Below are positions 1-64,000 of a stretch of DNA of 64,000 bases, piece by piece. The first letter of the stretch is position 1, and every line of letters starts with the position of its first letter. The DNA comes from a virus. The notes beneath the pieces were generated by a model. The model ran no database searches. It saw only the letters and a program-made list of their open reading frames with translations, and had not been told where the DNA came from. Where the stretch lies: positions 10,761 through 74,760 of the IMG/VR virus record IMGVR_UViG_3300035183_001040. One strand, 5' to 3'. The translations under genes were made by a program, and so were the position numbers.

Positions 1-251
1 GGAAGCCGATCGATGACCTCCCGCGCCTGCTGGATGCGGAAGAGGATGCCGTTGATATCGAGCGCGTCGGCGATGCCGCCGACGCCGTCGAGGCGACGCG
101 AGAGCCGGGTGGCTTGCTTGGCGAGCGCCGCGGCCATCCTGGCCACGCGCTCCTTCGGGGAGCGCTTCGCCGGCTTCGCCGGCTTCTCCGAAGCGACGAT
201 GGGCGGGGTCTGGGTGGTCTGGGTCTGGATTTTCTTGGCTTCCTTCTTCAT
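1..251 (-). CDS. Hypothetical basic early-type protein, 3' end outside window (MKKEARKIQTQTT...)
   Basis: ATG at 251 preceded by AGGAGAGG; frame open to the window edge; same strand as neighbours. Confidence 0.65.
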   Translation of the reverse strand, partial: MKKEAKKIQTQTTQTPPIVASEKPAKPAKRSPKERVARMAAALAKQATRLSRRLDGVGGIADALDINGILFRIQQAREVIDRL

Positions 252-290
252 GATTTCCTCTCCTGCCCCGTAGGGCTTCAACGGGCCTTC

Positions 291-337
291 ATCGGCTCCC
301 TCCTGCACCCGAACTCGCGCTCGGGTGCAGGGTGGGA
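291..337. repeat. Intergenic hairpin repeat, copy 1
   Basis: atcggctccct-cctgcacccga-N8-tcgggtgcagg-gtggga; near-identical to 676-721. Confidence 0.9.
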
Positions 338-347
338 GACGTCGAGG

Positions 348-635
348 TCAGTCGCCCAGCGGCTCGGCGTAAGGCTCGCTGCAGTCCATGATCTCCCCGT
401 CCTCGGAGATCGCGAAACAGTGCTTCTTGCCGGGCTCTGCGTTGACCGTCTCCATCAACAACCCCTCAGGGGTGAAGAGGATGGTGACCCCCATCCCATG
501 CTGAACGGCATAGGCCGCGAGCCGGAACCATTGCGACCACACCGCGCGATGCGCAGCTACGGGCGCATGCCACAGCCTCCCGTTTGGGAGGACCTCACAC
601 CATTCCGGGGCTTTCATCTGCTCCATGACATTCAT
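348..635 (-). CDS. Hypothetical early-type protein (MNVMEQMKAPEW...)
   Basis: ORF 348..677; start moved to ATG 635 behind a GAGGAG RBS. Confidence 0.75.
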   Translation of the reverse strand: MNVMEQMKAPEWCEVLPNGRLWHAPVAAHRAVWSQWFRLAAYAVQHGMGVTILFTPEGLLMETVNAEPGKKHCFAISEDGEIMDCSEPYAEPLGD

Positions 636-675
636 CTGCTTCTCCTCTCTTGGCCGCTTCGGCCGCGTAAGCCTC

Positions 676-721
676 ATCGGCTCCCTCCTGCACCCGAGCA
701 GGTCTCGGGTGCAGGGTGGGA
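676..721. repeat. Intergenic hairpin repeat, copy 2
   Basis: atcggctccct-cctgcacccgag-N5-ctcgggtgcagg-gtggga. Confidence 0.9.
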
Positions 722-735
722 ATCGACGATGGTGA

Positions 736-918
736 CTAGGCGCTCTGGGCCTCCAAAGCCTTGCGAGCCATGGCCTGCAACTCGGGGTCGGGGCTCTGGA
801 GCAACTCCGCGAGCGACTGTCGCGCCAAGCGCGCCATCGGTCCCTTCTTCTTGGAGAGCTGGACGAGCTCGCTCAATCCCAACCGCTCGACCTTCAGCAT
901 CATGAGCTTTTCCTTCAT
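736..918 (-). CDS. Hypothetical helical protein, 60 aa
   Basis: Compact ORF with GGAGGAG RBS in the leftward operon. Confidence 0.75.
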   Translation of the reverse strand: MKEKLMMLKVERLGLSELVQLSKKKGPMARLARQSLAELLQSPDPELQAMARKALEAQSA

Positions 919-930
919 CTTCTTCTCCTC

Positions 931-1116
931 CTACTCTTCTTCCTCTTCCTCGCCGCTTTCGGCGGCGAGGGTATCGATGTCGAGCGCTCCGAGCTGCGCC
1001 CGGAGCACCGCGACCTCCATCGAGAGGTCGCGGCGCTCCCGCGCGGGCGTCCGCGCGTCGTACAGCCGCGCGGTGAGCGCGGCGAGTTCATTCCGAAGTT
1101 CAGCAGCGCGCTTCAT
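931..1116 (-). CDS. Hypothetical coiled-coil protein with acidic tail (MKRAAELRNEL...EEEEEE)
   Basis: ATG 1116 overlaps the TGA of the upstream gene (ATGA coupling). Confidence 0.75.
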   Translation of the reverse strand: MKRAAELRNELAALTARLYDARTPARERRDLSMEVAVLRAQLGALDIDTLAAESGEEEEEE

Positions 1117-1370
1117 CGTCGCACCGCCAAGTCGACGATCCACGAGTTCGCGCGGTCGAGTTCGTTGATCGCCGAAGAAGCGGCCCACGCCGCCACCCGG
1201 CAGATCTTGCCGGGCAGCTCGATGACCGTTCTGGCGTCGGCAGCTGCTTCGGCTTGCTGGAGCTCGGCGCGCGCCTCGCGCGCCGCGTTTTCGAGATCCT
1301 CCACCGCCCTTCGGGCGGAGGAGAGAACTTCCTGGAGCGCAAAGGGCGCCAACATGTCCTTCTCGCTCAT
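1113..1370 (-). CDS. Hypothetical coiled-coil protein, 85 aa
   Basis: ATGA-coupled on both sides; AAGGAGG RBS. Confidence 0.75.
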   Translation of the reverse strand: MSEKDMLAPFALQEVLSSARRAVEDLENAAREARAELQQAEAAADARTVIELPGKICRVAAWAASSAINELDRANSWIVDLAVRR

Positions 1371-1618
1371 CGCGCCCTCCTTTCCGCGCGCAGCGCCTTG
1401 CGCGCCTTGCGAGCCTCACGTGCGAGCTCGCGCGCGAGCTCGACCAGATCGGCCAGCTCGTTTTCGGCTTTGACGATCTCGCTCTCGCTGTCGCCCTCGT
1501 CACCAATGGCCGCGTCGATTCGGCCATAGACGCTGTCGACGACTTCCTCGATTATGCCCTTGAGGCCTTGGAGCGCTTCAAGGGCTTCGCTCAAGTCCAT
1601 CTTTTCCATCTTCGTCAT
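1367..1618 (-). CDS. Hypothetical coiled-coil protein, 83 aa (first gene of leftward operon)
   Basis: GAAAGGGG RBS; helical heptad-like composition. Confidence 0.75.
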   Translation of the reverse strand: MTKMEKMDLSEALEALQGLKGIIEEVVDSVYGRIDAAIGDEGDSESEIVKAENELADLVELARELAREARKARKALRAERRAR

Positions 1619-1702
1619 CCCCTTTCATCGAGCGTTGTCACGGATGAGGCGCTCGCGCGCTTCGTTCGCTCATCACCTTCGTCGTCTTCATACCCCCCAT
1701 TA

Positions 1703-1719
1703 TTGCACACGACATGCCA
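1703..1719 (-). promoter_or_regulatory. Putative sigma54 (-24/-12) promoter for leftward genes
   Basis: Minus strand reads TGGCATGTCGTGTGCAA: exact GG-N10-GC spacing. Confidence 0.55.
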
Positions 1720-1765
1720 CGACGGCATGCTAGCTAACCATGCGAAATCATTAGGTGCGCACTAT

Positions 1766-1795
1766 GCATGGTATGACATTCATGTCATACCATGC
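1766..1795. promoter_or_regulatory. 30-bp palindrome, copy 1
   Basis: gcatggtatgacat-tc-atgtcataccatgc; perfect 14-bp arms. Confidence 0.85.
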
Positions 1796-1856
1796 GCGCC
1801 ATGCGTACCATGCGCGTAGCGTAACCACGCGTATTCTTTGGTTTTTTGCGTATTCT

Positions 1857-1886
1857 GCATGGTATGACATTCATGTCATACCATGC
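1857..1886. promoter_or_regulatory. 30-bp palindrome, copy 2
   Basis: Identical to 1766-1795, 91 bp downstream. Confidence 0.85.
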
Positions 1887-1909
1887 AACCTTTGCATAGC
1901 TTGCGCGCT

Positions 1910-1925
1910 TGGCACGGTACGTGCT
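1910..1925 (+). promoter_or_regulatory. Putative sigma54 (-24/-12) promoter for the rightward operon
   Basis: TGGCACGGTACGTGCT versus consensus TGGCACG-N4-TTGCW; GG 1911-12, GC 1923-24. Confidence 0.6.
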
Positions 1926-2035
1926 ACGCGCGCGCATGCGCGTGGTAAGTGTTGTGCGCGTGCATGGCGCACCATGCGCGCACGGTTCTTGCATGCGTGC
2001 TAGGCATATCGCGCACGTCACGCATGCAAGGACCC

Positions 2036-2593
2036 ATGACCACGCCCGCTGCTGAGTTCCACGCCGTCGCCTTGAACACCGCCCGCAAGAACGCCGCCGT
2101 CGTCGCGCGCCGCTACGCTCGCCGGTGCTGGTGGGCTAGCCGCGAAGACCTGGAGCAGGAGGCACTTGCGGCGCAGCTCGACTGCTTGCCACGCTACGAC
2201 CCGGCGCAAGGCCCGTGGGAGCGGTTTGCCTTCGCCGCGGCCAGGCGCGCCGTGGTTACCGCGCTCCTTCGCGAGAGCGCGCCTGTGAGCTGCCTCGGCC
2301 GGCCCGCGAAGCTGGTCGGCCTGCTTCGCGCTCCGCTCGACCCCGAAGCGCACACCCTAACGGTACCCGTGGATGCGGCGATCGACCTTTGCCGCGCTCG
2401 CGAGCGCGTGGTCGAGCTGTTAGGCGAACGCGACGCAGACTTGATCCTTGGCGTGATGGCAGGCTGGAAACCGGCAGAAATCGCAGAATACAACCGCGTA
2501 CCAGTGCACGCCGTGTATACTCGGCTTGCCGCGATTAGGCGTCGCCTGGAAGGAGACTCCGAACTTCACCACTTCTGGAAGGAGCTATCGTGA
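2036..2593 (+). CDS. Sigma-70 family (ECF/FliA-like) RNA polymerase sigma factor
   Basis: Region 2-like REDLEQEA...RYDPAQGPWERFA; C-terminal HTH GWKPAEIAEYNRVPVHAVYTRL; AAGGA RBS before ATG 2036. Confidence 0.75.
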   Translation: MTTPAAEFHAVALNTARKNAAVVARRYARRCWWASREDLEQEALAAQLDCLPRYDPAQGPWERFAFAAARRAVVTALLRESAPVSCLGRPAKLVGLLRAPLDPEAHTLTVPVDAAIDLCRARERVVELLGERDADLILGVMAGWKPAEIAEYNRVPVHAVYTRLAAIRRRLEGDSELHHFWKELS

Positions 2594-3249
2594 AAACCCC
2601 TGAATCCATCGGTGAGCCCGTTCTTCTCGACCTCGACCGAATCGTTCCCGTCTACGCCTCGGCAGACGAGAACCCGAACAAGATGGAACCCGAGCGCTTC
2701 GACCTGCTCGTTCAGGCCGTCGAGCGGTACGGGTTCTTGCAGGCCGTGCTCGTTCGGAAGTTCGGCAGCGCTGGCGGCAAACCGCGCTACCAGCTCATCG
2801 ACGGCCATCACCGCTACTGGGCGATGCAAAAGGCCAGGCGCACGCAGCTTCTTGCGCAGATTGCCGACGTAGACGACGTGCAGGCTCGTGCTCTCAGCCT
2901 CGCCATGAACCGCCTGCGAGGAGACCTCGACCTGCGCATGTCAGCAGAAGCCATCCAAAGCATCGTCGAGATTACCGGCTGGGACATCGAAACGGTCACC
3001 GTTTCGACCGGATTCACGGCGGAAGAAATCGACGCGCTCTTGCAGAAAACCGCCCTGAACGCGCAAGACATTCTCGGCGAGAGCCTGGGCGAGGCCGAAG
3101 ATGAGCGCGCGCCAGCAGCGCCGTTCGTGCTGGAGATTCCGTTTGCTGACCGTGAATCGTACAGGCTCGCGAAGCGCAAGCTCAAGAAGGCTGCTGGAAA
3201 GGGCGGCGACCTCGCCCGCGGCCTTCTCAACCTTCTCGGAGAGGTGTAG
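2590..3249 (+). CDS. ParB/Sulfiredoxin N-terminal domain protein
   Basis: NPNKM...YGFLQAVLVR...LIDGHHRYWA motif. Confidence 0.85.
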   Translation: MKTPESIGEPVLLDLDRIVPVYASADENPNKMEPERFDLLVQAVERYGFLQAVLVRKFGSAGGKPRYQLIDGHHRYWAMQKARRTQLLAQIADVDDVQARALSLAMNRLRGDLDLRMSAEAIQSIVEITGWDIETVTVSTGFTAEEIDALLQKTALNAQDILGESLGEAEDERAPAAPFVLEIPFADRESYRLAKRKLKKAAGKGGDLARGLLNLLGEV

Positions 3250-3252
3250 GCG

Positions 3253-3549
3253 ATGAGCAACGAAAAGGCAGCCGGTGGCAGCAGCATCCAGGAAAAGATG
3301 CGCGCAGTTGGCTACATCACGGTTTACGAGGCGGCAAAGCGAATCGGCTGCGACGCAGCCACGATCATGCGCTGGGCAGATTCGGGCGACATCCGCTCGA
3401 TTCGTGCGATGGAGCGGAAGCGCTTCGTCGCCGTCAGCGACCTTGCGCTGAAGGTAGGGTTGGAAGCTTCGGTCATGATCGGGCTCATCACCGCTGAGCA
3501 AGCCAAGCAGCTTCGCGATCGCAGGGCAGCGTCGTCGGGTGCCAAGTGA
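3253..3549 (+). CDS. Excisionase/MerR-like HTH DNA-binding protein
   Basis: YITVYEAAKRIGCDAATIMRWADSGDI. Confidence 0.75.
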   Translation: MSNEKAAGGSSIQEKMRAVGYITVYEAAKRIGCDAATIMRWADSGDIRSIRAMERKRFVAVSDLALKVGLEASVMIGLITAEQAKQLRDRRAASSGAK

Positions 3550-5042
3550 TCGTCGAGCTCGGCAACCTGCACGCTCGCGTGATCCAGCACACGGCTCGGG
3601 AAACACGCTGGCTCAGCGACTACCTCGCCTTCCCCGATGAGAAGGCTCGGTTCCGCAAGCTTCCTCCGTGGAAGCGCGGCGATGGGATGCTTCGCATGCT
3701 CTCCGAGGCGACGATGACCTTTCCAGCCGGGTTTCGCGACGCCGTCGCGAAGCAGGCAGCGGTAGACGGAATCAAGGTCGAGTGGGTGGATAAGCGCAAG
3801 CCTCCAGCGCAAGTCTCTCCAGACCCGAACGTCGATGTGAGCTGGCTCCGCGACTATCAGCTCGAAGCACTCCGGACGGGCAAAGAGCGGGGTGTTTTCC
3901 ACCATGTGACAGGCGCGGGCAAGACCATGGTCATGGCGGCTCTTTGCGCTCAGTACAACCAGCTTCGCTGGGGTGTCTTCACGCATGACAAGACGCTACT
4001 GTCGCAGACCGCAGACCGCTTCGAGAAGCGCATCGGGGAAGAGGTCGGGTTCATTGGAGACGGCGCCGTTGCCCCGAAGCGTATCACGGCGGCGATGTTT
4101 CAGACCGCATACCGGCGTCTGCTGGCGCGCGACAAGAGGATGCTCGACTGGCTCTGCAGTCTTGACGGCATCCTGGTCGACGAGTGCCACATCGTTCCCG
4201 CGGCGACGTTTTTGCACGTCGTGATGGCAACGCCGAACGCCTACTTTCGGTACGGCTTTTCCGCGACGCCGTTTGCCCGCGGGGACAAGAAGAGCATCTT
4301 TACCTGGGGCGCACTCGGCCCGGTGATCCATCGAGTCACCGCCCAGCGGCTCATCGATGCCGGGCTGCTCGCGAAGCCGAAAATCAAGATGGTCCCTGTG
4401 CGCCAGAAGTGCACGGGCAGCACGTGGGCCTCGGTGTACTCGGAGGCGATCGTGCGAAGCTCAGCTCGAAACTCTGTCCTCGTCTCGATTGCTCGCGTCG
4501 CGGCCAAGCCGTGCTTTCTGTTCGTGCAGCGAATCGAGCACGGTAGGATTTTGGAGCGGGCGCTTCGAGCCGCAGGCGAAAAGGTGGAGTTCGTGTGGGG
4601 GCAGCACGAAACTGCACAGCGCAAAGCAGCCATCCGTCGCCTTGTGCACGGCGACACCGACATCCTCATCTGCAACGTCGTGTTCCAGCACGGCATCGAC
4701 GTCCCGGAGCTCCAGTCCGTGATCATCGGCTCGGGAGGAAAGTCTGTGATTGCCGCGCTTCAGGATATCGGCCGAGGTACTCGCCGCCACGACAGCGCCG
4801 GGCGCGTGACCAAGACCGAGTTTGACGTGTGGGACATCGCGGACAAGGGCTGTGGCTGTGCGAGCCCTTCGAAACACCTCGGCTGCAAGTGGCTTGAGCG
4901 GCATACACGAGGCCGGCTCGCGGCCTACTCAATCGAGAAGTTCGACGTGGCAGAAGTTGCACAAGTTGTTGATAACCGGGTCAGGAGCATGCAAAATGAT
5001 CGTCAGCAGGTTCATGGAACGCATGACGGACGTGCAGGTTGA
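3546..5042 (+). CDS. Superfamily 2 DExH helicase (UvsW-like role)
   Basis: LRDYQ Q-motif, TGAGKT, DECH, SAT, GIDVP, QDIGRGTR. Confidence 0.92.
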   Translation: MIVELGNLHARVIQHTARETRWLSDYLAFPDEKARFRKLPPWKRGDGMLRMLSEATMTFPAGFRDAVAKQAAVDGIKVEWVDKRKPPAQVSPDPNVDVSWLRDYQLEALRTGKERGVFHHVTGAGKTMVMAALCAQYNQLRWGVFTHDKTLLSQTADRFEKRIGEEVGFIGDGAVAPKRITAAMFQTAYRRLLARDKRMLDWLCSLDGILVDECHIVPAATFLHVVMATPNAYFRYGFSATPFARGDKKSIFTWGALGPVIHRVTAQRLIDAGLLAKPKIKMVPVRQKCTGSTWASVYSEAIVRSSARNSVLVSIARVAAKPCFLFVQRIEHGRILERALRAAGEKVEFVWGQHETAQRKAAIRRLVHGDTDILICNVVFQHGIDVPELQSVIIGSGGKSVIAALQDIGRGTRRHDSAGRVTKTEFDVWDIADKGCGCASPSKHLGCKWLERHTRGRLAAYSIEKFDVAEVAQVVDNRVRSMQNDRQQVHGTHDGRAG

Positions 5043-5202
5043 TGCCGTGGAGCGCGAGCTTCTGCGGCGCCTTTCGGATTCGCTACCGGTTTCCCCGGCC
5101 GAGGTGGCGGACTTCGCCGTTCGCATGCTCATTCTTGCGCTCGAAGAAATCCGAGTTCTTCGCGCCGAGAACGCCAAGCTTCGCCGCGCCGCAGCAGCGT
5201 GA
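4996..5202 (+). CDS. Hypothetical small coiled-coil protein
   Basis: Helical ORF overlapping the helicase end; start may be 5014 or 5023. Confidence 0.5.
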   Translation: MIVSRFMERMTDVQVDAVERELLRRLSDSLPVSPAEVADFAVRMLILALEEIRVLRAENAKLRRAAAA

Positions 5203-5238
5203 AAAATCAGAGCAGGCCAAGGCAAACCGCATAAGGCT

Positions 5239-5967
5239 ATGCGTCAGGGGCACGTACAACTCCGGCTTGGAGGTAGCGGGCGTGGAGAACCTTTGCGCTG
5301 GGTGCAGGTACAGCGCCGATTCGCGAACCTGCTTCCTCCTGCGCCCACGCCCGATGTTATCCCGTGCGCGAAGCTTCCCCCTCCTCCTCTTCTTTCAGAC
5401 GGGGCAAACCCAGCAGAAGACGTGCGACAGATGGCAGTTGCGTTCACCGAGGCTGCCAGGCGGTACTACCCGCACACGCGGGCACTCGCGCACATTCGCC
5501 CCAGAACGCCTTTGACCGTGGTTGTCGAACTTCCGTACTACGCCGAGATGGCCGAGTTCGCGGGCAAACTGCGCACCTACAGGATTTCGCCCTTCGGCTG
5601 GTGCGCGTTCAGCGTCGAGGCGTGGGTAGAGCACGGAAGGCGCAGAATTTCTCCCTCGCCGAGGTGGGTCTTTTCTCTCAAACGGATCGAGTCCCGCGCT
5701 GACTGGTACGCGTGGGAGCAATCGAAGTGGGCAGGCGGCAGGCTGTACATGTCGCCTTCGCATCGCGACCTTTACCGGCTCTATGAGCAGATGCGGAGCG
5801 CGATCTTGCGCGAACCTGAGCTCGACGACGCAGTCGTGCAGCGCGTCGTGCAGCGTGTTCTCCCGCCTTCGCTCTACAGGAAGCTCGAAGCGCGTGCGAA
5901 GGCTGAGACAGAGTTCAAGCAGGCCGAGCTTGACGACGCGCTTAGGAGAGGAGAGTTCGTCTGGTGA
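5239..5967 (+). CDS. Hypothetical replication-region protein
   Basis: 242-aa ORF coupled (GTGA) to the replicative helicase. Confidence 0.65.
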   Translation: MRQGHVQLRLGGSGRGEPLRWVQVQRRFANLLPPAPTPDVIPCAKLPPPPLLSDGANPAEDVRQMAVAFTEAARRYYPHTRALAHIRPRTPLTVVVELPYYAEMAEFAGKLRTYRISPFGWCAFSVEAWVEHGRRRISPSPRWVFSLKRIESRADWYAWEQSKWAGGRLYMSPSHRDLYRLYEQMRSAILREPELDDAVVQRVVQRVLPPSLYRKLEARAKAETEFKQAELDDALRRGEFVW

Positions 5968-7256
5968 ATGCACAGAAATCTGAATCGTACTGCCTGGACC
6001 CGAGCTTCGAGCACGTTGTCGGAGTGCTCTGCTCGACCAGCCCGAAGTTCTACGGAGTCATCGGCTACGCCGTCGATCCTGAGGCGATTTCGCAGGAGGG
6101 CGTGCGCCTGCTCGTTCGCGCGGCCCAAGCAGTCGCGAAGGAGACAGGGCGCGGCCCTTCAGACCACAAGATCGTCGTGCAGAGGATCCGGCGCTGGGTC
6201 GAGGAGGGGAAGGTAACGCACAAGGCGCTCGACGAAGCCATCGATGTGCTCTCGGAGACGAGCACCCCTTCGGACGAGGCGCAAGTCGTGAACGAGCTCA
6301 GGGCAGTCATCAAGCGCAGGATGGAGGCGCAGGCTGTGCGTGCAGCCATGGAGGAGTACAGCCGCCGAGGCGACTTCGACCAGGTGCTCAAACTTCTCCA
6401 GCGCGCCCGCTCCGTAGGCACGACGGACACGAGCGTCGGTTTGCGGCTCGGTCCTGGGAGCTTCGACGAGATTCGTCGCATGCGCCACCTCGACCGCATG
6501 CCGTTCGGCATCCCGGAGCTCGACATGGCGCTCTCGGGCGGACTCCCTCGGGGGTGTGCTGCGCTGTTCATGGCCAAGAGCGGCGGCGGAAAGAGCATGG
6601 CTCTTTCGCACGTCTCCGCGGACTTGATCAACAAGTCGCACTTCGTTGCGTACGCAACGCTGGAACTCCCGCCCGTCGAAGTCATGGCCCGTGTGAAGGC
6701 AAACCTCACGGGCGTCCCGATCTCCAAAATCCTGCACGAGGACGAGCGCGAAGCGGAAGAACGCATCGAGGAACTCCTGCCAACCCTAGGCACGTTCGTG
6801 TGCAAAAGCTTCCCTGCAAAGATTACGACCGTGGCGCACATCGAGGACTGGATCAAGGAGTTGGAGCAGGAAGAGGGCTACCCGTGCGACCTGGTAGTCA
6901 TCGACTACATCGACAAGATGGCCTCGTCGAACAAGAACGATCGCAGTCCGTACGAGATCCAAGGAACCGTCGCCGAAGAGTTCCGTCTCTTCGTCGAGCG
7001 CACAGGCAAGTGGGGCCTGTCGGCAAGCCAAGCCCGCAGAAGTGCTGGAAAGGAAAAGAACCGCCGGCTTGACCAAGACGACATGGCAGACAGCATCAAC
7101 AAGGTTCGCGCGATCGACCTACTCGTCACCATCAACCCCGATTCGAGCGGTGAACAGTACGAGTACTACGTTGCGAAGTTCCGCTTCGGGCGCGGCGAGT
7201 TTTCCGTCGGCCCGTTCCCGCATGACCTGCCCTTAGGGCGCTTAGTCGTCCGGTGA
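5964..7256 (+). CDS. dnaB: DnaB-like replicative helicase
   Basis: FGIPELD...GG, Walker A AKSGGGKS, TLE, VVIDYID, SASQ, AKFRFG. Confidence 0.9.
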   Translation: MNAQKSESYCLDPSFEHVVGVLCSTSPKFYGVIGYAVDPEAISQEGVRLLVRAAQAVAKETGRGPSDHKIVVQRIRRWVEEGKVTHKALDEAIDVLSETSTPSDEAQVVNELRAVIKRRMEAQAVRAAMEEYSRRGDFDQVLKLLQRARSVGTTDTSVGLRLGPGSFDEIRRMRHLDRMPFGIPELDMALSGGLPRGCAALFMAKSGGGKSMALSHVSADLINKSHFVAYATLELPPVEVMARVKANLTGVPISKILHEDEREAEERIEELLPTLGTFVCKSFPAKITTVAHIEDWIKELEQEEGYPCDLVVIDYIDKMASSNKNDRSPYEIQGTVAEEFRLFVERTGKWGLSASQARRSAGKEKNRRLDQDDMADSINKVRAIDLLVTINPDSSGEQYEYYVAKFRFGRGEFSVGPFPHDLPLGRLVVR

Positions 7257-7266
7257 AGGTGCCTAC

Positions 7267-7959
7267 ATGCCTGCGAAACTCCACCAAATCCAGCAGCTTG
7301 TCGCGAACTACTACGGGGTGAGCGTCGGCGACGTCCTTTCGTCGTCCAGGTCGAGGTCGGTAGTGCACGCGCGCCATGTAGCGATGTGGTTTTGCCGAAC
7401 GCACACGAAGGCTTCGCTGAACGAAATCGGACGCGCGTTCGGTCGAGACCACGCAACCGTCATGACGGCTGTTCGTTGCATCGCGCGCGCTCTCGAAACG
7501 GACGGGGCGCTGAAGGGCGAAATCTCAGAGATCACACGCGCGATCGAAAAGTCTCAAGAGGATCGCACAAGGCATAGGGGGATGACCAGCTACGCGCTTC
7601 AGATCAACGAAAAGCATGCGGAGATTATCGCCGACGCGCTCGACCTCTACGTTCGCATCGGGCTCGGGCAGTTCGAGGAAATCGTGCGCGTCTACGACCG
7701 CAAGTACGCGCTCTCGCCCGAGGTGAAGCAGCGCATGGTCGAGAAGATTCAAGCCGCTAAGGTTCTCGCCGGGCATACACCACACGGGAGCTACGGGCTC
7801 TTGAACCCGGAGGTGAGCGACTGGTTTCGTGTCGCGTACGACATCCTCCAGGTCGTTCGGGACCGGAACGTCTCTTCTCCGGCGGTTGCCGTCGACGAAG
7901 GCATCCGAGTGGCAGAAGGCGAGCCTCTGCCGACCATCGCACCATCGGAGCAGTTTTGA
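7267..7959 (+). CDS. DnaA domain IV (DnaA-box-binding HTH) fused to an unknown domain
   Basis: IQQLVANYYGVS...SRSRSVVHARHVAMW...SLNEIGRAFGRDHATVMTAV is the DnaA C-terminal signature; no AAA+ domain. Confidence 0.85.
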   Translation: MPAKLHQIQQLVANYYGVSVGDVLSSSRSRSVVHARHVAMWFCRTHTKASLNEIGRAFGRDHATVMTAVRCIARALETDGALKGEISEITRAIEKSQEDRTRHRGMTSYALQINEKHAEIIADALDLYVRIGLGQFEEIVRVYDRKYALSPEVKQRMVEKIQAAKVLAGHTPHGSYGLLNPEVSDWFRVAYDILQVVRDRNVSSPAVAVDEGIRVAEGEPLPTIAPSEQF

Positions 7960-7962
7960 CCC

Positions 7963-8868
7963 ATGCGGGGCGCTGACGCAGAACGCATCTTCCGAGCTTT
8001 ACCGCGCGCACACAGGGCTGGCGCGTGGTGGCGCATCGCATGCCCGCTTTGCGAAGACGAGGGCCACACCGACCGAAAGCTGAGCATGGGCGTGCACTCG
8101 GAGACAGGTCACGTGCACTGCTTCAGGTGCGGCTTCCGCGGGAGGCTGGAAGGCGAGGACTTCCAATCGCCGACACCCGAGAGCAGCAACGAAGGTAACG
8201 CCGTCTCGGCCATTCCTCCGCCAGAGGGCTTCGTGCCGCTCGGTGAGGAGCCGGGCTCAGGCGCGCTCACGTTCCAGGAAGCCCGCGACTACCTTCTCGT
8301 CCGGCGCAAAGTCCCGCTCCCTTCCGTACGAAGGATGCGCGTTGGTGCGTGCGCTGAAGGCTGGTACGCGGGACGCATCGTCGTTCCCGTTCTCGACGAC
8401 GACGGAGAAACGTGGCTCGGCTACGTGGCGCGGCTTTGGGCCGACCCGCCCAGGAGCGCCGAAGGCGCCGCCGCGCTCAAGTACCTGTACCCGAAAGGGA
8501 TGCGGCGCGGGCAAATCCTGTACAACCGCCGCGTTCTCGACACCGAAACCGACGTGCCCGTCCTCGTCGTCGAGGGCGTGTTCGACGCGCTCGCCTTCCC
8601 CGACGATGCCGTTGCTCTGCTCGGCACCTGCTCGGAGGCGCAAACCGAACTGCTCAAGGCCGCAAAGCGCCCCATCGCTATCGTGCTCGACGGCGACGCG
8701 TGGGAGAAAGGGCACATGCTCGCCGCGCGACTTCAGTTCGATGGGCTGCGCGCAGGATGTGTGCGTCTCCCTCCCGGAGCGGACCCTGACGAAGTTCCGC
8801 GCGAGGCCTTGATCGACGCAACCCGTAGGAGCATAGGCAAGTTTGACCCAGTACCCTTGCATACCTGA
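7963..8868 (+). CDS. DNA primase (Zn finger + TOPRIM)
   Basis: CPLC...HCFRC; VVEGVFDA; LDGD. Confidence 0.9.
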   Translation: MRGADAERIFRALPRAHRAGAWWRIACPLCEDEGHTDRKLSMGVHSETGHVHCFRCGFRGRLEGEDFQSPTPESSNEGNAVSAIPPPEGFVPLGEEPGSGALTFQEARDYLLVRRKVPLPSVRRMRVGACAEGWYAGRIVVPVLDDDGETWLGYVARLWADPPRSAEGAAALKYLYPKGMRRGQILYNRRVLDTETDVPVLVVEGVFDALAFPDDAVALLGTCSEAQTELLKAAKRPIAIVLDGDAWEKGHMLAARLQFDGLRAGCVRLPPGADPDEVPREALIDATRRSIGKFDPVPLHT

Positions 8869-8886
8869 GAGAGGAAGGAGTTGTTC

Positions 8887-9090
8887 ATGAGCTACAAGCG
8901 ACGAAAGACTGCGCTCAACTTCTTCGAGTGCCGGAAGCTATCGACCATCGTACGCGAGCATACGTCGAAGGCGCTCACCGAGAAATTCGGCATCGCGCGC
9001 GAAACGATCCACCGTGCGCTCGCCGGAGAACCCATCCACGTCGGGACGCGCGCGGTGATTGAGAAAATCTTCGAGGAGTACGAGACGTGA
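8887..9090 (+). CDS. Small HTH protein
   Basis: LTEKFGIARETIHRALAG; AAGGAG RBS. Confidence 0.65.
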   Translation: MSYKRRKTALNFFECRKLSTIVREHTSKALTEKFGIARETIHRALAGEPIHVGTRAVIEKIFEEYET

Positions 9091-9232
9091 CCAACTACAC
9101 GCGAGGTCTTGGCCTAGCCACCGTACGCCTTCGCTGGTCTGCTAGTATGCACGGGACTTCTTTGATCCCGACGAGATCTCGCGTCCACAACCCGACGCGC
9201 TCCAGTTCGCGTGCTGGCCGGATGTGTGCGGA

Positions 9233-9745
9233 ATGATATGGCATCTCTCCTATCGCGCCGATCCGCGCGTCAGGGAGCTTGCAGATCGGCATTACAGTCG
9301 GCGGACGGTCGGCGCACCTCAATTCGTTCCGCCCGGCCGATGTCTCGTCCTCTTCGTGCCAGGTGCGTTCTGGGTTACGTCATGGCAAGAATATACCAGG
9401 CACAATTGGAATGGTGCGTGGATGTGCAGCGCATTTCGGCGCGAGTACGGTGACATGATCGCGTCACGCATGATTGTGGATGCGCTCGCCGCGACCCGTT
9501 GGCGTTGGCCTGACGTGCCAGAAATCGCGTGTTCATGCGGGTGCCGGGTGGCGATGGTCACCTTCGTGGACGGCTCGAAGGTGAAGCGCAAGCGTGACCT
9601 CGGCCGATGTTTTCGGCGGGCAGGCTTCGTCGAGTGCACACAGCACACGAAGAAATCAGGGCTGACCGTACTGCACATCGATCCGCGTGATCTGCCTGCG
9701 GCAGAACCTCCTATCGGAGCTCAGCGCATACTCCTTGGCTTGTAA
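9233..9745 (+). CDS. Hypothetical protein, possibly Mom-like GNAT fold
   Basis: ADRHYS...PPG...CSAFRRE...ASRMI...VTFVD...GRCFRRAGF recalls Mu Mom-like acyltransferases (from memory, unverified). Confidence 0.45.
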   Translation: MIWHLSYRADPRVRELADRHYSRRTVGAPQFVPPGRCLVLFVPGAFWVTSWQEYTRHNWNGAWMCSAFRREYGDMIASRMIVDALAATRWRWPDVPEIACSCGCRVAMVTFVDGSKVKRKRDLGRCFRRAGFVECTQHTKKSGLTVLHIDPRDLPAAEPPIGAQRILLGL

Positions 9746-9746
9746 C

Positions 9747-10235
9747 ATGCACGATACCGTGCCAACTTCGCTCGCCATGGATCTCGCAACCTGGATTCTC
9801 CACGCATCGCTGCTCGTAACCGACGCGCACGGCCATCACCCCATGCGGCCGATCGCCGCTGAGGGCGCGCAGGCCATCGCCCGCGCGTGCGAGCGGCAAC
9901 CGGACGAGCAGGCGCAGCGCAAGTGCGCGGCGGTCTACCTCGTGATGGCCTTCCGCGAGTCAGGCTACCGGCTCGATGCCGTCGGCGACGGCGGGCGCGC
10001 CCGCGGGCCCTTCCAGGTCCACACCAAGCGCGCGCCGCGCACCTGGTCCGAGGCGGTCGAGCAGTACACGCCCATCCTCGTGCGCTCTGCTACCTCGTGC
10101 GCCGAGCCCCTGGAGATGCTCGCCACCGGGCGGTGCGGCACCTCGGTGGGTAGGCGCATCTCGCGCGAGCGGATGGCAGAGGCGGAGCGGATCGCGAACG
10201 CTGAACAGGAGTCAACATCGATCGAGAACCACTGA
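9747..10235 (+). CDS. Lysozyme-like / SLT transglycosylase domain protein
   Basis: AFRESGYRLDAVGDGGRARGPFQV: catalytic ES plus GxxQ motif; start may be 9777. Confidence 0.65.
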   Translation: MHDTVPTSLAMDLATWILHASLLVTDAHGHHPMRPIAAEGAQAIARACERQPDEQAQRKCAAVYLVMAFRESGYRLDAVGDGGRARGPFQVHTKRAPRTWSEAVEQYTPILVRSATSCAEPLEMLATGRCGTSVGRRISRERMAEAERIANAEQESTSIENH

Positions 10236-10332
10236 CGACGCGAGCGCGACGAGACACAGCGTGGTGCTCGAAAATCGCATGCGCGCCCGTGGCTGACGGG
10301 CGGCGGCTTACTGTGCTACTGTCCTTTGCAGC

Positions 10333-10893
10333 ATGACTGACAAGATTGCCGAAGCGTGGAGGACCATCCTTACAGAACTCGGGTATTCAGCGTCCGACGT
10401 GCACCTTGCAGAGTCTCCAGATCGCGTTGCCCGCTACATGCGGCAGTGGCACACGGCCGCGGCTCCAGCGCCGGAGCTTACGGTCTTTGACAACACCAAC
10501 CCGCGCTACGACGAGTTGATCACGACGGAGCAGATTTGGTTCTACTCGCAGTGCGCACACCACGGGCTTCCGTTCTTCGGCACGGTCGCTGTCGGGTACA
10601 TCCCCGGAGATCACATCCTAGGGCTGTCGAAGTTCGCACGGGTTGTCGACTACTTCGCGCACAGGTTCCAGGTGCAGGAGCGCATGACACACCAGATCGC
10701 AGAATTTCTCGACGAACGCCTAAGACCCAAGGGGTTAGGCGTGATCGTTCGAGCAGAGCACCTGTGCATGAGTTCCCGCGGGGTTCAGCGTCCCGGGCAC
10801 AGGACTACGACGAGCGCACTGCGAGGTGTGTTCAGGGACAACCCGGCAGCTCGTTCTGAATGGCTGGAATTCGCGAACGGAGGAAAACGGTGA
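10333..10893 (+). CDS. folE: GTP cyclohydrolase I
   Basis: SQCAHHGLPFFG, GLSKFAR, QVQERMT, AEHLCMSSRGV. Confidence 0.96.
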   Translation: MTDKIAEAWRTILTELGYSASDVHLAESPDRVARYMRQWHTAAAPAPELTVFDNTNPRYDELITTEQIWFYSQCAHHGLPFFGTVAVGYIPGDHILGLSKFARVVDYFAHRFQVQERMTHQIAEFLDERLRPKGLGVIVRAEHLCMSSRGVQRPGHRTTTSALRGVFRDNPAARSEWLEFANGGKR

Positions 10894-11249
10894 GTTCAGG
10901 CACGCTTGTGTGGGCAACGGAGCAGGTTGTCGGTTATCACTGCTGGCCTGAGGCGCCGAAGGAGGACCGCATCGAGTACCTGCGTTCGCCTCATCGCCAT
11001 GTGTTCAAAATCACGGTCTTTGTTGGCGTGACGAACGACGATCGCCAGGTTGAGTTCCACGTACTCAAGCGCGCCATTCGGTCTCGCGGGCTTGCGCAGT
11101 TCGCAACCAACGAATTTGGTGAGTACGACTTTGGCTACTCCTCGTGCGAGGCGATCGCTCGGACCATCATGGACAACGTTGGCTTCGACGGAGTTCGCGC
11201 AGTAGAAGTCTCTGAAGACGGGGAAACCGGAGCAAGGGTGTTCAAATGA
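10890..11249 (+). CDS. dpdL: QueD-like T-fold protein, DpdL-like (putative CDG decarboxylase)
   Basis: YLRSPHRHVF = LxxxHRHxF in place of QueD CxxxHGH; SCEAIA; VEVSEDGETGA; GTG start coupled to folE. Confidence 0.72.
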   Translation: MSSGTLVWATEQVVGYHCWPEAPKEDRIEYLRSPHRHVFKITVFVGVTNDDRQVEFHVLKRAIRSRGLAQFATNEFGEYDFGYSSCEAIARTIMDNVGFDGVRAVEVSEDGETGARVFK

Positions 11250-12298
11250 GAATTTTCATCGTTCCTATCGAACCTCTGGACGAGCGCTACAGCGAACAGT
11301 GGTACAGGTGGTGGCCGGAGGGGCTGGCTCGCCTTGGGCATAACGTGTCCGTTGTAGACCCACCGAAAATTTTCGACGCGGGAAAGAAAATCAAACACGG
11401 ACAGTTTCTCGACGTTTACGACACGAACATTTACAAGGCTGGGCAGGCAGCGACGCTGGCGCAACTATTTCGAGACGGCGTGATCTGCGACGGGGACTGT
11501 GTTCTGTTCCTCGATGCGTGGAATCCTGCCGTCGATCAAGCAGCGTACATGCGAGACGCGGGCGATCGAAAGGTCGTCCTCGCAGGATGCTGGCACGCGG
11601 GCACTTACGACCCTCACGACTTTCTTACGCAGAAGGGCATGTCGCCGTGGGCAGCATACTCCGAGATGGCTTGGGGGCGCGCACTCGATCTAAATTTCTT
11701 TGCCACCGAGTTTCACGCTCGACTGTTTCAGGATACAAGAACCCCCGATCCAGCTACAGTGCACGTGACTGGATTCCCGCTGCTGGCACAGGAATGGCAG
11801 CAGTACTCGATGCCGTGGTCCGAGCGTCCGATGATCGTTGTCTTTCCTCACCGGCTCGCGCCAGAAAAGGGCCTCGAAGACTTCAGGCAAATCGTGGAGC
11901 TGTACGAGAAGAGATACGCAACCGAACCCGAAACCAAAACGATACGCTGGGTCAGAACTCGGGATGAGTACAGGCCGAAACAGGTTTACTGCGAGCTTCT
12001 CGGGTCGGCGCGGGTGGCTGTGAGCACAGCACGCCAAGAAACTTGGGGTATAGCGATGCTGGAGGCTGCATCGTTGGGGTGTCACATTTGTGCCCCCGAT
12101 CGCTTGTCGTATCCGGAGATCTACGAAGCTAAAGAGCTGTATCGATCAGTGGACGAGGCGGTCGAGATCATCCACGCAGCGCTGCACGCGTCGGAGCCGC
12201 GGCCGTGGGATGGTGCACGCTGGGAGAACGCTATTGGGAAGGCTGCTGCGCTCATCCAGAAAAAGTGCGAGGAGATAAGAGCACAACGCAGTGTGTAA
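11246..12298 (+). CDS. GT-B fold (GT4-like) glycosyltransferase
   Basis: FPHRLAPEKG and ETWGIAMLEA (E-x7-E) nucleotide-sugar motifs. Confidence 0.88.
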   Translation: MRIFIVPIEPLDERYSEQWYRWWPEGLARLGHNVSVVDPPKIFDAGKKIKHGQFLDVYDTNIYKAGQAATLAQLFRDGVICDGDCVLFLDAWNPAVDQAAYMRDAGDRKVVLAGCWHAGTYDPHDFLTQKGMSPWAAYSEMAWGRALDLNFFATEFHARLFQDTRTPDPATVHVTGFPLLAQEWQQYSMPWSERPMIVVFPHRLAPEKGLEDFRQIVELYEKRYATEPETKTIRWVRTRDEYRPKQVYCELLGSARVAVSTARQETWGIAMLEAASLGCHICAPDRLSYPEIYEAKELYRSVDEAVEIIHAALHASEPRPWDGARWENAIGKAAALIQKKCEEIRAQRSV

Positions 12299-12344
12299 TC
12301 ATCGGAGTTGATCGGCGGCGGCGTCGTCGCTGTTCGAGGTACGA

Positions 12345-13265
12345 ATGAGGATAGCACTTGCTGGGGTTGAGAGTTCTCACGAACACTTGTGGGCAGCTTG
12401 TTTATCACGTGCGCGCTCTGTACTCACATCTTTCTTCTACGCAGATACGATCGAACACTCGAACAGATTTAACCTGTGGAAATCGACGCTTCATCAAGCA
12501 ACGTTTCGTCTTGTAGACTCGGGTGCATACACGTTCCGCACCACCGCCTTGTGGGGCAACAAGGAAACCGCTGCAGGCATAGACGTCGACGCTTACCTCG
12601 ACCGCTACATCAAGTGGATCTTGCGCATGCGGTCTTTGAAACTGGTCGATTACTGGGTGGAGATGGACATTGGTGTGGCAGTTGGGGCAGAGTGGGTAAC
12701 TCAGCACCGCAAGCGCTTCTTTGATGCGGGGCTCGGTTACGGGCTTATCCGAGTTTGGCACTCTTTGGAAAGCGACTGGCAAGGGTGGCTGGACCTGATC
12801 GCCGAAGCGAAACAGCCGAATCGTTCCAGATTCGTAGCGATCGAGGGAAGAAGCAAGTACTACGCACCGATTGACTACACCAAGTTTATCCGCGCAGCAT
12901 ACGACCAAGGAGTCCGAGTACACGGATTCAGAATGACAAGTTTCAAAGACTTGAAAAGGTACCCATTCTACTCCGTTGACTCGACAACTTGGACCACGGC
13001 GGTGCGTTTCGGTGTCACCCACTCTGTTCGAAACGGGTGGCTGGAATCAAGCTTGAACGGGGACCGGGTGTGGCGCGGTAGACTGATCCCACGGCGAACG
13101 TCGACGTACCGCACGCGCCTAGACCTGGTGAAGACGACTGCAGCGCAGTGGGTCAAAGCAGAAAAGCAAATCACAGAGCTATGGGAAAAGCGCGGCATAA
13201 ACTGGGACAAACAACTGGAAAAGGTGCTGCATGAAGAAGGGAAAGCAACAACAGCAACCGTATAA
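12345..13265 (+). CDS. dpdA: TGT-fold DNA guanine transglycosylase (DpdA-like)
   Basis: LVDSGAYTF, EMDI, VWH, VHGF, YPFYSVDSTTW; lies within the fol/que cluster. Confidence 0.8.
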   Translation: MRIALAGVESSHEHLWAACLSRARSVLTSFFYADTIEHSNRFNLWKSTLHQATFRLVDSGAYTFRTTALWGNKETAAGIDVDAYLDRYIKWILRMRSLKLVDYWVEMDIGVAVGAEWVTQHRKRFFDAGLGYGLIRVWHSLESDWQGWLDLIAEAKQPNRSRFVAIEGRSKYYAPIDYTKFIRAAYDQGVRVHGFRMTSFKDLKRYPFYSVDSTTWTTAVRFGVTHSVRNGWLESSLNGDRVWRGRLIPRRTSTYRTRLDLVKTTAAQWVKAEKQITELWEKRGINWDKQLEKVLHEEGKATTATV

Positions 13266-13995
13266 ACGCTTCGATGTGGGCGGCCTGCCGATGATCGTTC
13301 TTCCGATCGACCTCCCCGAAGACAACCCTGAGAACCCGAACGAGATGTCCCCAGAGTTCTTCGAGAAGGAGAAGGAATCGATCAAGACCTACGGCATGAT
13401 CGACCCGCCTGCTGTTCGAGAGCTGCCAGATGGGAGGTTCATGATCGTCGATGGTCACCACAGACGCCGCGCCGCAAAAGAGCTCGGGCATGAGACGATC
13501 ACCTGCGTTGACCTCAGTCGGATGAGCGACCATGACGCGCGCAAGTTCATGCTCATCGCGAACGAGCTTCGGGGACGCGCCGAGCCTGTGAAGCTCGCGG
13601 AGGTAGTGGCGACGCTTACCGCAGCCGAACCAATCGAGAACCTCATCAGCACGCTGCCGTTCTCAGCGCAAGAGATCGAAAGCATGGTCAAAAGCATCGA
13701 GCCGTTCGACTGGTCCCCGGTAGGCATCGAAGAACCTGCCCGAGGCGGTGGTAGCGAAGGTAACGGCGGCTACGAGCAGGACAGAGTGTTCAGGCTCGGT
13801 TCGATCCACGCCCACATCCCCGTCAGGCTCCACGACGACCTCATGATCGAGTGGAGAAAAAGCGTCGAAGCTGTCAGCACACGCAACGCGGAGATCGTGC
13901 TTCGAGACATCCTGAAACGACTCCGGGCGTGCCCGCCTGAACGGAAAGAGGAGGAACCGCACGATGATCACGATCACGAGAACGCTGGAAATTGA
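13231..13995 (+). CDS. Second ParB/Sulfiredoxin N-terminal domain protein
   Basis: NPENPNEM...YGMIDPPAVR...IVDGHHRRRA...NELRG. Confidence 0.85.
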   Translation: MKKGKQQQQPYKRFDVGGLPMIVLPIDLPEDNPENPNEMSPEFFEKEKESIKTYGMIDPPAVRELPDGRFMIVDGHHRRRAAKELGHETITCVDLSRMSDHDARKFMLIANELRGRAEPVKLAEVVATLTAAEPIENLISTLPFSAQEIESMVKSIEPFDWSPVGIEEPARGGGSEGNGGYEQDRVFRLGSIHAHIPVRLHDDLMIEWRKSVEAVSTRNAEIVLRDILKRLRACPPERKEEEPHDDHDHENAGN

Positions 13996-14389
13996 CGCCG
14001 GCCACCGGCTTCTCAGGCACGAAGGGAAGTGCAAACACCCGCACGGGCACCGGTACAGATTCGACGTGACGCTCGGGTCGAACGGAGGCCTGGACGAGGT
14101 CGGGCGGGTCCTGGACTTCGGAAGAGTCAAGGACCTCGTCGGTAGGTGGCTGGATGACAACTGGGACCATGGGTTCATTCTTGAGCGGGGCGACCCGCTC
14201 GCAGCCTTCCTCGCGAGCTCCCAGTCCAAGCTCTACCTGCTCGACGCGCCCCCATCGGCCGAGGTTCTGGCCGCGCACCTTGCGGCACAGGTAAAGCGCA
14301 CGCTCGCAGAGGAAAAGTCGCCGTTGTTCCTTGTTCGGGTCGTATGCTTCGAGACGCCGAACTGCTTTGCTACGTGGGAGGTCGGGTGA
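13964..14389 (+). CDS. queD: 6-carboxy-5,6,7,8-tetrahydropterin synthase
   Basis: DAGHRL...GKCKHPHGHRY, LDFG, WDH, PSAE, ETPN. Confidence 0.95.
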   Translation: MITITRTLEIDAGHRLLRHEGKCKHPHGHRYRFDVTLGSNGGLDEVGRVLDFGRVKDLVGRWLDDNWDHGFILERGDPLAAFLASSQSKLYLLDAPPSAEVLAAHLAAQVKRTLAEEKSPLFLVRVVCFETPNCFATWEVG

Positions 14390-15147
14390 TGCCTGCAGGC
14401 GGAACGTACAGCGTCAAGGAGATTTTCCTCACGGTACAAGGCGAAGGAGCGCGGGCAGGGTCGAAGGCCGTGTTTCTTCGGTTTACGGGCTGCAACGTTT
14501 GGACCGGGAGACCTCAGGACCGAAGCAAAGGAAAAGGCGCGTGCGCGGCTTGGTGCGACTCGGACTTCTTCAAGGGCAAGAACATGACGACGCGCCAGAT
14601 TGTCGAGCGGCTGGATGAGCTCTGGCCCGACGACGGGAAGCATCAGCGGTGGGTCGTTTTGACAGGCGGCGAACCCGCGCTCCAGTGGGACATGACGCTC
14701 AGGTATGCGCTCGAGGATGCTGACTGGTTCGTGGCGATGGAAACCAACGGCACCGTACTCCTTCAGGCGCCCGTCGACTGGCTCACGGTCAGTCCGAAGC
14801 TCGGCACGAAGCTCGTCGTCACCCGAGGCGACGAGTTGAAGGTCGTCTTGCCGGGAGTAGCACCCGGGACCACGGAGCAAGGGTGGACGGCGGAGCAAGG
14901 GTGGACGGACGAACAGTTGGAGCAGCTCGCGGGGGTCAAGCGATTCGAGCACAAGTTCGTGCAGCCTCAGGATGTTGTCCGCCCTGAGGCGACTGGAGAA
15001 ACCCTGCTCAGCCGGAACCTGACGCACCCTATGCACACGGCAGAAGCGTTGTTCAGAACGAGCGTGAAACGCTGCCTAGACTTCATCAACACGCATCCTG
15101 ATTGGCGACTGAGCTACCAGGTCCACAAGGCAATCGGAGTCCCGTGA
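14389..15147 (+). CDS. queE: 7-carboxy-7-deazaguanine synthase (radical SAM)
   Basis: KEIFLTVQGEG, FLRFTGCN...C...WCDSDF, LTGGEP, ETNG, VSPK, LSYQVHK. Confidence 0.95.
   Translation: MPAGGTYSVKEIFLTVQGEGARAGSKAVFLRFTGCNVWTGRPQDRSKGKGACAAWCDSDFFKGKNMTTRQIVERLDELWPDDGKHQRWVVLTGGEPALQWDMTLRYALEDADWFVAMETNGTVLLQAPVDWLTVSPKLGTKLVVTRGDELKVVLPGVAPGTTEQGWTAEQGWTDEQLEQLAGVKRFEHKFVQPQDVVRPEATGETLLSRNLTHPMHTAEALFRTSVKRCLDFINTHPDWRLSYQVHKAIGVP
14873..14908 (+). repeat. Perfect 18-bp tandem duplication inside queE
   Basis: cggagcaagggtggacgg x2 (EQGWT repeated). Confidence 0.9.
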
Positions 15148-15356
15148 TGCATCGCCGTTACCAGACCATGCTCGAAGAGGAGGCGAGCACCCTTCGGAGG
15201 CGAGTCGAAGGTGTCCTCGGATGGGCAGAGGGGGATGCAGATCGCTTCGACCTCCCGATGCTCAGAGAGATGGTGCGCGAGAAATCACCAAAGCTGCATC
15301 ACCTTCTTGGCCAAACAATTCGCGAGATGCGGCTCAGAGCGCTTGGGCGCCGCTGA
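15147..15356 (+). CDS. Hypothetical protein, last gene of the rightward operon
   Basis: TGATG overlap with the queE stop. Confidence 0.6.
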   Translation: MHRRYQTMLEEEASTLRRRVEGVLGWAEGDADRFDLPMLREMVREKSPKLHHLLGQTIREMRLRALGRR

Positions 15357-16050
15357 CTTCCGCCGAAGCACACTCTAGCAGTTCCTCGTACTCCTCACGC
15401 GAGCCCGCGAACGCATCGACGTCGCACAGCCCGTCCACCCCGGGCCACGTCGCTCCGTTCGCGTCGCCCCCGTGCTGCCACACGTCGGCTCGCGCCCACG
15501 GGCGCGGGCAAGTGTACGGTGCCGATGGCCAGTGGTCGTACTCGCAATCGCGCCTAAACTCGGATGGGTAGCGTGCAAGCCAGAGCGGCGCCGTGCTCCA
15601 CGTCGCGTCGAGGTCGAGCTGCGCGGTGAAGGACTGGTACGAGTACCAGCCGATCTCACGCCATACCTCACGCATCCGCTCGCGGAACGCCTGACACCAC
15701 ACGCGCCAGAGCGGTCTCTGACCGAGCGCGAGAGGATAGTTCTGCTCGACGTCGAGCCAGCAAAAGAACCTGCGCATGTGCCGCTGCTCGTGCACGTCGA
15801 GAACTTCGAGCACGTGCTTGGCCTCCGCCCTGGCGTCGGCGATCCAGTCCGGGCCGCTTGGGTGAGCGAAGTGGTAGACCGACACGTGCAGTCCGGCCGA
15901 TAGAGCTCCAGCGATCTGCTCTCCTGCGAGCGAATTCGTGAGCGCGCCCCCTTCGGTGAGTTTGACGATCGCGAACTCGGCTCCGGCCTCGCGCACCTCG
16001 GCCCACCGGATGCGGCGCTGGTACGAGGAGACGTCGATGCCGGAGATCAT
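15334..16050 (-). CDS. GH25 muramidase endolysin
   Basis: GIDVSSYQ, KLTEG, YHF, LDVE, LWLARY, WQH, CDVDAF. Confidence 0.93.
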   Translation of the reverse strand: MISGIDVSSYQRRIRWAEVREAGAEFAIVKLTEGGALTNSLAGEQIAGALSAGLHVSVYHFAHPSGPDWIADARAEAKHVLEVLDVHEQRHMRRFFCWLDVEQNYPLALGQRPLWRVWCQAFRERMREVWREIGWYSYQSFTAQLDLDATWSTAPLWLARYPSEFRRDCEYDHWPSAPYTCPRPWARADVWQHGGDANGATWPGVDGLCDVDAFAGSREEYEELLECASAEVSGAQAL

Positions 16051-16736
16051 GCCGGGGTACGTACGCGCCTACCGTACTTAGCCTTGAGCGTGCGCTTCCA
16101 GTTGGGCATCACAGCGCCGTAGACCTGCTTCGTGGTCCCCGCTGGCCCGCCCGCGCGAAGAACCATGTACCCTCCCGGGCTCATGGTGCGTGGATCGGTG
16201 AGTTGCCTCATAAAATCGTACGGCCCTTTGCCGTCCGAAAACCATCTCGGACCGACGAAGTTGGACACAGCGACGCCGTAGATCTCGTAGGAGTCGCCTT
16301 CGACCGGGTCGCAAATCTCCATTGCCACCTCGTGCTCGTAGTCGAAGTCGGCCCAGAAATTCACGTACGGATCGATAATGGTCTCCAGCACTTCGTGCGA
16401 GAGCGTAGCCGAAAGCGACAACGAGCCGTAATACTGAGTCCCGCCGTTGCCCTTCACGACGCCCCAGCCGATGACCAGTTTCGGCCGGCCGCGCGCGTCG
16501 GTCGTGTGGTACGCGAGCGCGTCTGGCGCCTCGGGGATGTAGTCCTTGACCACGCAGTGGAGGTAGTCGCCCGGTGTGTCCTTCTCGCCTGCGAAAACGC
16601 CGATCGACACCGGCTGCACCTCCCACCAGCCGGCGAGGTCGCGCGCGACCTGCGCATCGAGCGCAGATCCGATGCGTTCGAGAGCGAAGCGCGTGAGCGT
16701 CACGTCTGAGGACTCGGAGTAGATGCCGATTTTCAT
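16047..16736 (-). CDS. Putative zincin-like metalloprotein (HExxE)
   Basis: ALAYH...LSHEVLETIIDP...EICDPVE. Confidence 0.55.
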   Translation of the reverse strand: MKIGIYSESSDVTLTRFALERIGSALDAQVARDLAGWWEVQPVSIGVFAGEKDTPGDYLHCVVKDYIPEAPDALAYHTTDARGRPKLVIGWGVVKGNGGTQYYGSLSLSATLSHEVLETIIDPYVNFWADFDYEHEVAMEICDPVEGDSYEIYGVAVSNFVGPRWFSDGKGPYDFMRQLTDPRTMSPGGYMVLRAGGPAGTTKQVYGAVMPNWKRTLKAKYGRRVRTPA

Positions 16737-16993
16737 GCGAGCGCCTCGATTCTGCGCGCCAGCTCGCGAAGGTTTGCCAGAGCATCGCTGACCACTTTCA
16801 GCTTGGCCGTCTCAATCTTGGCGAGCGAATCTTCCTGGAAGACCACGTAGATCCACTTGTGCAGAGTTGCAGGCGACCATGCGCAAACCTCCACGCGATC
16901 GTCGTCGTGAATCTCTACGAGCAACCGAAACCCGGAGTCGAACTGCTTGCATCGCTGCACGAGGGCATCGATGGTGTCTGCGGTGTCGGTCAT
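16733..16993 (-). CDS. Hypothetical protein in lysis module
   Basis: MTDTADTIDALV...; ATGA coupling on both sides. Confidence 0.65.
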   Translation of the reverse strand: MTDTADTIDALVQRCKQFDSGFRLLVEIHDDDRVEVCAWSPATLHKWIYVVFQEDSLAKIETAKLKVVSDALANLRELARRIEALA

Positions 16994-17259
16994 TTCCCCG
17001 GCCCGTCCGGCGCGCCAGCATCGACCACGATCACGGTGCAGTTTCGTCGCCGCTCCGCCATCGCCTTGCGCTCCGCGATGAGTTTGAGCACATCGGGTAG
17101 CGCCTCGGCGCCGCAAACAAGCGCGATCTCCTCGGCCGGCATCCCGACGTGGTCGTCGATGCACTCGATGATCTTGATCGCATCGCCGAGCCCCTCAGCC
17201 GTCTTGGCCGGGGTGCACGCGACGAGGGCGAGAGCGAGAGCAATCGTGCGAGCGGTCAT
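16990..17259 (-). CDS. Lipoprotein, possible o-spanin
   Basis: MTARTIALALALVAC lipobox; next to holin-like gene. Confidence 0.6.
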   Translation of the reverse strand: MTARTIALALALVACTPAKTAEGLGDAIKIIECIDDHVGMPAEEIALVCGAEALPDVLKLIAERKAMAERRRNCTVIVVDAGAPDGPGK

Positions 17260-17483
17260 TGCAGGTCCTCCTTCTTGGGTTTGGGTGCTACGTCCTCCTC
17301 GGGGTTCGGCGACGGGCTTGCGCCGTACGAAACCGGAGGAAGGTGCAAGCCGAACAAGCCGAGCACGCCTGCGGCGGCGAGCACGTACGAGCGCCATTCG
17401 GGGCGAAGTTGGATGATCGTTGCGGCGGCCGCGCTGAGCATCGCGACCAGAAGCTGCCGCCAGTTTTGCTTGAGCCAGGTCAT
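17256..17483 (-). CDS. Holin-like small membrane protein
   Basis: 75 aa, two hydrophobic segments, charged C-terminus. Confidence 0.6.
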   Translation of the reverse strand: MTWLKQNWRQLLVAMLSAAAATIIQLRPEWRSYVLAAAGVLGLFGLHLPPVSYGASPSPNPEEDVAPKPKKEDLQ

Positions 17484-17498
17484 GGCGCGAAGCGTACC

Positions 17499-17882
17499 TC
17501 AGAACGACAGACCAGCAACGTGAAACTTGCCCTCCGCAACGCCGGCGGCGTCCCCAGTCGCAGTCCAGTAGAAGAGCCAGTCGCCCGCAACCGAGACCGG
17601 GATGCTCGCGGTGAACCTCCCCGTGCTGTCTTTGACAATCTGCGGGTCCACGCCGAAGGTGTAGAGCGTGACGACACCGACAGGATCTCGCGTGCGCAAG
17701 GTAAGCGTCGCAGGGTCGGTGAGCGTGCCGAAGCGGTCGCGCGTGACAAGGCAGATGCGCGCGACGTCTCCGACAACGAATCCCGAGGTTGCGTCTGAGC
17801 ACGCTGCTGTCATCGATGTGCCTGCGTTACCTGCCGTGACGAACGCGACCGGGCCTCGCCTGAAGACGGAAGTCTGGAGCAT
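17499..17882 (-). CDS. Ig-like/beta-rich putative virion protein
   Basis: DPATLTL...DP.G...DSTGRFTA...AGDWLFYW beta-sandwich pattern. Confidence 0.55.
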   Translation of the reverse strand: MLQTSVFRRGPVAFVTAGNAGTSMTAACSDATSGFVVGDVARICLVTRDRFGTLTDPATLTLRTRDPVGVVTLYTFGVDPQIVKDSTGRFTASIPVSVAGDWLFYWTATGDAAGVAEGKFHVAGLSF

Positions 17883-17888
17883 CGAACG

Positions 17889-18137
17889 TCACGTGTCCAC
17901 TGCTTCCGCCTCGTCGAGTTCGCTCGGCGACGGAGGGCGTAGTGTTTCGAGCGCGCCGTTCTGCGCCACCTCTTTCAGGCTTCTTGCCGCTTCCTGTAGC
18001 TTCCTCGATGCTTGCAGGAGTTTCGCGCACGCAGCATCATGCTGCTCGTCTGGCTTGACCTCGGAGGCGGATTTCGGCGGCACCGACTTCGCCGTCTGGT
18101 CGAGCGCGGGGAAACTGGAACTTGCCATGGTTCTCAC
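17889..18137 (-). CDS. Hypothetical protein
   Basis: Coupled ORF in operon. Confidence 0.55.
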   Translation of the reverse strand: MRTMASSSFPALDQTAKSVPPKSASEVKPDEQHDAACAKLLQASRKLQEAARSLKEVAQNGALETLRPPSPSELDEAEAVDT

Positions 18138-18421
18138 CTCGTTCGTCTGGTTTGGTACTCAGAGATCAAGACCTGAAGCTTTTCCCTGAGGTCGTTCATA
18201 GCCTCTGCTTCCGTTTCCATGGCCTTGGTCATGCTGACGAGGGCCTCGGTGCACTTGCGCACGTCCGAGAGCCGTGACTCGTGAAGCGCCGCGATGATCG
18301 CGTCCTTCGATTCGAGTTTGCGCCAGAGGATGATGACCGTTAGGCCGAGGAAGATGATGATCGCACCGGCTCCCCCGAGCTTGAGTAGTTCGTTCGCTGC
18401 AACGACTGCGGGAGGGTCCAT
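18134..18421 (-). CDS. Single-TM coiled-coil membrane protein (holin or i-spanin-like)
   Basis: GAIIIFLGLTVIILWRK followed by a coiled coil. Confidence 0.65.
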   Translation of the reverse strand: MDPPAVVAANELLKLGGAGAIIIFLGLTVIILWRKLESKDAIIAALHESRLSDVRKCTEALVSMTKAMETEAEAMNDLREKLQVLISEYQTRRTR

Positions 18422-18429
18422 GGGTAGGG

Positions 18430-18840
18430 CTAAGGCAGCTGTACTGCGGGTTCGATGATGAAGGGGCTGATTGGTATGACGGCGTCTCGTTTACCTGACT
18501 GCGTGAGCCACACGTCGTACACGTAGACGGCGGGCGGAATGTTGGTCGAGAGCGTATCGGATGGCGTGAACGTGAACTCCCCGATTCCGTCCGCTGCTGC
18601 CGTAAGCGTTGCCGTTTTGGCGATCAGGGGCGGAACGTCGCCCGACTTTCGCTTCACCTGCAGAGCAAGGCTTGCTGCTCCCGTCCGCAGGTCTGCCTTG
18701 GTGCCGTTTGCGTGAAACACCTGCACACGGATCGTAACGTCGGCACCTTTCTGGACGCGGACTGCCTTGCGTGGATTCTGCGGCAAGAAGTCCGCCCGTA
18801 TCGCACCGTCTTCCAGTACTCCGACGAGGTAAATCAGCAT
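18430..18840 (-). CDS. BppU-N-like tail/baseplate accessory protein
   Basis: KGADVTIRVQV...GIGEFTFTPSDT...YVYDVWLT pattern. Confidence 0.6.
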   Translation of the reverse strand: MLIYLVGVLEDGAIRADFLPQNPRKAVRVQKGADVTIRVQVFHANGTKADLRTGAASLALQVKRKSGDVPPLIAKTATLTAAADGIGEFTFTPSDTLSTNIPPAVYVYDVWLTQSGKRDAVIPISPFIIEPAVQLP

Positions 18841-18847
18841 CCTTCCC

Positions 18848-19603
18848 TCAATAGTGCCCGTATCGAGAGCGAAGATATTGCTCGCACTGTTGGTTCTTCG
18901 ACGAGTCGACCCCAGTCACCATAAGAAACTCCGCGACCTTGTTTCCTGCGTTACTTGACCCGCTGAAGTTTGCTCCGAGTACGGTAAAGGTATTGCTCTG
19001 CAAGGTCCCAGGGTCGTTTGCGATTACGCTCACTGTGAACTCGTTCGGCCCGTTGTTCAGAAACCCTTTGTGCCCTACATGGGTACCGTCAAACTCGACG
19101 CGCAGAGTCTTTACCCCGGAGAATACCCCCCACGTTGGGTTTGTATGGTTCCAATTGCTGTGCCCCGTACCGCCTCGCATGTCCACATGCGTCGACGAAG
19201 AGACAATGTTCGTGTCCCCGCGTAGGTAATCCCTGCCATTGCCGCGCATCCAAAAGTAGCTTCCCGCGGTCGTCAATCCGGTGCACACTTCGAAGACTGT
19301 ATATGCCCCATCCCCGAGGTAATTCCCGGTGTGCAACCAGTCATTCACGCCGTCGAACTGCAGCGATGGCTTGCCGCCAAACGCAGGATCCGAAGCGATG
19401 TAGAGGGGCTGTTGCGACGCGGTCGCGTTCACCAGATTCCGCGCAGGGTCGTTGTTTCCGCTTTGGTCTACCCACTGCGCTACGGTGCCTCCGTTGAGCA
19501 CGATGCCGAGGTCGGACCGATACCAAACCTGTAGCGCTGAACCGAAGATTGCGATCGGGTCCGACACCGGAACAGCGGCCATTCCAATGAGCCGACCGAA
19601 CAT
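18848..19603 (-). CDS. LamG/concanavalin-like tail receptor-binding protein
   Basis: VWYRSDLG...VAQWVDQSGN...QPLY...FDGVNDWL...EQYLRSRYG; start ATG 19603. Confidence 0.7.
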   Translation of the reverse strand: MFGRLIGMAAVPVSDPIAIFGSALQVWYRSDLGIVLNGGTVAQWVDQSGNNDPARNLVNATASQQPLYIASDPAFGGKPSLQFDGVNDWLHTGNYLGDGAYTVFEVCTGLTTAGSYFWMRGNGRDYLRGDTNIVSSSTHVDMRGGTGHSNWNHTNPTWGVFSGVKTLRVEFDGTHVGHKGFLNNGPNEFTVSVIANDPGTLQSNTFTVLGANFSGSSNAGNKVAEFLMVTGVDSSKNQQCEQYLRSRYGHY

Positions 19604-20451
19604 TACGGAGCCACCTCCACGATCTGAATCACGCCGAACCACTGGATCGTCGTCGCGGCCTTGCCGGTCACGCGCACGCGCCCCGTCGTGCCGTTGTTGT
19701 CGATCGTGCAATCCCACGCCGGATCGTCCTCGTCCGTTTCGATATTGACGAGCGCTCCGGGGACTGGGCCGAGCGTACCGTACCTGAATCGCCGCTTGAG
19801 CTTGTAGCTCGCGCCTTGTGAGGCGTCGCTCTTGATCGCGGTGACGAGCGCATCGACGACCGTCTGCCCGGGTGAGAGCGTCCACGTGAAGAGGTCTGTC
19901 ACGGTCGCGTCAACCGTCTGCACGTTGCGGTTGCGCGTGCGCACCGTGCCTTTCGCGTTGCCGACGTAGTCGAAGTCGTTGGCGGAGACCTGTACGAGCC
20001 CACCGTTTACCGCAGGAAACGCGCCGGTCAGAAACGAAATCTCGTTCAGCCAGCTTTCCATGAACGGCGCCCAGCCGCGCGTCTGCCCGTTGATGTTCAG
20101 TTCCCCGGCCGCTGCGTCGAAGGGTGGGATGATGCGGTTGAAGACGTCCCGAACGAGCGCGCAGCGGACGTCCACCGACGTGTTGCCGTTCGCGTCTGTC
20201 GTGGTCAGCCGCACGCGGTACCCATACGGCTTGTCCGGCGTGAAGGTGACCGATTGCGTTGTGCCCATCACCCCTGTCGGCACGGAGGAGCCGGGGGGCA
20301 CGTCGAGCATCTCCCAGAGCCAGGTGACGGTTGCGGGCGGTCCGACGTTGTCCGTGTTCTTGCACGTGATGGGAACGTTCAGCGTTGCGTCGATTGCCCT
20401 TCCTCCCGGCGGGAGGTTGGCACCTTGCTCGAACTTGATGAGCGCGCTCAT
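19603..20451 (-). CDS. Tail fibre/structural protein with PKD-like N-terminus
   Basis: TWLWEMLDVPPGS...TFTPDKPYGYRVRL; start ATG 20451. Confidence 0.65.
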   Translation of the reverse strand: MSALIKFEQGANLPPGGRAIDATLNVPITCKNTDNVGPPATVTWLWEMLDVPPGSSVPTGVMGTTQSVTFTPDKPYGYRVRLTTTDANGNTSVDVRCALVRDVFNRIIPPFDAAAGELNINGQTRGWAPFMESWLNEISFLTGAFPAVNGGLVQVSANDFDYVGNAKGTVRTRNRNVQTVDATVTDLFTWTLSPGQTVVDALVTAIKSDASQGASYKLKRRFRYGTLGPVPGALVNIETDEDDPAWDCTIDNNGTTGRVRVTGKAATTIQWFGVIQIVEVAP

Positions 20452-20455
20452 AGAC

Positions 20456-22075
20456 CTACTCCGCCCTGCCGAAGTCCCATCCGTGGATCTGCATCGTGGT
20501 GCTCGCCGGCACACCGAGACCGCTCGACCAGGTCAAAACGATGTCCCGAGTCGCAGGAGAGGAGTTCGGATAGTCGGGGACGATCGGAATCCGCGCCGTG
20601 AACCCCCAGAATGGCGTCATGGGAGCCGCAGTTGGGTTGGCAAGGGTTGTGACGTGGACGATCTGCGAGCCGACTGTGTTTCCGGAAGCGTCCTTCACGG
20701 AAAGCACCACGGTGTTGGTCACCGCGCTGTTTGCAGGCAGAGAACCCGCAGCCTCCGTTATTGAAATCGTCGCCAGAATGGCTTTCGCGCCTGCCGGAAC
20801 GCGCACGTTGTCCGAGAGCGTGAACGTAGCCGTGCTCACACCGACAGAGGATGCGTTGAACGCCGGAGGTCCTATCTGGCTCAGTTGCATACTGCCGTCG
20901 ATCGTGAGCGCCTGCGGCACGCCAGCGCCGTTCGTCCTGCCGCACGCGATGAGCACGGCGGAAAAGTTTGGTATGATGCCCGGGTCGAGCCCGCACGACG
21001 CAGGCAGGTTGATCGCAGCAGATGGCGTGCCGTCCCTGTTCGGGGGCACGCTTGTGTAAACAGGAATCCCGCGCGGAGACCTTGGAAATCGCGGCTGCCC
21101 CGGGGCCCAGTAACGCGCCCACCGCGGAAGGCCGTTTGGCGTAACGAGGTAGACGTAGTAGAACGCGTTGCCACCAGGAACCTGGCCCGTCGCCTGATTG
21201 TCTGCGGCTCGAAGGTCGATTTGGTCTGCGTCCGCAGCCGCGCCTCCTGGCCGCAGACGCCCGCCGAGCCGTCTGCCTCCTGAAACATGCACGCCGGTCA
21301 CATCGAAGTCGCCCGACAGGAAGGTGTTCGTAGGGGACACGAACGCATGCCCGAACGCACGCACACCCTTCGACCAGAACCTCTTGATGTTGAACGGCGG
21401 GTGAATGCGGTCGGTTAGAAGCGGTCGCACATCCCAGAAAATGGCGTCATCGGTCGTCGTTCCGCCGGCTTTCATCGAGGCGACGGCGAGCGGGAGCCAT
21501 CCTTGCGCGACTCCGACGCTCGCAAACCCACCGCCCACTGTTCCAGTCCGCACGCGGTAACTGAGGCGACCTTCGCGCGCCTTGGTCACGAGCGCCGCGC
21601 TGAACGTTCCGGTGACCGGGTTGAAGATGTCGCGGTTGTCGGTCTCCGTCGTCGTTTCGGACCACGAGCACTCGATGACGGAAATCACGGGCGCCGCACC
21701 GCCGTTCGGCGGGATAGTCAGCGTTCCGATGGTACTGACTCCAGGGTCGTCGACGAACTTGTAGTCCGAGTCGTCCACGCCGCCGTCTGGGTTGAGGAAC
21801 ATGGCCCGCCCGGGGCTAACCAGGACGCTGGAAGATGCGGGCTGGGGCTGCACCATAAGCCCGTCCAGAATCTCGGCCGAGACGGGCGTGCTGAGGCCCG
21901 TGTTAGGAATGGCGACGGCTGCAGCGTCGATGTCGTCGTATGCGTGAAACGTGTTGAAGAGCGCGCGAAGAAACTCCGCATCCATCTTGTCGCGGAAGTT
22001 CTGCTGCCTGTTGTGGTCCGCGCTGATGATTCGCTCCTCGTTGTTGAACACCAGCCGTTTCTTACCGCTCGACAT
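20456..22075 (-). CDS. Tail fibre/baseplate wedge structural protein
   Basis: 539 aa, G/P/T/V-rich, downstream of the baseplate genes. Confidence 0.65.
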   Translation of the reverse strand: MSSGKKRLVFNNEERIISADHNRQQNFRDKMDAEFLRALFNTFHAYDDIDAAAVAIPNTGLSTPVSAEILDGLMVQPQPASSSVLVSPGRAMFLNPDGGVDDSDYKFVDDPGVSTIGTLTIPPNGGAAPVISVIECSWSETTTETDNRDIFNPVTGTFSAALVTKAREGRLSYRVRTGTVGGGFASVGVAQGWLPLAVASMKAGGTTTDDAIFWDVRPLLTDRIHPPFNIKRFWSKGVRAFGHAFVSPTNTFLSGDFDVTGVHVSGGRRLGGRLRPGGAAADADQIDLRAADNQATGQVPGGNAFYYVYLVTPNGLPRWARYWAPGQPRFPRSPRGIPVYTSVPPNRDGTPSAAINLPASCGLDPGIIPNFSAVLIACGRTNGAGVPQALTIDGSMQLSQIGPPAFNASSVGVSTATFTLSDNVRVPAGAKAILATISITEAAGSLPANSAVTNTVVLSVKDASGNTVGSQIVHVTTLANPTAAPMTPFWGFTARIPIVPDYPNSSPATRDIVLTWSSGLGVPASTTMQIHGWDFGRAE

Positions 22076-22092
22076 GTCTCACCTCTGGTTTA

Positions 22093-23463
22093 TCACGGGC
22101 ACCCGATGTCCTCAAAGTACAGGTCGAAGCCGACGCCAGCTGCCTTGATTGCCGAAACCTGTGAGAACACGGACGCGTAGAATTTGCTTGCGGCGCTCGC
22201 GAACCCATCCATGAAGTTCGGGTACTTGGAGTTCTGGGTGTCGTAGGCGTTGAAAGGATGCGTGTCGTAGCAGACGCCGAACTCTCCATCGCTGAGGCGT
22301 GGCACACCTATCAGGAAGAACCCGCGGAACGATGCGTAGTCGAACTGAAGTCGGAACCTGCGCGGGTTGATCACGGACGCGGTCGAAACGACGGATGTCG
22401 GGTCGAACCGCGCTCCCGATTGCGTACCGACCACGCTGTATCCCGCACCTGCCTTCTTTTGGCTGCCGGAGTTCTTCGGGACGAAGAAGAGCCGAGTGTT
22501 CGCGTTCTGCAACTGCCCGAAGTACCCGATGCCGATGGTAAGGTTCTGCGGGTCACGAAGCTCGATGACCTCTCCGCTCAGGAACCCCGGCACAACGAGT
22601 GCGCCGTCGAAGACGATGACGTTCTCGTCGTAGAAGTCGCTCAAGGGAACTGCAGCAGGTGACCCCGACACCCTGTCGCCGTCGTAGAAGGCGCCACGGA
22701 GAAGAAGCGAGCCGACTTCGCGGAAGCAGAAGGTGTTGACGCCTCCGATCGAGTTGAGCAGGCGGATGATGGCTCCAGGGCTTACGACATCGGGGAGGCT
22801 CCGGATCTTGAAGCGGTAGAGATCGATGGGTTCGCCTGCGTACTCGATGCCGCGGTCGTGGCCGAGCGATTCGAGCATCGCACTTCGCCCGCCCGTTGTC
22901 GGCGACGGTTGCGAAACGACAAAACTCGTGTCGGCGAAGACCGGTACGGTGACGAGTTTGCTGAACTGGTTGATTTCGCCTGGCAGCACCTCGCCGTTTG
23001 CTGCGGTGACTTGCCCAGGAACGTTGTACTCGAACCCCGTCGCGACCGCCGTTACAGAGACCGTGTGCGGACCGAGGTCCGCAGCACCGAACGCAACGTC
23101 CTGGTCGAGTTGGAACTCGCGGCCGTCGCTTGTCGAAACGAGCGAGCCTGCGGAAATCGTAACCGCCCCTGCGGCAGCCGTCGGGCGGGTAATTGAGATG
23201 GTACCTTTCGCCTTCGCCCCGAGCAAGGAGAAGACGATGATCGAGTCGCAGTCGAGCTCGGAGGCTGCGGACGAGATCCGCTCGCCCATCTTGCTCATGG
23301 CCTGGAAGAGCTCGTAACCGCTGTTCGGCGTGGTCTTGAGCGGGAGCAGGTATCCCAAGGGATAGGAGCGGTCGAAAAGGCGCAGGAAGTACGCCTGGTC
23401 GAGCGAGGTGCAGTCACTCGGCTCGACGCCGCCTGAAATCGGGTACTGGGTCGGTTCGGTCAC
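22093..23463 (-). CDS. Baseplate wedge protein (J-like N-terminal part)
   Basis: AKGTISITR...ISAGSLVSTSDGREF...A..TG..YNV...TTGG recalls baseplate J. Confidence 0.7.
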   Translation of the reverse strand: MTEPTQYPISGGVEPSDCTSLDQAYFLRLFDRSYPLGYLLPLKTTPNSGYELFQAMSKMGERISSAASELDCDSIIVFSLLGAKAKGTISITRPTAAAGAVTISAGSLVSTSDGREFQLDQDVAFGAADLGPHTVSVTAVATGFEYNVPGQVTAANGEVLPGEINQFSKLVTVPVFADTSFVVSQPSPTTGGRSAMLESLGHDRGIEYAGEPIDLYRFKIRSLPDVVSPGAIIRLLNSIGGVNTFCFREVGSLLLRGAFYDGDRVSGSPAAVPLSDFYDENVIVFDGALVVPGFLSGEVIELRDPQNLTIGIGYFGQLQNANTRLFFVPKNSGSQKKAGAGYSVVGTQSGARFDPTSVVSTASVINPRRFRLQFDYASFRGFFLIGVPRLSDGEFGVCYDTHPFNAYDTQNSKYPNFMDGFASAASKFYASVFSQVSAIKAAGVGFDLYFEDIGCP

Positions 23464-24614
23464 GTTCCGCTCACAACGACAAGACTGAGGGAGGTACGGA
23501 AGACCTGAAGCGTCTCGGCAACGACGTCTCCGGCAGGTGCCAGAATCTCGTTGCCTGTAAGGTGCAGGCCGACGATGGGCTCCAGCGCAGCTTGCGCATC
23601 CGCGCGCACGAACTTTTGCCCAGGGCTGAGTCCGTTGACGTAGCCGATGATCGCCGAGCGCGCTGCGAGAGCTACAGCGGCCGTGTCCACGCCGGAAAGG
23701 AACGTCAAGCCGAGCGAGACACCGAGCAGAACGACCTGAGCCACGACGACATTGACGTAGATGCCCGCGGCGCGCACGTCCGTGAGCGCCGAGCTGATAT
23801 CGCCGGCAAGAACCTGGCTTTGGGCTTGGTACGAAGGCGGGGTAGGAGAGACGGAAACGAGCACGTCGGTGAAGGCGTCGGCGACGACAAGTTCGACGAA
23901 TCGCGCAGGCCGCCCGCCAGAGTCAATCGCCTCGAAGGCCGTGGCGCGCCTGACTCCCGGCACCGCGAGCGCTCCTTGCTCGATTGCGCGAAGAGTGCCG
24001 CGCCGCGCAGTCGTGAAGAACAGCCGCGCGCGGTTGCGCAGGTCCTCGTCCGACTCCTCGTTGTCCGCGCCCGCCGATGCGAGTGCATTGGTGACTTTCA
24101 GGTCGGGCGGAGACCCCAAAGGGACATCAACGATGCTGGTGATGGTGTTCGCCGCAACCTGCTGGTCCAAGCCAGCCTTGACAGACCGAACCGGGACCGG
24201 AGCGATACTTGTCGCGCCGCCGGGGTAGTTCGCCGCGGCGACTGTTTGCCACATCCTGCCGTCTACGGTTTGAAGGCGCGTGCCTACGGGAATCGAGAAG
24301 GGGCCGGGCGCCGGAGAAGCGGTGTAGAAGGTCACGCTGGTTTGCGCGACGGAGGCAGGCTTGCGCGTGAGGCCGTAGCGGTCGAAAACGAGACGGTCGA
24401 GTTTGCGGCCTTGCGCTGAGTCGAGGAACAGGCTTGCCTCGATTGCGATAAGCTGCCCTGTCACCTCGTCGCCTACGGCAGCGATGCCGCTCGTGATGGC
24501 GTTGGCGTCGCTCCCTTCGCGCTCGATGATGGTGCGAGACAGGTTCGAGTTTCGTACCATCATTTCGTCGCGTGCGATGCGGAAGTGGTCTCGGAAGGTG
24601 GGAAAGTCGGCCAT
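23460..24614 (-). CDS. Baseplate J / Mu gp47-like protein
   Basis: SAQGRKLD...GLTRKPA...IPVGT...AGADNEESDEDLRNR...RGT..AI...ALAVPGV. Confidence 0.9.
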   Translation of the reverse strand: MADFPTFRDHFRIARDEMMVRNSNLSRTIIEREGSDANAITSGIAAVGDEVTGQLIAIEASLFLDSAQGRKLDRLVFDRYGLTRKPASVAQTSVTFYTASPAPGPFSIPVGTRLQTVDGRMWQTVAAANYPGGATSIAPVPVRSVKAGLDQQVAANTITSIVDVPLGSPPDLKVTNALASAGADNEESDEDLRNRARLFFTTARRGTLRAIEQGALAVPGVRRATAFEAIDSGGRPARFVELVVADAFTDVLVSVSPTPPSYQAQSQVLAGDISSALTDVRAAGIYVNVVVAQVVLLGVSLGLTFLSGVDTAAVALAARSAIIGYVNGLSPGQKFVRADAQAALEPIVGLHLTGNEILAPAGDVVAETLQVFRTSLSLVVVSGT

Positions 24615-24628
24615 GGCAGTGCCTCAAA

Positions 24629-25432
24629 TCATAGCTGCACGAAGGTGGTAGGAACGGGGATTGAAATCTGCACCTGTCCGTTCGTACGCGCGAGCGTCGC
24701 GCGCACCTCGACAGTAAGCACACCGTTCGAGCCGAGAGAGAGCTGCACGTCGACGGTTCCGAATTCTGGCTCTTGCTGAAGCTGCCGGATTGCTTCGGCG
24801 CGCAGAAGGTTCAGGTCGGCGACGCGCAAGGGTTCCTTCACCCGCAGGCCAAGGCCGTAGGACGGGTCGAGGAAGAAGAACTCGTTTGGGGCCGTGGTGA
24901 GGCGGCGGATGACAAGCTTGCGAAGCAGGCTCATGCCGGACTCGGTCGCGTAGTCGCCGCCTGGCAACACGCGCAGCGTTGCCGCGAAAGAATCGGGCGC
25001 GGTCTGGATGCTCGCGAGGTCCACGAGTCCTCCTTCCACCTCGGCCGGAACGGAGGCTTCGCAGCCGTCGAAGTCTGCATGGTCGGGAGATGTGATGAGG
25101 TTGCCGTTGGGGTCGACGAGCGTAGGGGCGGAGACGCGGTGCTTGATGAGCGCGGCGGCGAACTTCTTCAGCGTGTAGAGCTGAAACACGGTGCCGAGCG
25201 TGACTGGAAGAACGCCTAGAACCGTGAGTTCAGCGCCCGTATCCAGCCTCTGCACGTGCCAGGTGCGCGGGTTGAGCGCGTCGCCTTGGCCAATCGTGGA
25301 CAGGGCGCGCGGAGGCTTGGAGAGCTCGACGAGCACCACCCGGTCGCCGATGGCGATGGCCTGAACAACGTAGAGCGTCGCGGCCATCCCTCCGCCCCAA
25401 AGCGATCCCCAGCTGTTGCCGCCCCAACCCAT
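24629..25432 (-). CDS. Baseplate gp25/gpW-like protein with N-terminal extension
   Basis: C-terminal RRLTTAPNEFFFLDPSYGLGL...QLQQEP. Confidence 0.7.
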   Translation of the reverse strand: MGWGGNSWGSLWGGGMAATLYVVQAIAIGDRVVLVELSKPPRALSTIGQGDALNPRTWHVQRLDTGAELTVLGVLPVTLGTVFQLYTLKKFAAALIKHRVSAPTLVDPNGNLITSPDHADFDGCEASVPAEVEGGLVDLASIQTAPDSFAATLRVLPGGDYATESGMSLLRKLVIRRLTTAPNEFFFLDPSYGLGLRVKEPLRVADLNLLRAEAIRQLQQEPEFGTVDVQLSLGSNGVLTVEVRATLARTNGQVQISIPVPTTFVQL

Positions 25433-26134
25433 CTACGTCCCCTTCGCCTTTGTCGTTGCGATCGTTGCAAGCTGCGCCTGGATTGCCTGCTGCAGCACGG
25501 TAAGCGAAGATATCTTCGCGGCAGCATACTGAGCGTAGGTTGCCTGCGTGAGGTTATTGCTGATATCGGTAGAGATTTCGGTAAGCCACGCCGTAAGGAT
25601 TGCTAGAAGCTCCTGCGCGTGCACGAGAGGGCGCGCGGTTTGGTCGCCCACCTTCACGTCCGAAGCCGTGACCTCGACGGAGGCCCCGCCGGCGTCGATT
25701 TGCACCTTACCCCCGCCGGAGACGACGATGCGGCAGGTCTTCCCAGGCTCGACAACAAGTACCACGTCGGATGTGGGTTCGTTGCTCCCTCCGTCGAACT
25801 CCTTTGCCGGCTTGTCCGCAACACCCCACAGCTTTCGAACGATGACGGGGCCGAAGCCGGGTTCGCCGGAAGGCTGCACGACCACAACCGTGTCGCCCTT
25901 CTTGAGAGGCGCGAAGAGCCCGAAGCCGCTGCCAGCGTACTCCGTGCCGACAAGGCACGTCTCCTCCTCGCCCGAGGGCATATAGACGACGTCGGCGAAG
26001 ATGCCGTGGTCGGGGTCGAAGCCGAGCTCCTTGACCACGGCGAGCGTGCACCAGACGCGCGAGTCGACGTCCGGACGGCGCACGGCTGAAGACAGCCTTG
26101 CCACATCGATGCTTCTTCGAACCTTGCCTGCCAC
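25433..26134 (-). CDS. Baseplate central spike (gpV-like)
   Basis: YAGSGFGLFAPLKKGDTVVV..PSGEP..GPVI OB-fold motif. Confidence 0.75.
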   Translation of the reverse strand: MAGKVRRSIDVARLSSAVRRPDVDSRVWCTLAVVKELGFDPDHGIFADVVYMPSGEEETCLVGTEYAGSGFGLFAPLKKGDTVVVVQPSGEPGFGPVIVRKLWGVADKPAKEFDGGSNEPTSDVVLVVEPGKTCRIVVSGGGKVQIDAGGASVEVTASDVKVGDQTARPLVHAQELLAILTAWLTEISTDISNNLTQATYAQYAAAKISSLTVLQQAIQAQLATIATTKAKGT

Positions 26135-27933
26135 TACAACGCCTCCCTCCGCGGAACAGGTCGAGTTTTCACCTCGCCAGGAGTCGTCGAAACATCGTCC
26201 ACCTGCGAGCGCGCGATGACGTAGTTCTGATAGTCGAAGTCGATGCGCAAGCCTCTCTCTCCCCAGTCGTACCGAACGTTCGCAACGCGAAAGAATCGCT
26301 GAAGCTCGACCACGTTGCCGCGCGTTGACGCAACAAGAACCCGTGCGAGGTTCTCGTCGCCGAGCGTTCTGGTGATTCGCCTCACCTGCTCCTCGAAGCT
26401 GTTTCGTTCGCTGTCGATGAGCGCGGAGACGAGCGGGGAAGCCGCGGTCAGGTTGCGCGTGTCGATGAGGAACTCAACCCCGTCACCTGGTCGCAACCGA
26501 ACGAGGTCAGGATCTGCATTGTTGCCGCCGAAGCTCGCCAGGTTAGGTGTGGATGCCGAGCCGCCCACTTCTCCTCGGCCGATTTCCTCGTAGATTGCGT
26601 GTGCAATCTGGGTAAGCCGCTCAGGGTCCGTGACTCCTGAAGGCGCGGGCAGGATGAGCACCTGCTCGCTCGAACTTCGGGCACCCGGTCCAACGAAGGT
26701 CTTTCGGGCGGCCTTCGCCTTGTCGCTGACGGCGGCGTCGGGAGGCCATTCCGCGACGATGAGCTGCCCGAGCCCATCGTCCTTGTCTGCGCCGTCGGGG
26801 TCGACCGCGACGAGGCGCACGACGCGAGGGCGCTGGAAACCTGTGTACTTTCGGTCGAAGCTGAGGGACTGCAGATCTCGGCCGTAAACGAGCCTACGCA
26901 CGCTGAGAGGCGGGTCGATGGGTTCGAGCGCCTGCTGGTCGAAGGCGCGGGGCGCGCCTCCCTTGAACGGTGTCTTGGTGCCGTCAAACCCTGCACGCTG
27001 TTGCGCAAAGATGGCACGGGAAGGACGGATGAGCAGGTCATAGCCTCGGAAGAACGGAATGGCACCGACGAGGTAGCAGAACTGGACGATGAGGTCCCAG
27101 AAGGACAGGCTGCCCGTCTCGCTCTTCATCGTCATGCGCGGAGCCGCACGGGTCCCTTTCGCGCCTTGGCGATGTCGAGAGACATGGCGAAGACCCGGCG
27201 CTGCCGGAGAGGGCACTTGCGCGTCGGGCCATTCGTCTGGGTTGACGAGCACTTTGCAATTCTGGAAGGCGTTGCCGGGGTAGAGCGCGAGGATGTTGGC
27301 AACGACGACGTCGATGGGCTGGGTGGTGTCGAGCTGGTCCCAGAACTCGCCGACTTTGACCGGAGCCGATGCGACCTGCATGTCGAGCAGAGCGCCGCGG
27401 AGGTCCCTGCCTTTGAGGGAGATCGAACTGCCCTTGTCGTTGTGCGTCACCTCGGCCTCGTCCACGAGGCCGACCATGACCAGTGTGTCGGGGTTGGGCA
27501 GGCCGAGTTCGTTGCGCGTACGAAGAATCGACCGAGTCGACCCGTCGAGCGCGTTCGGGTTCGGCACTGCCATTCCTTGCGCGAACTCGACGGCTGAAAC
27601 CGCGCCGATGTGAATCTCCGCCGACCACGCGCGCGCAACCTGCGGATTGATCGGGAACTGCAGAAAGTCCATCTCGATGGTGAACGTGCCGGCCTGCCTG
27701 TACCCGGGGAGTTCGACCGTGCACCTCTTCGGCACGCGGTTGAAGATTTTGCTCGCGCCCTCAAGGCCTGGTTGCAGGATGAGCGGCTCGGTGTAAGGGG
27801 GTTGCGGAACGACGGCCCCTTCCACCTGTTTGTCCACGGTGCCTGCTTCGGGAGGAGGCGTTGCGGTAACGTGCAGCGTCTCGTCGAAGAGCAGGGTGAA
27901 GTTCACTACGCAGCTCGGGTAGTAGGTGGCCAT
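26134..27933 (-). CDS. Baseplate hub (gpD/gp27-like)
   Basis: MVGLVDE...ISLKGRDLRGALLD; lies between the LysM protein and the spike. Confidence 0.7.
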   Translation of the reverse strand: MATYYPSCVVNFTLLFDETLHVTATPPPEAGTVDKQVEGAVVPQPPYTEPLILQPGLEGASKIFNRVPKRCTVELPGYRQAGTFTIEMDFLQFPINPQVARAWSAEIHIGAVSAVEFAQGMAVPNPNALDGSTRSILRTRNELGLPNPDTLVMVGLVDEAEVTHNDKGSSISLKGRDLRGALLDMQVASAPVKVGEFWDQLDTTQPIDVVVANILALYPGNAFQNCKVLVNPDEWPDAQVPSPAAPGLRHVSRHRQGAKGTRAAPRMTMKSETGSLSFWDLIVQFCYLVGAIPFFRGYDLLIRPSRAIFAQQRAGFDGTKTPFKGGAPRAFDQQALEPIDPPLSVRRLVYGRDLQSLSFDRKYTGFQRPRVVRLVAVDPDGADKDDGLGQLIVAEWPPDAAVSDKAKAARKTFVGPGARSSSEQVLILPAPSGVTDPERLTQIAHAIYEEIGRGEVGGSASTPNLASFGGNNADPDLVRLRPGDGVEFLIDTRNLTAASPLVSALIDSERNSFEEQVRRITRTLGDENLARVLVASTRGNVVELQRFFRVANVRYDWGERGLRIDFDYQNYVIARSQVDDVSTTPGEVKTRPVPRREAL

Positions 27934-27934
27934 C

Positions 27935-29086
27935 CTACGCTCCTGCTCCTTGCCCAAGGGGCAGTTTCGGCACGAGCACGACTTGGCCTGGTTCGAGTTC
28001 GGCCGAGGTCAGGTTGTTGAACCGAAGAAGCGTTCGCCATTCGAGCGGCGTGCCGTAGAAGAGGCGCGAGACGTCGCGCAGGTCGTCGCCCTCCTTCGCC
28101 GTGTAGACCGCGAGCAGATTGCTCCCGGCCGCCGAGACTTGGGCAGCGTAGAAGTCGCGCCTCTCCACGGCCTCGTTGCGGAGAGAGCGGGCTGCACGCT
28201 TGAGGTCTGAGATGAACATTTCGGCCTGGCGTTTCTGCCCCGCGCTCATCTGAGCCGGGGTAGGACGGAAGCGCGTTGCAGCTGCGGTCTGCGCTTCGAG
28301 CGCGTCGCGGATGTCGTTCAACGCGCCGACCATCCCTTGCAACGCTGACCATGCCATGTGGACAGCGCTCAGCGGTGTGAGCACCAAGGACACCGCGTTC
28401 GTGATTGCTCCTTGCAGTTTGTCGAAGCTGTCGGAGAACTTCTGGGAAAGTTGAAGGAGTTTGCCGAGTAGGTCGGTGTTCAGGCCGAACGGCGGTTCGC
28501 TCAGCAGGTTGTCGAAGTCGTCCTTGAGCCTGCGCATGCGTGGGAGCGTGCCGGCGAGGGAGTTTTCGACCGTGAACACCCCCGGTGCCGTGCGCTCGCC
28601 CTGGCTTGTCCACGCGAACTTGATGCTGTACTCGAGGTCGTGCGTGTTGTGCCACCTCTGCTCGAACTCCACGAGGTGGCCGTGCCTTGTCACCTCGTCC
28701 CAGGTCACTTCCAGGAGTTGGCCTCTGCGCCGGATAGCATCGATGGTTTTCGCCGCCTCGCGCGCGGTGCGAATGGGGCGACCGTTGAGCGTGAAGGAGA
28801 ACACCGGGTCAGCGCCGCTCAAACCCCCTGCGGTATCGGCAGAGGTGTCGAGGTACTTGTTCTTCCACCACCCCGTGATTTCCGTTGGCTCTTCGCTCGG
28901 CCCGAGCACGGTTGCCGTCGCCTCCGCGTACCCCGGAAGCCATGTGAATTCGACTCGTTGGGTCCCGCGCAGGTGAAAAGGACGGTAGGGAAGAGCGCGA
29001 CCGCGAAGTTGCACGGTGGATGGGTTGGGGCCAGTCAACTCCAGTATCTGAAAGGCTGAGACCGTGTTGACTACCGCCGCAGCCAT
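27935..29086 (-). CDS. Tail tube initiator with C-terminal LysM (gpU/gpX-like fusion)
   Basis: YTAKEGDDLRDVSRLFYG...WRTLLRFNNL...LEPGQVVLVP. Confidence 0.8.
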   Translation of the reverse strand: MAAAVVNTVSAFQILELTGPNPSTVQLRGRALPYRPFHLRGTQRVEFTWLPGYAEATATVLGPSEEPTEITGWWKNKYLDTSADTAGGLSGADPVFSFTLNGRPIRTAREAAKTIDAIRRRGQLLEVTWDEVTRHGHLVEFEQRWHNTHDLEYSIKFAWTSQGERTAPGVFTVENSLAGTLPRMRRLKDDFDNLLSEPPFGLNTDLLGKLLQLSQKFSDSFDKLQGAITNAVSLVLTPLSAVHMAWSALQGMVGALNDIRDALEAQTAAATRFRPTPAQMSAGQKRQAEMFISDLKRAARSLRNEAVERRDFYAAQVSAAGSNLLAVYTAKEGDDLRDVSRLFYGTPLEWRTLLRFNNLTSAELEPGQVVLVPKLPLGQGAGA

Positions 29087-29092
29087 CGCGCG

Positions 29093-30997
29093 TTACCTGA
29101 TGCCCATGATCGGCTCGAAGCCGCTCTGAAGCCGCATCTCCGCGACGCGTGCAAGGTCGTCGGCGAACGCGATCGCGATGCGGTCCGGGTCGAACCCCTC
29201 CGCGAACTTCTGCGTGATGTCGAACTTCGACCCGCGAAAGTCCATGTACGGCTCGCCTGGGCGGATGTCGGGAGCAGTCGCTCGCGGTAAGCTCTCGACG
29301 TCGACCACAAGCGGCTTCTTCTCGAACAGCCCGGCGAGCAGTTTGTTGAATGCCTCAAACCTCCCAGCTTCACCGACCGTTTTTGGTATCTCGAACTTCG
29401 GAGCGCCTGGTATCTGCTTCAAGAGCCAGGCGAGAGTTTTCATGAACAGAGTTACGATCTGGATGAGCCCTTTGAAAACATCGATCAAGAAACCAAGCAC
29501 CGGTATGGCAACCGTGCTGACGAAGCTGAAGAACGTTCTAACTCCGTCGATGAGCACTGGGAACGCGGCAGAAGCGAGTTCGCCAACTGCCTGTAGCATA
29601 TCGGCAACGATGGTCCCGAAATCGCTTAAGTAAGGCGCAAGACTGTCAGCTATGACGCTTATAATCTCGACCACGGCGTTGTACATCTGCGAGAGCCCGG
29701 CGACGACTGCCGCGCCGGCCTCGAAGAGCGGCGGCATGACGGTGCTCAGAAACACACCGAACGCATCGCCTAGTTTCTGAAGGAGGTTCCAAACTGGGTC
29801 GATTGTCGAAAGAACAGATTGAATGGTGGACGACAGGCCTTCAAGCGACTTGCCGACAGCGTCGGTGTTCTGGAGAAACTTGCCGATGCCGATACCGGCA
29901 ACGGTCGCGATCGCGCCTCCTAGAGATCCCCGCGCAAGGCCTGTAAGGCCCAGTTTCAACGGAGACTGCTCCTGCATCTCCATCACCGACCCCAGCGCAC
30001 CCTCCAATCCACGGAAACCTGTCGTCTTGCTGAGCACCGCAAGCCATCGCGTGAACCCGTCAACCGCGTTCTCAACCCAGTTGCCGATCGTCTTGAGCAC
30101 CTCAGCGATGTGCGTACTGAAAATTTTCCCCACCTCGACCGCGATCGATGCTATCTTCGTGAGATTGCCCTCGCTGTCGAACAGAAGTGCGTTGATGTCT
30201 CTGAGCGATGCCTTCATCTGCTCGAAGAGCGGAGACGAGGCGTAGCGGCCAACCAGGCGCGTGTTGGACTGCAACGCACCGACCTGCGACTCCCACGAAT
30301 TCGAGGCCTGGTCGAGCATCGGTTGCAGTTTTTCCAGCGTTTTGACGAGCAGCTCCGCGCGCTGCTGTTCGGTCATCTCGTTGAACGACTGGGCGGTGAG
30401 GTTGGCATGCCCTTCGACCTGCTTCATGAACGGAAGCAGGTTCTGGAACGTGCGCGTCGCCTGCCTAGCCAAACCTGCACCCGGTGCGAGCATGCGCTGC
30501 AAGTCACGGCCGATCTGCGACGCCCCGATGCCGAACGTGATACCGACGGCGGAAATCTTGTTGGAGAAACTGACGAAGTCTCCAACGTTGCCCTTCAGCG
30601 CTCGGCTCACGTACGGGAGCCCCATCTTGAAGACTTCGATGTAGTCTTCGGCTTCTCCGGGAAGCGCCGCAGAGTCGTGGATGATCTTGTCCATGACCCT
30701 GCTCGCGTCCTTCATCCCCGACTCGATGTCCTTGGACATGCCAAGGCCGGTCATGAAGCCGGCGACTTGAATTTGCGCCTGCTCGGCCTTCGAACCTATC
30801 TCGGCAACGACGCTGCCGATGTCGATGGCATGCCCGATGACAGACTTGACCACGCCCCCGATCGCGCCGATCGCAGCCTTGAGTTGCCCGATAACTGCCC
30901 CTGCGGCTTCGGCTTGGCGCGCCATCTGGCTGACGGGCTGGGAGAAGCCTTGCGTATCGGCAATGAAGGTTTCCTTGATGGTGTTGTCGGTAGCCAT
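29093..30997 (-). CDS. Tape measure protein
   Basis: 634 aa, Ala/Gly/hydrophobic helical repeats, follows the chaperone pair. Confidence 0.85.
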   Translation of the reverse strand: MATDNTIKETFIADTQGFSQPVSQMARQAEAAGAVIGQLKAAIGAIGGVVKSVIGHAIDIGSVVAEIGSKAEQAQIQVAGFMTGLGMSKDIESGMKDASRVMDKIIHDSAALPGEAEDYIEVFKMGLPYVSRALKGNVGDFVSFSNKISAVGITFGIGASQIGRDLQRMLAPGAGLARQATRTFQNLLPFMKQVEGHANLTAQSFNEMTEQQRAELLVKTLEKLQPMLDQASNSWESQVGALQSNTRLVGRYASSPLFEQMKASLRDINALLFDSEGNLTKIASIAVEVGKIFSTHIAEVLKTIGNWVENAVDGFTRWLAVLSKTTGFRGLEGALGSVMEMQEQSPLKLGLTGLARGSLGGAIATVAGIGIGKFLQNTDAVGKSLEGLSSTIQSVLSTIDPVWNLLQKLGDAFGVFLSTVMPPLFEAGAAVVAGLSQMYNAVVEIISVIADSLAPYLSDFGTIVADMLQAVGELASAAFPVLIDGVRTFFSFVSTVAIPVLGFLIDVFKGLIQIVTLFMKTLAWLLKQIPGAPKFEIPKTVGEAGRFEAFNKLLAGLFEKKPLVVDVESLPRATAPDIRPGEPYMDFRGSKFDITQKFAEGFDPDRIAIAFADDLARVAEMRLQSGFEPIMGIR

Positions 30998-31001
30998 GGT
31001 T

Positions 31002-31253
31002 TCAATCCCGCTCGTACCGAGCGCGCATCGCCTCGCCTTCTTCCCGAATCAACTCTCCGACCTCTGCTGCGAGCGCAACGAGCTCTCGAACAGTCAGCTT
31101 GAGCATTTCGGTTGCGCTCTGGTGCCCATAGCGCCCGAGGAACGCGAGCAGTTTGTAAAGCTGCACTTCGCGCGGCGGCTTCTGCCGACCGAGCGCGCAG
31201 GCCATCGCCGCCAGGCTCAGCCCGCCCGCACCTGGCGGCTCTGGAGAAAACCC
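31002..31253 (-). CDS. Tail assembly chaperone, -1 frameshift extension (gpGT-like)
   Basis: The -1 frame is open from slippery G GGT TTT (31253-31247) to stop 31002. Confidence 0.7.
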   Translation of the reverse strand, partial: GFSPEPPGAGGLSLAAMACALGRQKPPREVQLYKLLAFLGRYGHQSATEMLKLTVRELVALAAEVGELIREEGEAMRARYERD

Positions 31254-31633
31254 TCAGCGGCGCCCTCGGGCGGGTTGTGGATCTGCGCGTACGCCTGAAG
31301 GACCAAGGAGCGGATTTTTGCAGGCATGCGATTCCACGCCGCATCCACGCTCCCGTCGGCGAGCGAGACGCGCTTGCCGTCGATTTCGCGCAGCGACTCC
31401 TTGACCAGTTCTCCGGCAAGGCGGAACTGGTCGCCTCGCGCTCGCTTGATCGCCATCTGCTCCTCCTCCGCCGTCAACTCCACCAGCCCCACGGAGGAGA
31501 TTCCGAGCGAGGCGAGCTCCGAGGGAACGGTGTAGGTGTAGACGACGCGCTCGCGCCGGATTGCTTGGATGTCGGCCACGGACCGAACATGCTGCGGCGC
31601 GGTGCCATCTTGTTGCTGCATGAAAACCTCCAT
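31217..31633 (-). CDS. Tail assembly chaperone (gpG-like)
   Basis: Between tube and tape measure; LVELTAEEEQMA; ends in the slippery site. Confidence 0.8.
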   Translation of the reverse strand: MEVFMQQQDGTAPQHVRSVADIQAIRRERVVYTYTVPSELASLGISSVGLVELTAEEEQMAIKRARGDQFRLAGELVKESLREIDGKRVSLADGSVDAAWNRMPAKIRSLVLQAYAQIHNPPEGAAEGFLQSRQVRAG

Positions 31634-31653
31634 CTGCGTTGCTCCTTCGTGGG

Positions 31654-32085
31654 TCAGAAGATCACCTGCGCCTCGGACGCCTCGTACTCCAGCGTCACGG
31701 TGCCGTAGTCGGAGCGAGAGCCGAAGTTGATCGGCACCTCACCAAACTCGACGTTGGGGATGAGCACGCGGGGCCTGTCGCCGTTGGGGAAGTTGAGCGT
31801 GGTCTTGATATTGACCTTCGTTCCTGCCTCTCGCCGGCGGGCCTTGTCGACGAGCGCCTTGATGAGGTCGAAGATGTCCTCGTTTTCGATGTGCAACTCC
31901 ATCCGCCCGCGGATGCCTCGAAAAATCGAGTCGCGCCTGTCGGTCGTTTCGCCGAGGTAGCCTTCGCGCAGGATTTCGAGCTGGAAGGCGAACTCGTGGC
32001 TGCGGATGTCGGTGATGGTGTCCTGGGGCGTTCCGTTCAGGACGATGATGGCTTCGGTTTCCTGCCCTTTGATTCTCTGTGACAC
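31654..32085 (-). CDS. Tail tube protein
   Basis: 143 aa directly after the sheath; EGYLGETT..RD; GGAGG RBS. Confidence 0.75.
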   Translation of the reverse strand: MSQRIKGQETEAIIVLNGTPQDTITDIRSHEFAFQLEILREGYLGETTDRRDSIFRGIRGRMELHIENEDIFDLIKALVDKARRREAGTKVNIKTTLNFPNGDRPRVLIPNVEFGEVPINFGSRSDYGTVTLEYEASEAQVIF

Positions 32086-32099
32086 GGCTTCGGACCTCC

Positions 32100-32356
32100 T
32101 TCGACTGGCTGCTCCTGGCTGGAAAAGGCGAAAGGCCCGCGAAGACCTTTTCGGGGTCTGCTCGCGGGCCCTATCTCCCGCGCAGCGGCGAACTGCGCGG
32201 GATGAAGCTCGGCGCCTGGCGCGCTGGTGCGCCCCAAGCTAACCGCACCGGAAGAAGCCCGAAAGTCGGGGAGGGGATGCCAGGCTCCGGACTCCCCCCG
32301 TGCGCGGCTACACGAATGATGCCGCAGACGCCGAAAGCCGTCAAGCAGGCGCGCGG
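32100..32356. ncRNA. Putative structured RNA between sheath and tube genes
   Basis: Multiple stems, e.g. 32134-42/32162-70 and 32176-85/32193-202; no credible ORF. Confidence 0.45.
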
Positions 32357-34423
32357 CTACTGCTGCCGGCTGACGTTGAGCACGCCCTCGCCGATCTCCG
32401 CCTGCAGCACGATGAAGTCCGCCGTCGCGAGGGTTCGGACGCGCACGATGAGCACGAAGATGCCCTTCGCTTCGAGCTCCTTCGTGTTGCCGCTCTTGTC
32501 GTCGACCTGGAAGTCAACGATGCGCTGAGCGGGCGGGTTGTTGGGCGAAAGCAGCTCGTTGAGGAACGCCACCGTTTCGCCCACCATCTGGTCTTTGAGC
32601 GCTGCGGTGAGGGGCAGTTTGGAGAACTGCACGAGGCGCTCGGCAAGACTGTCCTCGATGAAGTCCGCCATGCGCCTGCGGTTGATGTTCTTTTGGCCGG
32701 AAATCAGGCTCGTCGTGACGCCGGACTGGAAGATGGGACCGGCGGTTCGGTCGAACCGGACCGCGACCACGCCCTTGTCTCGAAGCTGGATGTACTCGCC
32801 GATGCCGAGGGCGCTCGGAGCAAGGCCGCGCTGCATGCCGAGCACTGGCGCCATGACTTCCGGCACCGGAGGGCCTGCCTGGCCCGGATTGCGCTCCGGA
32901 GGCAAGTTGGACATGACGCTCGCGAGCCAGAAGTCGGTCGAGTCGTCGAGAATTCCGTCGATCGTGGTGTTGACGTCTGCGGTCTTGAGCCGGAAGTTCA
33001 CCGCCTCCGGAACGAACATCTTGACGCCCGGCCAAGCGTAGTCGACGCGCTCGCTTCGGTTCGCGCCTACGCCGGGGTCGGTGTCGCCGAGCACGGTGGT
33101 GAGCAAAACGGTGCCGAGGTCGGGCGAGAGCACAGCACTGCGCCCGATTCCTTGCGACGACGCGGTTTCGACGTGCGACTTGAGCTTGCTACGAATCACC
33201 GCGCTCTTGCGCGCCGCGACGAGGATGTTGACGGAACGCGCCGGGTCTGCGTCGGCGAGGAGGGCGTCGATGGCGGTGGCGTAGAGCGCGTCGATGCCTG
33301 CTGACGCCGGAGCGTTGATGCCTTGCACGGCGGCGGTGAACTGGATGCCGCCACCTCCACCCGGCATGAGCCTGCCACCGAGCCCGCTCAGCACGTCCCA
33401 GGATGAGCCTGTTGTTGCGGGCGGGACCTCGCGCGGAGTGAGTTGCGTGCCTGCGGCCCAGGCTCCGCTGGTGTTTCCGCCGGTTGCGTTGGTGAGAGGA
33501 CGAGAGGGAATCGTGTAGCCACCCACGTCCGCCGCGCCGTAGCCGCCGGGGGTCGAAGCGCCCGGGACGAGCACGGGAGCGCTGTCGGCGTCGCTCGCGA
33601 AGTGTAGGCGCCAGGGAACGTTGGCCGCGCCGGCGAAGGGAAAGTTTGCGCCGTTGAGCGCCTCGACCGTGATCGACGCGCCCGGAGCCGGGTCGGAAGC
33701 GACGCGGTAGGTGCCGGCGTCCGTGGACTTGGCGCCGGCGTTGTTGAAGCCGAGCACGAGGATGTCACCCTTGTGCGCGCCGAGGGTACCGTCAGGGCGT
33801 ACGATGGTGGTCCAGTCGAAGCCGCCCGCTGCGTTGAACGTCTGCGTCGCTGCAGGAGCGCCCGCAACCGTCGCGCCGCCTGTCCCCGTGGCGATCGGCG
33901 AAAGCGCCGTGAAGACGACTCGCTTTGCCACGCGCAGTCGCGCAGGGCCGGAAAGAAACTCTCGGCCTGCCGCAATCGTGCCAGACTGGACAGGCACGAC
34001 AGGCAAGGTGTTGGTCTGCGAAAGGCAGAGGGGGAGGTCGCGGAAGTACCGCACGCCCTTTGCGCTCGCGAGGTTGACGGGAACGCAGACGAGACGCGAA
34101 AAGCGCTTGTTTCGCAAGGCGACGAAGCCGTTGCCAAGACTGCCGCCGAACTCGCCAATCGTCTCGTCGAAGCCGCCGAGCTTCTGAATGAGGTCGGCCC
34201 CTGAGAAGATTTCGACCGACTGAGGGTTGGTTGTGACATTGCCCGAGTCGTCGACAGAGGTCGCAAACGACATGTCCGCGAACTCTCCGACTACGCCCAC
34301 GGTCCCGACCGATACCCCACGAACCGCGCCCGGGGGCGGCAGGTCGACGATGACCACGCCTTCGATTTGCGTGATCTGCTCGGTGCCTGGGAAGTACCCG
34401 AACCTGCGAATGAAGCCTGCCAC
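32357..34423 (-). CDS. Contractile tail sheath protein
   Basis: PGTEQITQIEGV...VGVVGEF; C-terminal INRRRMADFI...N.......G.......VR...TADFIVL. Confidence 0.9.
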   Translation of the reverse strand: MAGFIRRFGYFPGTEQITQIEGVVIVDLPPPGAVRGVSVGTVGVVGEFADMSFATSVDDSGNVTTNPQSVEIFSGADLIQKLGGFDETIGEFGGSLGNGFVALRNKRFSRLVCVPVNLASAKGVRYFRDLPLCLSQTNTLPVVPVQSGTIAAGREFLSGPARLRVAKRVVFTALSPIATGTGGATVAGAPAATQTFNAAGGFDWTTIVRPDGTLGAHKGDILVLGFNNAGAKSTDAGTYRVASDPAPGASITVEALNGANFPFAGAANVPWRLHFASDADSAPVLVPGASTPGGYGAADVGGYTIPSRPLTNATGGNTSGAWAAGTQLTPREVPPATTGSSWDVLSGLGGRLMPGGGGGIQFTAAVQGINAPASAGIDALYATAIDALLADADPARSVNILVAARKSAVIRSKLKSHVETASSQGIGRSAVLSPDLGTVLLTTVLGDTDPGVGANRSERVDYAWPGVKMFVPEAVNFRLKTADVNTTIDGILDDSTDFWLASVMSNLPPERNPGQAGPPVPEVMAPVLGMQRGLAPSALGIGEYIQLRDKGVVAVRFDRTAGPIFQSGVTTSLISGQKNINRRRMADFIEDSLAERLVQFSKLPLTAALKDQMVGETVAFLNELLSPNNPPAQRIVDFQVDDKSGNTKELEAKGIFVLIVRVRTLATADFIVLQAEIGEGVLNVSRQQ

Positions 34424-34470
34424 GTTTCTGCCTCCGTACTCTCTTACGTCACCTTACCGCAAATCATCGC

Positions 34471-35178
34471 CTACGTCTTGCTGAACACGCCGCCGACTTC
34501 TCCGCCTTCCAGAACGAGGTCAATGCGGGGGCGAGCGTTGGGAATTGGAGTGCTCAGCCGAACCTGCGCCACCTTACCATTCACCGTGAACCTCGCAACG
34601 CGCCAGCGCTGCTTCGCGTTGCTCTCGAAATCCTGGTACGCCATGTCCTTCTTCTCGTACGTGGCTCGGATGTTGTGGTAGTGCGGCAGTTCGAGCCTGA
34701 AGCCGACCATGAAATCGACCGGGTCGAAGGCGTCTTCGCACATCGCGACCAAAGCCATGCGCTCCTTCGGGTCCGTGCACCAAATCTCCACGGTGATATC
34801 GAGCACGTACTCGGCCACGAACAGCAGGACGCGGTCGGAGGCGGGGCCTGAGGCGCGCGCCGTGCTGACACGGGCAACGCGCGGCGCCATCACGGTCCAG
34901 TCGTAGTCGCCCTCACCCACGGCGTACACGGTTGCGGAAGGGTACACGGCAGGCTCGACCGGTTCGGCCCAGGTCTCCTTCACCTCGCGAAAGCGCAGCT
35001 GACGGCCGCCCGGCATCTCAATCGAGAGTTGTTCGAGGTACTCCTTCAGCCCGCGTGTGAGAGCGGTGCGACAGTCGGTCTCGCGGTTGACGGACAGAAC
35101 CTGCCTGTCGTCGGGGTCGGTAATGAGGCGGGTCGGCCGAGCGGGGGGCAGGGGCGCGACAGCGGATTGCATCGTCAT
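34471..35178 (-). CDS. Tail terminator/completion protein
   Basis: Position before the sheath; YPSATV...VEIWCTDPKER. Confidence 0.55.
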   Translation of the reverse strand: MTMQSAVAPLPPARPTRLITDPDDRQVLSVNRETDCRTALTRGLKEYLEQLSIEMPGGRQLRFREVKETWAEPVEPAVYPSATVYAVGEGDYDWTVMAPRVARVSTARASGPASDRVLLFVAEYVLDITVEIWCTDPKERMALVAMCEDAFDPVDFMVGFRLELPHYHNIRATYEKKDMAYQDFESNAKQRWRVARFTVNGKVAQVRLSTPIPNARPRIDLVLEGGEVGGVFSKT

Positions 35179-35699
35179 GGGCGCTCCAGAGCCTCGTCCA
35201 GTTCCTCCGCAACCCTGTCAAGGAAGATCGGCACAAGGACGTCCTGCACGAAGTCCTGGTCGGTGAGCACGGGGCGAGGCGCAATCCCTCTGCGCCCGAT
35301 GGCACGTGCGATCAAGAACGCCACAGCCCTGTACGGGTCAGAGCCGCGTCTGCTGCGCGTTTGCCCGTCGAGCTGAATGTGACGGCGGACCCAAGGCAAA
35401 ATCGCATCGACCGGAGGCGGGCGCGCGCCGGGGCGACGGCCACGTTCGACAAAGACCGTATGCCGAGCCCTGTTGTAGACCAGTACGGTGTTCCAGTTTT
35501 TCTGCTGCGCCTTCCATCCTGCGTGCATGCGGCCGAGGTCCCAGATGGGAATCTCCGCTGTTCGACGCTGCAGTTCCCTCACCGCCTCCTTGCCAGCTCG
35601 CGCCATGCCTTTGCGCACGGCGGCGCGCATCTTCGCGCCGCCTAGGCGACGGTGGTACTCGACCCAATCGCGAACCTGCATGTGGACGGGCATGGGCAC
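35175..35699 (-). CDS. Neck/tail completion protein (HK97 gp10-like)
   Basis: DLGRM...FVERGRRPG..PPP...AFLIARAIGRRGIAPRP. Confidence 0.7.
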   Translation of the reverse strand: MPMPVHMQVRDWVEYHRRLGGAKMRAAVRKGMARAGKEAVRELQRRTAEIPIWDLGRMHAGWKAQQKNWNTVLVYNRARHTVFVERGRRPGARPPPVDAILPWVRRHIQLDGQTRSRRGSDPYRAVAFLIARAIGRRGIAPRPVLTDQDFVQDVLVPIFLDRVAEELDEALERP

Positions 35700-36277
35700 T
35701 ATCCGTTCGGGTCTCCTGCGCGGGTGCGGTCGTCATGGGCGCGGCGCAAGTCGATCCACCATTGAAACTGGGTCGGGTTGTAGTTCGGAACGCCCGTCGG
35801 AATGAACCTGCGCCGAACGCCGTCCGAGTCCGGGCGCACGAACTCGATCTCGTAGTAGAACTCCGTATCCGAGCTGACAGGTGTACCGTCGTTGTCTCGG
35901 CCGACAAGCTGGTCTTCGGTGTAGCGGGGGCTGATTTCCGAGATGCGCACCTGCCCGACCTCCTCCATGCCTATGGGGAGAAGCTCCTGGGACAGGTTCG
36001 CAAGGTCGCTGACGCGAGGGGTGGGCAGGATGGGCGTTTCGCACACGACCTCCTCGACGCCGACGCCTCGCATGCCGCCAGTCCAGCGGGTCCTAACCAT
36101 GCGCACACGGTACGGGCGAGCACCGAGCTGGGTGTAGATGTCGCGCACGCTGTCTACGGTGTCGGTCAACGACGCGATGAGCGTTTCTCGTATCTGCGCC
36201 TGGTCAAGGACGGTGAAGCGCGCCGAGCACCCGCACGCTCCGCTCACCGCGCCGCAGAAGCTGCACGAGTCGGCCAT
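35699..36277 (-). CDS. Head closure/stopper protein
   Basis: Synteny (adaptor, stopper, neck); beta-rich. Confidence 0.55.
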   Translation of the reverse strand: MADSCSFCGAVSGACGCSARFTVLDQAQIRETLIASLTDTVDSVRDIYTQLGARPYRVRMVRTRWTGGMRGVGVEEVVCETPILPTPRVSDLANLSQELLPIGMEEVGQVRISEISPRYTEDQLVGRDNDGTPVSSDTEFYYEIEFVRPDSDGVRRRFIPTGVPNYNPTQFQWWIDLRRAHDDRTRAGDPNG

Positions 36278-36283
36278 CCTCCG

Positions 36284-36709
36284 CTACCCCGAGGTGACTG
36301 GAACGTTGGTTACGCCGAAGCTCGGGCGAAAGCGGGCGCTGTAGGGGTAGAGCGGGACGCCGAAGATGTCCGCCAAGCGCTTTGCCCATCTCACATACTC
36401 GCGTTCGAGAAGGTCCGGGTACGTCTCGCCCTGTTTGGAACCACGAAGGGTCAAGTCGCCAAGCTTCTCAGCGGCAAGCTGCGCCGGCGCACGTTTGAGC
36501 AAGCACTCGAGGTTGTCGAGATGGTCAAGGATGCTGACGACGCGCGCGATTGCGTCCGCGTCGACCAGCAGGTTCATGGCCTGTTCGAGCAGGAAGACGG
36601 TCTGCACGGGGCGCGGGATGCCGAACTGCACAGACCCCGCGAACGAGACTTCCATGTAGCCGGTGTGGTACCGGATTCGTTCCCTGTCCTTGCTCGTGAG
36701 GGCTGCCAT
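36284..36709 (-). CDS. Head-tail adaptor protein
   Basis: 141-aa helical protein after the capsid region (ALTSKDRERIRYHTGY). Confidence 0.55.
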   Translation of the reverse strand: MAALTSKDRERIRYHTGYMEVSFAGSVQFGIPRPVQTVFLLEQAMNLLVDADAIARVVSILDHLDNLECLLKRAPAQLAAEKLGDLTLRGSKQGETYPDLLEREYVRWAKRLADIFGVPLYPYSARFRPSFGVTNVPVTSG

Positions 36710-36733
36710 GAGGGGGCGAAGAGCGGGTCTGCG

Positions 36734-37126
36734 TTAGTCTGGCACCTCTTCGAGGGCGACGCCCGCGATTTTCATCTTCTCGATGGCTCCCGAGCCGTAC
36801 AAGGAGTCGCTCACGATGGCGCCTGCGCCGAGTTGAATCATGCTCGCGCCCCAACTGATCGTTGTTGAGACCTTCACGCGGTACTTCTTCGCGGTCGCGG
36901 ACTCCGCGGCTGCGGCCATCTTGCCAGGCGGCGGAAGGACGGGTTCGACGGCCAGCTCGGCTTTCTTTTCTTGCGCGTCGTCGTCTCCGACCTTCTGCGG
37001 CGCAGCGCTGGGCTTCTGCGGCAGCGAGGAAGGCGGAGGCGCCTCGGGATTGTCATCCTGCGTGAGCGCCAAGGGGACGTCGAGCTTTGCAGATTCGAGC
37101 GGGTCTACGGATTTCTTCGAGGCCAT
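36734..37126 (-). CDS. Hypothetical protein downstream of capsid
   Basis: GGAGAG RBS; Pro-rich N-terminus and small C-terminal domain. Confidence 0.7.
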   Translation of the reverse strand: MASKKSVDPLESAKLDVPLALTQDDNPEAPPPSSLPQKPSAAPQKVGDDDAQEKKAELAVEPVLPPPGKMAAAAESATAKKYRVKVSTTISWGASMIQLGAGAIVSDSLYGSGAIEKMKIAGVALEEVPD

Positions 37127-37139
37127 CTTGCTCTCCGTG

Positions 37140-37790
37140 GGACGGGGAAAAGTAGCGGCGACGCCGACCGCGGTTCAAACCAGGCTAAAAGCCCAAGGTT
37201 TACGAGCAGGGCTAGGCTCGATGCTGGGCGAAACCGCGGTCGGCGTCAGACGTGACCAGGCGCACCGAAACGGGCGAACCGTATCGGAAGCGGTGGTGCG
37301 TCCTTGGCACGGAGGCCTTCCGAAGAAGGCTCGCAGCCATGCCGCCGAAAGCGGCCGCGGTTCCATGGCCCGAAGGCCAGGGTTTGCGACCGCTTACGGT
37401 ACCGAGCCGCGAAACGCGAGGTTTCGCGCGAGGCTCTGCCGAAAAGACCTCGACCGAAGAGGTCTTCGGCGAATGCGCCCGGCACCTACAACCCGGCGGC
37501 TGGCAAGTGCTCACGGCCGAGGCCGAAAGCGAGCCGCAGGGGTGGCAGAGAGCACCTTTGCCGAGGTGCTCTGAAGGTTGGCGCGAAGAAGCCAAACCAC
37601 TGCCGAAAAAAGCACTGACGGCAACAGGAGCACGTTGCCGCGTGCAAGGCCGCCCGAACGAATCGGAGCAGCCCCGGCGCAAACCGGCCGAGTCGAACGG
37701 CCAGGTCCGCAGGAAAAGAGCAGACCCCCGCGCAGCCCTCTGAGGAGAGGAGGAAGCTGAACTCGAAGGCTGCGCGGGAGTCTGCGCCAT
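37140..37790. ncRNA. Putative large (~650 nt) structured non-coding RNA
   Basis: About ten stems, including a perfect 16-bp stem 37160-75/37232-47 and an 18-bp stem 37720-37/37768-85; no credible ORF. Confidence 0.6.
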
Positions 37791-37795
37791 CGTGG

Positions 37796-39205
37796 TCACT
37801 CGCCGTGCTCGATGACGGCGAAGCGCTTGTAGCGGGCAACACCGCCCGTCGCACCGTCGGTGCGCAAGGGCCAGTCGCCGATGAACTTCCACGCCGTCGA
37901 CACCATGTCCTGCAGGCGGTTGAGCGGTGCGCGGATGATGAGTTGAATGCGGTCGCTCATCACCTCGATGCCGTTGTTGACGATGTGCGGGTCCCCGACC
38001 TTGCCGAGCAACCCTGCTTCCGTGAGCAGGTTGGACAGGTCGGAGTAGTACTCGTAGATGCCGCCCTGCGCCGTGAACAGGATGCGGTGCACCTTGACGT
38101 TGTTCACGTTGTAGAGTTCGCCCGCGAACGGGTCGCGCTTGTCGAAGACCTGCGTTGCGTTGCTGCCGCCGTCTCCGACCACCGTACCGGCGCCGCCGAC
38201 CGGGGCTCGGCTGTTGCGGAAGAAGACGGTGTTGAGAAGCTCGCCGATCGCGAACTTCTTGTACATGTAGTAGTCGGGCAGCGCGGTGAGCAGACGCTGG
38301 AACTCGTTGTCCTGGTATATCTTCGCCTGCGAGACCGGGTCGAGGTGCGCGTGGAAGCGTCCGTCTGGGTGCTCGGGCACGTTCTGTTGCCAGAAGTACG
38401 ACACCGCGGCTCGAATGTCCGCGAGCGTTGGCAACGAGGAGCTCAAGATGGTGTCGATGCTGTTGCCACCGCTGACGCGGAAAATCTCCGTCCGGTCGAC
38501 GGAGAAGACGTAGGCGCGGTCCGCGACGGTGACGGCAGCGTCGAGCGTGAGCGTTCCCGGCCCCGTCTCGTCTCCGGGCGTGTCCGGCGTGAAGCCGATG
38601 ACGTTGCGCGTCACATCGTTGCCGCCCGAGAACGTGTGGATGAGCAGCGGGTTGGTCGAGGAGACGAAATCGTACTGAACCGGCGAGCCGCCTGCGAGGT
38701 TCGGGTTGCGCGCGCGCGTGAAGCCGTTGAGGCGCTTGACGCGAAGCGTGGTTGTGGCGGCTTGCGCACCGTCCGCCACCGTCCAGCCGCTCAGCGCTGC
38801 GTTGTACATCTGGTCTCGGACCTTGGTGTCGAGCGCGAGCGCGGCCATGAGGCCGAGTTGGTGGCAGTTGCGCAGGAACAGGTTCGCGATCGCCACCATG
38901 CTGGTCGGCATGTGCGTGTCGATCGCGCCGGCGTACTGCTGAAGCTGCGCGGTCCACTGCTCCTGCGGGAACGACGCGACGGCGGGCTCGTCGCCGGGTT
39001 TGAGCGGCGAGGCATCGACGGTCATGAGACCGGCGGCGGTGAACACCATGGTGTCACCGACACCTGCCGGCCACGGCTGCGGGGTTGCCTCGCCCCGGAA
39101 CAGAATGCGCGGAAACAGCGCATCGTGGAACGCGCGCTCCAGGATGTTCTGCTGAACCAGCGCACGAATCTGAGGCGCTTGGAGAATGACGGAAAAGTCG
39201 GGCAT
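37796..39205 (-). CDS. Major capsid protein
   Basis: 469 aa after the scaffold; HK97-fold-like spacing (GDTMVF...LQQYAG...FHAHLDP...IGELLNTVF...DPLNR-like APLNR). Confidence 0.85.
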   Translation of the reverse strand: MPDFSVILQAPQIRALVQQNILERAFHDALFPRILFRGEATPQPWPAGVGDTMVFTAAGLMTVDASPLKPGDEPAVASFPQEQWTAQLQQYAGAIDTHMPTSMVAIANLFLRNCHQLGLMAALALDTKVRDQMYNAALSGWTVADGAQAATTTLRVKRLNGFTRARNPNLAGGSPVQYDFVSSTNPLLIHTFSGGNDVTRNVIGFTPDTPGDETGPGTLTLDAAVTVADRAYVFSVDRTEIFRVSGGNSIDTILSSSLPTLADIRAAVSYFWQQNVPEHPDGRFHAHLDPVSQAKIYQDNEFQRLLTALPDYYMYKKFAIGELLNTVFFRNSRAPVGGAGTVVGDGGSNATQVFDKRDPFAGELYNVNNVKVHRILFTAQGGIYEYYSDLSNLLTEAGLLGKVGDPHIVNNGIEVMSDRIQLIIRAPLNRLQDMVSTAWKFIGDWPLRTDGATGGVARYKRFAVIEHGE

Positions 39206-39270
39206 GGGTTGCGATCCTTCGTCCTAGTTGCTGCTTGGGTTACACGAAGAATAGCAGACTTGCGCGACGG

Positions 39271-40125
39271 TCAACGCGGGATTGTAGCAACGTCGGGCAG
39301 TTGAAGCCCCATGTTTGCGAGGAGCTTGTGGAACTCCTCGGCCGGCATCTTGGTTGCGTCGAGCGTCCCGTTGCTTGCCCCGTCGCGCGTCACCTTTTCG
39401 GGCTTCGGTGCGGGGGGCAAGCCACCTGCCTCTTCGGGTTTGGAAGCGGTCGTCGCCGGCTGCTCCCGAATCTCGTAGAGGTAGGGGTGGGTTTTGCGCA
39501 GCTCGGTGCGGAAGAATTGCTCCTCGTCGAAGGCTCGGAGTTCCTCTTCCGTCTTGCCGCGCATCATTCGGCGCAAGAGCTCCACGGCGTAGTCGACATC
39601 CTGCACGCCACACTTGACCGCGGCAAGGCGCAGCTCGGCCTCTGCTTCCTTCGCGTCCAGGTGTGACTGCAGTTGTGCGGCTCGCTTCTCCGCCTTCGCC
39701 CTCGCCGAGCGCTCCTTGCGAAGTTTGTCGTCGAGGTCCTGCAACTGCCGTTGCAGGCGTTGGAGCTCACGACTCGAAGCATGAGCCTGGCCGTTGCGTT
39801 GCGGCTGTTGAGGAGCCGAGCGCTTCGGCTGGTTACCGGCTTGCTTCGGTTGCTGCTTGATGCTCATGGCGGCTTTGCGAAGCAGGTCCTCGTGCGAAGC
39901 GAACCCCAAGGCTTTCGCCTTTTCGTCAAGCTCGCGCAAGAACTGCTTCTTGCCTCGTTCCCTCTCCTCGGTCTTGATTCGCGCCATCGAAGATGTCGGA
40001 ATCGAGATCACCTTCGCACCGCCGTTCTTCTGTGAAGAGCCGGAGTGCTTTGGTTGATCCTGCTGAGAAGAGGATGGTTGCTGAGATGCCGTGCTTACCG
40101 TCTCGGTTGTCTGCTCGTTGTCCAT
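39271..40125 (-). CDS. Capsid scaffolding protein
   Basis: Q/E/K coiled coil; AVKCGVQDVDY...LRKTHPYLY; immediately upstream of the capsid gene. Confidence 0.8.
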   Translation of the reverse strand: MDNEQTTETVSTASQQPSSSQQDQPKHSGSSQKNGGAKVISIPTSSMARIKTEERERGKKQFLRELDEKAKALGFASHEDLLRKAAMSIKQQPKQAGNQPKRSAPQQPQRNGQAHASSRELQRLQRQLQDLDDKLRKERSARAKAEKRAAQLQSHLDAKEAEAELRLAAVKCGVQDVDYAVELLRRMMRGKTEEELRAFDEEQFFRTELRKTHPYLYEIREQPATTASKPEEAGGLPPAPKPEKVTRDGASNGTLDATKMPAEEFHKLLANMGLQLPDVATIPR

Positions 40126-40310
40126 CGCCGATTTTTCTCTCTTCGCGCGTCTCCGTCTCGGTCTACCGACTGTTTTACCGCCGTCGTTGCGCGTTTGCAG
40201 GACGACAGATCAGCGGAAGCTGAGCGAATACTCGTTGATGGCTGTGGGAAAAGGAAGGTTCTGAAGAACCCAGACAGGCTTGACCACCCCGGCCCATTCC
40301 GGGGTTTGGG

Positions 40311-40787
40311 TCAAGAGCTGGGCGCAAACTCGCTCGTCACCGGCACGGCGCCACGCGGGGTGTAGTGCAGTTCGAAGCCGGTGATGGTGGTGGGGAAGGT
40401 GAGCACCTTCCCGTCGTCGGACAGTTTGGCGAGCCCCACACTGGACCCGCCCGAGGGCGAAAGCGGCGTCGAGCCCGCGTCGCCGACGACGTACGAGCCG
40501 ACGGTCGCGGGCGTGCCCGATGTCGTGCAGCGCAAAGTCAGCACGGAGCCGATCGGGGGCAGGTTCTCGCCCGTGTCGAGGTCGATGCCGGAGATGACCG
40601 CGGCCGCCTTCACTGCCGCGCTTGTGATGTCCGGGGTTGCGGTCGCTGTGAGACCCGACACGACGACCTTGACCACGGCGTTCTGCGCGCCTGCCTTGAG
40701 CATCTGGAACGCGCGCGGCATGCGGTTGATGTCGCCGCTGTTGAGAACACGCTGAATGGATTCGGTTTTGGTTGCGGTTACGGCCAT
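40311..40787 (-). CDS. Putative head decoration/structural protein
   Basis: T/S/G/V-rich 158 aa in the head module. Confidence 0.55.
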   Translation of the reverse strand: MAVTATKTESIQRVLNSGDINRMPRAFQMLKAGAQNAVVKVVVSGLTATATPDITSAAVKAAAVISGIDLDTGENLPPIGSVLTLRCTTSGTPATVGSYVVGDAGSTPLSPSGGSSVGLAKLSDDGKVLTFPTTITGFELHYTPRGAVPVTSEFAPSS

Positions 40788-40815
40788 TGTTTCCTTCTCC
40801 GGGGGCTCTCTTCTC

Positions 40816-41214
40816 TTACGGGCCCATGTCGCCCAAGAGCACCTTGACTGTGGTGAGGGTAGCAGGAGTTCTCGTCACGTCAACTGCTGTGATGGGCGTA
40901 GAAGTCGAAATCACGATGAGCAACGGGTCTGCGGGAACGCTTTGTACGGCGCCGTCGATCGTCGTGATGCGTAGTCGGACCTTGCCTCCGACTGCGCGCA
41001 CCTGGAGCACGTGGGCGGCTTTGATTGCGTCGTTTGGACCGCCGACTGGCAGCGTAACAGGAGCGTCGGCGGTAAGGGTGTACTCGACCTCCAGTTTGCG
41101 CGCGAGCAGTACGGACTCTTGGACCGGGGCAGTGAACGTCGGATCGAACGACTGCACGCCGAACTCGGCCGGGTCTACGGTCCAAGCTCCCGCGAGCGTG
41201 TAGAGGCTGGCCAT
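40816..41214 (-). CDS. Putative structural protein
   Basis: Beta-rich 132 aa. Confidence 0.6.
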   Translation of the reverse strand: MASLYTLAGAWTVDPAEFGVQSFDPTFTAPVQESVLLARKLEVEYTLTADAPVTLPVGGPNDAIKAAHVLQVRAVGGKVRLRITTIDGAVQSVPADPLLIVISTSTPITAVDVTRTPATLTTVKVLLGDMGP

Positions 41215-41252
41215 CGCGCGTTACACCGAAGACGCTGCGCGTCGCGCTGACG

Positions 41253-41450
41253 TCAGCGCTGCCCGGTCGCGGCGCTGAGGTTCTTGAAGGGGTTCTTGTC
41301 GGGGGCCTTTGGCATCTGCGCCTGCGGGTAGTGCAACTCCACGGCGAGCGCGCCCTGAATCGGGTCGTTGTAGGTGCCGGTTTGGGCCTTGATCGCATCC
41401 ATCGGATCTTGGAATTGCGCGTCTTGGCCGATCTTGCTCACGTCGATCAT
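41253..41450 (-). CDS. Small protein, GxYxD/PFxNL family member
   Basis: GTYND...NPFKNL; AAAGGAA RBS. Confidence 0.7.
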   Translation of the reverse strand: MIDVSKIGQDAQFQDPMDAIKAQTGTYNDPIQGALAVELHYPQAQMPKAPDKNPFKNLSAATGQR

Positions 41451-41470
41451 CGGAGGGGTTCCTTTCTTCT

Positions 41471-41665
41471 TCAGGGCGCGAGGTCTTGGTTGTGGAGGTT
41501 TCGGAAGGGCGTGACCGTGCTCGTTGCCTGCGCGAGCTTGGCCTTGGTGCGTACCTGGGCGAGTTCGTCTGCGTACACGCCGAACTCGTAGTCGTAGCAG
41601 CGTGCGGGGTCGAAGTCGGGCTTCCCTTGCCCGACCGAGGCGGCGATCTGGTTGTTCTTCGTCAT
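41471..41665 (-). CDS. Small protein, GxYxD/PFxNL family member
   Basis: GVYADE...TPFRNL; GAGAGG RBS. Confidence 0.7.
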   Translation of the reverse strand: MTKNNQIAASVGQGKPDFDPARCYDYEFGVYADELAQVRTKAKLAQATSTVTPFRNLHNQDLAP

Positions 41666-41678
41666 GGTGTGGCCTCTC

Positions 41679-41939
41679 TCACTGGTTGTACTTGCCTCGG
41701 AGGTTGGTCAAGGGGCGAGGTTCGTGCGGCGGACGAGGTTTGAGGGCGGCCGAAGGAGGCGGAAGGGCTGCGGCTGCCTCGTCTGCGTAAACACCGCCGG
41801 AGACTGCCTTCGGGGCGCCGGCCGCGTGGTCGTAGGGCAAGTCTTCGGGGAACGAGGCGGGCGCAGTGCCCTTGTCCTCCGCAATCGAACGGAGGGTGCG
41901 AGGTTGAGCTGCGGGGCGAACTCCCTTGTGTCTGTCCAT
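41679..41939 (-). CDS. Small protein, GxYxD/PLxNL family member
   Basis: GVYADE...RPLTNL. Confidence 0.7.
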   Translation of the reverse strand: MDRHKGVRPAAQPRTLRSIAEDKGTAPASFPEDLPYDHAAGAPKAVSGGVYADEAAAALPPPSAALKPRPPHEPRPLTNLRGKYNQ

Positions 41940-41942
41940 GGG

Positions 41943-42335
41943 TCACTTCCTCTTTGGCTTGTAGCCTTGTGCCTTCATCCAGTGCGCCAGCGCCCAGGGG
42001 TTGTCGACGTCTGACTCCTTCTTCAGCGACTTTACCACGCGCTCCCAACCTGCGCCTGACGGAGTTGCGTTGTGCATGTCGGAATAAGGCCCTGGAACCA
42101 CCGGGCCTTTGGGCGGGCGGTGGTCGACGAGACGCTCGACGGGGCTTGCGCCCGAATCGTTGAAGCGCCGCTCGGGCAAGTCGCTCCAGCCACGGTTTCC
42201 TCGGGCACGCCCCTCCGGCGAATCGCCAGCTACGGTAACCGCGCCGAACTTGTTCGAGCCGTGAAAGTCCGACTCGCGCAGCGGCACGGGCCGAGGCGTG
42301 TCGAGAGGTACCGTGTAGAAGTTCTCCTTGGCCAT
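41943..42335 (-). CDS. Hypothetical protein (MAKENFYTV...NPWALAHWMKAQGY)
   Basis: C-terminal part of ORF 41943..43211; start ATG 42335. Confidence 0.65.
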   Translation of the reverse strand: MAKENFYTVPLDTPRPVPLRESDFHGSNKFGAVTVAGDSPEGRARGNRGWSDLPERRFNDSGASPVERLVDHRPPKGPVVPGPYSDMHNATPSGAGWERVVKSLKKESDVDNPWALAHWMKAQGYKPKRK

Positions 42336-42379
42336 GAGCCAAATCGTACGGCTGAAGGGCGCTCGGCGCAAAGGGGAAA

Positions 42380-42985
42380 TCAATCCTCGTCCGCGCCGCC
42401 GTAGTCGTAGTCGTCGAACTCGTCGAGGTCGCTGCCCTCGACATCTTCCTCGTCCTCCTCGTCTTCGAGGTCGAGGTCCTTTGCTACGGCCGCCGCGCGC
42501 ACGATCCACCCCGCGAGCAGGTCGGGGTCGGCGTCCTCGATGTACCCCTCGCCTTGGAGGTGCGTGGCGAGTTTGTACGCTGAGTCCATGTCGATTGGCG
42601 CGAGCTCGCCAAGCTCCTGGACAAGCTCGGTGTCGAGCTCCTTCACGCCCGACTCGAACAGTTTTTGCTCGGCCTCGTCGAGCTCGACGTGCGGGTCCTC
42701 GAGCGCTTCTCGACTCGCCTCGTCGAGGCAGTAGCCGATGTCCTCGGCGTGCTTTTCGAGGAGGCGAATGAGAGCGCTGTACTTTCCCTCGCCGCCTTCC
42801 TTGAAGTCGTCGTCCTTCGTGGCTTGGTTGCCCCCGCCCTTCTTCGGCGGAGCGGAACTGCCTTTCTTCCCCGCTTCCTTTGTCGCAGCAGCCTGCTTTC
42901 CGGTGGCCTTCTGCGGAGGCGGTTCCACCAACTTCTGCGGGCCAGTGCCTTTGCTCGCGAACGCCTTGAGTTTCGTCGTGTCCAT
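42380..42985 (-). CDS. Hypothetical protein, basic N-terminus and very acidic C-terminus
   Basis: 201-aa ORF with an AAAGG RBS-like site. Confidence 0.75.
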   Translation of the reverse strand: MDTTKLKAFASKGTGPQKLVEPPPQKATGKQAAATKEAGKKGSSAPPKKGGGNQATKDDDFKEGGEGKYSALIRLLEKHAEDIGYCLDEASREALEDPHVELDEAEQKLFESGVKELDTELVQELGELAPIDMDSAYKLATHLQGEGYIEDADPDLLAGWIVRAAAVAKDLDLEDEEDEEDVEGSDLDEFDDYDYGGADED

Positions 42986-43015
42986 CCTGTGCGTGCCTTT
43001 CTCCCTTGGAGCGTA

Positions 43016-43987
43016 TCAGTCCTCCGGTTCTACGTCGCCAAGTAGTTCGTGCCGCTTGCGCCTGCCGCGCGGCGGTGTGAGCCACCTGCGCGTCCTGCCC
43101 GTCCAAACCCATCCAGGGATCCCCCAGCCCGGCGCCCAGGGCGTGAGCACGGCGCGGTCGTTGGGGCGGTTGGGCGGGTGGTACCAGGTCTTGCCGATCA
43201 TGCCCTCCCAAACGCGCGTGTTCGGAGGCATGATGAACTTGCCGCCCAAGGGTGCAAGCTGCGCGTGCAGTTCCATACTGTCGTCGGCAACCTTGTCGTC
43301 GAGCGGGTTGCCGTCAAGATCAATCTTTTCGGTCCAGCGCTGCATGAGCCCGGGCACCGCGCGCGAAAGCGCGGCGAGCGCGACGGCCTGGGCAAGATTG
43401 AAGGCGTGCGCGGTTTCGGTGTTGGCCACGCGCTCAACGCGCCACCACTGCCCTTCGAGCGCGTCGTGCAAGTCGGTTACGAGGTCTTGCGCACCACCTT
43501 CCTCGGGCTGTGCCGTCGAGAGTGCTGCAACTTTTCGGGCGAGAAGTTCCTGCAGGCTCGCGTCAACCGCAGCGACCGCTGATGCAATCGACTGCGCGCG
43601 CTGCTCCTCGACGCGGCCTCTGTGCTCGCCGACGATTGCGCGCACGTAGGCAGGATCGTCAATGTAGGTTGGGACCGAAGGCGCGACTGCGCGAAGAAGA
43701 GCACCCAAGCTGTAGAGCGCATCGGTCATCGTGTCGCTCGATGCGCGCCGCAGCTCTGCCCCGAGCTCCGTGCCGAGGTCGAGCAAATGGCTGCGCAGGG
43801 CCGCAGACAGCGCCTGTTGCAGCGCGGCAAAGTTCCCACGACTTCGACGAGAAACGGAAACGAAGTCCGCCAGCATCCGACTCGTGCGCGCGTCCCAGAG
43901 AGTGCGCAGAGGGGTGCGGGCTTGCTGATCGATGGCGCGGTCGAGCGCTGCCTGGTGGCTCAGCACCGCGGTGTCAAGCCCGCGCAT
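43016..43987 (-). CDS. Minor head morphogenesis protein (Mu gpF / SPP1 gp7-like)
   Basis: ERVANTETAHAFN...HPPNRPNDRA. Confidence 0.75.
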   Translation of the reverse strand: MRGLDTAVLSHQAALDRAIDQQARTPLRTLWDARTSRMLADFVSVSRRSRGNFAALQQALSAALRSHLLDLGTELGAELRRASSDTMTDALYSLGALLRAVAPSVPTYIDDPAYVRAIVGEHRGRVEEQRAQSIASAVAAVDASLQELLARKVAALSTAQPEEGGAQDLVTDLHDALEGQWWRVERVANTETAHAFNLAQAVALAALSRAVPGLMQRWTEKIDLDGNPLDDKVADDSMELHAQLAPLGGKFIMPPNTRVWEGMIGKTWYHPPNRPNDRAVLTPWAPGWGIPGWVWTGRTRRWLTPPRGRRKRHELLGDVEPED

Positions 43988-44300
43988 TGTCGCCCCTTCG
44001 TTGCGCCAGGCGCTCCTTGAGCCTGTACCTGAAGGCCCACGTCCAGACGAGCAGTTTGAGCCCGCACCACGTCCCTGCAACCCACCAGGTCCAGAAGAGC
44101 CAGCAGGCGAGGCGGAGGGCGGTAGAGGGTTCGACGCTGAAGGAGGTCACGGTCTTTCTGCCTTGGTAGAAGTCGAGCGCGTCGCCGCGCGTGACAACCG
44201 CGAACTCCGCGCCGTCGGCGGACGGACGTCGGAACACGCGCCCTGCCCCAGGAATGCGCCGGGCTAGAACGCGCCGCGCCACTGCGCCGAGCCAAGGCAT
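43974..44300 (-). CDS. Hypothetical Trp-rich membrane-associated protein
   Basis: LACWLFWTWWVAGTWCGLKLLVWTW. Confidence 0.55.
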   Translation of the reverse strand: MPWLGAVARRVLARRIPGAGRVFRRPSADGAEFAVVTRGDALDFYQGRKTVTSFSVEPSTALRLACWLFWTWWVAGTWCGLKLLVWTWAFRYRLKERLAQRRGDNARA

Positions 44301-44313
44301 CTCGCGCCCACAC

Positions 44314-44508
44314 CTACGGTTCGGGGTTGCTCGGGGGAACGCCAACAGGCGCCTCGAACGGCACGAACACGCCGTCCTTGGTCCTCTTGAGCGTCAGAGC
44401 ACGCTCGCGAAGCTCCTCGGGGAGAGAGGCAAACTCGGCCTCGGTTGGAGGCGACTGGTCGTCGGAGAGTTCGTACCACCTGCCTTGATACTGCGCGTAC
44501 GGGGGCAT
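44314..44508 (-). CDS. Small protein, paralogue B
   Basis: PYAQYQGRWYELSDDQSPPT..; GAGAGG RBS. Confidence 0.75.
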   Translation of the reverse strand: MPPYAQYQGRWYELSDDQSPPTEAEFASLPEELRERALTLKRTKDGVFVPFEAPVGVPPSNPEP

Positions 44509-44519
44509 TGCGACACCTC

Positions 44520-44714
44520 TCACACGTGAACAGGGCACCCGTCGATCGGCTCGTCGAACACCTTCCCGAGCACAAGCGCGCCGGTCTTGGTGCGAACGAG
44601 CGCCGAAGCGCGCGCGCGGAGTGCCGGAGGGAGTGCCTCGAGTTCTTCCTGCGTAGGCGGAGACTGATCGGCCGCGACCTCGTACCATTCGTTCTGGAAC
44701 TTCACGTAGGGCAT
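44520..44714 (-). CDS. Small protein, paralogue A
   Basis: PYVKFQNEWYEVAADQSPPT..; GAGG RBS. Confidence 0.75.
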   Translation of the reverse strand: MPYVKFQNEWYEVAADQSPPTQEELEALPPALRARASALVRTKTGALVLGKVFDEPIDGCPVHV

Positions 44715-44724
44715 TTGAGTCACC

Positions 44725-46290
44725 TCACAAGTTGAAGAGCTTGTAGGCGTGCGCGTCGTGCGGGATGTCGTGCATGTTGTTGAGCCCTGGGGTACCGGTA
44801 AGATTCGCCCACGTCGTGGCGACGTTCTCGGTGAATGTTCCGGTAGCTGTGTTGTACGTTGCGCCTGTCATTCGCCCCCCGAGACGGAAGTCGCCGGCTA
44901 CGCCGGTCACGAAGAACTTCGTACCGTCGGTGTACATGAAGCGACTTCCGTCGGCGATGTCCACGCCGACAGTGCCCGGGCTTGCACTCGCGCCCCACAT
45001 GCCGGAAACCCCGTACAGGATGTACTGAAAGTTGACGTTGCCTCGGCGATACGCCGTGAACCCTCCAGCGATACCGACAAACTTGTTCCAATCCATCACG
45101 CCGCAGTCTTCGGGAACGACGGTGCCGCCGGCTTGCGCGATAACGTGCTTGCCTTGCACAAGGGTTGCTTGGGTAAGAGCGATCGTGGCGCCATTGTCCG
45201 CCGAGATATCACCACGACATAGGCACGCGTCGACGTACGCAGAAATGAACATGTCGCCAGGTGCGGTTCCGCCCGCAACCATCGTCGAATCTACCTCGCA
45301 CGTGCTTAGGTAATACCAAGTGTTGTTGATGTCCGACGACGCATCGATGAGCACGAAGTAAGACCCCGTGAATCTGCAATTCCCAAACGCGATCGCAGCC
45401 GTGTCACGCACGAATTTGTTGATTGAGTCGCTGTCTGCCGGGGCAAAATCGAAGTCGAGGAACAGAACGAGCGGCTCGTTCGGAAAGCCGGAGGTCTTGT
45501 TTGCGCTCACCTTCACGTGGTCCACGACCATGACGCCGGGTGCGGTGAGGATCTGGTACGGGTCGCCCGCCGCTGGTGTGATAGGCGTAGTGAAGAGCCC
45601 ACCCGGAGTGAAGTCCGGCAGCACCCACTCGCTCGTGCGAAGCGAAGTTGAGCTGAGAAGCTTCGCGGCGAACGTGCGTGTGCCAGCTCTTGGGCCGGTC
45701 GGAATGAGTATGCGCTGACCGACGTCGGTGGCGTCGAACACCGCGCCTGCGTCGGCGAAGTTCCACGGCGTGTTCGTCGAGCGGTCGCGGGCAGTGACAG
45801 TCCCGATGGTGCCGCTCTTCTTGACCGTGAGCGGAGGCGCCTGGAACGTGACCACGACCTGCGAAGTCCCTTGCTCGATGCGCAGGTCGAGCGCGAGCGG
45901 GTCCGTTGCCGGCGGATAGGACGTGTAGGAGATGGTGAGGCTCTGCTTGATCGGAACGTTGCCGATGCGCCGAGCGAGTTCGGCGTTGGTCTTGATCGGG
46001 TAGGAGGCGGAGCCGGTGGCGCTGTCGTCGCCGTTCACTGGGTCGATGGTGATGCTCGAAATCGCGCCCGTCTGCACGCCGAGGCCGGTTGTCATTGCCC
46101 CGTCGAACTCGCCCGAGTAGTTGGGTAGGGCGCGCAGTTTGAATCCGCGGTCGATGCCGGGGATGAGCCTGACAAGGTCGGAGATCGAGGCGGGGACAAC
46201 GAGTTCTTGTCCCGGCCCGAGCATACCTCGGAGCGGAGGCGGAAGGAGTACAGGGTAACCGCTCTTGTTCGTGATTTCAGTCGCGTCCAT
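44725..46290 (-). CDS. Beta-helix-like fibre/spike protein
   Basis: IDPVNGDDSATG...PIKT motif typical of right-handed beta-helix N-termini; G/T/A-rich. Confidence 0.6.
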   Translation of the reverse strand: MDATEITNKSGYPVLLPPPLRGMLGPGQELVVPASISDLVRLIPGIDRGFKLRALPNYSGEFDGAMTTGLGVQTGAISSITIDPVNGDDSATGSASYPIKTNAELARRIGNVPIKQSLTISYTSYPPATDPLALDLRIEQGTSQVVVTFQAPPLTVKKSGTIGTVTARDRSTNTPWNFADAGAVFDATDVGQRILIPTGPRAGTRTFAAKLLSSTSLRTSEWVLPDFTPGGLFTTPITPAAGDPYQILTAPGVMVVDHVKVSANKTSGFPNEPLVLFLDFDFAPADSDSINKFVRDTAAIAFGNCRFTGSYFVLIDASSDINNTWYYLSTCEVDSTMVAGGTAPGDMFISAYVDACLCRGDISADNGATIALTQATLVQGKHVIAQAGGTVVPEDCGVMDWNKFVGIAGGFTAYRRGNVNFQYILYGVSGMWGASASPGTVGVDIADGSRFMYTDGTKFFVTGVAGDFRLGGRMTGATYNTATGTFTENVATTWANLTGTPGLNNMHDIPHDAHAYKLFNL

Positions 46291-46738
46291 GCTCACCCTC
46301 GCCCTCTTGTACCATGTCTCCCTCTGGAGTCACCTGCGATGAATCGACGCCGCGTGCCCGCGCCTTTTCGTGCAACTCGTTGTGCGCCTTCGCGCAGAGC
46401 GTGACGAGGTTGTTCGGCTCGTTCTTGTGCCCTTTGCGCGACAGCCACGCGCTTTCGGGGATGCCGCCTTTGTGGTGCAGCTCCAGCCCTCCGTACTCGC
46501 CCTCACCCCGGTCGCCGTGCACGTGACACCGGTAGCCGTCGCGGCGCATGACGTGCAGAACCAGTCCGGCGCTGAGTCCGCCGACTCCACCGCTTTTGAG
46601 CTTCGCGCCTGCCGCGCGCGCCTCCTGTCGAAGTTTGTGCAGAGCGCGGCGCTCTTCGAGCGAGGGAGGTTTGCGGGCGTGCTCGCCACCGCCAGGATTC
46701 CCTCTCGCACGGAGAGCCTTGCGAAGCACGTCTCCCAT
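46277..46738 (-). CDS. HNH endonuclease
   Basis: RRDGYRC...LELHH...NEPNNLVTLCAKAHNELH. Confidence 0.85.
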   Translation of the reverse strand: MGDVLRKALRARGNPGGGEHARKPPSLEERRALHKLRQEARAAGAKLKSGGVGGLSAGLVLHVMRRDGYRCHVHGDRGEGEYGGLELHHKGGIPESAWLSRKGHKNEPNNLVTLCAKAHNELHEKARARGVDSSQVTPEGDMVQEGEGEHGRD

Positions 46739-46745
46739 CGCGGCC

Positions 46746-47150
46746 CTACCCCGACGTGACAACCTTGTCCGGTCCGGGGCCGCGGTTGATTTCGACGATG
46801 CACCAGCTCGGCGCCTTCGCCGCCTCGCGCTCGAGCGCTGGGCTGCACTGCTTGCATGCGTAGACGACGGAAACCCGCAGGTACGGTTTCGGAGTGCCGT
46901 CGCCTTCGTCGATTTGAACAAGCTGCTCGACCAGCGACTGCGGACTGCACGATGCGAGCGCGTCGAGCGCGCCGTTGCGCCTGCGCATCTCGCTCAGAGG
47001 AGCCATGACAATGACGCGAGTGATCGGAGGCGCACCGCACGCCTGACACTTCGCGCCGACGGGAAAGGCGTACTTGGAGTGATACTCCTCGGCCGTGTAG
47101 CGCCCGCCGAAGAGTTTGCGACGGTGGATGACGCTACTGCTCTGACTCAC
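46746..47150 (-). CDS. Zn-binding hypothetical protein
   Basis: CQAC and CKQC pairs. Confidence 0.65.
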   Translation of the reverse strand: MSQSSSVIHRRKLFGGRYTAEEYHSKYAFPVGAKCQACGAPPITRVIVMAPLSEMRRRNGALDALASCSPQSLVEQLVQIDEGDGTPKPYLRVSVVYACKQCSPALEREAAKAPSWCIVEINRGPGPDKVVTSG

Positions 47151-47629
47151 CAGGACCTCCGACTTGCAGCATAGCGCACGGCGGGGCTCTTTGCTCCGTA
47201 CGTTTGGGAGATCCAGTCCCAGGTAACTGCTCCTGGACCTCGGCCGACTCGAAGCGCGCGGTCGTCGATGTACAGGTCGGCCGAGACCTTGCCTTGGTTA
47301 CCGTAGTCGATGGCGGAGAAGACCCCTGGCAGTTCCTTCTCGACGAACCTAACCATCTGCTCGAAGCGAGCCTGGTTGATGGGCAAGTTGCGCCTCCAGA
47401 ACCCTTCGTTGAAGGGGACAACACCGAGGGCGTAGAGCGGATCGTGATGCCAATCGTCGCGCAGGGCGAGGTTGGCGCGGCTGCTGTAGAGGATGAGGAT
47501 GTGCCCGGCGCGCTTGAGCGCGATGAGGGCTTCTTTCGCCCCGGGGAGGAACTCGAGCGGGGTCTCGACGTCCTCGTAGGGCCTGTCCTGGCTGACGATC
47601 GTACCGTCGAAGTCTACAGCGATCTTCAT
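47147..47629 (-). CDS. HAD-superfamily phosphatase
   Basis: IAVDFDGTI, YSSR, K...ADLYIDDRA. Confidence 0.88.
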   Translation of the reverse strand: MKIAVDFDGTIVSQDRPYEDVETPLEFLPGAKEALIALKRAGHILILYSSRANLALRDDWHHDPLYALGVVPFNEGFWRRNLPINQARFEQMVRFVEKELPGVFSAIDYGNQGKVSADLYIDDRALRVGRGPGAVTWDWISQTYGAKSPAVRYAASRRSW

Positions 47630-48081
47630 CGTCGTTCGGCTTGGCGGCGCAGTTTTTCGGGCAAGTAGCGGTGGTGCTTGCGCGCAATCCAGTCAAGGAT
47701 GCGCGTTTCGTCCCGGCACCGAAAGCGCTTCGTTGGACTGCCGCGCTCCATCGCCGCGTCCATCAGTCCGAGTTCGACCCATTCGAGCAGGGCGCTGAAG
47801 GGGACGCAGTACCGGTCGCACCAGAAGCGCGACGTGCCCCATCCCTCCTCGATGCGTAGGCGCTCGACGATGCGCAACACCATGCCCGTGTCAGGATCGC
47901 GGTAAGCAACGCCGGCGCGCATGGGCGAGTCGGGAGAATCGGGCGGAATGGGGGACAGGTCGAGGATGCGCCCGCTGCCATCCAGGTCCACCGCAGGTGT
48001 TGGAGGTTGCGGACGGTAGCCGAGCGAGAAGGCAACCGGGCGTCCGCCGACGAAGATTCTGCTTCCCATCGCCTCCCTCAC
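47626..48081 (-). CDS. Hypothetical protein
   Basis: Coupled to the portal stop. Confidence 0.6.
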   Translation of the reverse strand: MREAMGSRIFVGGRPVAFSLGYRPQPPTPAVDLDGSGRILDLSPIPPDSPDSPMRAGVAYRDPDTGMVLRIVERLRIEEGWGTSRFWCDRYCVPFSALLEWVELGLMDAAMERGSPTKRFRCRDETRILDWIARKHHRYLPEKLRRQAERR

Positions 48082-49811
48082 CTACGCCCTCCGCCGAGCC
48101 CAAGCGATGGCATGGGCGGGCGGCGTTTCGCCGCCGCCTCGGCCTCCTTCGGCGTCGGGGCGTGAATCTGCATGCGGCGCATCATTTCGTCTTCGACCTT
48201 GGCCTGCGCTGAGCCTGCCTGGGCGCGAATTGCAGAGAGCATCGCAGACACGTCCTTGACGCCGAAGTACGGCGCGATGAAGCGCGCCGCCGCCTCCTCG
48301 TCGATGAGCCTGCTCGCGAGCGCCATGCCGGCCGCAGCGACCGCGCGCTGGATGTCTTCGAGCGAGGGCTGGAAGTAGGGCGGCCACGAGAGAACGACCT
48401 GCTCGCCCTTGCCGAGCTCGCGCCTGACAAGACGCTTTTCGCCGGTCTTCGGGTCCGTCTCCTCCTTGTCGGGAAGAACGATGGTGGAGCGAACGAGCCG
48501 AACGACCCCGTCCTCGCCCTGCTCTTTGCGGGTGGTTTGGGTGAGCTTGCGCGCGGCGCGGAGGAGCTTTTCGAGCAAGCGCTTGATGGCCGCGCCGTAC
48601 TGCTGTCGCAGTTCATCGCAGGCCGCGAGAAAGCTTGAGTAGCGGCGATCGATTTCGGTCGCGGTTCTCTGCGGACCGCCTTCGTCGAGGTCGAGCACGC
48701 ACCGGGTGTGCTCCAGCACCTGCCTCTCCAGCCGCTCGGCGGCGTCCCAGGCTGCTTGGATACCCGCGGCGGTGATTTCGAGGTAACTCACGCTGCCGCC
48801 CTTTTCCGTCTTGATCGCGTTGCCAGAGCCTTTGCTTATCTGCGAGAACTCCTCGTCGGAGGCTATGTGGACGGTGGGGTCGCAGTTGGCGATGGTGCCG
48901 CGGAGCGCCTGTGACACCTGACGGTCGAGCTCCTCGATCTTGTCGTAGGCGCCGTGGCAGTCAGCGTCACCGTCGATTTCCGACTGCACGGGGGAGTTCT
49001 GGATCCACTCGCACGGCACCTCGCCGAAGCCGTGCTCGTACTCGACGCGCTCCCAGCGCGGGTCGTCCCAGTCGGGTTCCGGGGCCTGGTCGTCGAGCAC
49101 AGGCACCTTCGGCCAGACCGTGTCGCGCTGCCGGTCGATGAGCCGACGGTACCAGAACCGCGCCTCCACGTAGCTGCCGTCCGGGGCGCGGAGAAAGTCG
49201 GTGTAGATGTAGCGCTTGTCGATGGCGTCGAGTTCGCCGGTTTGCGGATCTCGGAAGATGGGCGTGGTGAGGCGCGGGTCGTGCACCTCGAACTGCACCT
49301 CGCCCGAGACGACCTTGAAGCCGATGCACGCGCTGCCCGTCGCGCCGCCGTAGTCGCGCGCCATCGCGCACTGTTTCCAGAACTGCCCTTGGTCGAGCAC
49401 GCCCGAGAGCCAGTCCTCGGTATCGGCGTCGCCGAGCACGTGGGCGCTCGGATGACGCCGGGAGCTGAAGAGCATCGCGGTGAAGCGCTTGACGATCATG
49501 CGCACGAGGTAGTGCGGCGCGGTGGGGCGGCGGAACTTGAGCGGCATCGTCTGCCCGGCATCGTAGAAGCCGGGCGGGACGTACTGCGCCGTCGCCACGA
49601 ACTCGGTCTCGACCTTGGGAAGGCGCTGCGCGCCGTCCCAGTCGACGGCGCGGTGGTCGTAGTTCTCGCACCGATAGTAGGCGAAGAGGCGGTTGAGTTC
49701 GATTTGGCGCGCAGTGAGGCCCATCCTTCTTCCCGCCTCGAACGCGGTCGCGGCGATGCCTGGGAGCATGCCCGAGGCCTGCCGCACGTCTGCGCGCGTT
49801 GCGCTGCTCAC
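48078..49811 (-). CDS. Portal protein
   Basis: Size and position; HGFGEVPCEWIQN...G..D; GTG 49811 behind GAGGAGG. Confidence 0.82.
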   Translation of the reverse strand: MSSATRADVRQASGMLPGIAATAFEAGRRMGLTARQIELNRLFAYYRCENYDHRAVDWDGAQRLPKVETEFVATAQYVPPGFYDAGQTMPLKFRRPTAPHYLVRMIVKRFTAMLFSSRRHPSAHVLGDADTEDWLSGVLDQGQFWKQCAMARDYGGATGSACIGFKVVSGEVQFEVHDPRLTTPIFRDPQTGELDAIDKRYIYTDFLRAPDGSYVEARFWYRRLIDRQRDTVWPKVPVLDDQAPEPDWDDPRWERVEYEHGFGEVPCEWIQNSPVQSEIDGDADCHGAYDKIEELDRQVSQALRGTIANCDPTVHIASDEEFSQISKGSGNAIKTEKGGSVSYLEITAAGIQAAWDAAERLERQVLEHTRCVLDLDEGGPQRTATEIDRRYSSFLAACDELRQQYGAAIKRLLEKLLRAARKLTQTTRKEQGEDGVVRLVRSTIVLPDKEETDPKTGEKRLVRRELGKGEQVVLSWPPYFQPSLEDIQRAVAAAGMALASRLIDEEAAARFIAPYFGVKDVSAMLSAIRAQAGSAQAKVEDEMMRRMQIHAPTPKEAEAAAKRRPPMPSLGLGGGRR

Positions 49812-49825
49812 CGCTCTGTTCCTCC

Positions 49826-50101
49826 TCAGCTCTCCGCGATGATGGTCACGCTCGGGGTGCCCGCTGCGCGCTTGACCCAGATGTTCCTCATGCGCTGAGT
49901 GCATTGGTAGACGCTACCAACACCCCCGCCGCCGAGCACCTTGCCAGAGTCGGTTAGGCCGTCGAAGGAGAAGAGCACGGCGTTTGCGAGCGTAGCATTT
50001 TCGTTGATGAAGGTGATTCTGCGCGGCTCGAAGCCGAGCGTGAGAGTCGGCGTAGCCGAATAGGTCGCTGGTGCGGCTACCGTGAGCATTTGGATCGCCA
50101 T
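49826..50101 (-). CDS. Small beta-rich putative virion protein
   Basis: 91-aa jelly-roll-like pattern (FSFDGLTDSG...IWVK). Confidence 0.6.
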   Translation of the reverse strand: MAIQMLTVAAPATYSATPTLTLGFEPRRITFINENATLANAVLFSFDGLTDSGKVLGGGGVGSVYQCTQRMRNIWVKRAAGTPSVTIIAES

Positions 50102-50128
50102 GCGAAGGAGCTTACCACACTCAAGGAA

Positions 50129-52322
<2,194 letters not shown>

Positions 52323-52330
52323 CAGCGCAC

Positions 52331-52374
52331 CTTGACAACGAGCCGAAAAGCTGCTAAGTCGCAAAGCGACTTAG
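52331..52374. promoter_or_regulatory. Composite operator-like site, copy B
   Basis: cttgac-N6-ccgaaaag-N3-ctaagtcgc-aaa-gcgacttag. Confidence 0.75.
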
Positions 52375-52400
52375 TTGAAACGCGCCAATTCTCAGTGCAG

Positions 52401-52416
52401 TGTTTCACGTGAAACC
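52401..52416. promoter_or_regulatory. parS: Chromosomal-type parS site
   Basis: TGTTTCACGTGAAACC, 15/16 match to consensus TGTTTCACGTGAAACA, essentially intergenic. Confidence 0.8.
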
Positions 52417-53189
52417 TACTGAAGCGTGCGAGGCGAAGTAGAGCCGCCGCCGCCGTCGTCGCTGAGGAGCGCCGTGTCGACCACACCGTCCTGCCGGGCG
52501 CGGGCAATGGTGCGGGCGATGCGCTCAAGCTCACGCGCCGCCTGCTCGGGGGTAATGGCGTCGAGTTCCTTCTGCGGGTTGAGAAAGTGGCCCGGGTCGC
52601 CAACACGCAAGCGCTCGATCTCGAAGGCGGTTTTGATCGCCTCGTTCGCCCTCGCCGTAAGCTGCGCGGTCTGGCGAATGATGGCTTCGACGGCACCTGG
52701 GTCGACCGAGCCCGAAGCCGCCATCCGCTTGTACTCGGCCACGAGCATGTCGCTCAGCGCGGAAACGGGGCCGAACAGGCGATTGATGATGACGGCCATG
52801 GCGAGCGAGTTCTTGCGCGCGGCGTCGGCTGCGCGCGCTTCGTCGGTGCGCGCAGCAACGGCGTCCTGCATCGCCTTTTCCCGCTGCTCCTGCGCGATGC
52901 GCTGGCGCTCCTCGAACGCCTTCTGGCGCTCGAAGCGAGCTCGCTCCTGCTCCTCCTCCAGCATGAGTTTGATGGCGGGGCAGTTGAGCTTCTTCGTCCG
53001 CCAGCCAATCAACCACGCGCGCCTTGCGGTGCGCGCGTCGCACCCGCACTTCTTCGCCGCCGCAGTGTAAACGCCCGGATTTTCACGGAAAGCCGCCACC
53101 AACGCCTCGTAAAGATTCTGCGTGATGGGCTGCCGACCCATAGAGCGCCTACGGTCGGGAGATGTAAGGGGATTTTGCGAGTCGGACAT
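52416..53189 (-). CDS. Putative terminase small subunit
   Basis: N-terminal HTH (YTAAAKKCGCDARTARRAW) plus coiled coil, directly upstream of terL. Confidence 0.65.
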   Translation of the reverse strand: MSDSQNPLTSPDRRRSMGRQPITQNLYEALVAAFRENPGVYTAAAKKCGCDARTARRAWLIGWRTKKLNCPAIKLMLEEEQERARFERQKAFEERQRIAQEQREKAMQDAVAARTDEARAADAARKNSLAMAVIINRLFGPVSALSDMLVAEYKRMAASGSVDPGAVEAIIRQTAQLTARANEAIKTAFEIERLRVGDPGHFLNPQKELDAITPEQAARELERIARTIARARQDGVVDTALLSDDGGGGSTSPRTLQ

Positions 53190-53411
53190 GGACACACTAA
53201 GTGTAGCACAAGCGCCGAACACCCCGCGCAAAACAAGAAAGCGCAAGCACATATTGTGCTGGTGCCAGTGCTGACGGCGCGGTGAGCGACCTTCGTTGGA
53301 CCTTGTGGCACGATTGCCGACTCTCGTCGGCTCGGCTCTGCTCTGCTCGAACCTCGCTGCCGAAACGCCTCGGCTGGGCGCGCTCGGGCGCCGTACTGTC
53401 TTCGAGGGCGG

Positions 53412-55046
53412 TTACCGGACGACTCCGCCCTCGATGCGGTAGTGCCGAGTGACCCCGGACAGGCTGCGCTGCAACCCTGCATCGTGGCTGACAAGCACGA
53501 CGCACCGGTCCTGCGCGAGGGCGGAAATGACCGTGCTAGCAGCTTCCCTTCCTGCGTCGTCGAGTGAGTCGAAGGCTTCGTCGAGGAACAGCGTCCCGGG
53601 CGCGGTGCCCGAGGCTGCAGCTGCGACTTCGCCGAGCGCGAGTGCAAGCGCGAGGTCGATGCGCCTGCGCTCCCCTCCGCTTGCCCCTCTGTACCCTCGC
53701 CCCCCTTCGATCGTCATACCTATCGAGTCCTTCACCCCTCCGCCCTTGGCCTTCTCCGAGTACGGGCTTAGGTGCAGTTTCAGTTCTGCCCCTGCGAGCC
53801 GGTCGAGGTACGAGTTGGCGATCTGCTCGATGCTTCCGAGCGCGTTTTCTAGGAGGTGCGCGCGGACCCCTTTGGTCGACAGTATCCTGTCCGCGGCTCG
53901 CAGTTCCGAGAGTTCCTTGGCCAGGATGTCGTGCTCGTCCTTAACGTCGGCGCGTTCGGCGAGCACGCTGCCGAACTCGTCGGAGATCTGTTCGAGCTTG
54001 CGCTTTGCTTCGGCGATTTTGCCCTGCCGGCGCTGAAGCTCTGACGCCTGCGCCTCGCACCTGTTCTTCTCTCCGCGCGCAGCGTCGAGGCTTGCCTGCG
54101 CGGCGTCGAGCCGGGTTGTTTCCTCCCGCAGTGCGGCGGCGGCTTCTTTCAGCCTGCTCTTCGCCTCCTCAAGGTCTCGACGGAAGTTGTTGACAATCTG
54201 GGAGTGCACGAGCCGCCCGCACGTTGGGCACAACCCGTCTTCGAGCGCCCTGCACCGGCTTGTCAGATCCCGCACGGCTTGGTCCGCGCGCACCTGACTG
54301 TCCCAGGCGGTTTTGTGCGAGGCGTGAGCGTCTCGGACGGCGCTTTCCAGCCTGCGTACCTTCTCCTCCAAGGAGGCAAGCCGCTCGCGCAACCCGCCCG
54401 CCTGCTCCGTGTCTTCCTGTGCAACGCACCAGGCCCGGGCGTCTTCGAGCCGTTTGCCGAGCTCCTTTGCCCTCGCGTCGAGAACCGAGAGCTCCCGCGC
54501 GGCATCGCTCAGGTGCCTCTCGACGTTGTGCAGGTCCTGTCTGCATGCGTTGCTCGCCGCCTCGAACAGTTCGAGCCCGAGCAGTTCTTCGAGCATGCGC
54601 TTGCGCTCCGCGTCCGTTGCCCTGCCAAACGCGGCTGCGTCCGCGCTGCTGAGGACGCTCGCCCTCCGCCAGACGCCGAAGGACGGAATCAGTCGGTCGA
54701 GCGCTTCCTGCGCCTTGCTCGTCGTCTCGTAGACCGTTTCGGAGGAGGCAGCGTCCGTGAAGAAGCGCAGCCTCGGACTGCCGGACTGGCAGCGTTCGAT
54801 GCGGGTTGTCGCGTCCTGCTTGACCAGCCCGAGGAGGTCGACCGAGACGCGCCCTCCCCCTTTGCCTCGCCAAGGGCTGTCCCCGCGCAGCGTCTCCCCC
54901 CAGCACGCCGTCGCAACGGCTTCGACGATGCTGCTCTTGCCCGCCCCGTTCGGCCCGGTGATGAGCACAAGCCCCGTCCTCGGCAGTTCGACCTCGGAAG
55001 ATGTGTGCGCCATGAACTCGACAAGCTCGACACGCGACACAATCAA
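53412..55046 (-). CDS. sbcC: SbcC/Rad50 (gp46-like) ATPase
   Basis: GPNGAGKS, CPTC zinc hook, ASGGE, LFLDE, VSH; TTG start behind AGGAGG. Confidence 0.92.
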   Translation of the reverse strand: MIVSRVELVEFMAHTSSEVELPRTGLVLITGPNGAGKSSIVEAVATACWGETLRGDSPWRGKGGGRVSVDLLGLVKQDATTRIERCQSGSPRLRFFTDAASSETVYETTSKAQEALDRLIPSFGVWRRASVLSSADAAAFGRATDAERKRMLEELLGLELFEAASNACRQDLHNVERHLSDAARELSVLDARAKELGKRLEDARAWCVAQEDTEQAGGLRERLASLEEKVRRLESAVRDAHASHKTAWDSQVRADQAVRDLTSRCRALEDGLCPTCGRLVHSQIVNNFRRDLEEAKSRLKEAAAALREETTRLDAAQASLDAARGEKNRCEAQASELQRRQGKIAEAKRKLEQISDEFGSVLAERADVKDEHDILAKELSELRAADRILSTKGVRAHLLENALGSIEQIANSYLDRLAGAELKLHLSPYSEKAKGGGVKDSIGMTIEGGRGYRGASGGERRRIDLALALALGEVAAAASGTAPGTLFLDEAFDSLDDAGREAASTVISALAQDRCVVLVSHDAGLQRSLSGVTRHYRIEGGVVR

Positions 55047-55057
55047 GGCTGCGCCTC

Positions 55058-55372
55058 CTACCGGGTTTCGATGCCGGCGCTGTCGCAACCGTCATCGTCT
55101 GCTTTCTGGCGCTGCGAAACGTCAACTCGCCTCGGCGCTGAGGCGAGCACAAAGGGGGCTCCGCGTGGATTCACCTTGAACTTGCAATACACAGGAGCGC
55201 GCGTCTCACCTTCGAGAGGGATGTTGACGATGCACACGATCTCAAAAAACACGAGCGGAATCGTAAAGACAATGAGATCTGTGTACTCCCCGTGCTTGAG
55301 CTCACCTTCGACAGTGAGTTGAGGATCGCTGCTCTTGTACTTCGAGCGAATTTCCGGCAACACTTCTCTCAT
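55058..55372 (-). CDS. Hypothetical protein between sbcD and sbcC
   Basis: GTGA-coupled; AAGGA RBS; visibly lower GC. Confidence 0.55.
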   Translation of the reverse strand: MREVLPEIRSKYKSSDPQLTVEGELKHGEYTDLIVFTIPLVFFEIVCIVNIPLEGETRAPVYCKFKVNPRGAPFVLASAPRRVDVSQRQKADDDGCDSAGIETR

Positions 55373-56541
55373 TCCTTCCGTGGATCTGTGGCGTACTTGA
55401 GCACCTTCTTTCGTACGTTTTCGCGGTCGAGGCCAGGGTCAAGCTCGACGCGGTCGATGTACGCATCGATGGCGGAAATCAACGTGCGCGACCTGTACGC
55501 CTCGGTTGCCTGCTTCGCCGCTTCACTTCGACGGTGCGCGTCCACGACGGGCACGACCTCGCCGGCGAACACGGCATCTTCCTCAATCGCGAGCTGCAGT
55601 TCGCCCATCACCGACGGGACGTTTTCAGGCTGCGTCCGCAGGCGCACATAGGGCAAGTGCCCGGCTTTTCTGTACGCTGCGACAATGCCCCGCCATCCAG
55701 AGGCGTGGTCGAGCGTGAGAAACCTTGGGCCCGGCACTCGCACACTCAGGTCAAACTCTCCCGTGTCCGTGTCAAGCAGAACGACGGTGCCGAAACGGTC
55801 TTCACGGACGTCTTCCGGCGATGGGTTGTCGAAGCCGGTGGGGCAAAGAGCGCCGCACTGCACGATGCGCCTGCCCGCGTCTGCGTAGTGCTCGTGCCAG
55901 TTGCCGACACAGCAGCCCCGAGCTCCGGCTCTCTCCAGCCACCCGCGTAACCACTCCTCCTCAACGCCCTCCTGCGAGGCGCGCAGGTACGGTGGCGTTC
56001 GCGCGTTCTTGATGCCGATGTGAGCGCAAAGGTAGAGCGGCGCGCCGTCGGTCCTCGGCAAAGAAAAGACCATGCGCGCTGCATCAAGGACCTGCTCGGC
56101 CGAGGCGCCGGCGATGAACGGCTGCATGAGAAGAAACGCATCGCGAGCCCCGCCTTTCCCCTTCGCCGCCACGCGGATCATTTCGGAGTGGTCTACGACG
56201 TGCACATGCTCCGAAACGAACCGAAGAGGTGCGAGCGCGTTGTCCCCAACCCTGACTGACCATTGGTCATGGTTTCCGACGAGGAGGTAGATCGGACAGG
56301 AGGAGTACTCTACGAGGATGCCCATCACCTCGGCTTCGATTTGTGGATACGGGTCCGCCGTGTCGAACAGGTCTCCAAGCACAACGAACGCATCCACGTC
56401 TCGCTTCTCCGCGACCCTCAGCGCGTTGCGCAGCACCCGGGCTGTCTCGCGACACCTGGTGTTCATGCGCTTCTCATACGGCCCCCCGAGAACCTGGTGG
56501 TTGCCGATGTGACAGTCCGCAACGAATGCGACCTTGCTCAT
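55369..56541 (-). CDS. sbcD: SbcD/Mre11 (gp47-like) metallophosphoesterase nuclease
   Basis: ADCHIG, LGDLFD, VGNHD, GNWH. Confidence 0.9.
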   Translation of the reverse strand: MSKVAFVADCHIGNHQVLGGPYEKRMNTRCRETARVLRNALRVAEKRDVDAFVVLGDLFDTADPYPQIEAEVMGILVEYSSCPIYLLVGNHDQWSVRVGDNALAPLRFVSEHVHVVDHSEMIRVAAKGKGGARDAFLLMQPFIAGASAEQVLDAARMVFSLPRTDGAPLYLCAHIGIKNARTPPYLRASQEGVEEEWLRGWLERAGARGCCVGNWHEHYADAGRRIVQCGALCPTGFDNPSPEDVREDRFGTVVLLDTDTGEFDLSVRVPGPRFLTLDHASGWRGIVAAYRKAGHLPYVRLRTQPENVPSVMGELQLAIEEDAVFAGEVVPVVDAHRRSEAAKQATEAYRSRTLISAIDAYIDRVELDPGLDRENVRKKVLKYATDPRKE

Positions 56542-57596
56542 GCACCTTCCTCCTCTCCGTCAGTGTCGTCCTCGGATTCCTCCTCCTCTACGTCCTCGGC
56601 CTTGACCTCGGCATTCGGGTCGAAAGGCACGCTCGGCTCCCATTCGAGCGCGGCGAGCGCCTGCGCGTACGCCTTCGGGCCCTTCTTGCCTGGGCCCTTG
56701 AATCCGTCCTCGCGCGGGTCGATGAGCTTCAGGCGCTTTGCGTGCTCGATGGTGGACCAGAAGTTGTCCCATCCGGTCTCGTAGTCGAACCGCACCCGCG
56801 CCTTCCGGAACGGGGAAACGAGCCTGTTCTTCGCCGACATGATCGTGACGATCTTCGCGATGTGCTCGCCGTCCGCGTTCTTGATCGCCTTTCCGCCGAA
56901 GAACTGGAGCCGAAGCGATGCGTGGAACTTAGGCGCGTTGCCTCCTGGCGTCGTTGTGCTGTCCCCCCACAGCACGCCGAACTTGTGACGGATCTGGTTG
57001 AGCATCATGAAGTGGCCGCGCTTCTCGTGCAGCGGGCCGAGAAGGCGAGGCAGGTTTGCGCTCATGCATCGCGCTACCTCGCCCGGGGTCTTGTCGCCGA
57101 CGTCGGCGCGAAGCCCATCCTTGGTTTTGGTGCTCGCGAGCGAATCCCAAACGACCAAGATTGGCCCAACCGCCGCATCGTGAGCGTCGAGCACGGCGAG
57201 AAACATCTCGAACGCCTCCTCCATGTGCTCGGGCTGGAGGATGACGAGTTTGGCCACGTCAACACCGAAGGTCCGCGCGCGGTCCTCGTCGAAGCTGTAC
57301 TCGGTGTCCGCAACGACGCCCACGCCACCCATCCTCTGCACGCCCGCAAGAGACGAGTAGCCGAGGCTGGTCTTGCCGCTGCCCTCGCTGCCGTACACCT
57401 CCGACATGCGGCCCACGGGCAGCCCTCCGCCGCCGAGTACGTAGTTGTCGAGCACGTCGATGCCGGTCGGAATGAATTCTCGGATTTGCGCTGCTGCATC
57501 TCGGTCTTCAGCTATCGATGTCGCGCGTTCGACGCCGAATCGCCTTTGGATGATTTCGAGGATTCTCTGCTCAACTGCCTGTTTCTTCTTTGCCAT
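56538..57596 (-). CDS. recA: RecA/UvsX recombinase
   Basis: GGLPVGRMSEVYGSEGSGKTS, VWDSLA, LNQIR, TPGGNAPKFHASLRL, KNR. Confidence 0.95.
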   Translation of the reverse strand: MAKKKQAVEQRILEIIQRRFGVERATSIAEDRDAAAQIREFIPTGIDVLDNYVLGGGGLPVGRMSEVYGSEGSGKTSLGYSSLAGVQRMGGVGVVADTEYSFDEDRARTFGVDVAKLVILQPEHMEEAFEMFLAVLDAHDAAVGPILVVWDSLASTKTKDGLRADVGDKTPGEVARCMSANLPRLLGPLHEKRGHFMMLNQIRHKFGVLWGDSTTTPGGNAPKFHASLRLQFFGGKAIKNADGEHIAKIVTIMSAKNRLVSPFRKARVRFDYETGWDNFWSTIEHAKRLKLIDPREDGFKGPGKKGPKAYAQALAALEWEPSVPFDPNAEVKAEDVEEEESEDDTDGEEEGA

Positions 57597-57686
57597 GGTC
57601 GACGTTAGAGGATGGTCGCCCAGACGTACCCAGACACATAGGCACGCCTGGGCGAGTATGTGCGTTTCGTTCAGAGCGGCGGAACC

Positions 57687-58493
57687 TCATCCGAACGGAA
57701 TCTCGTAGTCACCCCCGGGGTCGTCGACCTCGTCGGCTGCGGTGCGAGAAGGACGAACCGGCGTGTCGTATTCGTCGCGCCCTTCCTCCCCCGACGGCCG
57801 TTCGCCTCGGAGGATCTTGCCGATGTCCTCGTCCGAGTACACGCGAGCGTACTTCTCCAGGTCGATTTGGGCTTGGATCCACTCGTTGATCTGCTCGGGC
57901 GAGGAGTGCAAGGGGCGCACCTCGCCGGCCTTCACCTTGTACCTCGTATCGCTCTGCGACGTGCCCTTGCGGAGGATCGCGATGTCGCATCCTTTGAGCG
58001 GGTCGATGAAGTCAACTCCGTCCTCCCTTCGCAGCTCGATGAGCTGCTCTTCGATTTGCGGACCGAAGCCGAGAACACGAGGACCGTCCTCCTCCCTTCC
58101 ACGCTCGATGACGTTGGCGTAGCACCGACGTTTGGCGCGCAGTTTCTTCGCCTTGTCCTCGTCGAGCGGGTTGCCGGAAGACAGGAGTTTCTGCTCCATC
58201 TTGCAGACCTTGCACGGGCGCTTCGCTTCGAGCCGCGGGCAAACGAAGCTAACTCGTCCTTGCGCAGGCACGTCGACGTAGTGGATGTAGGTGACGCGCT
58301 TCCACTTCTTGCCCGGAAGCGCTGGGATGAATCGCACGATGGTCTTGCCGGGTTCGAGTTTGACGAACGCGCTTCGGCGGCTCGACTCGAAATCGGTCAT
58401 GTCCTTTTCGGCGTCTTCCTCGGTGTAGCGCTCGTATTGAACAAGCGAGCTGCCAGTCGAGCGAACCATTGCTTCTGCATCTTTCTTTGCCAT
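57687..58493 (-). CDS. gp32-like single-stranded DNA-binding protein
   Basis: VRFIP...H...CP.....PCKVC...YANVI..DP.KGCD; acidic tail DYEIPFG. Confidence 0.8.
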   Translation of the reverse strand: MAKKDAEAMVRSTGSSLVQYERYTEEDAEKDMTDFESSRRSAFVKLEPGKTIVRFIPALPGKKWKRVTYIHYVDVPAQGRVSFVCPRLEAKRPCKVCKMEQKLLSSGNPLDEDKAKKLRAKRRCYANVIERGREEDGPRVLGFGPQIEEQLIELRREDGVDFIDPLKGCDIAILRKGTSQSDTRYKVKAGEVRPLHSSPEQINEWIQAQIDLEKYARVYSDEDIGKILRGERPSGEEGRDEYDTPVRPSRTAADEVDDPGGDYEIPFG

Positions 58494-58580
58494 GTTCTCC
58501 TTCCTTTCTTGCTACACGCCCCGTAGGGCCTATCTGCGCCTCTCAGATCATGTCTTATGCGAAACGCGGAGATTTTCTTT

Positions 58581-59090
58581 TCACTCCTCGTCTTCGTCAC
58601 GAACGCTGCGTGTTGCCTCGATGTCGTGAGCCGCCTTGAAATCCCGTCCGCTGCGCTGGATCTCCTTTTCGACACGCATGTGCGCGCCGATCGAAACGAG
58701 CGCGTCTTTCTTCGCCCGTAGCGCGTCGACGACGCCGGACAGCATCTCCACGTCGGCTTGCGCTTCGATGCACGCAAGCTTTGCCTCCTCGTACTCGTCC
58801 TCCGACTCGATGAGCGCCTCGATGTGCTTCTCCGTCATGCGGCCGCGTGCCGCGCCATCGTCTGGCGACCTCTCGCGAATCTGGATGTAGAGTTTGCTCC
58901 AGACCTTATCCCGCGCGTGTTTCGCGAGCAGGTACTTCCTGAGCGCCCTCGCGTACCGCGCGTTCTGGTACGCGATGTCGCCAGGGAGGCGTGCGAACTC
59001 GGCCTCGATCAGTTCGGGCTCTACGCGGACGGCTTGCTGGACGGCCTCGTCGAGGCCTTCTGTGCTTTCGCTGACTCTTCGTTTTCGCAT
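58581..59090 (-). CDS. UvsY-like recombination mediator
   Basis: Helical; TEKHIEALIESEDEY...ALRAKKDALVSIG; next to SSB and RecA. Confidence 0.6.
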   Translation of the reverse strand: MRKRRVSESTEGLDEAVQQAVRVEPELIEAEFARLPGDIAYQNARYARALRKYLLAKHARDKVWSKLYIQIRERSPDDGAARGRMTEKHIEALIESEDEYEEAKLACIEAQADVEMLSGVVDALRAKKDALVSIGAHMRVEKEIQRSGRDFKAAHDIEATRSVRDEDEE

Positions 59091-59335
59091 CTCACACCTT
59101 TCCTATGGCAATTGCGCACATCACCTATTGCTTTGACCTTCAGGTCTTCGAGAGCTCTCGATAACTCCTTTGCGCGACGTCCTTTCAGGCCGTCCAGGAA
59201 CTCCTGGACGTCTCGAACCACGGCTGAGCAGACAACGCACAGGTTCTTCATCTCCGGCAGTATCCACCCGGTGCCGTGGCAGGCAGCGCAGTGCATGCCC
59301 TTTTTAGCCTCAGGACAGCCGCATTTCACCGGCAT
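59021..59335 (-). CDS. Cys-rich Zn-finger hypothetical protein
   Basis: CGC...CAACHGTG...CVVC. Confidence 0.5.
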   Translation of the reverse strand: MPVKCGCPEAKKGMHCAACHGTGWILPEMKNLCVVCSAVVRDVQEFLDGLKGRRAKELSRALEDLKVKAIGDVRNCHRKGVRCENEESAKAQKASTRPSSKPSA

Positions 59336-61907
59336 CGTCGAGCTCCTCAAGTGATCCCCACCGCTCCCCCCACTTGATATCAACACAGATCGGCACGCCC
59401 ATCGATTCGTGCCCCGTCATGACATCGCGAAGCTTGCCCGCAAACTCCGAGGCGATGCTGCGGTCAACTTCCGCGAGCAGCGAATCGTGCACTGTTGCAA
59501 CGAGCTTCGCAGGAACGCGCTCTCGCAAGATCCACTCAACCATCGGCCAGAGAGAAGCGGTGAGAAAGTCCGCCGCCGTCCCTTGCACGGGTGTGTTGAT
59601 TGCGGCGCGCTCTGCATGCCCGCGAGCCTCTTCGTCTGCGTCCGCGACGGCCCAGAGCGGCCTGCGGCGGGCCGGTCTCTTGTCCCACCATGTCCGCGCT
59701 TCGCCTGTTTTGCGAGCCTCCCGCACCTTCTCCTTGCACCAGGCAGCGAGCTTCTTGTACCGCCCCCAAATCTTCCTGTTGATCGCCTCGACCGTCGCGA
59801 CGCTGCACCCGAATTCAGCCGCGATTCCTGCATCCGTTTTGCCGTAGAGCCTGCCGAAGATCACGGCCTTGATCTGCGATCTGTACGGGTCTTGCTCGTC
59901 CTTCGACATCTTGTCCCAGTCCTCGCGCTTGATTCCCCACGCGAGTTCGCAGCACTCCCGAGCGCCTCTTCTGTGGATGTCGATGCCACGTCTGAAGTCC
60001 TCGATCATCTCGTCGTCCTGGGAGAGCATCGCAGCTACGCGCAGTTCCATCTGCGCGTAGTCGGCTTCGATGAGCACCGTGTTCTTCCCGGCCGCGACGA
60101 ACGAATCTCGCACCATCTTCGCCTCGCTGTCGCCCTTTGCGCGAGGCAGGTTCTGAAGGTTTGGCTCTTTGGAGCTCATGCGCCCGCTACCCGCACCGTC
60201 GAGCAGATACGTGGTGTGAATCCGCCCGTCATCTCTGATGTGCGGCAACATTCCTCCGCCGTACAAGTCGAGCTTGTCATACTTCCGGTATGCGCGGAGA
60301 AGCCTGGCGACTTCGTGCGTGTCTGCGAGCTCGTCGAGCACGTCCTTGTCCGTGCTCTCGGCTCCGGAAGCTGTGCGCTTGACAACAGGCAGTTCGAGCT
60401 CCTTGAACAGCAGGCTTGCAATCTGCTTTGAGGAGCGCGGGTTGAAGTTCCCCCACGCCTTGAGTTTCTCCTCCAGCTCTCGCTTGCGTAGCTGGCAGTA
60501 GTTGTGAGTCTGCTCGATAGCGGCCCGGTCTACCCCGATGCCCCAGTACTCCATCCACTGAAGCGCGACAGATGCGGGTCGCACGACCTTCTTCCACACG
60601 GCTCGGAGGTCTTCGTCTTCTTTGAACTGCTTCGATAGGCGACGGAAAACGGCGCGCGTTGCCCATGCATCGCAGGCGTTGTAGCGGTAAAGGACGTCCT
60701 CCGGCACGAAGCCGTACGCAAACGCCATCGCGCTCTCGCCCGCCGCGATACGTTCCAAGACTTGCCTCGGCGCTGGATACGTAGGCAACAAGGGCTTGCG
60801 CACCTCGGAGGTCAGGCGTTTTGCCTGGTAGTTCAGGTCGCGGCACACGTCGCTCACGGCGTCGTCCGACTTGGCCCAGTACCCGCCCATTCCGACCAGT
60901 TCAGCCATCGTTGCGAGGTCTGCCTTAGCCTCGGCGTCGAGCAGTCGGCGAATGAGCCGTGTGTCGGCAAGTACCCTGTCAGGCCGCCCGAGCGCAGCGC
61001 CCAGGTCTGCCATCATCGCCTGGTTGTCGTACTTGACGTTCTGCCCGATGAGCCTCGGGCCGTCGTCGAGAAGTTCGCGCAGGGCAGCTCTTGCGCCCTC
61101 GTCTCGCATTCCCTCTCGGGTCCAGGTGTAGGCATGCCTCGCCCGCAGTCCGAGCAAGGTCACGCACTCGACGCGGAACTCAGCGTTCCCAGCCTTTCCC
61201 GATGTCTCGACGTCGTAGACGATAGGCCCCGTCGCGCGCAGGTCTGAAGTTGCTTGCTGCGCATCCTGCCCCGTCTCGACCAGGTACGTGCAGCCGGCGA
61301 AGAACCTGGGCTTCGGGATTTCGCACGTGAGCGCCCACTTCAAGTCCTCCTCGAACATGCGCTGAACGAACCTGTTTCTCAGCGCTGCTGCGGGGTTCGC
61401 GGTGAAGAAGACCGGCACGAAAACGCCTTCGTCGTTCACGTGCCACGCCCACCCGCGCCTGACCGACAGGATGCCCGGACAGCGACCAACGACTGCCTGC
61501 ATCGCGGCGCGACCCATGCACACGATGCGCACAGGGTCGGAATCACGAACCACGGTCGCCGTGAACGGCCTGCACGCCTTGATCGCCTTGTCCGAGACCT
61601 GGGCCTTGCCCGGGCAGCACCTGACCGCGTTGTCCAGCGCGACAGGGCCCGTCCACCAGGCTGCAACGAGTTCGCGCAGGTACCTGCCGGACTCGCCCGC
61701 GAACGGCCTACCTGCCTGGTCTTCGGCGCGCCCTGGCGCTTCGCCGATCAAGAGCACGCCTCCCGGTTGCCCCTCGGGGTTCATGCACACGGTGCGAGCG
61801 CTCGCGCGCAGTTCACACCGCGTGCACCCGTGGTCAATCGGCTCCGGCACCGTAGCCCCGACGGCGCTCTGCATGTCGCGTGGGTCGAATAGGGGGAGCT
61901 TCTTCAC
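59310..61907 (-). CDS. polA: Family A DNA polymerase with N-terminal family-4 UDG-like domain and 3'-5' exonuclease
   Basis: CTRC..IGEAPG..PFAGESG..NAVRCCP..C (UDG4); DVET, NVKYD, YNACDA (exonuclease); GRMSSKEPNLQN, ADYAQMELR, R...K...FG..YG, TVHDS. Confidence 0.95.
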   Translation of the reverse strand: MKKLPLFDPRDMQSAVGATVPEPIDHGCTRCELRASARTVCMNPEGQPGGVLLIGEAPGRAEDQAGRPFAGESGRYLRELVAAWWTGPVALDNAVRCCPGKAQVSDKAIKACRPFTATVVRDSDPVRIVCMGRAAMQAVVGRCPGILSVRRGWAWHVNDEGVFVPVFFTANPAAALRNRFVQRMFEEDLKWALTCEIPKPRFFAGCTYLVETGQDAQQATSDLRATGPIVYDVETSGKAGNAEFRVECVTLLGLRARHAYTWTREGMRDEGARAALRELLDDGPRLIGQNVKYDNQAMMADLGAALGRPDRVLADTRLIRRLLDAEAKADLATMAELVGMGGYWAKSDDAVSDVCRDLNYQAKRLTSEVRKPLLPTYPAPRQVLERIAAGESAMAFAYGFVPEDVLYRYNACDAWATRAVFRRLSKQFKEDEDLRAVWKKVVRPASVALQWMEYWGIGVDRAAIEQTHNYCQLRKRELEEKLKAWGNFNPRSSKQIASLLFKELELPVVKRTASGAESTDKDVLDELADTHEVARLLRAYRKYDKLDLYGGGMLPHIRDDGRIHTTYLLDGAGSGRMSSKEPNLQNLPRAKGDSEAKMVRDSFVAAGKNTVLIEADYAQMELRVAAMLSQDDEMIEDFRRGIDIHRRGARECCELAWGIKREDWDKMSKDEQDPYRSQIKAVIFGRLYGKTDAGIAAEFGCSVATVEAINRKIWGRYKKLAAWCKEKVREARKTGEARTWWDKRPARRRPLWAVADADEEARGHAERAAINTPVQGTAADFLTASLWPMVEWILRERVPAKLVATVHDSLLAEVDRSIASEFAGKLRDVMTGHESMGVPICVDIKWGERWGSLEELDDAGEMRLS

Positions 61908-61918
61908 CGCGCGCTCTC

Positions 61919-62503
61919 TCAGTCCTGGATCGACGGCTTGACGAGCTCTGCGCTACGCGGCACACGCACGTCGAGGTCCGGGATGCGCTGAAGGAGCGGG
62001 ACCTTGTTCTTGTTCGCAACGCACCACGCGAGCAGTTCCTTCTTCGAGTCGAAGCCCTGCTCCTTGATGAGGATTTCCAGAACCTCGCGGAGTTTGGTCG
62101 CCGTGAGCATCGCCTCGGTGACCTTCCCTTTGGCGTTCTTCGCCGACGGCTTGGCCTCCTCCTCCTCCTCCTCCTCCTCATCCTCCTCGTCGTCGTCCCA
62201 GTCCTCCTCATCCTCCTCGTCGTCTTCGTCGTCCCAGTCCTCTTCGTCTTTCTTCGCGTCGTTCGGCTTCTTCCGCGAGGAGGTGGCTTTGCCCGGGTCG
62301 CTGGCGGTCTGGACCTTCGAGCGCTCGGCGGTCTCTTCTCGCGGCTTCTCGTCGGTCGCGGCCCGCTCGTCAGTCTCCGTGGTGACCGACGACTTGGTCA
62401 AGAGCAGCACAAGGTGCTCCACCGACTTGACCGGGATGCGAAGGTACACGTCGAACCCGCTGTCGGTCTTCTCGATTCTCGATACGATTTCCTCAATCTT
62501 CAT
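61919..62503 (-). CDS. Protein with long D/E tract
   Basis: DEEDWDDEDDEEDEEDWDDDEEDEEEEEEEE; AAGGAGG RBS; start 62503. Confidence 0.75.
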   Translation of the reverse strand: MKIEEIVSRIEKTDSGFDVYLRIPVKSVEHLVLLLTKSSVTTETDERAATDEKPREETAERSKVQTASDPGKATSSRKKPNDAKKDEEDWDDEDDEEDEEDWDDDEEDEEEEEEEEAKPSAKNAKGKVTEAMLTATKLREVLEILIKEQGFDSKKELLAWCVANKNKVPLLQRIPDLDVRVPRSAELVKPSIQD

Positions 62504-62852
62504 TGGTTGCTGCCTCCTTCTTCTCCGTGAAGAACCGCGACAATACGAATTGTCTACGCATGTCGTCACTGCTCCAGGTGTGCGAGTAGGTTTTCTCTGC
62601 GATGTGAATCAGCCTCGGAATTTCTTTCCTATCGAATCTGCAGAGGTCATTCTGCAGGAGTCGCACGGCACTGATCCTGGCAGATCTCTTCCACGGCCTT
62701 CTAGGCGTGCCGAGCCCTCTCAAGCGCATGCCTAAAATCCCTGTAAGGTCGCCGTCGCTCCACACCGAGAGCCAGCTTTCGTCTGCGAGTTTCACTCGCG
62801 CTACCACGTGCGGCTCGGCATGTCCGCACGTGCACGGAATCTCATTGCGCAT
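62493..62852 (-). CDS. Hypothetical protein
   Basis: Coupled ORF, 119 aa. Confidence 0.6.
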   Translation of the reverse strand: MRNEIPCTCGHAEPHVVARVKLADESWLSVWSDGDLTGILGMRLRGLGTPRRPWKRSARISAVRLLQNDLCRFDRKEIPRLIHIAEKTYSHTWSSDDMRRQFVLSRFFTEKKEAATNED

Positions 62853-63297
62853 TGGTCACATCCTTATCCCCGAGCGTGCCAGCAGAGAAACGAAGGTCCC
62901 CCATCAAGTCGAGCCACGCCTCGAACTCCATGGACACGATCGTCGGTTGCTTGGGCCTGTGCGTCACGACAACGACAGGTCTGTTACGGTACTCCGGGCT
63001 GCTGCTTGCCTTGGCCGCCGCAGTCGCCTGCCGTAGCTTGCTTGCGATCGACGCTTCGCTGTCGGTGCACTCGATCCACCACGGTGTACCTCCGATGTCG
63101 GGGCACTCGCTTCCTTCCCGTGCCTGTCCGAACAACCTCCGCGCTTTCGGGTAGACACGGCGAAGGCGAGAGGCGATCTGCCGCTCGTACGCGACGCCTT
63201 TCGCCCGCGCCTTCCTACCCCTCTCGCTCCGCGCGCTGAAGCCGGGGTAGAGTTCGTCAGCGATCGTTTTCGTAGCTGCTCCTTTCCTCTTCGGCAT
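62842..63297 (-). CDS. Hjc-like Holliday junction resolvase (PD-(D/E)xK)
   Basis: RAKGVAYERQIA...PDI...WIEC. Confidence 0.7.
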   Translation of the reverse strand: MPKRKGAATKTIADELYPGFSARSERGRKARAKGVAYERQIASRLRRVYPKARRLFGQAREGSECPDIGGTPWWIECTDSEASIASKLRQATAAAKASSSPEYRNRPVVVVTHRPKQPTIVSMEFEAWLDLMGDLRFSAGTLGDKDVTNAQ

Positions 63298-63305
63298 ACC
63301 ACCAC

Positions 63306-64000
63306 CTATCCTTTCGGCCGCGCCGGGCAATGGTCGAAGATGTCGCACCCGGCGCAGTGCGGCCCGGGAACGAAACTGGGCAGCGCTCCGTCTCGAAACT
63401 CGGCGCGCGTTTCCGCGACGCGCATCACAAGGAGTCTTATGCGTTTCGCGTGGGTTTCTAAGGCCTCGGGCTCAAACGACATGCGCCGCTCCACGAGGTC
63501 CCCGAGCGGTGTGACGACAACGATTGCGCCGTCGACGGGCTGCCCGGGTCTCCCCTCCCGCAGCCACACCCCCGTGGCGAGCGTGCGTACCTGTTCGCTC
63601 GTTTCCACCGCTGGGCCTTTTCCTGTCTTGTAGTCCCAGACGACCCAGCGGCCTGAGTTATCGCGCCAAATCAAGTCTGCCCGCGCGTAAAGGTGCCGGT
63701 CTGGTTCGGCGTCCAGATAGTCCCCCACCTGGGCTGTCTGCTCGATGGCATCGATGAGGAGCGCCGCCTCGACCTCGCCGTCCGGGATCGCGCTCACGTC
63801 GATCCTGCGGACAGTTTTGAGCACCCGTGGTGCCTTTCGGCGAATGTAGTCCGTCGCGGCGCGCACTCCGCGTGTCTTCGCATACTCCAGGTATCTGTGC
63901 ACGAAGATGCCGTAGAACTGCCCGAAGCTCGGCTTCGGGCGCTCGCACGAGTAAACGCCCGCGGCCGGGCAAACCTCCAACCGCGGAATGTGCCGCGGCG
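63306..64000 (-). CDS. Cas4/RecB-like PD-(D/E)xK exonuclease, 5' end probably outside window
   Basis: VCP...G...H...RADLI...WDYKTG...Q...CAGC....HC (Fe-S staple pattern). Confidence 0.85.
   Translation of the reverse strand, partial: PRHIPRLEVCPAAGVYSCERPKPSFGQFYGIFVHRYLEYAKTRGVRAATDYIRRKAPRVLKTVRRIDVSAIPDGEVEAALLIDAIEQTAQVGDYLDAEPDRHLYARADLIWRDNSGRWVVWDYKTGKGPAVETSEQVRTLATGVWLREGRPGQPVDGAIVVVTPLGDLVERRMSFEPEALETHAKRIRLLVMRVAETRAEFRDGALPSFVPGPHCAGCDIFDHCPARPKG

Follow-up and report, generated by a model that had tools for sequence, protein, structure and literature searches.

Phages express their capsid, connector and tail-completion proteins from a single long late transcript, and for each few copies of the latter two, capsid subunits are required by the hundred. 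Textbooks describe two solutions, a terminator or a stabilising hairpin placed after the capsid gene. What, then, is the role of the 669 nt without a gene (37127-37795) that separate the major capsid protein (MCP) gene from the gene of a 130-residue protein (p130) in our window, the 64-kb stretch of DNA that was analysed as a portion of a 74,760-nt IMG/VR virus record? The late genes all lie on the minus strand, and p130 is followed by more head and tail genes as far as the sheath gene (Table 1). Only two sequencing runs were found to contain the window's stretch, and no RNA run was among them; both are DNA, from microbial mat metagenomes, and may represent the source sample.

The MCP shares 25-28% identity with the annotated major capsid proteins of six cultured phages: Kromp, a phage of Streptomyces, together with three of Ralstonia and two of Komagataeibacter. 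In p130, the N-terminal 80 residues are proline-rich and predicted to be disordered, while the C-terminal part of about 50 residues forms a small conserved β-rich domain. This domain is predicted confidently (pLDDT about 88-91), its best likenesses in the PDB are weak and SH3-like, and the similarity of the predicted fold yields no lead on function; the protein may be a decoration, cement or connector component. In p130 and its orthologues, a short conserved N-terminal motif (e.g. FDPVEAAKI) precedes a linker rich in Pro and Ala for which disorder is predicted. In one relative (L124) the orthologue reaches about 370 residues. A search of IMG/VR with the p130 protein returned no match because the protein is too divergent. 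An MCP search of the same database yielded 13 and then 80 loci (148 confirmed relatives), most of which have 450-1000 nt between the MCP gene and the p130 orthologue.

Table 1. Features of the capsid-p130 region, in the order of the late transcript (window coordinates)
Feature	Position	Strand	Details
Scaffold-like gene	39271-40125	minus	upstream of the MCP gene
MCP gene, 469 aa	37796-39205	minus	match to phrog_1357 major head protein
First long hairpin past the MCP stop	37712-37788	minus	arms 37720-37740/37765-37785 (21 nt), then UCUUUUCC at 37712-37719
About six more hairpins	37400-37711	minus	several with UUCG-type loops; from folds
H1, hallmark hairpin	37349-37395	minus	covarying outer and inner stems, AAA/AACC 3x4 internal loop, UUCG loop
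Pc 5' strand GCGGC (long-range closing helix)	37341-37345	minus	linker UUUCG before it
Hv1, variable hairpin, UUCG loop	37305-37339	minus	inside the closed domain
Hv2, variable hairpin	37249-37303	minus	inside the closed domain
P3, long hairpin	37160-37247	minus	P3a 16 bp perfect 37232-47/37160-75; P3b CCAG/CUGG 37224-27/37180-83
Type-B H-type pseudoknot at the P3 tip	37190-37220	minus	S1 CGAGC/GCUCG 37216-20/37203-07; S2 AGCCC/GGGCU 37209-13/37190-94
Pc 3' strand GCCGC	37155-37159	minus	from the fold
Pyrimidine-rich tail UACUUUUCCCC	37144-37154	minus	family consensus (A)C(C)UUUU
p130 Shine-Dalgarno sequence GGAGAG and ATG	37131-37136 and 37124-37126	minus	ATG 28 nt past Pc
p130 gene (130 aa)	36734-37126	minus	next downstream of the gap

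A first-pass annotation, made from the letters of the window alone, had described this largest gap as consisting mostly of stems, and every pair that it listed was found, including the perfect 16-bp helix 37160-75/37232-47; the remaining stems appear in the folds. It had also called for a comparison of folding energy with shuffled sequences. The whole gap folds with z = -10.3 on both strands, none of 20 shuffles being equal to it, and both of its parts contribute, the 5' part (37400-37795) with z = -7.4 and the 3' part (37140-37399) with z = -6.7. The dismissal of the overlapping open reading frames as not credible has likewise been borne out. Pfam and PHROG searches with these frames returned nothing of weight, and tblastx and open reading frame comparison among the relatives detected no conserved reading frame or protein similarity in the gap, so that the conserved protein frame which the annotation had named as fatal to its RNA reading was searched for and not found. 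Frames that happen to be open in the gaps of relatives differ by clade, are non-homologous and have a junk-like composition. Moreover, in the 30 aligned members the inner segment of the hairpin H1 changes length between conserved flanks, and the differences are not divisible by three. ARAGORN predicted no tRNA or tmRNA gene in the whole window. Together with the covariation described below, which the annotation had proposed to look for among the MCP-downstream regions of related phages and which is present in 30 sequences of H1, these observations leave us in little doubt that the gap is non-coding, that it is strongly structured and that it houses, on the mRNA strand, an RNA family that is conserved and covaries.

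The conserved part of this RNA is the core formed by the last approximately 255 nt of the gap (37144-37395), which comprises H1, a closing helix, a long hairpin tipped by a pseudoknot and a pyrimidine-rich tail. Across the family, the core ranges from 150 to 330 nt, with the smallest members (L036, L093) measuring about 150-175 nt. At the level of nucleotide sequence, blastn with the gap finds a single short 33-nt block, 37357-37390, which is 85-94% identical in relatives whose MCPs share only about 60% identity with that of the window; being better conserved than the MCP, the block first stood out as special. It lies within H1, a hairpin conserved in sequence that had not been singled out in the earlier annotation. 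Throughout the family, H1 has the same order of elements: an outer stem of 5-10 bp, the near-invariant AAA/AACC internal loop, a CC/GG step, a pyrimidine-pyrimidine mismatch (C.U in the window) and an inner stem of 4-7 bp, which is capped by a small loop, often UUCG, although its apparent invariance is inflated by the regular-expression and pattern searches through which members were gathered. In another subclade we found the variants AACUCC...UGGAUCGC and AACUUC...UGAAUCGC.

Pairing in H1 is well supported by compensatory change. Among 30 distinct sequences, 87% of the cells are paired, against 65% after column shuffling and 33-38% after sliding of the 3' partner columns. The covariation score of 0.52 compares with 0.13 in the shuffles and was reached by none of 500 of them. 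Both sides have changed in 11 of the 15 pairs, and the outer stem, which played no part in selecting the sequences, shows 8-16 double changes per pair at its four well-paired variable positions. R1, a covariance model built for H1, recovered five additional divergent copies with E < 0.1, each located past the MCP gene of another locus, and one of these carries a compensatory change from C-G to U-A in the conserved CC/GG step. A tertiary pairing between AACC of the H1 loop and a GGUU following the second strand of S2 was also considered and was dropped because the GGUU site varies without compensation.

Downstream of H1, the rest of the core forms a closed domain. A linker, UUUYGG in the family, is followed by a strand of 5-7 nt that pairs with a strand approximately 100-250 nt further downstream, and this closing helix (Pc) covaries among the relatives (GGCAGC/GCUGCC, GGAGGU/ACCUCC, GUGGCGA/UCGCCAC, GAUGGCG/CGCCAUC and GGCGGUG/CACCGCC). 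The domain holds between zero and three variable hairpins, two of them in the window, and then P3, whose tip carries the pseudoknot. The parses of Pc and of the pseudoknot come from our own scripts and reading, with shuffle controls. We relied on explicit parses rather than on column pair counts because in MAFFT alignments the pseudoknot region shifts by one or two columns between members.

The pseudoknot occurs in two subtypes. Type A, with the consensus CCC-(U)UA-CGNNN-GGG-UAAU-NNNCG-GUU, scores 22 or more in 24 of 30 members, compared with 8.7% of 600 dinucleotide shuffles. Its S1, S2 and P3b change in sequence while pairing is retained, and P3b does better than 95% of the shuffled sequences in 15 of 22 members. 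Type B has the consensus CGAGY-YU-S2-RCUCG-U(U)AAAC...-S2'-YUAA and is carried by the window, where loop 3 reads UAAACCUU, and by L014, L015, L016, L018, L024, L026/28, L033 and L080. Here, too, the helices vary in a compensatory manner, with S2 appearing as AGCCC/GGGCU, AGCCA/UGGCU, CGUCU/AGACG, CGACC/GGUCG or CGUCG/CGACG, and P3b as CCAG/CUGG, GAUCAA/UUGAUC, GCUGC/GCAGC, CACCA/UGGUG or GCACA/UGUGC. The structure thus displays the features of an H-type pseudoknot, namely crossing helices, compensatory changes and loop lengths that fit the sense orientation. In one type-B member (L014:5823-5880) an extra UUCG hairpin is inserted in loop 1, which reveals a site where the fold tolerates insertions.

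The 400 nt next to the MCP stop are of a different nature. In the relatives, the stretch between the MCP stop and H1 consists of 160-400 nt of hairpins that share no common sequence except in near-identical contigs, and in the window this 5' part is a variable array that lies outside the conserved fold. The first hairpin of the array has a terminator-like look, which is not kept in the relatives. A terminator scan of the gap returned four weak sites against 1.7 expected; among the U-rich tracts are UCUUUUCC after the first hairpin and UACUUUUCC after Pc. The tail that follows Pc does not look like a canonical intrinsic terminator, as there are usually two or three non-U bases after the helix, and in many members the U-run is interrupted by C. 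Elsewhere in the window, the minus strand has another non-coding gap (32090-32356) that separates the sheath gene from the tail gene after it. This gap folds with z = -4.1 relative to shuffles and ends in a long GC hairpin followed by CCUUUCGCCUUUUCC, a terminator-like arrangement without the H1 motif.

On which strand does this RNA act? The first-pass annotation had left the strand ambiguous, and that ambiguity can now be lifted in favour of the minus strand by the statistics of UUCG loops and the loop lengths of the pseudoknot. In the gaps of 30 relatives (16.3 kb), the MCP-sense strand contains 72 copies of C(UUCG)G and the antisense strand eight, compared with 12 sense and 10 antisense copies in the MCP coding sequences (34.9 kb). 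Hairpins with C(UUCG)G were initially described in an mRNA and contain the most stable RNA tetraloop known (PMC4371310). Among tetraloops closed by at least four pairs in our set, UUCG is by far the commonest (57 of 475), and GNRA is enriched on neither strand. The mRNA of those first hairpins was a phage T4 intercistronic RNA, and we know of no comparable stability status for CGAA, the complement of UUCG. The pseudoknot points the same way. Its loop 1 has 1-4 nt and spans a stem of 5-7 bp; in H-type geometry a loop of 1-4 nt can cross the deep groove but not the shallow one, which would make the sense orientation the only feasible one. Minimum free energy gives the opposite preference, the antisense strand being more stable in 22 of 30 members, but we judged this measure unreliable for strand assignment because the antisense H1 loop forms G.U and U.U pairs and because the test windows entered coding sequence. 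The counts of G.U versus A.C in H1 (10 versus 6) do not decide between the strands. We regard the loop statistics as decisive: to judge from the sequences, the RNA is read from the minus strand, which for the late operon is the sense strand. A search for a promoter-like site in the gap found none, and this result, together with the UUCG statistics and the loop geometry, suggests that the RNA is part of the late mRNA.

The RNA was also compared with known families. Against Rfam 15, cmscan of positions 36500-38500 at E ≤ 10 gave only miRNA and snoRNA noise far below threshold, and nine canonical relatives at E ≤ 5 gave two sub-threshold chance matches (a miRNA precursor and an lncRNA region) outside the element. 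Accordingly, ROOL, GOLLD, Mu-gpT-DE, introns, RNase P, tmRNA, riboswitches and ribozymes are excluded as currently modelled. The family is absent from Rfam, and the earlier description of an unclassified RNA stands for the window and these nine relatives. A group I or group II intron was considered separately and rejected, as the alignment of the MCP with that of relatives lacking the element covers its whole length (residues 1-469) and the element lies past the stop codon. In the same light we consider whether the capsid message might be split from the cistrons that follow it, either by a ribozyme that cleaves itself or at a dedicated site of RNase processing. Small ribozymes typically have a pseudoknotted core in which a few near-invariant bases are left unpaired, phage genomes commonly contain many classes of ribozyme, and a cut at this position would let the two halves of the message differ in stability. 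However, no hammerhead, twister, pistol, hatchet, HDV-like or other Rfam ribozyme was matched at E ≤ 5-10 in the window and the nine relatives. The strand order P3b, S1, S2, S1', S2', P3b', in our reading, is unlike the nested double pseudoknot of HDV-like ribozymes, and we could not name a candidate cleavage site. We therefore consider cleavage or dedicated processing very unlikely as the function of the element.

The distribution of the element among relatives is more informative. Of 76 distinct related loci in IMG/VR, at least 40 carry the RNA family, which was found only downstream of this MCP family, with a p130 orthologue coming after the RNA in every relative. A pattern scan of IMG/VR with the H1 flanks produced many chance matches, yet all 19 of those with a proper stem follow an MCP homologue, down to 41% identity. 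blastn with the gap against 50,697 phage records gave no match; no laboratory phage with the element is known because the MCPs of cultured phages are only 25-28% identical. A search of 185,579 species genomes returned just two contigs of metagenome-assembled genomes, L095 and L096, labelled Acidimicrobiaceae and Armatimonadetes, the former carrying a type-A element. These contigs may be prophages or binning carry-over, and they offer the sole hints of a host.

In a tree of the MCP (76 rows, quick IQ-TREE search), a 22-row clade whose branch has 99% SH-aLRT support contains all eight type-B rows, including the window, and the other 54 rows contain 31 of the 32 type-A members. On this comparison the distribution of the pseudoknot subtypes agrees with the MCP tree and so indicates vertical descent. 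Fourteen loci lack the element, and they form three to five clusters nested among carriers. The element thus appears to be old and vertically inherited and, if it is ancestral, to have been lost repeatedly. In element-less relatives the gap is only 73-100 nt long, and in about 10 of 13, judged by eye, it holds one long GC-rich hairpin and a U-run reaching the Shine-Dalgarno sequence. A strict terminator scan separates the two groups weakly, with hits in six of 13 element-less gaps and in 10 of 30 element-bearing ones, counts that understate what can be seen by eye because the scanner misses bulged stems.

Presence or absence at a single locus might also be expected of a site acting at the DNA level, a mobile element or a decayed gene, such as the target of a homing endonuclease, a site of recombination or packaging, a MITE-like insertion or a pseudogene. 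HNH endonuclease genes do adjoin the element in two lineages, where they lie between the MCP gene and the RNA and never between the RNA and p130, and the conserved H1 DNA near them could be a homing target. These are free-standing genes (L078:3906-4526, the same as in L009, and L136/L155). Nevertheless, the stems covary as the sequence changes, which favours a single-strand structure over a protein site in duplex DNA, and the strand-asymmetric excess of UUCG points to RNA. Mobility is contradicted by the agreement between pseudoknot subtype and MCP tree as well as by copy number: the gap used as a DNA query against its own 74.8-kb record found only itself, R1 detected a single copy of H1 within the 64-kb window, and a search for flanking repeats around the gap found none. 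A pseudogene is at odds with the lack of frame conservation. Altogether, we see hardly any likelihood that the element works as DNA, moves or is a relic of a gene.

What could an RNA at this position do? Four observations led us to propose a cis-acting module: its fixed site, its replacement by a plain hairpin in some relatives, the ultra-stable array and the abutment of the ribosome-binding site. We hold with moderate confidence, on grounds of structure, position and relatives, that the core may be an intercistronic mRNA element which uncouples expression of the capsid gene from that of the genes downstream. Together with the UUCG-capped array, the core would provide a stable 3' boundary for an abundant scaffold-MCP segment of the message, a boundary that could act both as an attenuator and as a barrier against 3' exonucleases. 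The core might also limit or gate the entry of ribosomes at the p130 start. Capsid protein would in this way be made in large excess over the downstream head-completion and tail proteins, through formation or stabilisation of a 3' end, through gating of p130 translation, or through both. We infer the regulatory outcome, its route (termination, stability or translation) and the existence of a reader of the H1 loop and pseudoknot. The near-invariant AAA/AACC loop and the pseudoknot suggest specific recognition, by a protein, by a ligand or through RNA tertiary contacts, since a generic stabiliser needs neither. Because the model does not name the recognition partner, our confidence in the mechanism goes no higher than this and leaves room for rivals. 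The first-pass annotation had offered, besides a large phage RNA, an mRNA processing or attenuation module setting capsid stoichiometry, and it is the latter reading that the comparison with relatives supports best.

A more distant role is conceivable, too. The element might be a stable non-coding RNA acting in trans, either cut from the late transcript or ending at its own tail; its targets might then be host or phage mRNAs, a host enzyme or the assembly of particles. We rate this reading as doubtful. Such a function would account for the compact, helix-closed core, for near-invariant loops and a pseudoknot of the kind typical of stable functional RNAs, for a structured 3' end with a U-rich tail that resembles the 3' ends of sRNAs, and for core nucleotides that are better conserved than the neighbouring capsid protein. 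On the other hand, no promoter-like site was found within the gap and no complementarity target was identified. The 3' end of the element always abuts the next ribosome-binding site, even where genes have been inserted upstream, and its substitution by a plain hairpin in several lineages is hard to reconcile with an indispensable role in trans.

The same abutment might instead suggest a translational operator for p130 alone, either riboswitch-like or protein-binding, in which a ligand or phage protein bound to H1 and the pseudoknot would control the ribosome-binding site. The distance from the end of Pc to the next start codon is short, 17-44 nt in the 16 members where it was read off and 28 nt in the window. 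In about half of the predicted folds examined, including those of the window, L055, L087 and L093, the CU-rich tail can pair with the purine-rich Shine-Dalgarno sequence. The near-invariant loop nucleotides suggest a specific binding site, and the predicted architecture, with a closed domain beside the ribosome-binding site, would be compatible with a riboswitch. Pairing of a U-rich tract with the Shine-Dalgarno sequence is, however, also seen beside plain terminator hairpins, and for this reason the tail pairing may be trivial. In addition, p130 orthologues are presumably expressed without the element in element-less relatives, Rfam contains no known aptamer matching the window or the nine relatives, and the SH3-like similarity of the p130 C-terminal domain is weak (Z ≤ 3.6). 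Control confined to p130 thus seems quite unlikely to us.

A bolder reading deserves mention. The core of H1 and pseudoknot might represent a new functional class of RNA with an activity of its own, either a self-cleaving or self-processing ribozyme or a sensor of the MCP, the scaffold, p130 or a metabolite. We think this rather unlikely, but if it were true, the stoichiometry of capsid to neck would be set by an RNA machine and not by a plain terminator.

The locus is of interest because an uncultivated, contractile-tailed lineage known only from metagenomes has placed a pseudoknotted conserved RNA at the 3' site of the capsid gene instead of one of the textbook devices, and some loops of that RNA are better conserved than the capsid protein itself. 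The coexistence of carriers and plain-hairpin branches provides a natural comparison, with and without, between an ornate RNA and a simple terminator. The family is also a covariation-supported addition to the structured phage RNAs without an assigned function. Its core is small enough for chemical probing; cryo-EM may suit the larger members, and those of about 150-175 nt are better for probing or crystallography.

How does this RNA compare with known systems? The earlier annotation had envisaged an RNA of about 650 nt, in the size class of ROOL and GOLLD, which are about 600-800 nt long. That estimate has to be revised downwards, given a conserved part of about 255 nt, minimal relatives of about 150-175 nt and no match to either family. 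ROOL and GOLLD are large, ornate, phage-associated RNAs (PMC5737381; 10.1101/2024.12.08.627333). The likeness extends to a large structured RNA of unassigned function associated with phages, whereas the present core has 150-330 nt, no tRNA gene was found in the window and the element is embedded in an mRNA between two cistrons. A 2023 catalogue lists 10,006 candidate viral RNAs from large-scale viral sequence data (PMC10690425) and may already include the present motif.

Operators offer a second comparison. The E. coli rpsO/S15 pseudoknot is a translational operator. The leader of T4 gene 32 is likewise described as a pseudoknot translational operator (PMC10690425 and its references 48-50). 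In both, as here, an H-type pseudoknot is followed downstream by single-stranded RNA that leads to the ribosome-binding site, but in our family a long hairpin carries the pseudoknot at its tip, about 60-90 nt from the ribosome-binding site and not adjacent to it, and there is the additional hairpin H1.

In terms of position, the nearest counterpart is Mu-gpT-DE, an element downstream of Mu-like major head genes that is much smaller and simpler than the present one. The motif is registered as Rfam RF03012 (PMC7657543). Both are conserved RNAs of unassigned function located directly downstream of a phage major head gene; however, the model of Mu-gpT-DE gives no match in the window or the nine relatives and the MCP belongs to another family. 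Since the covariance-model match failed, the likeness is positional only, and Mu-gpT-DE is the closest positional analogue of our element, not a relative. With regard to the regulatory problem itself, the T-phi terminator of T7 sits just after capsid gene 10, and hairpins follow pufA in the Rhodobacter puf operon. Both occupy, like the element described here, the site where the gene of a very abundant structural protein is followed by genes needed in few copies. Those devices are single hairpins without conserved loops or a pseudoknot, and C(UUCG)G hairpins in known cases stand alone, whereas here such hairpins adorn both a variable array and a larger conserved fold, a tertiary-looking core of 150-330 nt that ends in a non-canonical tail.
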